A stretch of DNA of 62,965 bases, filler included, from Globobulimina sp. (lineage: Eukaryota): the NCBI GenBank assembly GCA_003354225.1. It is 41 parts of 41 records of this genome, joined end to end, with 100 filler letters (N's around TTAATTAATTAA, not from the genome) between each part and the next. Parts side by side here need not be neighbours in the genome. Positions count along the whole stretch, not along the records: positions 26,161 to 27,598 come from PIVH01016664.1; 40 more parts are not named here. One strand, written 5' to 3'. A program made the position numbers and the translations under genes. Below the pieces are notes generated by a model. It searched no databases, was not told the DNA's origin, and saw nothing but the letters and a program-made list of their open reading frames with translations. Within the stretch, counting starts at the first letter, position 1; each line of letters starts with the position of its first letter. This document shows positions 1 through 62,965 of this stretch, in pieces.

Positions 1-151
1 TTAGTCTTGATCAAAGCGAGATAAATCTTAAAAGAAAACTTAATAAGCCTTCAGTCAAAAAGCAGCATAGCTTCTTTCTGCAAAGCGAAATTTCTCACAA
101 TTTCCTAATTCGCCCTTCGCTGACCACGAGCACATATATCGACGCAAACCA

Positions 152-1439
152 ATGTCAAACACACCCGAACTATCCAAAGCAGGCTCGTACAAACCCAAAT
201 CCTCGTTCAAACCCTTGAACTTCAAACCCAAATCGAAATCCCGCCATCGAAAACGCAGAGACTCCGACGCCTCCAATGCGTCCATCATCTCCATCGACCC
301 GGTCTCCCTAAGGTCTCTCCGCAAATTCCAAGACAAACTCGCCAAAGAAAACCAGAAACAAAAATATATCTATCGGCAACAGAAAAAAAGTAAATTCGAT
401 GCTTATACCAACAAATTCATTGACAACGAGTTAAAAGAAGAAGACGAATACAAATTCGATGACAAAACCCTCTCAGCAAAGCCTTCTAAAATGCAGCCAT
501 ACGACGAGAGCACTTTGCCCATCTCCAAAAAAACTAAAATAGCCACCAACACCAACGCAGATCTCGAAGATATCACCGTTGGCGAATTACTGCCCTTAAT
601 CAAGAACTTGGTGGATCGCCACAATAAACTACAAACCGAATACGACGTTTTAGACCGCCAGTTACGTGAACAAAAGATCGTAATGGAAGACAAAATCACG
701 CAATTACAAGACCAGCAGATCGATTTCGACGGATACGACAATCTCACCGCGTACGAGGACAACAACAACAAAATGAAGATTGAATACGAAGACAAAATCT
801 CGATTTTGAAAAATAATTACGAGAATAACGTGTTATCCATGCAAAGCGAGTGTGACTTGGAAGTGGAGAGTTTGAAGAAAGAAATTAAAACTTTGCATGC
901 AGACTGGAATGAAATCGACAAAGAAAACGAAGCGTTGCGACAGAGTTTGCAAGTGCTGCAGCACGAAAATGAGAGTTTGCGTATCAGCATCAATGAGAAC
1001 AACAAACGGTTTCAAAATATTAAACTATTCAAGAACAGGAATAAGCAGTTGGAGGCCGAGAACGATGCATTCCGGCAACAGATTGATAGCTTGGAGCAGG
1101 AGTTGGATTTATTGATTATAAAACAGCAGCAACTGCAACATGCACACGACCAGAACCCAGAAAATGCGCACACGCCGAGTCTCGTTCGTAATAAGGTAAA
1201 ATATCCACAATCGGCAGGTGCAATGTACGCAGATGCCACATACAATAAATAGACCCTTTTGATTGGCAACAAGGACCAATTGGACAACAAGTCATTGTAC
1301 AACAACACCAATCTGAGCGATTCCGGGGCAACTTATTGCACCAAATCGGCGATCTCGACGGTTATGCGTCAAATCGGCACTCTTCGGCAGACCCTCCGGA
1401 CCGCGATAGCAATTACGAAGAGTACGAAGACGAAGACGA
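152..1439 (+). CDS. Coiled-coil protein, probably spliced near 1190-1252 and 3'-truncated
   Basis: 366-aa ORF with K/S-rich N-terminus and long heptad region; after the AG at 1251-1252 another frame reads PFDWQQGPIG...YEEYEDED to the contig end. Confidence 0.6.
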
Positions 1440-1539
1440 NNNNNNNNNNNNNNNNNNNNNNNNNNNNNNNNNNNNNNNNNNNNTTAATTAATTAANNNNN
1501 NNNNNNNNNNNNNNNNNNNNNNNNNNNNNNNNNNNNNNN
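1440..1539. other. Artificial contig spacer (N run + TTAATTAATTAA + N run); first of 40 such spacers
   Basis: Identical 100-bp N/linker blocks recur every ~1,538 bp; the linker has stops in all six frames. Confidence 0.99.
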
Positions 1540-1642
1540 TATAAATAAAAGTAAAAAAATATCGATTTTAACCGATTTAGATGACAACAATAATAATATT
1601 TTATTTGGTTCGTGTTTATATAAAATATCAGATCTTGAATCC

Positions 1643-2287
1643 ATGGAAAAGATAAAAAACGCAGTGAATGGATCATTTTTTAATTCTTTATTTTTTAGTA
1701 TGCATTCATTAAAATGGTATTTAAATATTGCTCCAAATGGCAGGACGTTTGAGGAAGAAAATAAGTTTATTTTATCATTAATTATTTCATCACTTCCTCC
1801 GAATATAAATAATATTTGTTTATCAATCAATATGCAAATAAATGAAATTAAAGAGAAAAAATATAAGAAAGTAAATCATACAAAAAATGGATTAGAAATT
1901 ACATGGTATTCTGGAACGACCACATTGAATGAAATTGAAAAATTAAAAACATTAAGCATTCAAATTGAAATTGGCATTTTGGATATTTATTATAATCATC
2001 ATCAAAATAAAGAGATATTGAAAGCAATCAAACAAAGGAATGATGAAAATAAGGAATCAGAAAATATATCATTTGATACAAGGGAAGTAAAGAAATGGCT
2101 GACTGATATTGTTCGATTACCACAATATTTAAATAATTTTACCTTGAATGGTTTTTACGAATTAAATGACATAAAATTAATAGAAATGGATACTTTAAAT
2201 AAAATGGATATAAACAAAATTGCACATAAATTACGAATATTACATCAAATTCAAGCATTAAAACAAAAACTTACAATAGAAACTTAG
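1643..2287 (+). CDS. Protein with C-terminal SAM domain (may be 5'-partial)
   Basis: EVKKWLTDIVRLPQYLNNFTLNGF...MDINKIAHKLRILHQI fits the SAM pattern. Confidence 0.75.
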   Translation: MEKIKNAVNGSFFNSLFFSMHSLKWYLNIAPNGRTFEEENKFILSLIISSLPPNINNICLSINMQINEIKEKKYKKVNHTKNGLEITWYSGTTTLNEIEKLKTLSIQIEIGILDIYYNHHQNKEILKAIKQRNDENKESENISFDTREVKKWLTDIVRLPQYLNNFTLNGFYELNDIKLIEMDTLNKMDINKIAHKLRILHQIQALKQKLTIET

Positions 2288-2446
2288 AAATTATATATAT
2301 CTGACTATTAAATAATTGCAATTTAATACCTGATTTTGTCTGTTTTTGATATACACCTTTACTGGTGATTGCATCTCAGAATATGTTTATTAGAATGTCC
2401 GAAGTCTGCGCGCTGAGCATGAATAAATAAATAGAAAGTTTTAATC

Positions 2447-2978
2447 ATGGCAGCATATCTCATCTGGATTGTATGCCAATTAGCCACAATAACCATCACT
2501 TCACGTAGCGCACGTGTAGGAAACTCAAAGTATTTGCAATGTTTCGGTGATTTAACAGAAGTATATTGGAAATGGGTAACCAATCGAATCAATTACAACA
2601 TTACTCATACATACAATACTTCCAATATTGGTTCTGTTCTTTGGACGCAATCTCCTTTAGAATCAACCACACAATTTGTAGTCCTAAAATCTGTCTACTT
2701 TGCAGATGACGTAATATATCAACATGGCAACCTCCAAATAGATTTAATACACGTTAATTCTGAATGGAGTTTTGCATTAAAACGAAATTTTGCTATTTGG
2801 CCGACACAGATTACCAAAGATTGGATAGATTTATATCCAAGCTTTATATTAAAGCACTCTGTGCATAAAACGGAAAGCAATAATAATTACAACATCACAC
2901 ATCGCACAAACTTCATGTCCAAGCCAGATTGGATTGATTTTCCTATTTTGTTCTACAACTCGCAACTTTTATCATTTT
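2447..2978 (+). CDS. Hypothetical protein, possible signal peptide, 3'-truncated
   Basis: Open ORF to the contig end with hydrophobic N-terminus. Confidence 0.45.
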
Positions 2979-3369
2979 NNNNNNNNNNNNNNNNNNNNNN
3001 NNNNNNNNNNNNNNNNNNNNNNTTAATTAATTAANNNNNNNNNNNNNNNNNNNNNNNNNNNNNNNNNNNNNNNNNNNNATTTTGATTTTTTCACCAAATA
3101 AAAACTATATAAATTGTATAATAACAAATCTTGACAGGATTTTTGGAGATATTTAAGCAATAAAATATTTCAAACTTTATCATGCCTACAAATATACAGT
3201 AAACTCATTCTCCCAAACGAGACGACAAATGTTTACCTCGCTTTTAGTGCACAGAATTTTACCGTAAATAAATTAAAAAAGATACCAAAAGGAAATGGTA
3301 CAGTGATCAGACGCAAAAACATATATTTGTGCATGGCAATTTTATGAACAGAATGAAGTACCATTTTGT

Positions 3370-4252
3370 TCAAATATTCAGAACAGTGTCACCTTCATTA
3401 TAATTATGACCCTGTTTCAATTGAATTATACAATTTAATAATTTCATTTGATGTCCAATTTTGTGGATACCAATTCCTTTTATTGTGTCTATTGTCAATA
3501 ATACCATTCTTAATAAATATATCATAATATTGACCTAAACCAACCACAATTTCTAACCATAATTTTAATCTTTGATTTTCTGTGTTAACATTATTATTTG
3601 ATGGTAATTTATTTATATCGTGTTTCATTAATTCAATTTCCGTCATAATTTTATCAATTCTCTTTGCATTATCATCACCATTTAATTCCTTTTCCTCTTC
3701 ATCCATTTTTAATTCAATAGCTTTCAATCTATTTTCCATTCCATCTAATTTTGTTGATAATTGATCAATTTTTGACATGACTGATTTCAATGTTGCTCTT
3801 TGATGAACAGCTGTTGAATTAATTGATTCTTTCGATTCATCGTCATCTTCTGAATATAAATGTGTTTTGTCAGTGCCATTCTCATCAATAGCTTGAATTA
3901 TTGATGTTTCTACTTTCAATGTCAATGATTTGCAATCTTGAATATCTGAAAATTTACCAATATTGTTAAAATAATGCCAACTGCCGAGAAGCGCACTTTG
4001 TGACCGGGTTTCATTGATTTCAACAAATGATACAACCAATGCAGCAGTAATTTTGGCATATTTTCTTGGTTTTGGATGATAGAAAATTAAGTCTACATTC
4101 ATTTGTCCTGCATCATTGGCACATGGGTAAAAAGACAAATTGAGTGTGCCATCATACACATCGAAAGTAATACCCTGGAATGCAGAACCTTTGGTTGCAA
4201 GTTTTATTGCTTTTAATACAGCCCCTTTCATTTTCCACTCAAACGACGGCAT
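3370..4252 (-). pseudogene. MATH/TRAF-like + coiled coil + SAM protein with a frameshift in the SAM domain
   Basis: N-terminus FEWK...LSFYP is MATH-like; SAM first half LKLWLEIVVGLGQYYDIFIKNGI continues in another frame as LLTIDTIKGIGIHKIGHQMKLL...NI*. Confidence 0.65.
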
Positions 4253-4893
4253 GGTTTTGCAGTGAACGATTTATTTCAAAAGATACTCACCCCTGGTCGA
4301 TGTTTGATTTGTGTGGACTGTAAAAACTACATAAACACAAAAATAATGCATTATAAGGCATGTTTACTTTATCGTAAAAATCTGTTTTTAAACAGAAAAA
4401 ATCAGTTTTTTCTGTTACAAGAGTGTGGACACTTTCTCAGGGGTTTTAAAATTGTGGGTTGAACATTTGAGTAACATGTTCAACATGTTGTCTAAGAGCT
4501 GGCTGCACCAAATCTAANNNNNNNNNNNNNNNNNNNNNNNNNNNNNNNNNNNNNNNNNNNNTTAATTAATTAANNNNNNNNNNNNNNNNNNNNNNNNNNN
4601 NNNNNNNNNNNNNNNNNAATGTAATGGAATTAAAATCATCGATACAGTTTCAAAATAGTCACAAATGGATTAATGGATCAAAAAAATACAATTTAAGCAA
4701 TATTGAATAGATCAATATAACAAAAATTCAATTGACTATTTTCGAAAATCTATAGCATCGATGTGTATGTCCGTTCTTTTCGATCTATTAAAGTTTATAT
4801 TGTATAAATTGGCATTTAATTTTTACGATAAAGCAACAATCTTTGAGATTTTTTGAGTTTTGAAGAATCTGTAAGCTCGATGCCAGTGTTTAG

Positions 4894-6056
4894 ATGGGAA
4901 ACAGTCATATAAGTACTTCTTGGTCATCCGGTTTACAAGAATCTTATGAACGTGATCATGCATTTTGTTTTGCTTTCAATGCATTCTTTGAAAGCAATCT
5001 TGCGGATGGTATTGATTTGAACGCGTTCAATGAATGGTCAGCCAAATCAACAAAATATATCCATTCATTAAAACAAGAATATAAGAAAGAAACATTAAAT
5101 ATCCACGACGTAAAGACTGTTACTTTACGTATTTTAACCCGGTTCATTAATGATGATAATATTAATTGCAATGGCACTGATATAGAATTGATGATAATCA
5201 AACTGCTGTCTTTATGCCATTTTGATGAAGAAACAGAGGAACAATTTTTATTTTCTCGTTTTGTATTTCATGTGTTAGCAACTATTATTTTGTCACGTGA
5301 TGCTTTACAGCAAATTGAGTCAAAATATCAGTTTGATATCAATATATATTTTGGCTCCGAAATTAAGACGAATCTAACACGAAAATGTATAGCTGTGAAT
5401 ATTGATAAATTGCAGAATAAAAGTTATATTTTAATAAAAAAAGAGTTGATGCCATTTATGCATCATATTGAATGTATTTGTATGGTGATTGCAGATTTTG
5501 TCCAATATAAATATTTCAAAGCAATTCAAAAAATGAGCATATTATTTATACACTGTGTAAATTGGATGAATTTCGGGAAGATGTCCAACATTGATTGGCA
5601 GCCGCTGCATAGGGTTCGTCCTCAAACAACTCGGTATAATTTAGCAAATATTATAGGAGCAACATCATATGCATTGTCACTCGAATTTGAAATGGAAAAA
5701 GTTAATGCATATTCAATTATGTTTTTTTATAAATATAAACTAAATAACTATAAATTATATAAACCACGCGATGCTGTCCATGGATTGAATATGTTTCTTG
5801 CGAAATTTTCCAACACATCATCGGTTGGGATAGATCCCCGGCAATTTATTGATTTGGTGTCACATTTTTGCAATGGAAATTGGAGAATAATGCACGGCTT
5901 TTTATCTTATTGGATGTCAATTGACAGCAAAGTGCCCGCCCGGATATTTATAACTGACAATAGACGTAAAATAGATTTTATTTTCAATGAAATCTTGATT
6001 AAATACAAAGTGTTGGAGAATGCCAACTCTGCACTTGCGTTACTGATATTTTTTCA
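4894..6056 (+). CDS. Hypothetical protein, 3'-truncated (possible N-myristoylation MGNS)
   Basis: ~388-codon open frame in AT-rich DNA; no family recognised. Confidence 0.55.
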
Positions 6057-6474
6057 NNNNNNNNNNNNNNNNNNNNNNNNNNNNNNNNNNNNNNNNNNNN
6101 TTAATTAATTAANNNNNNNNNNNNNNNNNNNNNNNNNNNNNNNNNNNNNNNNNNNNTAATAGAAAATAACAATAAACTGTAGATTAGTAGCATAATAGAA
6201 ACGTGGACTTGAACAGTGTGTAGCTCATAAGTTGAATCATCAGGGGCCGGTTGCACGAAAGTGGCTAAATATTAAGACTAGTCTAGGCAAAAGACCGGTC
6301 TAAATCCCAAAAGACTAGTCTAACAAAAGCCAAGTCTTTAGTCGCGTTGCACGAACAAAATTTAGACAAGACTTTTGCTAGACTAGTCTAAATAGAATTT
6401 AGCCTTGTTTTTTAATAAAAAAATTTGGAATTTGGTTCATTTTTTTGCGGTTCTCTTATTAAAAATTGTAAAAA

Positions 6475-6916
6475 ATGTCAAAAGAAGTGAAGAAAAATGA
6501 TCCGGACTTCTCAGCTGCAGAAATTGAGTTTTTGGTCAACGAATATTTAAAGAAAAAGGACCTTTTCACACAAAAACACAATGTTGCCAATGTAAATCGT
6601 AAGAAAAATGATGCCTGGTCCGCCATTCAACAAGGACTTTCAAACGTACGGCCTGGCTTGATTCGTGAGATTGATAAAATCCAGAAAAAGTGGAAAAATT
6701 TGTTCAGTTTGGCTAAAAAATGTGCTGCCAATATTCGACATCCGCCAACAGGTGGTGGACCCCCAGATAAATACCCCGATTACATATACCGAATTGTTGA
6801 TGCATTCTGGCATGATGCCAATGTTACTGGAATTGGTGAAGCCATCGAATCTGGAACCGATTTCGTCATTCCTGTTATACATGGACTTGCCGAGGGAGGA
6901 GGTATTAAAAGTCAAG
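6475..6916 (+). CDS. Myb/SANT-like DNA-binding protein (Harbinger accessory ORF), first exon
   Basis: FSAAEIEFLV...KKNDAWSAI...IQKKWKNL...TGGGPP is the Myb_DNA-bind_5/trihelix pattern; donor AAG|GTATGT at 6917. Confidence 0.85.
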
Positions 6917-7067
6917 GTATGTATAGAAATACATTTTGTTCTTTTTATTTATAGGTCTTGTGACATGATGTGTGTATGTATTATCGCAATACATGTACAG
7001 TACATGCTACACTACATACAGTATTGTGTATACGGTATACTAACAATACATACATCAATATGTATGT

Positions 7068-7165
7068 AGTACGGTACATACTGCACTGCATACATGAATG
7101 CATGTATGGTACATACTGCACTACATATACCAATGTATGTACGGTACATACTGCACTGCATACAT
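7068..7165. repeat. 35-bp minisatellite, about 3 copies, intronic
   Basis: TAyGGTACATACTGCAC at 7070, 7105 and 7140. Confidence 0.8.
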
Positions 7166-7914
7166 AGGCGTGGTTGGCGATTTCCCCTCAAAATTGTCAA
7201 TCTGCTAGGCAAATTGGCAACATGCTTGACTTGAGTCTCTACCCAGAGTCTCGCCGAGGGGGTCAAAAAATTTGTCCGAGGGGGGTCGAAAATGATACTT
7301 CAAACGAGTTTTTCGCGAAAATTTCGAAAAAAGGCAAAACAATCGAAAAAATCGCCCAAAAAGGTCAAAATTTTCTACTTCCAAACGCGACCAACCTCAA
7401 CTTTGCACTGGTCTTGTGTTACTGAGAAGGTGTAGATAACTTGGTCAGCAGTATAGGCTATGGCAGAGGCTGATGTATCATACTGTAAAGGACCTTTGGA
7501 CTGGTTAAAGAACGTCCATGTTGGTGTAGTGAGAGTGGGGAACAATACAACATCTATATGTATGATACCATTAGAGGGGCCATCTGAACATAGGANNNNN
7601 NNNNNNNNNNNNNNNNNNNNNNNNNNNNNNNNNNNNNNNTTAATTAATTAANNNNNNNNNNNNNNNNNNNNNNNNNNNNNNNNNNNNNNNNNNNNTATGA
7701 TTTTTTTCATAGACATGTAATTGTTTGGTATATAATACAATCCATTGACAAAATTCACAATTTGGATGTTGATTATTTTCACAAAATGATGCAAAATATA
7801 GACATGGGCTTGGTTTTTCTAACCATACATGAGATCCATATTTATTTTTATAATAATCATACCAATTACTTATCAATATAATATACACAAAAAATGACAA
7901 AAAATAAAATATAT

Positions 7915-9134
7915 TTATCTCAACTTTTTTGTATCAGTTTCTTTCTCATCCACAGCTCCTAAATCATTACTTACACCCACACCGCCACCTAAATTATCAC
8001 CCACGCCATCACCTACACCATCACCTACACCATCACCACCATCCACTACACCATCCACTACACCATCCACTACACCATCCACTACACCATCACCTACACC
8101 AACACCTACACCAACACCTACACCAACACCGCCACCTAAATTGTCACCCACTCCATCACTTACACCATCACCTACAGCTCCTCTGCCACCACCATCTCCT
8201 CTGCCACCTTCAACAATATTACAAGCAAACTCATTAAAATAAGCTAAGTCCACCTCCTCAATATCATCAATATCATCACTAATAATACTGACAGTTTCAT
8301 TATTATTTGTATTATTATTATTATCTTCAATATTATATATATTATCATCTTCATTGATATCATCTTCATTGATATCATTATTATTATTATCGATATCGAG
8401 ATCCGAATCATTGATATTATTATCATTATTATCCATATTTATATCATTATTTTCTTCATCAAATGCAAATAAATTAATTGTTTTATTATTTTCAATAACT
8501 GGTGCAATTAATTGTTGCTTTCTTTCATCTTCTTCTTTTTGTAATTTATTAACAATTTCAATTCTCGCATTTGCATACCATTTTTTATGAGATAATCCTA
8601 ATAAATGTTGAATAAACTTGACTGGTTGAAGCATTTGTGTTTTTTTCATTTTATTTCTCAATAATTGTTTAAATTTCGGCGACGTTGTTGAAAATAATGG
8701 ATTATATCCTTTTTGTTTATTTTTAATTTTAATCATTTTCATAATGTTTTGAGCGGAGTTTGAATGGGATGTACGTTGACGAATAATACTATTTTGAGAT
8801 GCATGCATTGCAGTAATATTTTGCTCATCATTTGCAATAAGATTTTGAGCGCTGTTGGTTGATTCCTGGTCTATTGGATGAGGGCTATAGTTGGTATACA
8901 CTGTTGGTGGCGTATTATTACTAATAAATTGTTGATTTGTTTGTGCGGATTGCGCAGTACCACGACTTTGATTATATTGCGGTACGTTGGCTGCAGTCTG
9001 CATCATATTATGCTGTGCAGTTTGCGCAGTACCATGACTTTGATTATATTGCGGTACGTTGGCTGCAGTCTGCATCATATTATGCTGTGCAGTTTGCGCA
9101 GTACCATGACTTTGATTATATTGCGGTACGTTGG
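7915..9134 (-). CDS. Low-complexity protein with 24-aa tandem repeats, N/D-rich tract and GV/GD repeats; 5'-partial
   Basis: 387-aa ORF; 72-bp repeats at ~8950-9134 and 6/12-bp repeats at ~7975-8200. Confidence 0.6.
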
Positions 9135-9499
9135 NNNNNNNNNNNNNNNNNNNNNNNNNNNNNNNNNNNNNNNNNNNNTTAATTAATTAANNNNNNNNNN
9201 NNNNNNNNNNNNNNNNNNNNNNNNNNNNNNNNNNTTATTGTTTCTGAGAAACGAAGGCAAACCTATATTATTTTTACCTTTATCAGTCACCAGAAACGGT
9301 TTGCTTACACCTTACCCCAATAAAAATCTGACGCTGAAGACCGGATGCTCTTTAATTTAATTCGAAAACAGTTAGCTGACTAGCTACGAAGTCATCACTC
9401 ATAGCTGAGAAACACTTGTCAAAATAAAATCAGTGCTTTTTTTTTATCAGATTGGATAATTGATTGTATATTTTGCCATCTATTGTATGGTATTTTATT

Positions 9500-10673
9500 A
9501 TGGCCAATGAAAGGATTGAATCACTTGAACATCAAATACAACAATTACAAGTGGATAAGATTGAATTAATCAGATCAACATCCACAGAAATCGAGAGACT
9601 CAGACAAATCATCAGAACATTATCTAATCCACAACCTATTACCGATAGAAATGGTTTTAAACTGTTTAGTAAACCAAAATATATTCAAATCTAACATCTA
9701 AAAACATAAAATATATACATACTCAAAGTGAATATAAACCTTTATCCATCCAAGAAAAACACAAATTATCTTCTAATCAACAACAACAACCACAACCACA
9801 ACAAGAACACAAACAGCCGCCAAACACACTAGCTACGGATCCCACAAATATACATATCGAAGAATGGCAAGGTCCACCAAACAGCTCTTTGCCATCCTTG
9901 CGAGAGTCCTACGAATACGGCAAATTCCAACCCTTCAATCCCCCCGAAACTGCCCCGACAGCCACAGCTGAGTCCATCCCTCAGCCAGAACAGAAAACGC
10001 ATAGGTCTGAGGAGAGCATCTTCCGCTTAAACACTAAAAGAATGTCATACAAAGGCTTTGAGTTCGGCGACTTTGGTTTCATGACCACTGACTTCGATCA
10101 ATTAGCCAGAGGCCATACACAGTTAAGCCTCTCTAAAAACACACAAAGCACTTCAAAAAGCACACAAACGCGTGATCCACACAGATGGGTCAACCAAGTC
10201 ATGCATCATCCCGTGCAAAACGGCATTGTTATCACCGCAAGGTATGCCATGTCATAATCTGTGCTTTGATCTACGCAAACTCGCAATACCTAACCCCTCA
10301 CAGCGACGACTGGTGTGTCATGTTTTGGAGGTTCAAGAAGTCAGTGGGTAATGACGAGCTAAAACAGGAGAAACTGAATTCAATGCTAAACAAACAAAAG
10401 TTAGCCTCAAAAGTGACGCTCAACAAACAGAACAACTATTACATAGACCCCAAGTTGCAGCACATCTGCGGCGAGATTGAGTTGTTGCCGGTGCTCAAAA
10501 TCAACACCGGCCTGGAAGTGAAGGGCATAGCCATGAGCAGCGACGGCAGCGTGTTGGCCTGCACCTGTTACGACGAGGAGGAGGACGAAGGGAACCCAGA
10601 GTTGCAGCTCTACTTCGATACGGACCAACGATGGACTTTCAAGCACCATCAATTCAACCCTTATTACGGCAAT
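9500..10673 (+). CDS. Coiled-coil + WD40-repeat protein, spliced, 3'-truncated
   Basis: Removing intron 10242-10303 (GT..CAG) gives HRWVNQVMHHP...ITASDDWCVMFW; second blade VKGIAMSSDGSVLAC; another intron at about 9654-9728. Confidence 0.75.
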
Positions 10674-10773
10674 NNNNNNNNNNNNNNNNNNNNNNNNNNN
10701 NNNNNNNNNNNNNNNNNTTAATTAATTAANNNNNNNNNNNNNNNNNNNNNNNNNNNNNNNNNNNNNNNNNNNN

Positions 10774-11319
10774 ATTAATTACATTGGCATTTGCAATATA
10801 ACATTTTCCTTTGATCCAGATGCGAGTCAAAGTAATCAACTACATATTAATGTTTATGGCAAAAACGTTTTATGGAATTCAGCTATAATTTGTCCAGATT
10901 CATCAGTGCCGGCAGATTGTTTGATAAATATAAATAGTTTGATTGGAAATGAATTTTTTTATTCTGAGATATGGTCTACCTTTGGGTTTGATGGATTTTT
11001 ATTGGAATGTAATGGGAATCCATGTTTTATGGAGAAAGCTATTGCAAAATGTATGAATAATCATTATGAATCGTGTTTATTTGAGAATATTACTTTAGAT
11101 TGGAATGAATGGCAATGTGTTGATAATGATTCGATTAAATGTTCTCCACAAATTAATATTGAAACAGCGATGTCACCTTCGCCGATTCGCATGAATAATG
11201 ACGAAGATATGGATATGGATATATCCATATTACCCACTTTGAATCCAATTAGTACCACTAACAATTCATTTGTTGTTTATAATGATTTATTTTATCATGA
11301 TTATAGTCATAGATTATAG
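10774..11319 (+). CDS. Cys-rich surface-type protein, C-terminal part
   Basis: Frame open from the contig start; spaced Cys followed by P/T-rich stalk. Confidence 0.45.
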   Translation: MNYIGICNITFSFDPDASQSNQLHINVYGKNVLWNSAIICPDSSVPADCLININSLIGNEFFYSEIWSTFGFDGFLLECNGNPCFMEKAIAKCMNNHYESCLFENITLDWNEWQCVDNDSIKCSPQINIETAMSPSPIRMNNDEDMDMDISILPTLNPISTTNNSFVVYNDLFYHDYSHRL

Positions 11320-11558
11320 AAAGTTTTAATGTTTCTAGGATTAATTGCAATGTTTTACTGTATTGAATTTTTCCCAATTTTTTTTTTCGCATTTTTTTTT
11401 TAATTTTAATATAATTTTTAAATTTACTGCTTAGTTCATTAATAAACAATTATTGGCAAACAGAGACAGAGCACAGAAGAGCTTGTTTTAAACCCCTCGA
11501 TCATGTTTAATAATTAAACGATTTTTTCATAAAATTATATTTTCAGTCACCAACCATC

Positions 11559-12212
11559 ATGGCAACAGAAATACTTTACATGTCGTTAGCAATTGGATTG
11601 ACCGTATTTGGTTCCATAGGCAATGCTCTTGGATATGTATGGCAAAAAAAAGGTCACTTATCACACATAGAAACAAACGAAATTCATGAAATCCATGACG
11701 AAGAAACAGAGGCCATATTCAAAAACAAAACATGGGTCCTTGGATTCATTGTATGTCTCTTTGGTTCAATTTTAACAGCGATAGCATTCAAATTTGGAGC
11801 GCAATCCGTGTTGGCACCGTTAAGTGCTCTGGTTTTAGTATGCAATGCAATTTTTGCCACTAAAATCCTCGGTGAACCCTTTACGCGGCAAACCTTCTAT
11901 GGCATCATCTTAGTAATCATAGGGAGCGTAGTCGCGGTTATATTTGGTCCCAAAAGCAGCACAGCTCCAGTTTCATTATCATACATTGAGTCATGTTGGA
12001 AAAACCAAACATTTTTAATATTTTTCGTTGCGTTGACTCTGTTATGTATCGTTGATTACGTTTTTGTCAAAGTATTGGAAAAGAAAAACGCGAAATCCAT
12101 AGAATTAACTCATACCATCATTCATGGCGCAGATTTTATGATGATTTCCTATATTGGCTTAGCTGCATATTTTGGTTCCATCAACGTCTTATTTATGAAA
12201 TCGTTGATGATC
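11559..12212 (+). CDS. NIPA-family magnesium transporter, 3'-truncated
   Basis: GNALGYVWQKKGH, WVLG, AFKFGAQSVLAPLSALVLVCNAIFA...LGE motifs; multiple TM helices. Confidence 0.88.
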
Positions 12213-12312
12213 NNNNNNNNNNNNNNNNNNNNNNNNNNNNNNNNNNNNNNNNNNNNTTAATTAATTAANNNNNNNNNNNNNNNNNNNNNNNNNNNNNNNN
12301 NNNNNNNNNNNN

Positions 12313-13076
12313 ATGAAATCAAACGACCCAATTCCCTGTGTCCAGCATAAAAAATTAGCCAGGGATACAATAGATATTAAATGTTTTTCTTCTTTTGATA
12401 GTTTTAAATGACCAAAAGGTTGGTGGTGATATTTCACTACTGAGATTAGCTTTTTCGGTAATTTCCATTGATTGCATAAATACGCACCAATATCATCATG
12501 TCCAAGTCCAATAAATTTGCGCTCATTTTCGATCACTTGATCAGTGGATGTGGTTAATTGTAATATGAATTCACCATAATTTTTTCGACCTCTAATATCG
12601 AGAAATATTTTTCCAATATCATGTATAAGTCCAGCGACGTATGCTTCCTCTGGGTCTGGATAATTGGTTTGTTTGGCAATATGTGTGCTTAACACTGCAA
12701 CACTGAGGCAATGACGCCAGAATAATAGTCGATCAAACTCATCGGAACGACCAGATTTAAACAACTTGTCAAATACAGTCATTTCAATGGCTAATTTTTT
12801 AATTTCAGATAATCCGAGAAAGACCATTGCCTCAGAAAGAACTGTGATTTTTCGCCCTAATCCATACATGGCTGAATTTACGATTTGAAGTATTTTAACA
12901 GATAACCCCGGGTCGGTCTCCACTATTTTTGACAAGTCTTCCACTGATGCCGTATCATCTTTAAATGCCTTAAGAAGTTTTGCAGCCACTTGGGGAAAGA
13001 CGGGTAGTTTATTATCCTTCAGGTTCAATACATCGTTGATCTCAGATTTCGAAGGAAGATGCAATTCACTTTTCAT
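12313..13076 (-). CDS. Bacterial HDOD-domain signalling protein, 3'-truncated
   Basis: LPVFP, DPGLSVKILQIVNSAMYG, FWRHCLSVA, AGLIHDIGK, HDDIGAYL..WKLP, YHH; AAGGA Shine-Dalgarno upstream; no introns. Confidence 0.93.
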
Positions 13077-13453
13077 TCTATTTATCCTTTAAACGGGCGT
13101 ATAATGGATCACAACTATTATAAGCTGAGCGTGCTTATCTTTTGGTCCATTTATTTTGTTGCATCAAAAGGCCAATACATCGAGTATTAAACATTTAATG
13201 CATTTTGTATATGAATTAAAATACTGTGCGATTTCTGCTCAAATTATTTAATCTGTGATCCTAATCTATAAAGATACTATGCTGTCCTTCATTGTCAATT
13301 TTTATTAATCAAATTCTAAAAAATTAAATGCAATATTCACGCCTATAGTTTCCCTTTCCTGAATTTTAAACCCATCCTAAAATTTATATGCAAATTATAA
13401 TGAGATTGGATCATCAATAAAAGTAAATCGAGATAAAATGCATAGAACACCAT

Positions 13454-13509
13454 ATTACAAATTGTAACTTTCCTATTCTTGACTTTATAACGATCATTGA
13501 ATACAAAAT
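13454..13509 (+). promoter_or_regulatory. Candidate sigma70 promoter with upstream palindrome
   Basis: TTGACT (13479) with TACAAA/CAAAAT 17-19 bp downstream; near-palindrome TTACAAATTGTAA at ~13454-13466. Confidence 0.35.
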
Positions 13510-13545
13510 GTTAACAATACTTTTATCATAAAATAAGGACATAAA

Positions 13546-13751
13546 ATGGAAAGAATGTCTGTTCGAAATGGCCCTTTGGTTCGATTTGCTGCATTTATTG
13601 TTGTGGTTGCAGGGATAAAAGCATCCACTGTATTGGTTGTTCCATTTTTACTGGCTGCATTTCTGGCAATCATTTGTGTTCCTCCGCTGTTCTGGATGCA
13701 AAAAAAGGGGATCCCAAGTATTATCAGCATTATACTCCTTTTGTTTGGAGT
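13546..13751 (+). CDS. Bacterial AI-2E family transporter (TqsA/YhhT-like), N-terminal fragment
   Basis: AAFIVVVAGIKAS..LVVPFLLAAFLAII..P...WMQKKGIP; TAAGGA SD just upstream of the ATG. Confidence 0.85.
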
Positions 13752-13851
13752 NNNNNNNNNNNNNNNNNNNNNNNNNNNNNNNNNNNNNNNNNNNNTTAAT
13801 TAATTAANNNNNNNNNNNNNNNNNNNNNNNNNNNNNNNNNNNNNNNNNNNN

Positions 13852-15290
13852 GATGACGATTGGCTCAGGAAAGTTATGTCGGTGTTGAATGATGATGATT
13901 TTTTTGGAAGACGGGGGAAACGTTTTGAATTCTTAAAATTAAACGTGTCACATCAGAACGATGACAAAAAAGATAATGTGTCACATCAGAACGATGTGTC
14001 ACATCAGAACGATGACAAAAAAGTGAAAAAAACAGTTAACAAATACATTATAATTCATTTTAATTTGTGATACAAAATGTGCATATAACTACAGATTGAA
14101 TTTTTCAATTTATCAATTTATCAACAACTTATTAATATGGGATTTGATGAAACAATAATATTGGAAGCAACACGTAAATATAAAACAGATATTAATAAAT
14201 GTATTACTTATATCACATCCAAACATACACAAAACGAAGAGAAGAAAGGGAATGTTTTTATTGAATGTGAATATATGCTCCGATTAAATAAATTATTAGA
14301 ATTGCAATTAGAAAGTGTTTGCGCAGCCGAGTTAATACGAAAAGTGTATGGTAAATATGGAGAGAAAGATATTGATTATTTTGTTTGTGATTATTATCAA
14401 TTTATTCGCAATATTGATGTGGATAAGTTTTATTTGTCAAATAATGAAGAAAAAGTATGTAATATTTGTAAATGTGTGCAAATAAGTCGCGAATATAGAA
14501 ATCGAAAAGAATTTGATTGTAATAAAGAAAAAAGATCTAAATTATATAATAAGTGTTTACATGAAAAAGGCGTTGTTTTATGTCAGTTATTGGATGAAAT
14601 TCATATTTGTAAATATCATTTACTTGAATTAGGATTTAGGACTCACGAAAATCAGACAAAAAATCAAAAAAATCAAAAAATATTTAATAACATTATAACA
14701 AATCGAAATATTAATATGAAAAATAATAAATTTATCAGACAAATTGGTAATTATAATCAAAATGAAGATGAAGATGATGAAAAAAAAGAAAATATTAATT
14801 ATAATGTTTCTTATGGTTTTGGTTATCGATTTTATTATCATAGCTATTATAAAAATAATACAACAAAATATGGACAAATACCTGGTGCTGGTCCTGGTGT
14901 GCTAGATCCAGGAAATCCAACCTATCGATATTGTGATTGGTATATTGAAGCAAAATATGATTCGCTGAGAGATGAAGTATTAAATTGTGAGCAAGAGAAA
15001 ATATCACTGATTGAATATAACAATACATGCATTAAAGCAACACTTAAATATCAAGCGTGTAAAAAAAATATTAAAGCGCCTGCTTATCAGTGGTTAAAAG
15101 TGTATGAAATCCACAGAAATTCAGCAATAACATTAAATCATATATTATCTATTTTATTTTATACAAATTTTACAAATCTACAAAATGAATTTAGTAAAAC
15201 ATATCGTAAAATGGATGAAAAAGAGAGTGATAATTCAATAAAACAAAGACATTCAAAATATGCAAATTGGGGCAAGTTTCTGCGTGAATG
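13852..15290 (+). CDS. UBA-like domain + lineage-expanded domain, possibly ADP-ribosyltransferase-associated; partial at both ends
   Basis: LINMGFDETIILEA...DINKCITYI is UBA-like; C-terminal YGFGYRFYY...KYDSLRDEVL...HILSILFYT...FSKTYR...WGKFLRE; intron ending CAG at ~14094. Confidence 0.55.
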
Positions 15291-15390
15291 NNNNNNNNNN
15301 NNNNNNNNNNNNNNNNNNNNNNNNNNNNNNNNNNTTAATTAATTAANNNNNNNNNNNNNNNNNNNNNNNNNNNNNNNNNNNNNNNNNNNN

Positions 15391-15577
15391 ATCTTCAATT
15401 AAATCAGGAATAAGATCAACAAATACAATGGCAAAAATTGTACCTAATGAACATGTTAACAATTCTCTTTCGTATCTTAATATCCATTTTTTACGAACAA
15501 AGAAACATAGACAGGTAGGAATCAGCATTAAAAATAATGCTATAATACATTCGGGCCAACCCACTGAGACTGCCATC
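15391..15577 (-). CDS. ZIP (SLC39) metal transporter, N-terminal fragment
   Basis: Two TM helices ending LLTCSLGTIFAIVFVDLIPD, matching the ZIP TM2 pattern G..L...F.HL.P. Confidence 0.6.
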
Positions 15578-15662
15578 TGATTAAGCTTGGGAATGCAGAA
15601 AATAGCAACAAAAACTTCATAGTAAAACATATGCATCATAATATGTAGCAATGGTATTAGTA

Positions 15663-16819
15663 TTATATCACATTGAAACTACCAGTAATCTTTGACATAA
15701 TCCATTTGGCTTTGTTTTTAATTGATTTTTCCTTATGCAACGTAAAAATCGCTAGTTTCTTTGGTAATTGTGTTTTTATAAGGCGTTTCATCTCTTCATT
15801 TGAGTCTATATTACCAAATAAAAGTATATCATTTACAATATTACCAATTATCTGTAATACACTTTCTTGAATGTTATATATATCCAATAAACGAATTAAC
15901 CTTTTAAACAATCCCGATGTAGCAAAAAAGTCTCGAATCCTTTTCTCATTAAAACCAGTGGTCAATGCAAGTAATGCAGCTGTTGTATTCTTTAAAATTT
16001 CTATATCATCATAATTTAACATAATGTTGATAGTTTTTAACTGCAACACAACATATTCCCACTCAGGTTTTGGGTGTCCATCACATAAATTATCCAAAGT
16101 CCAACATATAATACGCAATGCATTCAGCTCTTCTTCATCTCTGTTTCTGTTTATTGTTTCTGATAACTTTTTTATTAAAAACAAATTCAAACATTAATGC
16201 GAAACATTTCACAGATATAAATTGTGATATATACTACCTTAAGTAGATGGGGCATGATTCCATTGCTTAGCACTTGATCTCGGAATTCGACACAATTTGC
16301 AGTGATATTGCCTAATGCCCAAATTGCATTCAATCGAACTTGGTATGATGAAGATAACCAAACAGAATCGACTAACACTGCAATAGAGCCTTGCTTTACA
16401 ACTTTAGCGGTATATTCGTCATTCTCTGCTGATGTTAAATTGGTTAATATCCAAATGCACTCACTTTGCAAATCATTGTCGATACAATAAATCATACATA
16501 ATTTGATAATATCTGTTGGTACAAACATTGTATATTCTATAAATTGGCGAATAAATCCACGACAAACTCTCTCATATTTACCATTGTTATCTTTTAGTAG
16601 TTTTACAATTTGTGGAACAGCATTGGTGTTTATAATGGCTGAAATGGGCGCTTTTTCAACAGACGATAATTGCCGTATCTTTATAACTGATGGTAATGGA
16701 GTCTCAGAATCATATATATCTTTGATCCATAATGGTAACTTTTCCATCACTGTCTCTCTAATAATTTGTTCATGAATCCACGTATTTGATTTGGTCTTAG
16801 CTGTTGAATAAGGATGCAT
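15663..16819 (-). CDS. Importin-alpha-like armadillo-repeat protein, two exons
   Basis: IRQLSSVEKAPI..II...VP, LQSECIWILTNLTS, NAIWALGNITA....RDQVL, WTLDNLCDGHPKP; intron at ~16168-16217. Confidence 0.85.
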
Positions 16820-17339
16820 AATAACGTTCNNNNNNNNNNNNNNNNNNNNNNNNNNNNNNNNNNNNNNNNNNNNTTAATTAATTAANNNNNNNNNNNNNNN
16901 NNNNNNNNNNNNNNNNNNNNNNNNNNNNNTGTGAAAAAATGGAATTCTAGCAATTTCTAACTTTGTCAAATCGAAAAATTGAAGTCTTTCCTTTTAGATC
17001 CTATCTGATTCATGCAATACACACACAATACAACAACGCAAAAGTCAAACAAAATGACGAAAGAGTCAGTGTGGTCATCCCTAGTATATTAGTTTATTAT
17101 GCTTGCTGGCATGTTTTTTTATTGAATTGATCTCATTCAAACGAGATTGGAATCAGGATTTAATTCTTAATCATATAACTAAATTAGCAGAAGGAAATTT
17201 TCGCTAAAGATAGTTACCTCAGTTGTATGCACATCCGTTTATTTGTCCATTAGAATACATTTTTACCAATATAATCAAAACTAATCAGTGGATTTCCACA
17301 GATTCAATACCATATGAACTAGCTCGATTAGAGCTTTCC

Positions 17340-17796
17340 AATGATATGCTTATCGTTTCCTGGTGATGAATATTGATCGTATAGTGATGATTTTTGTTTA
17401 ATAGGTGAAGATAGAGTGAAACATGATGCTCTTGTTTTGAAAATAATAAATAATAAATAAAATGTGAATGTAACGTATTCTTCAAAGATGACAACAATGA
17501 TGACGTGTATGCCAGAGATTGCAGCGAAGAGTCCACCTTTAATTCAGTCAACGAATTGGAAGAAAGCAACACAGCTCAACATTCACCAAATCGCAGCATA
17601 AAGTCGGGTTTGGTTGATATGTTTTGGTAGTTTGTATTATTTCGTTTATTTGATGTAATTCATTCTTGTTATTATTATGATTGTTATTATTTCCATTCAA
17701 TAACTGTTTTTCATGAAAATTGTACAATGATTTTAGAGAGATTTCACTATCATTATTTAAATGATTATCAATGGAAGATTGTACATTTTGTGACAT
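17340..17796 (-). CDS. Hypothetical spliced protein with a hydrophobic segment
   Basis: N-rich first exon from ATG 17796; downstream frame GGLFAAISGIHVIIVVIF. Confidence 0.35.
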
Positions 17797-18009
17797 AATA
17801 ACTCTAGCTAAAAAACAACTCTTTTCTTAGCATGTCTGTGAATGCTAAAGAGTCCCTTCAAAAGGTCATATTGCATCAACATTTGTAGGGAAAACAGAAA
17901 GGATTGCCAGCGCAAACAAAATCCTATGCAAGATAAAGATATGCTCGATCGTAAAATATAGTTGCCAACCAACCATGAAACAATAAAAGTCAAATTAAAT
18001 ATATAATTT

Positions 18010-18368
18010 CTAGTCGTCTTGCAATTCATTGTCAGGCAACAGCATCACGCCGATGGAGCCAAAATATCCCTCATGTTTCAGAAAACACGCTTTGATGACA
18101 CCTTGCGACCAATAATGACATTTTGTCTCAAAAAATTGCCAGCAAAGAGAATGCGCGTAATCTTAAACCGCATCGCGTTCAAATACGCCAATTGCGCAAT
18201 TCATCGCAATCACATCCAATAAACCTCGCGCAATGTCTCCCATTGACAAGTCTTGCGAGGGATTCTTAACCGAGTGTAATTCTGCACCATCGCCGAAAAA
18301 AGAAAATAGAAAATAACAAACCATACTAAAATAATATAAAACAATGTATTGTCAAGCTTGCAACAGAC
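18010..18368 (-). pseudogene. Type II (Fumble-family) pantothenate kinase C-terminus, multiply frameshifted
   Basis: Across three frames: DIARGLLDVIAMN / QLAYLNAMRFKITRILFAGNFLRQN / HYWSQGVIKACFLKHEGYFGSIGVML, the PanK-II GNFLR and HEGYFG motifs; absent from the ORF track. Confidence 0.85.
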
Positions 18369-18468
18369 NNNNNNNNNNNNNNNNNNNNNNNNNNNNNNNN
18401 NNNNNNNNNNNNTTAATTAATTAANNNNNNNNNNNNNNNNNNNNNNNNNNNNNNNNNNNNNNNNNNNN

Positions 18469-19213
18469 CACAACAACCTTTTTTTATAACTGTTGCGCTT
18501 TTATCGTGCATCGCGTAATCAATATCCTCATTATCTTCCAATAGCGGTTCCTTGAATGTCTCCTTCGAACGTCTTGCAATCGATCCAGCTTTGGATGTGG
18601 TCCATTCCTCAGAAATCACTGGCTGGCCAAGTTCAATTATTCCACGTTCCTCAGGCAAATATCCATAGCTTGGATTGTGATGTTGTGCCATAGGCATAGT
18701 GTGCGACATTTGATGTTGATATTGCATATTATTCATCATATTATTATTGACTGGATTTCCATGTGGACGCATCCGTGGCATTGATACATTGCGTTGGTAT
18801 ATATTATGCATATTTGGAAGTGGCATTGACTGATTTCTTTGTTGCATTGGATGTACATGTTGGTGATTTGTGCGATGTTGGCTTGGGATCGGTGGTGCTT
18901 TGAAGTTTGGTACATTGCGCATTGGCACCGGTGGTTGGAATGTATTGTTATTGTTGTTATTGCGATGGATGTATGAAGGCATTGATTGTGTGGATGTAAC
19001 GGATTCATTATGTCGATTGTCGAGGGATGGTAATGGTTTTCCTGCCTTTGGGTCACATTTATGATGAATTTGCAGATATCCATCTTGTGATTTTTTTTGT
19101 AAATGATTTACCGACACATTTTGATTTGTAGCATGCGCAGGTTGTTGATGCATTAATTCAATGCTTTTGTTTGTAATTTTTGTATATGGATGTTCTTGAG
19201 GTGGAGATTCTGC
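18469..19213 (-). CDS. P/Q/N/H-rich disordered protein, internal or last exon
   Basis: Long open frame after acceptor TGCAG; reaches KKGCC at the contig edge. Confidence 0.55.
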
Positions 19214-19429
19214 ACAATGATATCAAGGGGGTCGGGTTATCTAACCATCGACCTAAAAAAAACATTTAATTCATCACTTTATTGTTGGTCTCAACTGCTT
19301 CGCAGCACCGGAAGGATCTGTATATGGCTATGATTTGTGGACAAGCCATGATTTTTAAACGTTTATAGTTTATATATAAGATACTAAGATTATTTACAAA
19401 CAAAAGTTGTATTCACACAAAGACCGCAG

Positions 19430-19756
19430 TTACATTGGTGCTCCATATAAAATCATACTCAACAAAATACGGTTTGTGTGTGCAAAATGTGATTTCAACA
19501 ATGCCACTTCGAACAACCAATCCTTTCTTAATGTACATAATTCCGATATCATCACAGATGCAAACTGCTCATCATCACTTTTTACCACAATCAATGCCAA
19601 CGTTTGACTGTCAAATAAAACATTCCCTGCTAATTTGCGGATTTCTTTTACCGCTCCTTCTCTATTCTTCATATCAAAATACTGCACTTCACTTCGTTGC
19701 AATATCATACAAATCAGCACTTGTCTAAAACGAGGATATTCTACTCGACGCATCAA
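19430..19756 (-). CDS. Hypothetical protein or exon
   Basis: 108-codon ORF with globular composition. Confidence 0.4.
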   Translation of the reverse strand: MMRRVEYPRFRQVLICMILQRSEVQYFDMKNREGAVKEIRKLAGNVLFDSQTLALIVVKSDDEQFASVMISELCTLRKDWLFEVALLKSHFAHTNRILLSMILYGAPM

Positions 19757-20007
19757 TCTATTTACAACATTGTAGGTTGCGACAATATAGAGGCAATATA
19801 TTTTTAATTACACACAATATAATATAGGCAGTATAGAGAGTGGCAAGATAATTGCAAACAAAATAGGAAATATAAGCGTAAAAAAAATAGGGAATGCGGT
19901 ATTGGGANNNNNNNNNNNNNNNNNNNNNNNNNNNNNNNNNNNNNNNNNNNNTTAATTAATTAANNNNNNNNNNNNNNNNNNNNNNNNNNNNNNNNNNNNN
20001 NNNNNNN

Positions 20008-20483
20008 GGCGGTGGCTGTGGCTGTGGTTGTTTTTCGTCATTGGTTTTATAACTATTGGCCTGTTTAAGTTGAGCTTGTTCTTTTTTATCGAATAAATCG
20101 ATGGTTTTAAACTGTGAGGTCTTGTTATTGAACATAATGATTTGTTGCCCGCTGGCCGTATTACAGAAAACAAAGCCAGTCAAATCATGGATTTTTTGCA
20201 ATGCTTTTTGGACGGATTCATTTAAGGGATTATATGCATTCTTATTACATATAAAACCGGTGATGGCGTGAGTTTTCGTGCTCGGTGGGGTATGAATGAC
20301 GCCATAGCGGTCGGCTCCAAATGAGATTACTTTATGGACTGAACCTACACCGTCTGCAATGTCTAAGGTTGATTTACAAAATTGGTTAAAGGAGGAGGCA
20401 TCGATGAGATTATAGGATTTCTTGTTGATGCTATAGGATAAATCTACTCCTATCAATACTTGCTTTTTTGTAATTGCACTCAT
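20008..20483 (-). CDS. Hypothetical protein, 3'-truncated
   Basis: Open frame from MSAITKK to the contig end. Confidence 0.5.
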
Positions 20484-20630
20484 ATGGTGTGAATACAATA
20501 ATGTACAGGTTGGAATGTATTACGATTAGAGTTTTGAAAGTGCGACTGTTGACATGCAGTGGGTTTCACTAACTTGATCGTAACTTGTTTTTTTGCTAAA
20601 TAATAAAATCTTTAATTAGTTATTTTGAAA

Positions 20631-21446
20631 ATGCGGCCAGCATTACAGGCACAAATCACACAATTGCATCAACTGTGTAACAGACAGTTTGGATCATCCA
20701 GCATATTACAAAAGAAATTGGAGCGATATGATTATGCCGGAGTCAGTACAAAGCCATCAAAGTTAATGCAAAACATACATTTGGATACATCCATATGGAA
20801 TGATGTCAATTTAGTTGACAGTGACATTTATATTAATAGCCCGGCAAAAGCTGGAACAACATGGACACAAGAAATAGTGGCCCAAATACTATATAATGGG
20901 CAATATCAAAGTATATTAGGTCTAGAATCAGTGTGGGATGTTTCAATTTGGCCAGCAATATATATAATGCCTAGAGATGTGAAAATAAATATTTTATCCC
21001 AGCAATTAGAGAATGAAAAAGTACCGAGACGAATTATTAAGGTATTGCTTAGTTTTTACATACAAAATTGATTTATATTATATATCGATCAATTATTCCC
21101 TAATTCAGACACATGAACCAATTGAAAGTATGCCATTTAATCCACAAAGTAAATATATTTTTGTTGGGAGAGATTACAGAGATATTATATGGTCATTCTA
21201 CAATCATTTTGCATTGTGTTCAGATGATTATTTCAATATATTGTTTGAAAAAAGAGAGTATGAATTTACAGGAATACCTAAACCGAATTTTAACGATGGA
21301 TCCTTTACAGAATATGATCTTTGGAACATGATGTTAACTCAGCCACAGCCAGATGATGGCACTGTGGATGGCTTCCCGTTTTGGTCGCAATTACTGATCG
21401 TAGGAAGTTGGTGGAATGTGCGGAATCTAGCAAATATAAAAATGAT
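20631..21446 (+). CDS. PAPS-dependent sulfotransferase (Sulfotransfer_1), two exons, 3'-truncated
   Basis: 5'-PSB loop PAKAGTTWTQEIV; intron 21042-21108 joins RRIIK|THEP; 3'-PB motif KYIFVGRDYRDIIWSFYNH. Confidence 0.92.
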
Positions 21447-21546
21447 NNNNNNNNNNNNNNNNNNNNNNNNNNNNNNNNNNNNNNNNNNNNTTAATTAATT
21501 AANNNNNNNNNNNNNNNNNNNNNNNNNNNNNNNNNNNNNNNNNNNN

Positions 21547-22984
21547 ACCAATTTTGATTTTTTTTCAATGAAGACCTTTCAAACAAATCCGAATGCTTTG
21601 AAATATTTACAATGTAGTTATTATTGTTAATATCTGCTGCGATGGTACTATTTATTCCAACTGCCGCATAATATTCATTCTTATTGGCCAATTTCGTTGA
21701 TTTTGTAATTAAATAATTTATTAAATCTATTAATTTCTGATCAATATTTACCTTCGTTGCATCAGCTGAAGTTCTGTTACTGTCATTATTGTCATAGTTT
21801 AAATTTGGTCGATTATTAATTAAAATTAAATACGAATCAAAATTGATTGGCGATATCATATTCACCATAAAGCCGATTTCATTTAAGGTATTACTGTCAT
21901 TTATTGCTAATCCATCATAAATTAATGCTTTTTTTATTTCAAATGATAAATGAAAATATTTTCTTCTTTCATTGATTGTACTGTTTGATTTGAATGATTT
22001 GTTCAATTTATTTCGAACTTTTTTTGATTCGATATATAATTTAAGTGCAATCAATTCAGTTACACATAGTCGCAAATTTCTATTCCATTTTGATTGAGTC
22101 AAATATTGACAATAACTCTTTATATTTTCATACAAAATAATCTCTTTTTTCCCAAAATTACCTCGGATTTCATCGTCTAAATCATTAAATAACGGTCGTT
22201 GGTATGAGGCAAACCATTCATGTTCAATCTTAATTTTGTAATTTGAAATGTTTTCGTTTGTTTTACCGCTTTGAAACCACTCATGAATCATCGTTAGAAT
22301 CTTTGTTAAATGCTTTACAGCAATGATTGGAATGTTTTTTGTATGCGAACATAAATCAAAGTAGTGATTATGTAACGTTTTCCTATTGTACCTATTGATT
22401 ATTTTATCTTTGTTTTCCTTTGATTTTGAGTGTAATATACATAAAAGTGTCCATAGCTCAATGAGTGTCATAATTAATCCATTAATATGATTTAATTCGC
22501 TTTCATTTGATAACATTTCTTGTACATTTCGATATTTCTCCAAATATTTACACATTGTATTTAAATTTGAATCTAAATCGAAATCTGCATGATCTGCATC
22601 AAAATCTAATTTATATTCTGCAAGTTCTGGTGGCTCTTGTTTCATATCATCAGAAATATCGATATCCAAAGCAAAAGAAGCTTGAATTTCATTTAATAGC
22701 TTACTAATTTCCACTGGACTTATTTCATACATTTTATTCAATATTTTCTCAACATTTCCCTTATTAACATTTGCATTCAGCATTGACTTTTTTAACAAAC
22801 TTTGCTTCATTTTAATAAATTTTTTCCCATTCAAACGTATTTGCTGCATAAAATTTGCACAAGTCTGCAAATTTACTTTTTTATCTCTTTGCTTTGTTTT
22901 TTGATTGACATTACAGATAAAATTGGCAATATTTATAAACACGCATACAAATTGATGTTGATTTAAGTCCTTCAAAGATGTCTG
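21547..22984 (-). CDS. Hypothetical helical protein, partial at both ends
   Basis: Whole contig is one open frame (~478 codons). Confidence 0.65.
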
Positions 22985-23802
22985 NNNNNNNNNNNNNNNN
23001 NNNNNNNNNNNNNNNNNNNNNNNNNNNNTTAATTAATTAANNNNNNNNNNNNNNNNNNNNNNNNNNNNNNNNNNNNNNNNNNNNGTATGTATATGCCTCA
23101 TCACATTCATAGATTTGAAAGCACTCGCTCAACGAGGACGTTGGCAACAACACCCGGGGGGTAGAGACAGGAATGGTGATGTTGCTCTTTGTACAAAAAT
23201 GCTTGTTACCATATTCAATGTGTATATAAAATTCGAGAAAATACCAAAAAAATTGTTATCTTAAAATTTTTGCAATGTTGTATGCCTTATACGTTGAAGC
23301 TATATTGATGATCTTGCTTTGAGCTCACCCGCTCGTATTAACTGGATTTTCAATTTATCCGACGTCTCAAGTTAAAAGAATAAACACAAAATTCAGTGTA
23401 GCAACCCGTTTGACTTGTTAGTCATCGCTACGCGTGTTGTGCCGTCTCTCTGTTTACTCAGTAGACCGGAAACCGTGGAATGTTCTAGACTCAGTCTTAT
23501 CTGGGGGCGTGGCGAACACGTGACATCGATTAGTTCACTTTCACACCACTCGGCGCACTTAGCGCCTGACTATGGCGTGCAAAAGGTACGGTACTTTGTG
23601 TCGGTTCCGTCGTGTAAACGTGAGCGTGGGGCGTGGAGGCGCCGAATTAAGATAAAATAAAAATCTCGTTTTACTAATCTGAAAAATTGCTCTTCATTCT
23701 TGCTCTGTCGTGACCATTTCTCGTTGCGTCACGTAAAAATTCTTGTTATTAGCGGAAAATATTATTGTTTTGTAATGTAAATAATTCTTTGTAATTTCAA
23801 AA

Positions 23803-24522
23803 ATGTCTGAAGAGGCAAATATGGCCGAGGAGGGTAAGAAATAATTTAAAACAATACTTTCTTTTCAAATTTTAAATGTTTTATAAATTAAAAATCTCTA
23901 AACATTTGACTAAGTCTGTTCAAATATTTTCAAAAATTATTTAATAGTCATTTAAAAATTAATTTTAAAATTACAGCGCGGCGTGATAAACGACGGAACG
24001 TAAGTACTATAATAGCCTGCACTGCCATGCTTATTCACCCTATTTTTGTTGATTAATCCTACCTTTATTATTTACGCACGTGGTGTCGGTGGCTTGCTAC
24101 TACTTATTAGTTAGTTAGCGAATACGCTTTCTTTTGAGGGATTTGATGCAAATGGAATTTTTATTTCAGATCAAATCGCCGAAGGTTTATCACCAGTGTT
24201 TGGTAATGATCAAGTTGAGCCCCCAACGGTACTCCCCACCCCTTTGGGTCCTCCAGACGGTTCTGTCTCTTTGGGTACACCACCCGCTCCAGAGTCAGTT
24301 TCCGCAGAAGCGACCCGAACGGTGGAGGCAGCGTCAACAGAGGATACAGTACCTGATGAACCTATGGACGAATCTAATATCGAAATGGTCTCTCCGGGCC
24401 CCTTTCCGCATGACGATTCGGTGTTTGTATTACCTAATCCGTTGCTCGACGGGTCCCAGGAACCAAGTACATCACAGGATATTAGCGATACATTAGAAGA
24501 ACCGTCGGTGCCTTATGCAGCC
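23803..24522 (+). CDS. Acidic/Pro-rich N-terminus of a spliced gene, possibly from a different organism
   Basis: ATG 23803 exon ending GAGG|GTAAG joins in phase to TTTCAG|ATCAA at ~24169; higher GC and longer intron than most contigs. Confidence 0.45.
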
Positions 24523-24622
24523 NNNNNNNNNNNNNNNNNNNNNNNNNNNNNNNNNNNNNNNNNNNNTTAATTAATTAANNNNNNNNNNNNNNNNNNNNNN
24601 NNNNNNNNNNNNNNNNNNNNNN

Positions 24623-25995
24623 ACCATATTTAATAGTTGCTCAATTTTATAAATTTTTATTTCTCTCATTTTAATTGACATGTCCTCAGTATCTATGTCA
24701 AAACCAATAAGATCCAAATAATCCATTGGACCCTCTCTCTTCGTTTCCTTTTCCACCAAACCCGCTTCTTTGATAAAGTCACAAAATTGCTTGAATATAT
24801 CATCAGCAATGGTCTGCGATGGAGGGAGAAATAACATAAAATCATCCACATAATTATTCACAATTACCTTCAACAATTGTTTGCATTCCATTTTAAGTTT
24901 TAATAGCGACTCAAAGAAATCCGACTGCATAAAAATCGAAAATTCCTCTCCCGATAACACCTCCTTCGCTTTGTAAATATTAAATGATAATAAACGCAAT
25001 CCATTGAATAATAAATTGTTTACAAACGGTAGGAGCGCCACCAAATTATTCTCCAATAACCACCTTTTTATACACAAACTATCCCATTTAAATAATAATC
25101 TATTTTCATATATTTCATTTCTATTTTTCTCATTCATTTTTTCATTCATTTTCTTATTAAACTTTCTATAAAAATATAACAGATTCCTTTTCTCAATCCC
25201 TTCATTTATATCATTTAATAAATCAAAACCATTAATTTTTATATTAAAATACCTACAAATTAATTGTCCGACGTCTTGGGTATGTTTTGAACCAGATCTG
25301 GTTCCCCAAAAATCATACAAATCCGCCACCAATTTCTCATCAAATTTATATATGCAATTTTTAGGCTCCGTTATTGCTAAATAAAACTGCCTAAAAGCAG
25401 TCGCCAAATCTGTTTTGGCCAATTTGAAGCCCGGACCCCATATTAAATACATAATATAACAGTATGCTGCAATATCTTTTAAATAAATTAACTTTATATT
25501 TGCTTTATGATCCGGTGTTAATTCATTTAATGATGGATAGGTTTTTGAACCCTTCGTTCCATCCCTAATTATTCTAAATTCATATATTTCCCCCGTAAAA
25601 GGATCCACATTCTTCTCTCTCGCAAATAATGGAATAATGCCATTCGGGCTTCCTAACCAACCCACTGCCTTACCAATATCCATATTATTTGTTAAATCCA
25701 TTGCTATCTCCATCCTACTCCTTCTATCCATTTCTTTTTCTGAATAGGTTTCTTGATTTAATTTTTTATTTTGCGGATTCTCTATTCCTATTTTCCAACC
25801 AAATTCTAAATTATTCTTCATAATAATACACATGAAACGGTATACAATCTCATCATTATCACAGCTCTCTATTAGGGGCAGTATAATTTCATGCCAATAC
25901 CATCTCCTTTTATATAGAATCGAAATCTTATATTTTGAATTTGTGTATGCCATTCTAAATAGTTCCAATACTATTTCTTCATTTGCTATATACAA
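24623..25995 (-). mobile_element. DIRS-like (tyrosine-recombinase retrotransposon) reverse transcriptase with large in-frame insertion; partial
   Basis: RIIRDG..SLNE, LAKTDLATAFRQ (motif A), FWGTRSGS (motif B), YVDDF (motif C), GL...K.EGP...LIGFDIDT..M.I, as in DIRS1-group RTs. Confidence 0.88.
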
Positions 25996-26160
25996 ATATA
26001 TATATTACCACTTTTTAATATTACTACTTTTTAATATATATAGATCCTATTTGCACCACANNNNNNNNNNNNNNNNNNNNNNNNNNNNNNNNNNNNNNNN
26101 NNNNTTAATTAATTAANNNNNNNNNNNNNNNNNNNNNNNNNNNNNNNNNNNNNNNNNNNN

Positions 26161-26918
26161 AGTCATTAAAGTTGTTATGATTTTAGTGGCTTTTCTATTT
26201 TGAATTAGTTCTAGTTTTAGTAAAGCTTTCATTTGACTCATTGCTGCAATTTTAGATTAAAAATGCATTTAATTGAGAGGTATTTGTCGGAGTATAAAGT
26301 TAATTACATACATATTATCAAGGAAGCAGCGGCCATAAATCCGACGATGACAGAATGAGATAACATATTTGCGAGCAAGCCGGCATTGACTAAGCCCAAA
26401 CAAAACTGGATCAAACCAACTTGGAAGCCCAACATTGCTGATAATGACACAAAGTGCATCGCATAATCATCGTCATGCAATTCTTGACCAATGCTACTGA
26501 GCTGAGATCGGATTGCTTCTCCAGACATTATCGATCTGTGATAAAAATAAAATTAAATTGTGTGAAAAATAGAATTAAAAGAATACGTAAACGTGATTGC
26601 AATGATTGACACTTGCAACTGCCCGGATGTACCAAATATGGAATAAATAATCGGTGCAAGCATTGCAACGTACAGTCCATGCACTTCATTTAGACCGGCC
26701 AGCGCAGCTAAAGCCATTGATTGCGGAATGGACATAATACCGACTGTCACTCCTGACAATAAATCCGGAGCCAATAAGTCTGCTTTGTACTTAGGTAACC
26801 AATATAAAATCGGGATGTGTATCTTCCAATCATCACAATCATTTTTGCGTGGTATAAGTTGAAATGTTGAGTGGTGCTTCATGCAAAGTAGCTTAACGAA
26901 ATATTCAGATATAGGCAA
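26161..26918 (-). CDS. SulP/SLC26 anion transporter, N-terminal exons
   Basis: PILYWLPKY, DLLSGVTVGIMSIPQSMALA.LAGL...GLY, IYSIFGTS, LSHSVIVGFMAAA; two short introns. Confidence 0.93.
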
Positions 26919-27131
26919 CCCCCCCTCGCCTCACATTTTTGATTATTCAAACAATTCACATTATTTTGACAGATACCAACTGCACATTGGACAAAAAGAT
27001 TTATTTAAGTTGTTTTTAATACAATAGACAGAGCCACACCACTTCACAGCAGTGTATAGATTTTAATGGAAAAAGGAAAATCAACCAATAATTTAGCCAA
27101 TAAATTAAATAATACAAAAAATGTATTTAAC

Positions 27132-27597
27132 AATATTTATTCCATGAACCCAAATGTGTATTTATTTGTGTGTATTTATACTATTTTTCATATGCTTGAT
27201 TAGAAAAAGAACAAAAGTGTTGGCTTAGTAGCTCAATATGTGGATAGAGCATATGTCTGCAGCTTTATGCTGTATCCTTGAAATATTTCGATATTTCAAC
27301 TCAACCCCAACTTAATTTAACAATGAAGCTTTTTAAACAACAATTAACAGCCTCCTGGTTCAATTTCTCTTCTTGTGAAATATGATAATAAAATTGAGTT
27401 TGAGTTAAATAATGCATATAAATGTGGGTTTAAATCCCACCTAAGCCATTAACCATAATTATAACAGCACAGTGGAAACTCCGCTTTTTTAATTAAAACC
27501 TTAAGGTTTTTGCATTTAAAAAAAAGAAAATCTCATAGTAAAATATAGTATAAATGCACACAAATAAATACACATTTGGGTTCATGGCATAAATATT
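27132..27597. mobile_element. Inverted-repeat-bounded (MITE/foldback-like) element containing a tRNA-like gene
   Basis: 27132-27184 matches the reverse complement of 27545-27597 at 51 of 53 positions; the right arm runs to the contig edge. Confidence 0.7.
27222..27448 (+). tRNA. tRNA-Cys(GCA)-like gene or pseudogene with ~150-nt intron (27263-27412)
   Basis: Acceptor GGCTTAG/CTAAGCC, D stem GCTC/GAGC, anticodon stem TATGT/GCATA, loop CT-GCA-G|intron|T, T arm GTGGG-TTTAAAT-CCCAC. Confidence 0.7.
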
Positions 27598-27698
27598 TNN
27601 NNNNNNNNNNNNNNNNNNNNNNNNNNNNNNNNNNNNNNNNNNTTAATTAATTAANNNNNNNNNNNNNNNNNNNNNNNNNNNNNNNNNNNNNNNNNNNN

Positions 27699-29136
27699 CG
27701 ATGGGCAATGACTAAAACAGTTCTTCCTCTCATCACATTATTCAATGCCTTTTGCACCAACTCTTCAGATTTCGCATCCAAAGAACTTGTGGCCTCATCC
27801 AAGAGCAATATTTGTGGATTTAACAATATCGCTCTCGCCAACGCAATCCGTTGCTTTTGACCTCCACTTAATCGCACTCCTCTTTCTCCACACAATGTAT
27901 CATATCCTTCCGGGAAATTCATCACAAAATGATGACAATTTGCCTTTTTTGCAGCAGATATAATTTCCTCTTCTGATATGTTCCTATATTCCAACTGGTT
28001 TTCATCACTCTTCTCTCTGTCAATGGATTTGCCAAATAATATATTATCCCGTATAGATCTGGCAAATAATATCGGTTCCTGGCTCACATAACCAATCTGC
28101 GAATGTAACAATGGCAAATTATATTGTTTTATATTGACGCCATCAATGTTTATTTCACCCAGACTGACATCGTAGAATCTCATTATGAGCGACACAATGG
28201 ATGACTTTCCATGGCCACTTTCACCGACCAACGCAGTCACACATCCGGGCCTAATCTCAAAGGATAACTTATTTAACACAATTTTGTCCATTCTCGAGGG
28301 GTATCGGAATGATATATCTTTTAATTCAACATTGCCTTTAATGTTTGCATCATTTCCCTCCTTCCTCTCCGCATTCATAATATTGTTATTTTGTATATGT
28401 AGCAGTAAAGTTGACTGTATTTTGGTTGCTTTATAGCTCTTGTTTTTATTCTGAGTGCTCTCTGTTAATGACATTGCCTGCAAGCCACCATTTGGTGAGA
28501 TCTTAGTGGTCCTATCCAACAAATTAAAAATGCGATCCCCAGCACCCAGAGCCTTCATGATAATGCTAAAGAAATTGACAAAGGAAACCAGCGAGAAAGC
28601 GATGGTTATTGTAATCAGTAAATATGAGGTCAGTGCGCCGGAAGAAATGTGGTTTTCTAGCACTTTATTCGCGCCATACCATAGCACCAAAGCCACATTG
28701 AAATATCCCAAACAAGTGATGAAGAAAATGAATCCGCCCAATGTCAGAGCCATACGTTTGCCCATTAAATATGTGGAATTGATGGCGATATGGTATAACC
28801 AGAATTGGTCCGATTCTTTGCTGAAAGACTTTACTGTTCGGATATTGGTAATGGATTCATTGGCAATCTCGGTGGCTTTGGCTAGAATGTCCTGATTGGT
28901 TTTGGATAAGTTGCGGTAATGTTTGCCATACAATTTGCCAGAGATTACAATGATGGGCACACTCGATATCATAACCAACGTCAAATCCCAACTGATAAAC
29001 CATAAATATGTGACACCTAAACAAGTATTCATGAGCGAGGAGATGGCGACGGCGATTTGTGAGGTCGCGGCTTGTTTCATTTGGGTCGTGTCTGAAGATA
29101 AACGATTTATCAGTTCTCCAGTTTTATTTACATCAA
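27699..29136 (-). CDS. ABC transporter subfamily B half-transporter (TAP/ABCB10-like), partial
   Basis: TMD, then Walker A GESGHGKS, Q-loop VSQEP, signature LSGGQKQR, Walker B LLLDEATS, H-loop VIAH. Confidence 0.95.
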
Positions 29137-29238
29137 NNNNNNNNNNNNNNNNNNNNNNNNNNNNNNNNNNNNNNNNNNNNTTAATTAATTAANNNNNNNN
29201 NNNNNNNNNNNNNNNNNNNNNNNNNNNNNNNNNNNNAA

Positions 29239-29712
29239 TACAGTTATCCGCCACCACCGATGCCACCGCATGCTGCAAATCGTCAGAAGATGGGCCATCC
29301 GAGGCAGCAATTTGAGGGTCAGATGATGCAGAATGCGCAGTATCCGCCACAGAGCCATTGGGGTGCTCCCAGCGCCACGTTTCCGTCGGCAAACAATGTC
29401 AATCATGCAAGGGCCGCTAATGCCAATCGGGCCCCATCCAATCCGCGTGGTGCTGCACCAAATCAAAATCGACGAAGAGCGGGTGAGGCGTACTATATCT
29501 TGAAGCAAGGCCATCATTTCGTGCGACCAGAGGTTGTTGGCACGCGGCCATGCCGATATTTCGAAGATGATACGCAAATATGCACGTATCGGAATGATTT
29601 TTTGTGTTGTAAATGGCCGCATTATTGTACCATTTGTGGGTTGGCCAATGCCCATACGGCTAGAAATTGTCCGAATGCCCAAAATAAGCACTTTGCGGGG
29701 GCAGGACGTTGA
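29239..29712 (+). CDS. DIRS-like gag C-terminus with CCCH + CCHC zinc fingers
   Basis: PCRYF...C.....C..PHYCTICG...H.ARNCP after a P/Q/N/A-rich region. Confidence 0.7.
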   Translation, partial: YSYPPPPMPPHAANRQKMGHPRQQFEGQMMQNAQYPPQSHWGAPSATFPSANNVNHARAANANRAPSNPRGAAPNQNRRRAGEAYYILKQGHHFVRPEVVGTRPCRYFEDDTQICTYRNDFLCCKWPHYCTICGLANAHTARNCPNAQNKHFAGAGR

Positions 29713-30320
29713 GGCCTCGATCATGCCATTTATCTCATCGTTATCCTATATATTTTGTCATCTATCTATGTGGTTGTTGAGGGCTGGGATTCTTTTCTTG
29801 AAGCACGTCAGTTTTGTTTTCGTTTTCGTGACCGAGCCGTTTGTGCTTGTGTTGATTCAAATATGTGCAGATTATACGTATATTACCTGTCTTTTGTTTT
29901 TGTGGCTTTCCCTTTAATTTAATATTCACCACGACTTGGTTTAGGCTTTTTGCTGAGAGTTGTTGCTAATGACAAAGGTCGTAGACTCGGTTTAGGCGAT
30001 GTTATGTTGCTGAGAGTTGGTATCGACGTTATAGCTTTGGTGGTCGCGTTGAGAGAGAGAGTGCATTGTTTCCATGCGGACTGAGGTTTTTCTGTTAGTC
30101 TTTTGGCGTAATGCGTTTTTTTCTGGCACTTTGGGAAAGGGGTTGTATACCACCAACTTTGTCTGAAATAAGTTGTGAATTGGAGTGAGAGATATTTGTG
30201 TTGCATCGTTATGCGTGCAATGTTGACGGTAGGTATCGAAGTTGTGTGCACAAAAATAGTGAGATAACTTTTGTCTATGTTCGACGGTATCTGTGTTATT
30301 GATCATATCACTATTAATTA

Positions 30321-30674
30321 GGCACTGAGAGACTGATTATGGCGGCTTTTGATTCGGCGTATGCGAAGTCCAAGTATTTTGTGTCACCGTTGATCAAGGC
30401 AAACCGCGTCTGGTTTGAGGAGTTGATTCCGTTTATCATTGCGAACAGCCCTCGGGGGAAATACCTGTATCTGTGCTATATCAATCAGCATTATCTCAAA
30501 TATGGCTGGGAGCTGGGCATTGATAATGTGGACGATCGCCCCATGAATACGAAGACCTATGATATAATCAAACTGTAATAGCAAATGAAACCCAATTGAG
30601 AGACTCGTTTCCGAAAGAAGGCCTAGAGGAGGAACCCGGTGAAATCGAATCGACTTGTTTGGATAATGGGTTTT
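30321..30674 (+). pseudogene. Degenerate DIRS-like pol N-terminus, homologous to the RT ORF at 24623-25995
   Basis: AYAKSKYFVSPLIK...W.E..P.I...GWELGIDN...NTKTY aligns with AYTNSKYKISILYK...W.E..P.I...GWKIGIEN...NQETY; then stop/frameshift with residual FPKE..GEI. Confidence 0.75.
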
Positions 30675-30924
30675 NNNNNNNNNNNNNNNNNNNNNNNNNN
30701 NNNNNNNNNNNNNNNNNNTTAATTAATTAANNNNNNNNNNNNNNNNNNNNNNNNNNNNNNNNNNNNNNNNNNNNTCGCAGAGTTCCAAAATCCCAAAAGT
30801 CTATGGATCCTAAAACATGAACGACAATGATTATGAAAATATGTATAATACGTTTTTATTTAGTATTCTTGTGATAACAATGATTTTAAGATTTTCACAA
30901 AGTAAGCTTGTCATCGAAAATCTG

Positions 30925-32212
30925 CTATTTTAATTGAAAAACTTCAAACTCTTTGACATTAAAAGTCCGTATACCTCCATTCAAATAATGCGCTCCAGGT
31001 TGAGCATAAGCATGTTTATTAGTGTATGAATTATTGTTTGTATTGAAATTAGATTGGAGATAGATATCGCCGGCACCAAATACACAGCCCATACTCGGAT
31101 TGTATAATAAAGCGTATTGTTGGTGCACAATATTAAATATTTGAGCTTTATACTTCTTCGATGATCTGATTAGAAAAATAAAGGCGTTTGGATCAGCGCC
31201 GTATGAGCCGCCGAATTTCTTCCATTCGATTTCTGCATATCCTCCAAACACATTATTCGTATCTGTTTGTACAATGCATAACGTATTTTTTTTATAATCA
31301 CATTTTGCATGAAACTCAGTTCCCGTAAATCCATCTCTTGACGCTCGGAAAATTAACTTCCATTTGGGAGTAGATTTAATTTTATCTTTGATCATTTCTT
31401 TCAATTTCCTCATCTCGCGAGAATGCAATATCTTACTGCTTGTTTTTGGTGTTTTTATTGCGTATACTTTCGTTGCATAGTCACTCCAACCACTCTCATT
31501 CAATAATTTCATTCGAATTACATAGGTTTTCCCATTCCGAATATGTTCTGTTATCCTACATTCTTTATCATGTTTTTTTCTTTTTTTTGATACTTTATAT
31601 TCGACAGTAAACCATTTTAATTTATTGTATTTGTTATATGATAAAGCTGCAATTATTTGTATCTTCGGTTTTGATGATGACATATACAATTTATCTTTTT
31701 TCTTTTTTTTCTTTCGTTTTGATTTGGATTTCTTTGATTTTTTGAATTTTGCGCGTAGTTTGGTATTAAATCCAGTCCCTTCATCGCTGTTTGTATCTGA
31801 ACCAGAACCAGACGCATCGGAGGAATTTGAATCAGTTTCGGTCTCTGTATCGGAGCCGGAGGCTGTGTCTGAATCTGTGTCGCTGTCACTGTCACTTTGT
31901 TTTTCTTCCTTATATCCGCTCCATACTTCAGCATCATTCTTAATCAATGCATATTGAATACAAATCTTTAAAATAGGTTTATTTATTGATAACTGATATT
32001 TTTTCTTAATGTCATATTGTATCAAAATCGAATCAGACTCAACTTTCCTAATTTTTAGGATTGGAGCAAATGGCTTATCACAATCATCAATTTTTATCAT
32101 TGCCGTAAATCCATCCATCACTTCCATTGCTTCATCAATGTCAAACTTAACATTTGGTTTTGTGACAGCAACTGTTGTTGGAATCGCTGGCTTATTTTTG
32201 AATGTTAATATG
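30925..32212 (-). CDS. FN3-like + TLDc domain protein, 5'-partial
   Basis: WKLIFRASRDGF...FHAKCD...NVFGGY...FG.GD..EFEVF (TLDc); Y.IRMKLLNESGWSDY (FN3 end); S/D and K-rich insert. Confidence 0.9.
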
Positions 32213-32312
32213 NNNNNNNNNNNNNNNNNNNNNNNNNNNNNNNNNNNNNNNNNNNNTTAATTAATTAANNNNNNNNNNNNNNNNNNNNNNNNNNNNNNNN
32301 NNNNNNNNNNNN

Positions 32313-33750
32313 TCTAGAAGGAACCAATGCTGTGGTAATAGGTGCTGGAATAGTTGGTGTTTGTACCGCATTTGAATTATCCAAAAGTGGTTACGCTGTT
32401 ACAGTGATCGAACGATTTCCATTGCCAGGAGTCAGTATTCCATTCATTAATTTATATCACTTTCATTCAAATTAGTATTACATTAATATTTAGCAATTCT
32501 GTTCAATGGGAAATGCCGGCGTTGTTACAGACCACAAAGCGCCACCATTTAAATCCTTGGCACCAAAATATCAATTTTCGCCGGTGATGTGGGAAGCATT
32601 TAAATCGCTGTCACCAACATTCAAACCAAATTACAGTTCATATGCTTTAGTAGATCCATACTTTTTTGCAGATATCACATCTCATAAATGGTTATATGCA
32701 TTCTTTAAATCAAGTTTCCACCAAAAAAATCAAGATTTATCCGATTATTTTGCCACATTTTGTATAAATGCGTTTCTGTCAAACGCAGCTCAAGTTAAAA
32801 AAACGACTGATTCTGATTTCCTCTCTAACCCAACGCATGCAAAAGTATTTCCATCCTCGCCCTCAAACATTAAAAATCCGAAGAATTTGTACACAACTTT
32901 GAGTCAGACACAGTCAAAACAGTTTGAGTCAGAATCAACTCAGACTCAGAAACGCATTGACGATATTACCCTAGAAATTAATTCAAACTCATACACAAGT
33001 GATTGCCATGCTTTTTGCAATTCCATTCCAGATCTCACAAACGAAATTAATTTCAGATTCAACACTGAAGCTACGCAAATATTGGTGGATAAAGAAAATA
33101 AAGTTTGTGGTGTTGAAATTGATAATAATACAATAATCAAAGCGGATAAAATTGTAATCTGTGCAGGTGTGCTCACCAATAATATTGTTCAAAATAAGGT
33201 ATATCAAATCAATGAGCATTTGCAAAGAAAGAAACTTAAATTGCCATATATTCCAATTGCACCATTACAAGGGTTTAGTATTTCTGTTCCATATTCGCCA
33301 AACAGTAAATATAAATATCCATTTGGTTCAATCTGTTATTTTCCATCACGTATTTATGTGTCGCGTATCGATGAGAATATTTTGCGGTTTTCAGCTTACG
33401 GATATTTTAGGAATGCTGGATATGCCACAAAAGTATGGAACAATATGCAAAATAAAATAGAACCAAGACAAGGAATTCAAAGCAATATTTATAATCCGAG
33501 CAAGTTTGAAAACGCTTTGTTAGATAATTTGGAAAATTGTGTTAAAGACAATTTATTATCATTGTATGACATTGATGAGAAATATTTTGATGAAAATAAG
33601 TTGAGATGGACAGGGTTTAGACCTTATACGCCCGATGGATTGCCGATTGTTGATCAAATAAAACGTATAAATGGATTGTATGTGAATGCAGGACATGGGA
33701 CAGAAGGATCGAAAACCGCTCATGGCACAGCTAAGTTATTGGTCAATTTA
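32313..33750 (+). CDS. FAD-dependent D-amino-acid dehydrogenase (DadA/DAO family), partial, one intron
   Basis: VVIGAGIVGVCTAFEL...VTVIER; intron 32431-32493; CSMGNAG; WTGFRPYTPDGLP; LYVNAGHG. Confidence 0.9.
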
Positions 33751-33850
33751 NNNNNNNNNNNNNNNNNNNNNNNNNNNNNNNNNNNNNNNNNNNNTTAATT
33801 AATTAANNNNNNNNNNNNNNNNNNNNNNNNNNNNNNNNNNNNNNNNNNNN

Positions 33851-34136
33851 TCAATTTAAATTCGATCATATACCCAGTTGAGAACAATCTTGGTTGACTA
33901 TTAAAGGCAATCATGGCTTTAATAATACGCATATTGATATGGCAGCGTTGTTTGTGGCACACGGACCAAGCTTTAAAAAAGGTTATGTAAAGGATAGGGT
34001 GGATAATATTCATTTATATGAGTTGTTTTGCTATTTGATGGGAATGGAACCGTCGCAGAATAATGGTTCTATTGCGGCAATAAAAGACATTTTAGTTGAC
34101 ATAAATGCATCTGTTAACGTTTCCTTCTCAACGTAG
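33851..34136 (+). CDS. Nucleotide pyrophosphatase/phosphodiesterase (ENPP), C-terminus
   Basis: GNHGFNN...DMAALFVAHGPSFK...NIHLYELFC.LMG.EP..NNGS. Confidence 0.88.
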
Positions 34137-34222
34137 TTCTGGAAAGGAAACCATTAAATTCTGTATAATCAATTCATAAAACTTTAACGAAAACAGTTTG
34201 AACGGTTTTTTTTAATTACACC

Positions 34223-35288
34223 ATGCCAAAACACGGATTTTTAACAGCCAAAGCAATTTCAAATCGGATAAAAGCAAAAGGTTTACAAAAATTAAAATGG
34301 TATTGTCAAATGTGTGAGAAACAATGTCGGGATGAAAATGGCTTTAAGGTTCCATTATTTTCATTTAATCCTTGCACCTAATATTTATTACAATTAATAA
34401 AATAATAAACAGTGTCATAAGTTGTCAGAAAGTCATCAACGTAAAATGAAATTATTTATTTCAGCTCCAAAAAAGTTTATGAATGACTTCAGTCGAGAAT
34501 TTGACAAATGTTTTATGCAAATCTTGCGGTTAAAAGGAGGGCGGAGAGTGAAAGCAAATGAAGTGTATCAGGATTACATTGCAAACAGACAACATATTCA
34601 CATGAATGCCACTGTTTGGTCCACATTGACCGGATACGTATTATATTTGGGCAAAACTGGCAAAGCCAAAGTTGAGAGAGCTGACAATGAGTCAAGTAGC
34701 CAGAAAGCAACATGGTACATAACATATATTGACAGGGATCCAGAGGTTATTTCGAAGCAAAACCAAGTTAAAAAAATGCAAAAAATGGAAGAAAGAGAAC
34801 GCAAATTAGAATCACAAAGAATTGCGCAGATTATAGAGAAAAATATAAAATTAAATAAAATCCGAGGAAACGACTATAAAATCACAGAGTTAAATAAATA
34901 TGATAGTGATAAAAAAATAACATTTGAGTTTAAACCCAAAAAACTGCATTTATCCAATGACAATGAGGAGGATCCGGATAATGACCATTGTGATAAGTCA
35001 GATAATTCCGAGAAAGTGCACAGACAAAATAATAGGAAACGGAAATTGAGCAATTTAGAAGCATTGATGGAAGAAAATGAAACTAAGAAACGAAAATTGA
35101 ATGGAAATAATGAGGATTTGTATGATAATACATGGTTAATGAAAGGGATTGTGGTTAAAATAAATTATGGAGATTATAGAGGAAAAAAAGGAATTATTTT
35201 GGATGTTATTGATAAAAATAAGAAAATGAAAGCAGTGGTAAAATTGTTAAAGTGTAAAGAAGGAGAAATTGAATTGAAAATAAAGGAA
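34223..35288 (+). CDS. KIN17: DNA/RNA-binding protein KIN17, two exons, 3'-truncated
   Basis: MPKHGFLTAKAISNRIKAKGLQKLKWYCQMCEKQCRDENGFK|CH (intron 34349-34412); HIHMNATVWSTLT; C-terminal KOW-like region. Confidence 0.96.
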
Positions 35289-35565
35289 NNNNNNNNNNNN
35301 NNNNNNNNNNNNNNNNNNNNNNNNNNNNNNNNTTAATTAATTAANNNNNNNNNNNNNNNNNNNNNNNNNNNNNNNNNNNNNNNNNNNNAATTTTGGCAAG
35401 AAACAATAGAAAGTAATTCATATCAAAAATGAAAACATTAGCAACAAAAAAAAGTGTTGCTACTGTTTTTATGTATTTGATGGGAATTACTTTTTATTTG
35501 TTATTTTTTTGATGCATTCGTGTCAAGAATTTTTACAATGTCATTTTTATTAATTAATACAAAAA

Positions 35566-36826
35566 TTACTCCATTAATGTTCTATATCCATCACCTGACG
35601 AATTCCTCATAAATAGCCACCACGCCGCCAATCCCAACACTAATACCACAGCGCATATTATTCCCAAAATTGCTCCAGCTTTCAACTTAGTATTATTCTT
35701 AGATTCACCATTTATTGTAATATTTTGCCTGGTGCTGATATTATTGTTGGCATCACATAAATCTATATCCATCACCAAATATGTTCTCGGTGAATTATCA
35801 TTTGTGGATAAATCTGTTTTCAATGAATTTGGTACATTTATCCGATGAGTTTCACTATTTTTCTCGAAATAAAAAGAATATGGTTTGCCCTCATCCTTTG
35901 GATAATGTTTAACACAGTCAAATGTTGCATTTTTGCATTGTTGATAATATACATTTACTTTCGATCCAACTGCAATATTGGACGAAAATGAGAAAGAATT
36001 TGTGCCTCCTTTATTCAATCGGAATGGTATATTATTCGTATTGCTCTCATCTTTGACAGATATTATTTTAACTGATGGAGCTGCAGTATTCATTGTCACT
36101 TTAACTGCAATTTTGCCATTTGTTATTAATTCATACCGATTACTATTAAGAGTACCAATTGATGACAGGGTCGAAGGTGTATTCCAATACATCTTTAATA
36201 CATAGTCTCCACTGATAATATTTGCTCCATTCTTGTTTTTAATATCAATAAATTTCCACCCGAATGATTTATAACTATCCATCCATTGCGGACCACAATA
36301 AAATATAAATATGTTTTTGCCGTTAATATTCTCCAATGTTAAATATATCATTCCAGTAAAGTCCCCACCACTTATTTCCATTGTTTTATATTGATAAGAT
36401 GCTATATTTACTGCGCCAGTTGTTGTTGTATCAATATCTACAATCATTTGTTTCTGCGAATAAACCAAAAATTGATATGATTTATTCTCATATTCATTGA
36501 AATTATTCACATAAAAGTAATTCGTATCATATGCATTAAATTTATATCGATATCGTGAAATACTTAATATGTATTCACCATCGTTTATCACATCATTTGT
36601 GTCATTTAATTCATCATTAAAGGTTAATGTAAATGGACAATACGTAATATTTGTATCATATTTTGTAATATTTGTAATACAATGCTTATTATCTATTATT
36701 GAGGAAATATTATTTAATTTATATTGTTTTGCTGTTGATGTAATATTCAACGATTTATTATCTGTAATATTTGTTAAGTACACATTGAATTTAAATGTGG
36801 CGTTATTTATTAATGTATTTGCTATC
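35566..36826 (-). CDS. Type I membrane protein, 5'-partial
   Basis: Beta-rich N/T ectodomain, TM AILGIICAVVLVLGLAAWWLF, short tail with YRTL. Confidence 0.7.
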
Positions 36827-37094
36827 NNNNNNNNNNNNNNNNNNNNNNNNNNNNNNNNNNNNNNNNNNNNTTAATTAATTAANNNNNNNNNNNNNNNNNN
36901 NNNNNNNNNNNNNNNNNNNNNNNNNNATGATCGATATCAGTGACAGTGTTTGTGAGCAGGATCGTTTGCATTTATATTGGTCGCTCAGATTAGGTTACTG
37001 AATGTTGTAATTTTGAGTAAGTTTTGCGAAAAAAAAGCGTTAAAATAAAAATAAAAAAAAAAGTGTTAAAATAACAATAAGAGAAGAATGTGGT

Positions 37095-38364
37095 TTAAAA
37101 ACGCAGTGCTTTTTGAGAATTATTCTGTTTTTCCCCATTAACGTTTGTCAATAATCCATGAACAGCGTCAGAATGAGTTTTATGATAACTTTCGTTGCTG
37201 AGTTTAATTCTTAATTTACTTTCTTGCACAGCTTTGTCCCAATCCACATAATACACCAACATAAGTATAAGAATTACATCAGCCAAGAAATATCCACATA
37301 TTGAGCCAATCCATATGATAGAAATACCCATTTCCATATTATCCACATATTTAAAACCAAATAATAAATATATTTGTGCTGGTAATGCAATTAAGCATTG
37401 TGTAACAAACAGAATATACACAGTTTGTTTCTGATATCCGAGGGCCCGATATATTCCACGAACGTTTCTATCGACCGCCATCATTAACTGATCAATCAAA
37501 CCGATATATATCAATTTCTTGGTCATGAATTCAATGACTTGCTGGTTGTTTGTAAATAATAATGTCAATTCATACCGAAATATGATATACGTAACACAAA
37601 CAAACAAAAATAATAGCAAAGCAAACGACAGTTGAATTTTAATGCATCGTTTCGCATATTTGATAGTTTTTGCTCCATTTCCAATATAATTCCCGATACG
37701 AATTGTAAATGCATTCCCAATGCCATGATGTAGCAATATTATGGAATTTAAATGTTTCATAGTGGCAGTACATGCTCCTGCTATGGCTGCATTTGCTAGA
37801 TTTCCTGTCAAAATGACAAGAGATTCCCGCATACTCCATACTAACACCGCTTGTAAACAACCTGCTGAGCCCAATTGCAAATATTGAACTAATCCTTGTT
37901 TCTCAAAAAGTACCCTCAAAGGCAATGGTTTAAATACATATGAATGTCCTTTCTTGACTAGCAACAATATCATCAAACTTATACTTGACAGCAATGTTAT
38001 ACTCCAAACATAGGCACCTGCGATTTAAATGGGAGTGCATGGATAAATAACAGATACAAATACAAAATGACTAGAAATGGCAAACCTGCAATATAACCGA
38101 AATCAAAAACATATATTAAAAAATAATTCAATGGTATGGATAAAAAGAAGGTGATTCCCTGAATCACTAAAATCTCAAAGTTATAATTTAAATTCTGAGC
38201 AATTCGATGTAAAATGGATAATGAAGTCACTAAATACGGAAAAGGTATTAAGGCAATGCAAGTATTCTCGATTATATCCCAATCAATGTCGTTATCAGTA
38301 TTAACACTGAGAAATAATAATATATTCTTACTGTAAAAGAGCAAAATTGATAACGGCATTCCTA
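37095..38364 (-). CDS. MATE-family efflux transporter, two exons, 5'-partial
   Basis: IRIGNYIGNG, LFTNNQQVI, RGIYRALGYQK, GISIIWIG, DWDKAVQESKLRI; intron joins FGYIA|GAYVWS. Confidence 0.88.
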
Positions 38365-38464
38365 NNNNNNNNNNNNNNNNNNNNNNNNNNNNNNNNNNNN
38401 NNNNNNNNTTAATTAATTAANNNNNNNNNNNNNNNNNNNNNNNNNNNNNNNNNNNNNNNNNNNN

Positions 38465-39902
38465 GCATATACAGTATATTTACTCAAATATCTTCGCATA
38501 TACAGTATATTTGTTTGAAGATCTTCACGTCTACAGTTTATTTACTTGAAGATCTTCATATCTACAGTATATTTATTCGAAGATATTCATATTAACAGTA
38601 TATTTACTTGAAAAACTTGGTATACATAGTATATTTACTCAAAGATCTTCATATCTACAGTATACTTACTTGAATATCTACATATCTACAGTATATTTAC
38701 TTGAAGACCTTCATATCTATAGCATATTTGCTTGAAGATATACATATCTACAGTATACTTACTTGAAGATCTTCACATCAAATTTATATTTACTTGAAGA
38801 TCTTCATATCAATGTTATATTTACTTGAATATCTTCATATCTACAGCACATTTCTTGAAGATATACATATCTACAGTATATCTACTTGAAGACATTCATA
38901 TCTACGGCACATTTACTTGAAGATATTCATATCAACAGTATATTTACTTGAAGACCTTCATATCTACGGCGCATTTACTTAAAGATATTCATATCAACAG
39001 TATATTTACTTGAAGACCTTCATATCTACAGCACATTTGCTTGAAGATATACATATCTACAGTATATTTACTTGAAGATATTCATATTAACAGTCTATTT
39101 ACTTGAAAATCTTCATATCCATAGTATATTTACTTGAAGATCTTCATATCTACAACACATTTGCTTGAAGATATTCATATATACAGTATATTTACTTGAA
39201 GATGTTCATTTCAACAGTATATTTGCTTGAAGATCTTCATATCTACTGCACATTTGCTTGAAGATATTCATATCTACTCAAAGATATCCATATAAACAGT
39301 ATATTTACTTGAAAATCTTTATATCCGCAGCACATTTGCTTGAAGACATTCATATCTACAGTATATTTACTTGAAGATATTCATTTCAACAGTATATTTG
39401 CTTGAAGATCTTCATATCTACAGCACATTTGCTTGAAGATATTCATATCTACAGTATATTTACTTGAAGATATTCATATCAACAGTATATTTACTTGAAG
39501 ATCTACATATCTACAGTATATTTACTTGAAGACCTTCATATCTATAGCACATTTGCTTGAAGATATACATATCTACAGTATATCTACTTGAAGACCTTCA
39601 TATCTGCGGTACATTTACTTGAAGATATTCATATCAACAGTATATTTACTTGAAGACCTTCATTTCAACAGTATATTTGCTTGAATATCTTCATATCTAC
39701 AGCACATTTGCTTGAAGATATTCATATCTACAGTATATTTACTTGAAGATATACACATCTACAGTATATTTACTTGAAGATATTCATATCCATAGTATAT
39801 TTACTTGAAGATCTTCATATCTACAACACATTTGCTTGAAGATATTCATATATACAGTATATTTACTTGAAGATCTTCACATCTACAGCACATTTGCTTG
39901 AA
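38465..39902. repeat. 31-bp tandem satellite, about 46 copies, filling the contig
   Basis: Consensus ACAGTATATTTACTTGAAGATMTTCATATCT, period 31; variant ACAGCACATTTGCTTG interspersed. Confidence 0.97.
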
Positions 39903-40210
39903 NNNNNNNNNNNNNNNNNNNNNNNNNNNNNNNNNNNNNNNNNNNNTTAATTAATTAANNNNNNNNNNNNNNNNNNNNNNNNNNNNNNNNNNNNNNNNNN
40001 NNTCATTCAATTAATAATAAATTTTAATTGGGCATTATTTTAACATTTTAAAAACGATATTTAAGATTGAAAGCAGATTAAATGGAACTTTCTGACCGTG
40101 TAAGGAATCTGATCGGATTGTTTACAGAAACACGAACAGATAGTTTTTAATCCAACTGGTCTCTTATTTTGGTCGTAAGATTTTCAGTGAAGAAAAACTA
40201 GTCATCTGCC

Positions 40211-41209
40211 ATGTACCACCCATTTGTATTTTTATTGTTTTTCATATCATCAAATGCAACAAATTTCACTCAATTATCGCCGGAATTGCTGAATAAAATG
40301 AAAAATGAATTTCTAGTGGAATCAGAAAGATTACATCAATTCCGATTGATAAGTAAACAGTTGAATACCCAATGTTGTGATACCGACGTATCAGAGGCAA
40401 TCCACGCCATCCGAAAGATAAAACAACTCATTAAATGTCGCAACACATCATTGGATGATGCATCACTCCGATTAATGCATGCAACCCATAATTTATCAAG
40501 AACAAATCCGATGTATTCGCAACTAAATCTGCGCATAATCCGAGACTCGATCTCCGTCGAAACCTTTAATTCTTTGGAACTGAAGTTGCCGTTGTTATAT
40601 CCCAATCATTTGTCAATATTACTGGATGTAGATAGTGTATTATTTGCTAGAGCATTGCAGCAATCCTCAATAAATGTTAGTTATAAAGTGATTATCTCAT
40701 TTTTGTATACAGCCAATACGAAGATAACTTTTGTTAAAAACGATTTTATCACTGTACTGCGATTGTTATACACTGTTTCTGTTAGTTCTGACATTGAAGA
40801 ATTCTATTTGCCAGTGACAGAGAGTGGAGATTTAGAATGGCATTGTGAATCCTTTTCGAGTTACATTCAAACATTCAGAGTGGTGTCGAAATGTTTTGAT
40901 CATGCTGCAAGCGGTAATTCTAGTGATGACAAGGAGTTGTTGTTTCGATTTAAATTTAATTTGTTGGCAAATCTGTTGAGAAACAATGATTGGAATTTGA
41001 TGGAATATGATTATCAATCTGGAAACGATGAGTTTGATGAATTAGTGTCAATGATTCGAGATTGTGTAAAATATTTTGTTGACACATGTAGAGGCCGGGC
41101 AATGCTTGTTTTGGTTAACTTGATCGAGGGTATGGATGTAATTAATATTGAATTTGTCAGATTGTACATATTTAACGACGTATTGAATTTCACCATATAT
41201 TCATATTGA
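40211..41209 (+). CDS. Hypothetical protein, signal peptide followed by an F-box-like segment
   Basis: Complete intronless 332-aa ORF; MYHPFVFLLFFISSNA then FTQLSPELL...L...FRLISKQLN. Confidence 0.65.
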   Translation: MYHPFVFLLFFISSNATNFTQLSPELLNKMKNEFLVESERLHQFRLISKQLNTQCCDTDVSEAIHAIRKIKQLIKCRNTSLDDASLRLMHATHNLSRTNPMYSQLNLRIIRDSISVETFNSLELKLPLLYPNHLSILLDVDSVLFARALQQSSINVSYKVIISFLYTANTKITFVKNDFITVLRLLYTVSVSSDIEEFYLPVTESGDLEWHCESFSSYIQTFRVVSKCFDHAASGNSSDDKELLFRFKFNLLANLLRNNDWNLMEYDYQSGNDEFDELVSMIRDCVKYFVDTCRGRAMLVLVNLIEGMDVINIEFVRLYIFNDVLNFTIYSY

Positions 41210-41559
41210 TAACTTTAATACAAACAAAAAGAATTAAGAACTGTGCAGTCACTGTAGTGTACATTTTAATACTTGGGACTTTAATAAAAAACAAATCCAT
41301 TTTGAGAAGTTTATCGATGGGTTTCTCAAAACAATAATGACAAAATGGAAAGAAAATGAATGTAATCATGTATATTCCATCATATTTTTCAGTCGAACTT
41401 TCTATGAAAATGACCACGTTCATCATATGCCAACATATAGNNNNNNNNNNNNNNNNNNNNNNNNNNNNNNNNNNNNNNNNNNNNTTAATTAATTAANNNN
41501 NNNNNNNNNNNNNNNNNNNNNNNNNNNNNNNNNNNNNNNNAGAAAACGAATCTTCTCTT

Positions 41560-42978
41560 GAATTCGAGTCGTCTTTTTCCTGGACTTGATCCACTGTCAC
41601 AAATATTATCAAACATGCATATGATTAGCAAAGAGCAAAAAATCAATTTAAAATTATTCCAACATACCGCTTATTGCGCCTCTTTGAGAAAAATAAGTTT
41701 GCATCGTGTCATCAGGTGTTGTCTTTTCAATATCATTATTAAAACTAAATTTTTGTGCATGATGTTTGATTGTTTCTGCAGCCGATCCCATCGAAAACAC
41801 AGGTAATTCGCCAGAATGACGTGCACCAAACATAATGCATACACAATACAACATTGCTGTCCATAAACAATTAATAAATCCCATAACAACTCCAAAATTC
41901 GACGCATATCCAAAAATGCCAAAGAATGACCAATATATCAACCATACAGTTGTGCGGAACCATGAATCACTGATAAACGACCACTGATTAAAAAACAATT
42001 CGGATTACATCGGATTTGATATTAAAACAAAAAAAAACATACTTTAAAGCCTTCAAAATGTTGAGCAATTGAAATAATTGAAAATACAAATGGTGTCCAC
42101 CTTTTTTAGTACAATATTGGTTATATGCATGCAATTACATTATAAACACATACATTGTGATTAATATCGAAGGTTCCATGGAAAATAATTGTCTCCAATG
42201 TTCATTAGTGTCTTCTGATAATTTTCCGGTGTAATCCCAACCTAAACTCCGCCCAATGCACCTTTTTGTTGGTGTTTCTGTGCATTGCCATCTTTCCAAC
42301 ATAATATGCAAATGAATGCATGATCCTTAAATTGTATCATGTGTTTTAGAGTTTCATATTTATAATCAAATATAATTACATACCAATAAGCATTAAAAAC
42401 GCTGTACTAAAATAGGAATATCTAGCAACCTGTTGGCAGTGTATCACGTTTGTGGGTATTCTCATACATGTTAATTGGATCGTAATTAACTTGTTGAATC
42501 TTATCTGAATGTTCCTTTAGCCACATCGTGCAAATCACCACAAGGCCAAAAAATAAAAAACTTACAAAGAATGAAAATTGCTTAAATAAATCTTTTCGGC
42601 GAGCAGTCATCCACAAAATCCATAATCAATTAAATTAACAACAATTAGAATAATAACAGTATTAAATTAAATTCTTTAAACCGAAAACTCATCAAAGTTA
42701 ATAGAACTGTCTGCATATTGGGTCTCCAGTTGTGTTGCTGGAACATAAAAAAGTTGTAATCCATCCTCATCCGTCTCTTCTTCGCCATACACAAAATTAT
42801 TATCCATATTATCAGCGACTTGAACCACATTTTCTTGTTTCCTTTTCTCCGCACTCTTTGCCTTTCTCTTTAATACATTCACAAATTGCTCTTGTTTCTG
42901 TTTTGTTGTCTGTCCTTTTTTCGGTGTTTTTTTTATTTTATCATCAAACGCCAATTCAATTACATCCAAATCCATTTC
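41560..42978 (-). CDS. Multi-exon membrane protein, partial
   Basis: Several same-strand coding blocks with TM stretches separated by short AT-rich gaps. Confidence 0.45.
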
Positions 42979-43257
42979 NNNNNNNNNNNNNNNNNNNNNN
43001 NNNNNNNNNNNNNNNNNNNNNNTTAATTAATTAANNNNNNNNNNNNNNNNNNNNNNNNNNNNNNNNNNNNNNNNNNNNAATGCTAAAGAATAATTCATTT
43101 GAATTTAATTTGTTTACTTGATTGTAAGATGAATTTGTTTAGTTTAATGTTGTGCGATTGTGCGAACTATGTACTATTCACTGTTGATGGGCTTGATGGC
43201 AACTATTAAAGTGAACTAACTGAATGTTTTTTTCTTGAATAATTTGTTAAAATAATC

Positions 43258-44516
43258 ATGGCAAGTGCTACTTCAGTGTATTGTTTAGAAGAACTATATT
43301 CATATCTTAAAAATGACGAAGGATTTGACATATTGACGCAAACTTTAACAGAATGGGAATATGATTTGGATCTGCTTAAAGATGATATAATCAATGAGGA
43401 AGATGTAGAATTACAAGAAATAATTCCCCAATCGCTGTATGCTAAAATAAAGTCATTGATAGAGGGAGATTATACAGAAAATAACAATAATGAGTCTAAA
43501 ATAGAAGAAAAACATACAGCATATGATGCTCAACTGGTAAAATTAAAGACTTTAATATTTCAAATGTCTGATGCCGACGCCGCACAACAAATCATTGATA
43601 AAATAGCTGAGGATGAGGTACGTATACATATTATATATATGACTCTTGCGTATTGCAGTATGTATGATGCTATTTGCTGTTAGTTTGGATACGATGACAT
43701 CAGAGACGACATTGAAGACAGAGACGATTCGGGAATTTATAGTCACTTAAAAGAAAATCACGCACTAAATCTCGATACCATATTCAATACGTTTAGCGAT
43801 ATGGTGCAGAACCTCAATAATTACAATGTTTCGGATGCTATCAATATAACCGCTGACGGTCCAGAGTCAGACATAAAAATACCATATCAACATCAAAAAC
43901 ACATTTATACAGACTCTGACGAAGAAGAGCAATACGATGAGCATCAAATGGACGACAAAGAACTTATATATTATAACATTTCAGTCAATGATGAAAAAGA
44001 ACAAGAAATGAATGTGAAGGATTTGAACATCAGCGGTGAATGGAACATTGTTTTGAAAGCTATGAAAAACCACACTCGTTTTGAGCGCAATATTTATGAA
44101 CAAGGCATCAATTATTATAAAAGTCAAGCAGTTAAGACAGCAAATTCAAATGAATTTATATATTTAAATGTGTTGCCAGAAACATTCGATTTATTACAAA
44201 CAACACATACAAACAATTAAGTATACAATCGAGGCTTACATAGATACAGAAGCTAACAGCTACGAAGAGTCTGACATACAAAACGCGTATCCAAATCTGC
44301 CAGATACTGTAAAAAAAGATTTATGGCAGGATTTGACAAAATGTGTACGGTTCTCTCGTTACCGGAAACATGCATTGTCTGCAAACATAATACCTTCCAT
44401 TCCACCAAAACCAAAACCAAAAACAAATAGATGTATTCATGTCGACGAAGATGCAAAATCAATATCAATCGCATGCAATACCAACGTATTTGTAGATGAC
44501 GAGAAAAGTGAAGAAT
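43258..44516 (+). CDS. Acidic multi-exon hypothetical protein, 3'-truncated
   Basis: ORF blocks linked by intron 43618-43683 (GAG|GTACGT...TAG); repeated EYD.D..DD motif. Confidence 0.55.
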
Positions 44517-44616
44517 NNNNNNNNNNNNNNNNNNNNNNNNNNNNNNNNNNNNNNNNNNNNTTAATTAATTAANNNNNNNNNNNNNNNNNNNNNNNNNNNN
44601 NNNNNNNNNNNNNNNN

Positions 44617-44955
44617 ATATGGCAATGGAATGTGATGAAATAAATCATTTTCTTTTATTTCATTTGTTTGTTGCATTTGAATGTTATGCATATTATGTAG
44701 ATTATGTGTATTGGAATGATTGGATGCTGTTTGTTGTGGTCCATTGATAAAGACTTGAACAACATGATATTGTCTGTTGTCGTTCTTATTAATTGTCCCT
44801 TTATTGCTATGTCTGTTGTCGTTCTTATTTATTGTCCCTTTGTTGCTATGTCTGTTGTCGGTGTTATTAACTGTAGGATTGTTGCTATCTCGTAGTGAGT
44901 TGTTGTTGCCATGTATATCCATATCTGCAGTCTGTGCATTATCGTTTGGTTTCAT
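44617..44955 (-). CDS. N/H-rich protein with 13-aa (39-bp) repeats, 3'-truncated
   Basis: NDNRHSNKGTINK repeated about 2.5 times. Confidence 0.45.
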
Positions 44956-45063
44956 TACTATTTACTGATAACAAGTAAACGATGAGCTTCAAAAGATAAT
45001 GTTTTAATCCAATTTCTCAATTCTTTAACATTTTTCTTTTTCGCTCATTAGCTTAAACGTTAA

Positions 45064-46054
45064 ATGGCACAACCTACCTCACGTAAAAAATATTACCTCC
45101 AGGTCTCAATTGCACCACAATGGACTGATGGAGATTTTTTACCCGATTTATGTAAACATATCGAATCGAATTCAGCCAAATCACTCCGCGATATATTCAT
45201 CAACAATAGCTCTCGAATGGGTTGTTTTTCCGTCAAAGCCAAACAAATCGCCGAAAGGTTATTAACCTCATTCTCCACCAACAATATCTCATGTCGCGGT
45301 CGTAAACCCCAAGCCAAAATTACCCAAATATCAAGTACAAATTTCCAAATCCAACTCAAAAATTTAAATAACATTATAACATCCACTGAGTTTATGTCCT
45401 GGATATTATCATTAAATTACGACTCCTTTGATATCCAATTATTCGATACCAAAATATTCAAAGGCTCTGAGAAATGTATATTAGCGTTCAATACTATCGA
45501 TACTGCGATCCACGTCAAGTCCAAATTGCAAAACAAACAATTTCGTGGCACTCGCTTATATTTCACCCATTGGCACGTACCGCGTAGGAATATATCGAGC
45601 ATATCGGTGGGGAGTACAGCTGCCGCCAAGCCAGGCAAAATCGGGGTGCATAGCGGAGTAGTTTTGGGTTTGGTGGACCAAGACCATGCATGTAGTGGTT
45701 ATAGCACAGGTACAAAATCTGGGACCACCTCACCCATCGATAACGTCGCAAATGGCCCATTATATTTACGTGATCCGTCTGTGCCGCCGCCACCGCATAG
45801 ATCGCCGCCCATTCCCCCTCCAGTTCCAGTTACAGCGCCGCGCATAGTGAGCAACCATAGCAACATTAGCAACGGGAATGGGGTGCAAAGCGTTTCTGTG
45901 GCTCTGGCGCCGAATTATGGAAAATATTGCATCTCGTTCGAAGAGGAGATGTTAAGCAATGAGGCGAATAAAATGTATGTCAATTCGTTGTATCAACAAT
46001 TAGAAAAACAGAAGTTAATGATTCGTCAATTAATGCATGACAAAAAACAGGCGT
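45064..46054 (+). CDS. Two RRM-like domains + Pro-rich linker + coiled coil, 3'-truncated
   Basis: IQLKNL...CILAFNTIDTA...L..KQFRGTRLYF fits the RRM pattern. Confidence 0.6.
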
Positions 46055-46154
46055 NNNNNNNNNNNNNNNNNNNNNNNNNNNNNNNNNNNNNNNNNNNNTT
46101 AATTAATTAANNNNNNNNNNNNNNNNNNNNNNNNNNNNNNNNNNNNNNNNNNNN

Positions 46155-46834
46155 TGCTTCAAATCATTGGATATTAATGTTAAATCAATGGAGGATTTTT
46201 TATTGTATGATCTATGTATATGGGTATAAGATGGATTGGTTATATTTAGTATTTGCATACCAAGGAATTCCAAACCGTCAACAAAATTATCGGATTCAGC
46301 AGTTGATCGATCGCTGCCCCATATTACATGTGGCACATTAAAATCGCCCGCAATTACATTTTTATCGACAGTCATTGGATAACTAAATAATTGATCAATA
46401 TTGGGATTCCTTGGACAATTATATAAAGAGTGAATACCAATGTTTTGATCGCCACTATGGAGGATTACACTGGAAATGTGGCAATTTCTTGTACGGTCAC
46501 TATGGTTATAATTCTGAGGGGATTTTATCGGAGTAACAAGCAGTGATTCTCTGTAAAGGATTGCTGTTTCAGTCCCTGTATAATGGACTTTATATTTTGG
46601 AAAGCGTTCAATAGGGAATTTAAGTGAATGTGTGCGATTATTTGAGTCTGTATAAGTTGTATTTGTTGGAGTTACTGCATATCGCAGCGTGGCACTCCAT
46701 TCCTGGAGGAGGAGGAAGTCAATTTGTTTAGCTATCATTATTTGATGAATTTTTTTACATTTATTTTCTTGTGACATCTTTGAGGGACTAATTATCCCAT
46801 TTACGTTATATTGTAATATATTATATTTAACCAT
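46155..46834 (-). mobile_element. Non-LTR retrotransposon ORF2, APE endonuclease domain, 3'-truncated
   Basis: ILQYNVNG, DFLLLQE, SLYN.P, IAGDFN..H..WGS, LN....T, SSIDLTL. Confidence 0.92.
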
Positions 46835-47261
46835 TTTCTATTTTGTATATGATTCGTTTCTGGGAGTAGTTTTTGAGATTTTTGTAGTGAATTTTCAGTT
46901 TTTTTCCCACACTGATAAAAGAGTCGAGGTGTAATTGAATTAAACAGCGTTGCCATAGCAACAATTTTATTATTGTGTATAAAAAGGAAATTAATTGAAT
47001 TAAAGTAGAGTATTCTATGGTATTTATCAGATCGCAATGAGATATATTCTCAAAATGCGAATCTGGGGCAATAGAATGGTCTCTGTCTTTTTTAATGTCA
47101 ATTACAAAAATAAAGGCAGTGCATAGATGGGAGTTAAATGGATAAATGGAATGGATGGTATTTGTATAAAATATAGAAAAATTAAGTGAAACTAAATAAT
47201 TATAATTACATAAATTACATAAGGAGACTTGTGTGAGGGCTAAAACCAACGTTCTAATCAT
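46827..47261 (-). CDS. Extra 144-aa ORF between the putative ORF1 and ORF2 of the LINE
   Basis: Start overlaps the upstream stop (ATGA) and its stop overlaps the ORF2 start (ATGGTTAA). Confidence 0.5.
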   Translation of the reverse strand: MIRTLVLALTQVSLCNLCNYNYLVSLNFSIFYTNTIHSIYPFNSHLCTAFIFVIDIKKDRDHSIAPDSHFENISHCDLINTIEYSTLIQLISFLYTIIKLLLWQRCLIQLHLDSFISVGKKLKIHYKNLKNYSQKRIIYKIENG

Positions 47262-47592
47262 TTTGCATCTTTTCTAATATCGGACTTTTGTTGTTTTCTG
47301 TTTTTTGATTTTAATTTTGATTTCTTTCTTAAATTCTTGAATGGTAATTGGTTTTTTTTATTATTGTTATTTGTTGCTTTTTCCATTTTATTGTCAATCA
47401 TATTGACCCGGAACGATTCTTTGGTTTTTCTATCTTTATACTTTGGCATATTCGGAGCTATAGTCACGGAATGGAGTGGTTGCTTTGGTTGAGGTTTCCT
47501 GGGTCGATTACCCGTATCATTTACAATAACAATCTCCGGCTCATCATTAAATACATAGTTTGTTGTTGGTGATATTGGCGTATTATTTTCTT
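47258..47592 (-). CDS. Basic C-terminus of the putative LINE ORF1
   Basis: Open from the contig edge, K/N-rich, same strand and upstream of the endonuclease ORF. Confidence 0.5.
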
Positions 47593-47692
47593 NNNNNNNN
47601 NNNNNNNNNNNNNNNNNNNNNNNNNNNNNNNNNNNNTTAATTAATTAANNNNNNNNNNNNNNNNNNNNNNNNNNNNNNNNNNNNNNNNNNNN

Positions 47693-48316
47693 CACAACCT
47701 TTCCCTCCGCATATTTCTTTAACCATTGCCTTGCCTGCTTCCATCCGTCCGTATTAATGTTATATTTGGCCAATAATATCGCTTTTATTCCACTATAATA
47801 TGTATACATTGATGTGTGTGCTGCTGCTTTGTCGCTCATCGTCTCGAACCACATCATAACTGTGGTTTCGTTATAATCCAATCCATATTGCATAACAAAA
47901 CCCGAATATTTCTTAAAATGTTTGCCGTATGAACCGGCACTCGCTGTTGGCAATAAATTCGATTTCGAGCGTTTATAATATGCATTTAATGCATTATCTT
48001 CATATTTTGCTTCATTTACATCGATCGGTTGCGTAATAATATTAATATCTTCGTCGACCGCTTCTTGTTTGTCGGATGACGTAACGTTTCTGAATAATAA
48101 CATATCTCTTTCTAATTCATCAAACATCGCCCAATTCGCGCCTTCACTAATGACATATTTTGGGATAGTGTCATTAAATGATTTGCATATAATTTGTGGC
48201 TCCAATGATGGCAATGCTAAGTTCCATGACTGTAATCTTGGAATTGATGGTGCCGACTGTTGCATGACTATGAGGACTGTGAGGACTGTGATTAAACTTA
48301 TAACAAACGTCAACAT
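47693..48316 (-). mobile_element. Crypton-like tyrosine recombinase, N-terminal core-binding domain; 3'-truncated
   Basis: NLLP..S...Y...F..Y..F......NE..V..WF..M......SMY..YS.IK..L....NI........WLK pattern of eukaryotic YR core-binding domains; catalytic RHRY region is off-contig. Confidence 0.6.
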
Positions 48317-48669
48317 TGTGACATTTAACGTTTGCCAATATAAAGACTGTAAAGAGGTTTTTTAAATCTTTACTTTTATCTTAACAATGAAACTGTGCAC
48401 ACAAAGCACTGTGAAGCATAAACGTTGCTAAAGAATTAAATGTATAACAAGAATCTGGATATATTGAAACGTTATTTCGGATGTCAACCAAATTGGAATT
48501 ATTGGCATGCATTTAATTAAAAAAGCAATCAAAATCAACAAAACATCCACATAATAATTATATTAATATTGTATTATTAGAGAAAAAGAAAGAAAAACAA
48601 ACAAACAAACAAAAAGCCACATAATTTTATTATTGTATTATTAGTATTATTATTTTATAAAGATATTAT

Positions 48670-49130
48670 TTAATGATATTCATTATATGTATGAATATCG
48701 CCAATATTATGAGAGCTATTGGCATTATTATTATTCTTCGCTGCTTTGGCCTTCTCAGCCTCCAACTCCTCCTTCACCTTAAAATATGCCGCCGTCCGCA
48801 TAATACGCCATTTCTTATTCACCCGATTCATCCCAGTCATATTCACCAATCTCGCCCTCAAATCCTCCAAATTCTTCGAATTATCATCTAATGCGCGGGC
48901 AATCTGATCAGCAGCTTCCACCAAATTACAATTTTTCATAAAATTCTCATCTAATTGTTTAAATTGTAAATCTCTTAATTCATCCTCCAATTTCGCTCGA
49001 TCATCTTCTAAATTACAAATTTCTTCATGCATCGAATAGATTTTTTCATCTTGATTCGCGAGCTCCAATCGTAAATCTACATTCTTGACTTGTAATTTCG
49101 CGTAATCCACCAATGATTTCTGCTCTTCTT
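48670..49130 (-). CDS. Coiled-coil protein C-terminus
   Basis: Heptad-rich open frame from the contig edge. Confidence 0.55.
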
Positions 49131-49315
49131 NNNNNNNNNNNNNNNNNNNNNNNNNNNNNNNNNNNNNNNNNNNNTTAATTAATTAANNNNNNNNNNNNNN
49201 NNNNNNNNNNNNNNNNNNNNNNNNNNNNNNTAGGACAATATCAAGAACTCGAAATGATTATGTTGCTAAAAGGCAGTCGTCATCGTCCAAAAAACCAAAT
49301 GCTTTGTCACCAACA

Positions 49316-50668
49316 AACATGAGGGATAATAATAGAAATGAGAGAAATGAAGGGGTAGAAAAAAGGAAAAAAAGAAAGCGAGCAAACAAAAACCAGAAGA
49401 AAAAAGAGAAGAAATCGCGTTATCATCGACGTCCAAGGACCAACTCATCAGAATCTTCCACCCCATCCTCTCGAAAATCATCTCAGAAATTAAATATGTC
49501 CGCCTATGACGTCCTGGATACAGTCGGCTGTGGCAGTTTTGCAAAAGTGAGCCGTGTCCGCGTTAAATCTACGAAAGAAATATTAGTTTGGAAAGAACTG
49601 TCATACGGAATTATGAGCGACAAAGCAAAGCAAATGCTATGCGATGAGGTTAACATTTTACGTGATTTAAATCATCCCAACATTGTGAAATTTGTAGATC
49701 GTATCATTGATCATCAAAACCGAAAGATTTATATTGTGCAGGAATACTGCGATGGCGGTGACTTACAATCTTATATAAAACTAAAAACAGAGAAAAGTGG
49801 CAGAATCAGTGAAACTTTTATATGGTCAGTTACGTCGGAAATTGCATCAGCTTTACAACATTGTCACAATCACTTTAATCGGCATAATAGAGACAAAAAG
49901 GTAAGCAAACAACATCTGAAATGTATACATAATATATTCTATATACACAACTTAATTAACATTAATATAAACATAATATATATCACAAGGACGGGAAAAG
50001 ACGTATATTGCACAGGGACTTGAAGCCAGGAAATGTATTTTTGGTAAAAAGAAGAGGTAGTTACTCTGTGAAATTAGGTATGTGTGCACTATTTGTCTTG
50101 CTGTACATGGCAATGATATATATATACAAACGTATGGCTTTCAGGTGATTTTGGATTAGCTAAAATGTTGGATGAATCATCAATTTTTGCACAAACGCAT
50201 GTTGGTACGCCATATTATATGAGTCCTGAACAGATACAAAGCAAATCCTATAACGAAAAATCGGATATCTGGTCATTAGGATGTATTGTTTATGAAATGG
50301 CTATGCTTTCGCCTCCATTTAAGGCTGCAAATTATTTACAATTAGCAGAGAAGATAAAATTAGGAATCTATAAAAAAGTATCAACGCGAAATTATTCATC
50401 CGAGCTAGAAGGTGCAATCTCAATTATGTTGAAAGTAAACAGCAACAAAAGAGCCAAAGTGGAAGAATTATTATGTTTGCCGCGAATACAATTTACCTCA
50501 AAAATATTACGTTTAGATCGCAGATATTGTCAATTAAAAAAAAAAGAATACGAATTCAATTTAAAAATGAAATTATTGGAAGACAAATCATTGGTTTTAT
50601 TGCAAAAAGAAAATGAGTTAAAATTAAAAGAGCACGAATTGAAAGAAAAAGAAGATTTAATGCGTGAA
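49316..50668 (+). CDS. NIMA-related kinase (NEK2-like), three exons, 3'-truncated
   Basis: GCGSFAKV, LVWKELSYG, EVNILRDL.HPNIV; introns 49901-49989 and 50078-50144 give HRDLKPGN and KLGDFG; THVGTPYYMSPEQ; coiled coil. Confidence 0.95.
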
Positions 50669-50768
50669 NNNNNNNNNNNNNNNNNNNNNNNNNNNNNNNN
50701 NNNNNNNNNNNNTTAATTAATTAANNNNNNNNNNNNNNNNNNNNNNNNNNNNNNNNNNNNNNNNNNNN

Positions 50769-50989
50769 AGATATTGAAATAAATCCAATTCACCGACTTC
50801 CACAAACAAAAATGTGTAGATCAATAGTAATGCAATGATGGCTGGAATGAAGCACCGCAGAATGAAAGGACGCTGTTTTTTAGATGGACTGCGTGGGGCT
50901 GTCACTCGCCTAGTTTCGCGTATATGTTTCAGCATATCTGAGGATTTTGTTGATTCGGATTGCATGGTTGATACAGATATTTTACTCAC
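50769..50989 (-). CDS. Type II membrane protein N-terminus (Golgi enzyme-like topology)
   Basis: Short basic tail then one TM helix FIPAIIALLLIYTFLFV. Confidence 0.5.
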
Positions 50990-51035
50990 AGTTACACAAA
51001 AAAAACTTTAATTTTAATACAGAAACTCAAGGATC

Positions 51036-52048
51036 ATGTCAGCTTTCCTGTGCTTGCCGATGTTGTTATTGTTTTGGTCACATTGTACGATCTGTTATCA
51101 TTTGGTGTATTTGGATGGATATCCAGGAAATTTGAAATTGATTGAATTCACTGATTTGACAGCAGCCGTTCCGCCAATGTTGAACCTTTCAAATGCCATC
51201 GATATTACTCCTGTATCGCTGCTTAATAAATGTGGGAATCCTGATATATCGCCGGATGGCACCCAGATCATATTCGGAGCCATAACGGCCAGTGTCGATT
51301 CATGGGATATTTATTCTGCTCATTTGGATGTGGAACAAGGCACAATCTCCAACTTGCAAATGATTGTCGATACAGCAATGCGAGAGGAAGACCCTCGATA
51401 TTCCTACGATGGAAACACATTTGTGTACAAAGCAGGAGGTTCTTCAATTTATGATATATATGTTTACGATTTCAGACAGCAAAAATCGAGCAAAATGGTA
51501 GAATGTTCGTGTCACCATGCGGACACAGCATATCGTATACGGGCAGAATATGCGAAAATGAGGTTAATTATGATGAAATATGGATTTTTGATGGGAATAA
51601 AAATATTTCCTCACAAATAACATCCAATTCACTGCCGGATATGTTTTCTCATTGGAAACGAGATGGAAATCTATTATATTCGCATAACGATGCAAGTACA
51701 GACCATTTATATTTGTATGATAGTAACAGCCATCAAAGTGTATTGTTTGTGGATGAGACCAAATCCGATGATGATCCATATGCATTCAAACAAAATAATG
51801 GCATGTTTATATTCATTGGTTTGGCGGATAATGGAGAAGGATATGAATTGTGGTTGTACAGAAATGGCAGTGTGTTTCAATTGAGCTCTGTCTCTGACTC
51901 TGACTCAAGTATGCTGGGACCGGTTGCATTCAGTTCGGAGATAGCAGTTACTACACCAACGTATTGCGATGACTTTAGTAGATCTGTCCTTGCACATACA
52001 AACACATTATTTTTTTCATTTTTTATATTATTAGGCTTAGTAATGTGA
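51036..52048 (+). pseudogene. Secreted TolB/PD40 beta-propeller with C-terminal hydrophobic (GPI-like) tail, frameshifted near 51510
   Basis: PDISPDGTQIIF, DPRYSYDGNTFVY, SPCGHSISY, WKRDGNLLYS; two overlapping frames with no plausible intron. Confidence 0.7.
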
Positions 52049-53843
52049 CTTGGGAGAAGTACTGAAGATCACATCAACAAAAGGTGCATACTTTAGAATA
52101 GGACGTGTTTAGAATATTGCCTTTTGGAAATTTTTGATTTAAAGAGCTTATTCTAAACTCGTCATGTTTTAAATTCGTGATGTATAGAATATTACATTCA
52201 TACGCCNNNNNNNNNNNNNNNNNNNNNNNNNNNNNNNNNNNNNNNNNNNNTTAATTAATTAANNNNNNNNNNNNNNNNNNNNNNNNNNNNNNNNNNNNNN
52301 NNNNNNTGCCTAGCACTATTGACTGGTTGTTTTCCATGGTCTTTTCAAGGGTTTTCCAATATTCTTTGCTGTAACAGGTTCTGATCAAACCATGTTTGGC
52401 GAATTCAATGCTTATGAAATAGAAATACATGTATTCACTGCGAAAGTATTCATGGGCATTAGTTGCACATTGTTGTTTCATGGGGTGTCAATGTTTCACA
52501 GGAAATTTAATGTGTTTAGCTATGTTAACTTGTTCTCAGTTTCCAATCCTTACTGTTTGTACTTGCTAATGATGCAGTTAGGCAGCGTTTTCAGTAACTG
52601 CACTGGTTTCCCTAGCATTATCAGTTCCACATATCCAGGATATGCATTTCTGGATATGAGTCCATCCACACAAGGCATTTCAGTCCCTAGTTTTCCTCAA
52701 TGTAGTAATATGGGAAAGGAGGAAATTGTTGCAATTTTCACTACTAATTTATCCCATAGTCAAGCTTTATGTATTCGTTTTTACGTTATGCAGTTGAATA
52801 ACAACTCCTACAGTAGCCTCTTTCTGTCTGGCTTAGTAAATCACAACATACAGCAGTTTCAACAGTCAACAATATCAGCAACAGGAATTCGAAACTTTAG
52901 CAACCCGTTTAACGGCAATGCAGACACAGCAGCTAGCAGTAGCAACACTTTTTCATATACGCTACTTGATGATAATCAAGATCTTTTCGACACTTTTAGT
53001 CAAAATTTAAATTTATAGTGCAATTTAGAAAATGAATTAAAATTTTAAAAAAGCAAAACAAAAACAAAATTGTTTTCGCATACATTTGCTGTTTTATACG
53101 TTTCGTTTCTCTTTTAAACCTAATCAAATTTGCATTTCATGAGTTTTCACAGCGGTTTTCTTTTGGCGTTTTCTTGTTGGTTTATGCTTTTGTTTGTTGA
53201 TCTCTTTGACTGTCATGGAATATGTGTGTGACTGTGTATGCCGGTGACTTGTTGATCATGGTGGCACTTGCCGTATGCAGACTGTATGCTCAGTCAACTG
53301 TTAACTTTGTTAACAAGGGCATATTCTCAATATTTTCATTCTGACAGTGTCCTGACAAGTCTTGCCCATCCTGGTGGCGTACGCCATCTCAGGTTACACT
53401 TTCTATGTCAGTTATAATGGAGCGTATCCTTAGGCAAGCATAGCTCCATTGAGCCCTATATTTCATTTTCTTAATGCTTTGTGCATTGCTGACTGATTTC
53501 AATATATTGGATAGCAGATGTGTAGGTGTGTGCCATGTCACCATGTCATTGGCTTCTGCGGTTGTGCGCCTGTTCTTTGTTTGTCTGCGAGATTGCCAGG
53601 CAGTGCGTTGATCTGACGTGTTTGCCATGTTTTGACTGCTGGGAATTTTCGTGAGTGTACCTGTATTTTATGTACTAATATTGCTAATTTCGACGAAATG
53701 GATTTTCTGCTTATATATTCCATGCTATATAGTCGATTTCTAGNNNNNNNNNNNNNNNNNNNNNNNNNNNNNNNNNNNNNNNNNNNNTTAATTAATTAAN
53801 NNNNNNNNNNNNNNNNNNNNNNNNNNNNNNNNNNNNNNNNNNN

Positions 53844-55087
53844 TAATCGCATCATTTTATCTTGTTTTTTTGTATAGGAAGTGCAGCCTTTATATTTACT
53901 GCCAATGTGATGTTTTCTCGCTGAATTTATCCATGACATCAAAGTCCACCAAAATTGCAATGATAATTTATGATACGTTGGCAGTCTCTTACTGCCTAAA
54001 AACAAGAATGTGCCAGCTATCCAAGTCCAACTTGCAATTTCAAAAATTAATACACTTGCAATCAAACCACAAATCCAACAAAACGTTACAAGCAAAAATC
54101 CCAAAATAGCGACACATGTTTTTTGACAGACACCGTTTCCGTTATCATAGATAAGAACTGACACAGCTAATAAATGTAAAACGATCGAAACAAAAGCAAT
54201 CATTGGAAACTGGAAAATATATAATTTGTATAACCACACGGTTTGAATGGTGAGAAATGCATCGTTTAAGTATGCATCGTTTGGTTCATAAAATACCCAG
54301 CAAACAACGAAGAATATTCCAAAGAAATCAGTGACACCACATAGCCAATTAAACGCTAATTGTTTGAAATTGGATGAAGCTCCAAATGAAAATACAAGTG
54401 ATTTACTTGCAACACTCAATAATGATATTAATATGGATATAATTGCAATGATGTTTGTTTCCTCAAACATAACAATTGCAGTCATTTGTAGAATTGCTGT
54501 GTATTTGTGCATGATGTCATATATTGATATATAAAAACAAAAGGGACCTCACCTACCTTGAGGAAATGCTGTGTATTTTTAATTCGGTGATTTGTTAATA
54601 TATATATGTGAGATAAATATAAAATACCTTCAACCAGACTTTCCAATATGAAGCCTAAATGTTTATCTACTTTGGATTCAAAAAACTGTTTAAATTTAGA
54701 GGCATCTCTGGATGTTGAGGAGCCACCAAACGATAGACTGAAACACCAATAATCCTCAAAGAATCTCGCCAACAAAGAATTATCATAATCAACATAATAA
54801 AATATAAATGGTATACATGGTGATATTGGAATTAAGGTCAAAAACAGCATAAATTGGTGGCACATTAAATATTCATCGGAAAATTTGTTCATAAAAGCCA
54901 TAACATAACCAAATAATGCAAGAATGAGAATACATAATGAAATGGTGAAAAATATCATTCGATCATTTGTATAAAATTCAACACATACAATAATATCTGT
55001 TGTTACATCTAATATTGAGATACTTTGTGCAAATATATCATATAATTTGCCTAAACATGAAATAACTCCTCCTTCCAGATTTGGCAT
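53844..55087 (-). CDS. XK-related-like multipass membrane protein with a 12-nt micro-exon, 3'-truncated
   Basis: DVTTDI; introns 54569-54627 and 54497-54556 give ESLVEAFPQAILQ, matching the XK motif E...E..PQ..LQ. Confidence 0.7.
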
Positions 55088-55380
55088 GCTTAAAATGTGT
55101 TTTTCATTAAAAACTTTGAACTACGTATACTAGTTTGCTTTGGAGCAAATGCAAATTTTCAGTGTTGTTTCTTTGGCAAATCTGTTTCTATGTTCCAATT
55201 CAACTGATCATCAAATAAATCAAATTTACTTACAACGAGGTATGTTGCAATTCAATAATCGATAATCCTAATTAATCAATNNNNNNNNNNNNNNNNNNNN
55301 NNNNNNNNNNNNNNNNNNNNNNNNTTAATTAATTAANNNNNNNNNNNNNNNNNNNNNNNNNNNNNNNNNNNNNNNNNNNN

Positions 55381-55908
55381 ATAAACAAAACATGAAATAA
55401 TATGTAATAATAATATAACAGAATGTGACCAGGTTTGTAGTCCGTAGAAAACGAATGATTTTATTTTTGTGTTTGTTTTCGCAGAATCATAAATAAATTG
55501 ATTTCGATTAAAAATAAAACAAAACGACGAAAGTGATGACGATATCGTTGTATTATTCCCATTCGATTTATTCCCATTTGATAGAGGCACAGTGTCGAAT
55601 TCCTCGATACCATCACTTTCTGCACTTTTATGTTCGAATGGTTCCATTTCAACCGCCTCATCAATCGAGTCATCATCATTTGCATTATCATCAAAATTAT
55701 CATTATAATTCAAATTCATATCATGATCAAAATATGCATTCTTTTTTACAATAATATTTGTCGGTTTTGGCATGAAAAATGCTGCCCAAAAACAACGATA
55801 TTGTGGATGTTGATATAAATACACTAACGTGCTAATGCCAAAATAAATTAATTCAATTGCCAACATTAAATACATTGTTATTTCAATTGGATAAAAATTT
55901 GTTGCCAT
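55381..55908 (-). CDS. Membrane protein N-terminus, 3'-truncated
   Basis: N-terminal TM helix, acidic loop, second TM at the contig edge. Confidence 0.5.
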
Positions 55909-56209
55909 AAAGTAATCTGAATAATTATAAATATGTTAATTATTATAATATGTTAATTTTTTATATCGTATAACAACTAAACAACATACTGGTGATATAA
56001 CTAGGTACGGTAGTGTCTAGTGTCTAGTGTCTAGATTTACCACCTTACTTTAATACTAAAACTTAACGATGAGTTTTGACAGATTGTGGATATCTGTGCT
56101 GGTTTGTTTGACGGGAACGAATTCCTGTTATTTTAAAGCGAACTAAGACTTGAACTAACAAAAACTTTATTTAAACACTTCAAAATGGTACAAACGAAAG
56201 TCAGCTTAA

Positions 56210-56332
56210 GGGAATGTTGTTAAATTACGTAATTAAAATTTGACCCTAGGTCCTAGGTCCCATCGCAATTGCAACAATGTAGGACCTAGGACCTAGGGTC
56301 CAATTTTAATTACGTAATTTAACAACATTCCC
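56210..56332. mobile_element. 123-bp Harbinger/Tourist-like MITE
   Basis: 51-bp TIRs (50/51 match) around a 21-bp spacer; TAA TSD on both sides (TAA|GGGAATG...CATTCCC|TAA). Confidence 0.9.
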
Positions 56333-56917
56333 TAAGGGGAAAGTCATAAAGTTATTAAGGATTCTCCACAAGATACCTCCCCTCTCAGGCTGGTCGATGC
56401 CCAATGCAAACCCAATGCAAACCCAAAACAGTATTTATACATCTTTGATTGTCATAATAATATAAATAACATTGTTTGCAGGTATGTTTGCAGTAGAGAT
56501 CCATATTTGCAGTTTATGGACGGTGCCACATTGTCATTCAAGAAAATTTGACGCACTGCTTAATCATTTTAGCAGATGCCATGGGTTCTGTGAAAACCTC
56601 TCACAGCGGGTGTTACAAAAAAAAAAGTTAAAGTGAGAAACTTTCACCACAAGAACGCGTGGAGTGTTCAACGCATATTATTTTATTATTTTAGGAGTTG
56701 CAAGCTTAGGTTGCTTGTAAATAAGCCGACACAGAAAAAAATATTGCACAACAGACACAGAAAGAAACACAAAAAATATAAATCATGTTAAAAAATATAT
56801 TTGTTATTAATCTTTAANNNNNNNNNNNNNNNNNNNNNNNNNNNNNNNNNNNNNNNNNNNNTTAATTAATTAANNNNNNNNNNNNNNNNNNNNNNNNNNN
56901 NNNNNNNNNNNNNNNNN

Positions 56918-58354
56918 TCTTAACCATATCATCATCATCAGCATAATATTTATTTGTGTTATTTATGGCATCAACAATGTCATGATTATCATCGACAATA
57001 TGCCCACCAGCTGTTACTGTGTTGCTTGCTTCATCATCAATGTCCACATTGCCTTCTTCCGTAAAACCACAATCCATTATCATATCCGGTAATATCTCTC
57101 CTGCTCTACCTCTCATATCATATCCTGGCCCAATCAACTGCACGTACTGATAATCAATGATATTATTTTCGTTTTTCATTTCCTGAAAACGTTTTTTATT
57201 TACATAAAAAGCCATAATAAGCACAATACAGCACACTAAAACAGAAGATACCACAATGAACGCATATTTATAGTAATTTTGCTTGACCTCAGTTTGTTGA
57301 ATGTCCTTTTCTGTGCTAAAAAATATGGTGTTGGTAGATAATACATTCGTTGTAGCTATAGGTCTCGCCGTTGGCTTTGGTGTTACATTTATTACAGGAG
57401 TTGGTTGTGATGGATTACTTGGATTCAATGAGGGAGAATTGCTTGGATTTGATGACGGGAAATAACTTGGATTTGATGATGGGAAATTACTGGGATTTGA
57501 CGATGGGAAATTACTGGGATTTGATGCTGGGAAATTACTTGGATTTGCTGATGGATAATTGCTTGGGTTTAGTGATGGATAATTAGATGGGTTTAATGAT
57601 GGATAATTAGATGGGTTTAATGATGGATAATTAGTTGGATAATATGTTGGTATTATAGCATATTGATAAGCTTCATTAGTTGAACCAGTTGGAAATCCTC
57701 CAAATACATAAAGTACATCATTAAGTAAAATGGAAGCCACTCTGTTTTTTTTATATAACATATTGGAACCCTGCGTAATGTCACCAGTTTCAGTATCAAT
57801 TGTATCAACTCGCTGGATTTGAGTGGCTCCGTCATATCCACCTAATAAATAAATTTTTGATTTATATGCAATTGATCGGAGAGCTTGTCTTCTGGTCAAT
57901 GTATTGCTCATTTCAGACCATGTCCCATCACAACAATTATTCGAAGCTAGTTCTAACTTAAGCTGGTACACTTTGTTAATATTCGGCCAGCCACCAATGA
58001 CATAGATTGCAGATTCAATGGTATTGCATGAATGCCACTCATTGTTTGTGGGTAAAAATGGACCAACTGACCATGTATCAGCTTCTGTGTCCAATATATA
58101 AGTCGCCTTTGAATACTGTGATGTTGGCGTGGTCGTAAATCCTCCAATCACAAATATGTCGGTATCAAAATGAGCCATACACCGACCCTGAAGCGCATAT
58201 CCAGGAAAACTGCTAAATGTATTCTCAACAGTCAGCGTGTTCAAATTATATGCAGTAACAATAGAACTCAAATGAGGTAACATGTATAATATATTATCGA
58301 TTTGCAGAGAGTTTTGAGATCGCTGGTGGCCAAATGATACCATATTAGTATGAT
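56918..58354 (-). CDS. Kelch-repeat type I membrane protein with PSxNPSN(Y/F) stalk, partial
   Basis: IFVIGG, IYVIGG, IYLLGG, LYVFGG Kelch blades; 24-bp tandem repeats at ~57415-57645; TM helix; acidic tail. Confidence 0.88.
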
Positions 58355-58454
58355 NNNNNNNNNNNNNNNNNNNNNNNNNNNNNNNNNNNNNNNNNNNNTT
58401 AATTAATTAANNNNNNNNNNNNNNNNNNNNNNNNNNNNNNNNNNNNNNNNNNNN

Positions 58455-58716
58455 AATTGTCCAGTATCTCAATGTTTAAACCATTCGCGTCAATTTTAAT
58501 ATATTTGCTCGTATATGTTTGGTTCCACATATCATAACATTTATGATACGAACATATCACTCCCATCACATCAATTGGTATTGTTATTGACACATACTTT
58601 TTTTCAAATTCTCTCAGGTATCCAAACACCAAATATTTCTGTCTTATAGCACAATCAATAGAGATTATACGCTTTGAATTGGGAAGTAAATGAACAAACA
58701 AAGAGGGTGATGCCAT
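58455..58716 (-). CDS. Protein with VFGYLR...IP motif, 3'-truncated
   Basis: KYLVFGYLREFEKKYVSITIPIDVMGVICSYH followed by DMWN. Confidence 0.55.
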
Positions 58717-58772
58717 GATGATATTTCATAAAAACATTAAAACAAAACTGCACTCTCTGAGTCTCTGACATC

Positions 58773-59867
58773 ATGGCGTTGTTAAAATGTTTAGTGATAC
58801 TGATAGCTTTGTCAATGTTCAAAACCGCGTACTCGCAATCTCAGCTTTGTGACGAAGCAAACTGTGATTTTGGAACTTGTAACAATTGCAAAGATGATGA
58901 ATATATTTGTACCGACAAAGCAGAAACATGTTTATTAAAATGTAATATCAATTGCCGAAATATAACCATCATATCATCTGCCAAATATACACAAATCATT
59001 TGTAACGCTCATTATTCGTGTACCAACACACAAATTCACATACAACAAGCAAATACTACATTAGATTTACAATGTAAAAAATCATCATCATGCTCAAACA
59101 TAATTATCCATTCTCATCGACAAACTACATTCCAATGCGACGACTATGGCTCTTCTCAATGCACTAACAATATCCATATGCAATTTCCATCAATATCACC
59201 AACATTAAATCCAACAGTAATTCCAACGTCAAATGCGACATTAAATTCAACATTGTATCCGGTATTATATCCAGCATTAAATCTGACATTAAATCCAACC
59301 CAAATTTCGTTATTACTGATTGCAACACCTGCTCCAATATCGAAGCCCACATCGCCAGATACCACAGATGCCACCAAAACTGTACTTGTCTATACGGCAC
59401 AAACACAATCCAAATCAGATATAATTAACTCATTCGCAACCGTTCTTATATCAGTTACAATAATGTGGCTACTCATTTGCATCGCAGCTGTAATCTGTGT
59501 CAAAGTATATAAGAGACGAATGATAGCGGTACTACCCATTGCAAATAATATCAATAAAGCAGCCAGAACATCTGAAGGAGTAATGAGCGGAATGAGACAG
59601 TATGACAAAAGAATGGAAAGTGATGATACTGATAATGGATTATATGAAGGTATACGTAGAAATGCAACACAACAATATGAGTTCGAAACAATTGATGAAA
59701 ATATAGACACAGGGCACGTGACAATGGAATTGCAATTGGACGACTTGGATTTACCAAAACCACCGTTATCTGCCTCGCATAGCAGTACATTGTCGGAGAG
59801 TGATGATTTGCATTTATTGTATGGACCAGGAACTGCGGCGAATAATAAAACACTAAATTATTTTTAA
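58773..59867 (+). CDS. Cys-rich type I membrane protein
   Basis: Signal peptide, repeated C...SC....I units, PTLNP stalk, TM helix, acidic tail; complete ORF. Confidence 0.8.
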   Translation: MALLKCLVILIALSMFKTAYSQSQLCDEANCDFGTCNNCKDDEYICTDKAETCLLKCNINCRNITIISSAKYTQIICNAHYSCTNTQIHIQQANTTLDLQCKKSSSCSNIIIHSHRQTTFQCDDYGSSQCTNNIHMQFPSISPTLNPTVIPTSNATLNSTLYPVLYPALNLTLNPTQISLLLIATPAPISKPTSPDTTDATKTVLVYTAQTQSKSDIINSFATVLISVTIMWLLICIAAVICVKVYKRRMIAVLPIANNINKAARTSEGVMSGMRQYDKRMESDDTDNGLYEGIRRNATQQYEFETIDENIDTGHVTMELQLDDLDLPKPPLSASHSSTLSESDDLHLLYGPGTAANNKTLNYF

Positions 59868-59991
59868 TTAATTGTTTATTTTTAATCTTTCNNNNNNNNN
59901 NNNNNNNNNNNNNNNNNNNNNNNNNNNNNNNNNNNTTAATTAATTAANNNNNNNNNNNNNNNNNNNNNNNNNNNNNNNNNNNNNNNNNNNN

Positions 59992-60236
59992 TAAAATTGC
60001 AGCCAATAATTTATCCAATCAAATTTCACAAGACATTAAACATAAAAATAAACAATTTAATGAGATGGAAATTAATTATATTCAAGAAAGAATCGAACAA
60101 TTTATTTTAATACAAAAAAGTGGACAATTCGAGATAAACATTGATGAAAAAGATTTAAAACTTAATATTGATATGAAACTAATCGATAAGGATGATATTC
60201 AAATTTGTGCGGAGTTATTTATGAAAAATAGTAATT
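59992..60236 (+). CDS. C-terminal fragment of a hypothetical protein
   Basis: Open frame from the contig edge ending ...ELFMKNSN*. Confidence 0.3.
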
Positions 60237-60373
60237 AATGACTGACATTCTTAATTTGTTTGAATGTATATATAAGCATTTTAAACATATAGTTTACGTG
60301 CAAGGATAATTATTATATGGGAAGGGAAAAGTTTTAGAGTTTTTTCTGTGAGCTAGCTTAAAAGTAACTAAAT

Positions 60374-61240
60374 TCAGCTAAACATGTTTTTGTTTACAAT
60401 TTGATTTATAATATCAACATTTACAAAATCGTGAGTAATAATCAGAGGTCTTTCTGGGAATTTCTCGTATCGCAAAAATTTCATTAATTGACGATTACAT
60501 GCAATGCCCATATCCTTCACACTATCAAATTCTTCTTTTGCCCAAAACCAACTGATAAATTTCCCAATACCTGTAAATTTACGAAAAAAAGCTAAAACAA
60601 TTTGGTTTATTGTTGCTGTGAGTTCTCCTGCCATTACTATAAAATCATACTTATTATAATTCCGATTTTCTACATAATCATCCAAAAACATTTGATAATT
60701 ATCATACCATTCCGATGGATAAGAACTTACATATTTATCCCAACTTGTTTTATATCTCAATTGTTTCACATTTAATCTGTTAATATCAAGAGCATCGCTT
60801 GGAAATAATATAATTACTCTCCCTCTCCTTCCATTGTTTGTCAATTTAGATATCTTCAAACATCCATCTGACGCTGTATTTTGTACTATAAATTTGCCCA
60901 AGTACTCTTGTACCAATTCAGTAACAATTTGTGTATTACAGATGCCTCCATCACGATTATGACTCATTCTGATTGAAACAATCTCTGTGGGATACAATTC
61001 CAGAAATCTTTGAATATCTTTTAAACATTCACTCAGTAAACCACCTTTACTCCAATGAGCAATATATGCATTGTCATCAATTGTAATCACTCTAAAATCT
61101 AAATATCTAATTCCGATATTCAACTGTTGGAAAATATTCAATGTTTGACAGATAGCCCATGCGTTTACTATTGAATCTGATATAGAATATGTTCCCGAAT
61201 TATGTGAGCCAGGAATCCACAAATCAGTTATCTTTGATCT
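60374..61240 (-). CDS. PI-PLC X-domain-containing protein (PLCXD-like)
   Basis: ITDLWIPGSHNSGTY, WAICQ..NI.QQL..GIRYLDFRV, AH, FL..YPTEIV, HDFV. Confidence 0.9.
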   Translation of the reverse strand, partial: RSKITDLWIPGSHNSGTYSISDSIVNAWAICQTLNIFQQLNIGIRYLDFRVITIDDNAYIAHWSKGGLLSECLKDIQRFLELYPTEIVSIRMSHNRDGGICNTQIVTELVQEYLGKFIVQNTASDGCLKISKLTNNGRRGRVIILFPSDALDINRLNVKQLRYKTSWDKYVSSYPSEWYDNYQMFLDDYVENRNYNKYDFIVMAGELTATINQIVLAFFRKFTGIGKFISWFWAKEEFDSVKDMGIACNRQLMKFLRYEKFPERPLIITHDFVNVDIINQIVNKNMFS

Positions 61241-61528
61241 AAATATATAACGAAGAGAAATTCTTCATCATCCGTGTTTTTTTCGTCATTCTACTTTGTA
61301 ATCTGGCATAGATGGAGCCATTATGAGGCTATGGCAAGCAAATATAAGTGTCATGGACAAATAATTACGAAGCAGATTTTTGAATTTTTGCTTCCTTCAT
61401 GCTTTTTTTTTTCCCTTTAACACTCCCTNNNNNNNNNNNNNNNNNNNNNNNNNNNNNNNNNNNNNNNNNNNNTTAATTAATTAANNNNNNNNNNNNNNNN
61501 NNNNNNNNNNNNNNNNNNNNNNNNNNNN

Positions 61529-61995
61529 GTGGTTACCGTCTCGGAACGTAATGCTTGAGGATTAACCGGTGGTGATTGTAGTGGCTGTTGATGTTGAGAC
61601 TCCGGCGGGTTTGGAGCTCGTTGTATTTGTGGTCGTCGGATCGGCGGACGGGGAATTTGAATTGATGGCCGTCGTCTTTCTGATTCGGGACAGGGGATTG
61701 GAATTGAAGGCACCCCTCTTGACCATCGTGATTGATCGATAACATGTCTTGCATCCCTGGGACCGATGGACGGACATGTCGCAAGATGATGATGACGTCG
61801 ATTACAACGTGGACACTTTTCATAACGTTGTTGTTTGAATGACTGACGTTTGATCGGAAAATTTTGATCCTTCCTTCCCTTTCCTTCATCTCCGCTTGAG
61901 TCCGAATTGGCGAATCCTTGATCCCTTACTTTGGGTACTGTGTCCATGACTGAAAGTGAAGAGAAATGTTTTATAACCGTGCTTTGAGATAGCAT
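61529..61995 (-). CDS. Gag-like ORF with CCHC zinc knuckle, 3'-truncated
   Basis: CPRCNRRHHHLATCP in an R/P/Q-rich context downstream of direct repeats. Confidence 0.55.
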
Positions 61996-62092
61996 AACAC
62001 AGTTAACATGTATTTTAAGGACTGGAACCCTATATTCTTGTAATACACTAGAAAACGCGTCTTGCTTCGCAAGACCAAAGAACTTAATAGAA

Positions 62093-62404
62093 ATGTAGAA
62101 AAGAGATAAATATAAATATATTTAATGTTGAAAAGTTCAACAAAAAACGCGCGCGAACCTCAACATAAAGAAAACAAAAAATAATTAATTATTACACGTC
62201 GATTTGTAGAACCGGTCGATTAGTAGAAACCGTCGATTAGTAGATATGTGAGGATCGGTGTAGTTGTTGCAGTGTTGTATAAGTAGATGTAGAAAAGAGA
62301 TAAATATAAATATATTTAATGTTGAAAAGTTCAACAAAATATGGCGCGAACCTCTACATAAAGAAATCAAAAAATATTTAATTATTACCCGTCGATTAGT
62401 AGAT
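62093..62404. repeat. ~110-bp direct repeats with 17-bp subrepeats
   Basis: ATGTAGAAAAGAGATAAATATAAATATATTTAATGTTGAAAAGTTCAACAAAA at 62093 and 62287; GTCGATTWGTAGA four times. Confidence 0.88.
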
Positions 62405-62965
62405 ACCAATTAATTCCTCACTTTTACTCAACAAATAAATTAAAATGATTCGAAAGCAAGTCAAACCAAGAATTTTTATTTTTAACGCGACCGCAGGGTA
62501 TGGTCCGGCGGAATTTACGGTCAATGCACACCACAATGACCGTAAATTTGTGCAACGACCGTAAATTGTCCATGTGCGGGACCGTAAATGGGCTGAGTGA
62601 CAGCGTGGGCGCAGTGTTTGCGCGAAAAACTGGGGGCACACCCCGGACGCACCATTTTCCACTAACGGCAAAAGGTAATTTGTACCGCCGTACCGTCATA
62701 CCGTCGCTGCTATAAGCTCTCTTTCGCAACGGCTGCCGGTACAAACTACCTTTTGCTTCTGCACAAAATATATTTTTATTACTAAACATTGATTCAATAA
62801 TCAAATTAATTTAAATTTAATTTAAGCATTAATTTAAAAAACCAATGTCGAGTGCTTGGATTGTGAAGTATACTGAACTTCATAAAAAAAGAATTAAAGC
62901 GCTAACTCTCAAATTGACGATTTGTATAGAACCACAGACAAACCGCCGACGCATGTATAAGTAGA

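Follow-up and report, generated by a model that had tools for sequence, protein, structure and literature searches.

Does a tRNA-Cys-like cloverleaf that closes only when 150 nucleotides are taken out of its anticodon loop represent a tRNA gene with a long intron, or has an interrupted tRNA gene become part of something else? The question is raised by positions 27222–27448 of a 62,965-nucleotide stretch of Globobulimina sp. DNA, referred to herein as the window, where a first-pass annotation had marked a tRNA-Cys-like cloverleaf split by a self-pairing intron.

Genomic setting of the locus

The window consists of 41 unrelated pieces of 1437–1439 bases each, separated by spacers of 44 N, twelve letters, and a further 44 N. 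In a window of this kind, features that cross a spacer are artefacts and the real context of any finding is at most ∼1.4 kb. The locus is confined to the piece at 26161–27598, which gives it 1438 bases of true context. The pieces are AT-rich, with a G+C content of mostly 25–36% per 2-kb window (40.5% in one), and long open frames under the standard code are dense across them. On its minus strand, the piece that holds the locus encodes the N-terminus of a sulfate permease (26553–26930; Pfam PF00916, E 5e-14), whose likely start codon near 26883 lies ∼250 bases from the left end of the repeat described below. In the same piece, a contig of run X2 joins 26791 to 27025 and skips the 233 bases at 26792–27024, which have GT..AG ends on the plus strand and include the start of the minus-strand sulfate permease frame. 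This contig carries 3 differences over 61 bases on its left side, and the junction may reflect allelic variation, a paralogue, or a deletion.

Elsewhere in the window, 46157–46837 (−) encodes the endonuclease-reverse transcriptase domain of a non-LTR retrotransposon (Pfam PF14529 and PF03372), and a 460-aa open frame at 24625–26004 (−) gave no Pfam match. A neighbouring piece encodes an ABC transporter whose best relative is only 49% identical. The whole piece at 38470–39902 is a satellite built from ∼46 copies of a 31-base unit that match at roughly 80%, with higher-order periodicity at 62 and 93. Lastly, a long open frame at 7915–9186 (−) contains 72-base coding tandem repeats that are 97% alike, together with low-complexity Asn/Asp-rich and Gly/Val/Asp-rich stretches.

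The split cloverleaf is of tRNA origin

Upon removal of 27263–27412, all four stems of a cloverleaf are formed, as had been proposed (Table 1). Altogether 21 of 21 pairs close, one of which is a GU pair and 12 of which are G-C pairs. The anticodon loop reads C32 T33 G34 C35 A36 G37 ahead of the 150-base insert and T38 behind it, placing the break after G37 (27262). Nine of 10 conserved nucleotides are found in the cloverleaf, in a set that includes G18G19, G53, T54, T55, C56, A58, and C61, and the sole miss is C56.

Table 1 Features of the split cloverleaf and the surrounding repeat, with variant sites among copies
Feature	Position	Strand	Description	Variant sites
Left end module	27129–27188	+	left end of the repeat; 27132–27188 is the inverted-repeat arm	0 in 60 nt
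Variable spacer	27189–27221	+	between module and cloverleaf	9 in 33 nt
tRNA-like 5′ half	27222–27262	+	acceptor 5′ strand, D arm, anticodon stem 5′ strand, loop C32–G37	2 in 41 nt: 27256 T>C, 5-nt D-loop deletion
Acceptor stem	27222–27228 / 27441–27447	+	7/7 Watson-Crick pairs	
D stem	27231–27234 / 27247–27250	+	4/4 paired	
Anticodon stem	27252–27256 / 27414–27418	+	5/5 paired, one T-G pair	
Anticodon GCA	27259–27261	+	read from sequence	
Insert at position 37/38	27263–27412	+	150 nt; folds and variant tally	17 in 150 nt
Anticodon-complementary hexamer	27269–27274	+	pairs with 27258–27263	
Hairpin, 8 bp	27279–27298	+	constrained fold	
Long-range insert helix, two parts	27299–27304 / 27400–27405 and 27310–27318 / 27391–27399	+	folds	
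T5 run	27330–27334	+	sequence	
B-box-like GGTTCAATTTC	27357–27367	+	sequence	
tRNA-like 3′ half	27413–27448	+	position 38, anticodon stem 3′ strand, 5-nt variable loop, T arm, acceptor 3′ strand, A73	0 in 36 nt
T stem	27424–27428 / 27436–27440	+	5/5 paired	
Copy-specific segment	27449–27540	+	T runs 27485–27490 and 27507–27511; AT-rich palindrome	
Inverted copy of end module	27541–27597	−	95% complementary; outer end abuts piece end 27598	

The warning that default scans may miss such a locus proved correct, since ARAGORN reported no tRNA here in a default run, nor with its intron option at default stringency. When introns of 1–400 nt were allowed, the locus was found only at a 90% threshold, where it was one of 8 matches in the 63-kb window. 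The long-intron scan that had been suggested as a check did return a match, but as Ala(tgc) with a 152-nt intron and not as Cys. Following in silico removal of 27263–27412, ARAGORN called tRNA-Cys(gca) at its default threshold. The alternative acceptor stem that ARAGORN draws has 8 bp and T27449 at its end, a nonstandard form.

The Rfam tRNA model RF00005, for which the gathering score of a whole tRNA is 29 bits, matched the two halves separately. The 5′ half gave a 3′ truncated match to model positions 1–36 (13.5 bits, E 0.84) and the 3′ half gave a 5′ truncated match to model positions 37–71 (18.8 bits, E 0.026). The boundary between these half-matches is at model positions 36/37, and no cut other than 37/38 fits the stems, in agreement with the earlier placement of the split at the canonical position. 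At gathering thresholds, Rfam gave 0 matches across the whole window, and in the unsplit region 26800–27900 a search with E values as high as 10 returned no tRNA, the 4 matches being weak and unrelated.

As a control for chance, 300 first-order Markov windows were scanned for fully paired split cloverleaves with an intron of 0–400 nt. This yielded 100 such cloverleaves (0.33 per simulated window), against two in the real window, so pairing alone is not significant. Every one of the 100 had at most 6 of the 10 conserved nucleotides, only 2 had at most one GU pair, and none had 12 G-C pairs. Because no simulated cloverleaf came near 9 of 10 conserved nucleotides, we conclude that the cloverleaf at 27222–27448 is truly tRNA-derived. 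The second fully paired split cloverleaf of the real window, at 57143–57235 (−), has a 22-base insert and lies inside a Kelch-like open frame. With 3 of 10 conserved nucleotides and 5 GU pairs it resembles the chance matches, and it was rejected as a tRNA.

The locus is one copy of a multi-copy repeat

Evidence on copy number came from contigs of one study (3 runs, at most 2 samples, possibly the window's own assembly data), in which summed depth was 50–108 across 27121–27456 versus 2–8 in the flanks and reached 98.9 in the bin 27121–27168. Fifty-six contigs of run X1 were aligned, of which 37 were under 99% alike and 5 fitted two places. The repeat starts at ∼27129, 92 nt before the cloverleaf, where the depth stops, and the upstream flank of another copy matches the flank here at 7 of 30 positions by eye, indicating that the two are unrelated. 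At the other side, other copies can be aligned as far as 27448/27449, no more than one base from the 3′ end of the cloverleaf. Past 27448 we found two types of continuation, which are alike at 17 of 28 positions mutually and at 7 of 30 versus this copy (by eye). An A-rich stretch follows in two of three other copies, and this copy is without a clear tail or flanking direct repeat.

Across the bins 27457–27552 the depth is 3.9, a single-copy level, and in the bin 27553–27598 it is back up to 25.8. Since one contig bridges 27422–27587 without differences, this local arrangement is real. Another contig joins the first 20 nt of the left end module directly to 27340 and looks like an internally deleted copy. 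Comparison of the element with all 41 pieces by blastn gave no further copy. Positions 27129–27448, including ∼92 nt upstream of the cloverleaf, are a multi-copy repeat with many diverged copies, and in this context the original reading of one gene with a long intron becomes less likely.

An end module recurs in inverted orientation

The repeat begins with a module that recurs in inverted orientation downstream (Table 1). The left module lies 33 nt upstream of the cloverleaf, the inverted arm begins 92 nt downstream of it, and the two 57-nt arms are 352 nt apart. As DNA, the inverted repeat folds with a z of −10.45, and 0 of 100 shuffles fold as well. The piece ends one base past the right arm, as would fit an assembly that broke at the outer border of a repeat. 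An AT-rich palindrome with T6 and T5 runs occupies 27485–27523, between the cloverleaf and the right module, and is laid out as a hairpin with T runs behind it.

An exact scan of public metagenome contigs for the core of the end module gave 0 matches. We also searched with a 24-nt T-arm/acceptor motif in which the two deviant T-loop bases were degenerate, and obtained 0 prokaryote genome loci, 19 metagenome loci, and 6 viral loci. The motif lay within a called tRNA at 23 of these 25 loci, namely Leu(taa) at 18, Leu(caa) at 1, and Tyr at 4, with Cys at none; of the other two, one was cut by a contig start and one had no tRNA call. All 25 were rejected as relatives, as their likeness is confined to the acceptor and T arm and the genes stand in tRNA clusters. 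These loci have a canonical T-loop, and the dense tRNA clusters of the metagenome and viral contigs in which they lie are probably phage tRNA islands.

Variation is uneven along the repeat

In a tally drawn from short contigs that break at variants, with sites near contig ends unlisted, the exon-like parts carry 2 variant sites in 77 nt versus 26 in 183 nt for the insert and spacer (Fisher p 0.004). This unevenness could mean selection on the tRNA-like parts; it is the strongest sign of constraint on them and counts against the reading that we prefer below. It could equally arise from selection on master copies or from short-contig bias. Many of the variants mark subfamilies because their depth is high, and subfamilies reflect selection on source copies, not on every copy.

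Pairing is preserved by two of the differences, T>C at 27256 (anticodon stem) and G>A at 27396 (insert helix). Each is a transition on one side of its pair, which is a wobble pair in this copy and a Watson-Crick pair in others, as plain decay of one copy would give. Covariation across copies had been put forward as a means of checking the locus, and no compensatory change was seen among the aligned contigs.

Structure of the 150-nt insert

When the fold was constrained to the cloverleaf, T33 through the first insert base paired with the hexamer near the start of the insert, and so the predicted pairing of the insert's GCTGTA with the anticodon loop does form. This constrained fold lies only 2.2 kcal/mol above the free minimum and leaves the 3′ splice site single-stranded. 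In the free fold, the D and anticodon arms give way to a hairpin (27243–27254 / 27266–27277). Taken as a whole, the 227 bases fold more favorably than 200 of 200 shuffles (z −4.24); for the insert alone z is −1.47, and 14 of 200 shuffles fold as well. Of the earlier description of a self-pairing intron, the long-range helix is retained, as it forms in the folds, but the insert is no more structured than its shuffles. An inner "TA-flanked" hairpin element at ∼27294–27410 is possible, and the fold statistics of the insert give it no support.

Enzymes that splice tRNA use an anticodon-intron pair or bulge-helix-bulge features at the 3′ site. At the 3′ splice site of this insert the anticodon-intron pair is absent, with C32 opposite T27410 (intron position −3) and unpaired in the constrained fold. 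No bulge-helix-bulge can be drawn at the splice sites either, 1 of 4 pairs being possible in the central helix.

Reading the borders of the insert, we found no target-site duplication, that is, no duplicated bases common to both borders. A fresh transposon insertion was rejected for this reason. A box C/D small RNA within the insert was likewise rejected, as no D box (CTGA) was found by eye.

Departures from a functional tRNA-Cys

The four features that the first-pass annotation had itself raised against function, in the T-loop, the discriminator, the D-loop, and the insert, are all present in the sequence. C56 is nearly universal in tRNAs and is part of the B box; the T-loop here reads TTTAAAT, with T56 and A57 where C56 is expected. 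The discriminator base at 27448 is A73, and U73 is the cysteine identity element of tRNA-Cys. The D-loop has 12 nt, and one high-depth variant has lost 5 nt of it, the GG included. The T5 run within the insert is a T4 run in 4 contigs. Past the 3′ end of the cloverleaf, the first T run lies at +37 nt and the next at +59, and in three other copies no T run was found within 28–30 nt downstream of that end. No variants at T56/A57 or A73 are listed among the aligned contigs. From these features we infer that the copies probably no longer make a cysteine tRNA.

Discussion

Taken together, these data lead us to favor, as a reading with somewhat better than even prospects, that 27129–27448 is one copy of a dispersed repeat of ∼320 bases that carries a tRNA-Cys-derived gene, interrupted before the family spread, and is not a working tRNA-Cys. 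The founder would have been a real tRNA-Cys(GCA) gene, and the pairing of the anticodon with the first part of the insert, as in tRNA introns, makes it probable that an intron was already in place. Together with ∼92 nt of upstream sequence, the founder may then have given rise to some ten to a few tens of copies. The tRNA-like part may persist as a structural module or as an internal RNA polymerase III promoter module. The 57–60-nt end module, the best conserved part, marks the end of the unit and may be recognised by a transposase or other mobilising machinery.

Such mobility is inferred, and the element behind it may be of an inverted-repeat type or a retroposon. The non-LTR endonuclease-reverse transcriptase domain counts in favor of the dispersed repeat, as it places retrotransposon machinery in the genome. 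A MITE-like element is suggested by the inverted ends and by the copy that may be internally deleted. Against a simple MITE stand the inner right part, which is single-copy, and the abrupt end of similarity at the tRNA 3′ end; for a SINE, a clear tail or flanking duplication is missing. With 27457–27552 at single-copy depth, the repeated unit is not simply an element that runs from one arm to the other. The stop of similarity at the tRNA-like 3′ end would be expected of gene copies and not of transposons, and to that extent goes against the reading that we prefer.

A rather unlikely alternative is that the copies are a family of functional genes for a tRNA or a tRNA-like RNA, interrupted at 37/38 by a 150-nt intron. 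The end module would then be a conserved upstream element, and the intron would be removed by the tRNA splicing endonuclease, which measures mainly from the mature body. Such genes would account for the nine conserved nucleotides and the single GU pair, for the break at the canonical position, and for the end of similarity among copies at the discriminator base. They would also account for the anticodon-intron helix and single-stranded 3′ splice site of the constrained fold, which is only 2.2 kcal/mol above the free one, and for the lower variation of the exon-like parts and upstream module relative to the insert and spacer (p 0.004 for the exon-like parts). Long structured introns do exist, as in the 113-nt Drosophila case (PMC4536317). 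The same genes, however, would have to work with T56/A57, for which the aligned contigs list no variants, with A73 in place of U73, with a T5 or T4 run within the insert, and with neither an anticodon-intron pair nor a bulge-helix-bulge. There is no near T run 3′ of three other copies and the first here is at +37, one high-depth variant is without the D-loop GG, and 92 nt of 5′ flank common to the copies is unusual for dispersed tRNA genes. In a bolder form, which we judge unlikely, the sequence patterns could be taken to mean that polymerase III transcribes the copies as working genes whose product is a tRNA or a tRNA-shaped RNA. The 150-nt structured insert in the anticodon loop would then be spliced without the usual anticodon-intron pair, or else kept, with the cloverleaf as the scaffold of a new small RNA, the 57-nt upstream module would be an external promoter or a mobility signal, and the low exon-like variation would reflect purifying selection. 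Were the long-intron reading true, eukaryotic tRNA introns would be known to reach greater lengths, and the requirement for an anticodon-intron pair would be called into question in a protist lineage that has been little sampled.

It is improbable, in our view, that the tRNA gene was instead a landing site, with the 57-nt modules being ends of mobile elements inserted at set distances on either side, so that the repeat signal would be that of an element plus a multi-copy gene. In Dictyostelium, retroelements targeted to tRNA genes insert at set distances upstream or downstream of them. The positions of the module and its inverted copy, 33 nt upstream and 92 nt downstream of the cloverleaf, would suit this arrangement, as would a module that is invariant among copies next to a spacer that is their most variable part, and the window does encode a non-LTR endonuclease-reverse transcriptase domain. 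The spacer is nevertheless homologous among copies at roughly 80–90% likeness, so module and cloverleaf spread as one unit. Moreover, the repeat depth stops at 27129, and hence no larger element continues outward. That the cloverleaf formed by chance, or is a lone tRNA pseudogene in decay that a single recent transposon insertion broke up, we regard as very improbable. Fully paired split cloverleaves do arise at 0.33 per simulated window, and the insert has an imperfect internal inverted repeat. Yet both halves match the Rfam tRNA model, no simulated cloverleaf has nearly as many conserved nucleotides as the 9 of 10 found here, and the 37/38 borders are without a target-site duplication. The insert is also found in other copies, and it therefore predates the spread of the family.

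If the locus is a tRNA relic borne by a dispersed repeat, as we prefer, its value is mainly for annotation, since a complete cloverleaf would be hidden from standard finders by a long insert. Matches to split cloverleaves would then need a check of copy number before a long-intron gene is called. To the known tRNA-derived repeats it would add an architecture in which a closed cloverleaf with an insert at the intron position is combined with an end module that also occurs inverted.

Comparison with known systems

Among the papers listed by literature searches, none described a MITE that contains a whole split tRNA cloverleaf. Listings and abstracts likewise gave no matching case for a transposon in a tRNA anticodon loop, a tRNA-like MITE, or long protist tRNA introns.

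The locus shares with canonical nuclear tRNA introns, those handled by Sen/TSEN, the break at 37/38, the pairing of the insert start with the anticodon, and, in the constrained fold, a single-stranded 3′ border. It differs in length, as the 150-nt insert exceeds the range of 6–133 nt quoted from PMC4090602 for eukaryotic tRNA introns at the canonical position as of 2014; in Ostreococcus tauri, introns of ∼64 nt are already termed unusually long in the passage quoted from PMC13578239. It differs further in having no 32/−3 pair or bulge-helix-bulge, a T5 run inside, T56, and A73. The 113-nt intron of Drosophila tRNA:Tyr gives rise to a stable circular RNA, tric31905, and TSEN recognises its bulge-helix-bulge (PMC4536317). 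Both that intron and the present insert are long, lie in the anticodon loop, and have internal helices that bring their ends near. In contrast to the Drosophila case, no bulge-helix-bulge can be drawn for this insert, and its fold is not better than those of shuffles.

Like tRNA-derived SINEs, the repeat is dispersed in many copies, has a tRNA-derived part with A-box and B-box-like motifs, and occurs in a genome that encodes non-LTR retrotransposon domains. Unlike them, it has ∼92 nt of non-tRNA-like sequence before the tRNA-like part and so no tRNA head at its 5′ end, and its cloverleaf closes fully across a 150-nt insert with the 3′ acceptor strand kept. It also has an inverted copy of the end module downstream, and no clear A-rich tail or flanking duplication is seen at this copy. 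With MITEs it shares inverted ends of 57 nt, an AT-rich unit of ∼466 bp without an ORF, and ends that are present in many copies and conserved more than any other part, whereas the single-copy depth of the inner right part (27457–27552) means that the whole unit is not repeated.

Genes for tRNA also occur in short repeat units, among them Arabidopsis tRNA-Cys clusters with units of 0.4 kb and the tRNA arrays of Entamoeba (PMC10701932 and PMC2652664). As at the present locus, tRNA genes, tRNA-Cys-GCA included, are copied there along with a few hundred bases of flanking sequence. The units described in those two sources are, however, tandem and contain intact genes, whereas here a single copy lies beside a sulfate permease gene and carries a defective T-loop and a long insert.
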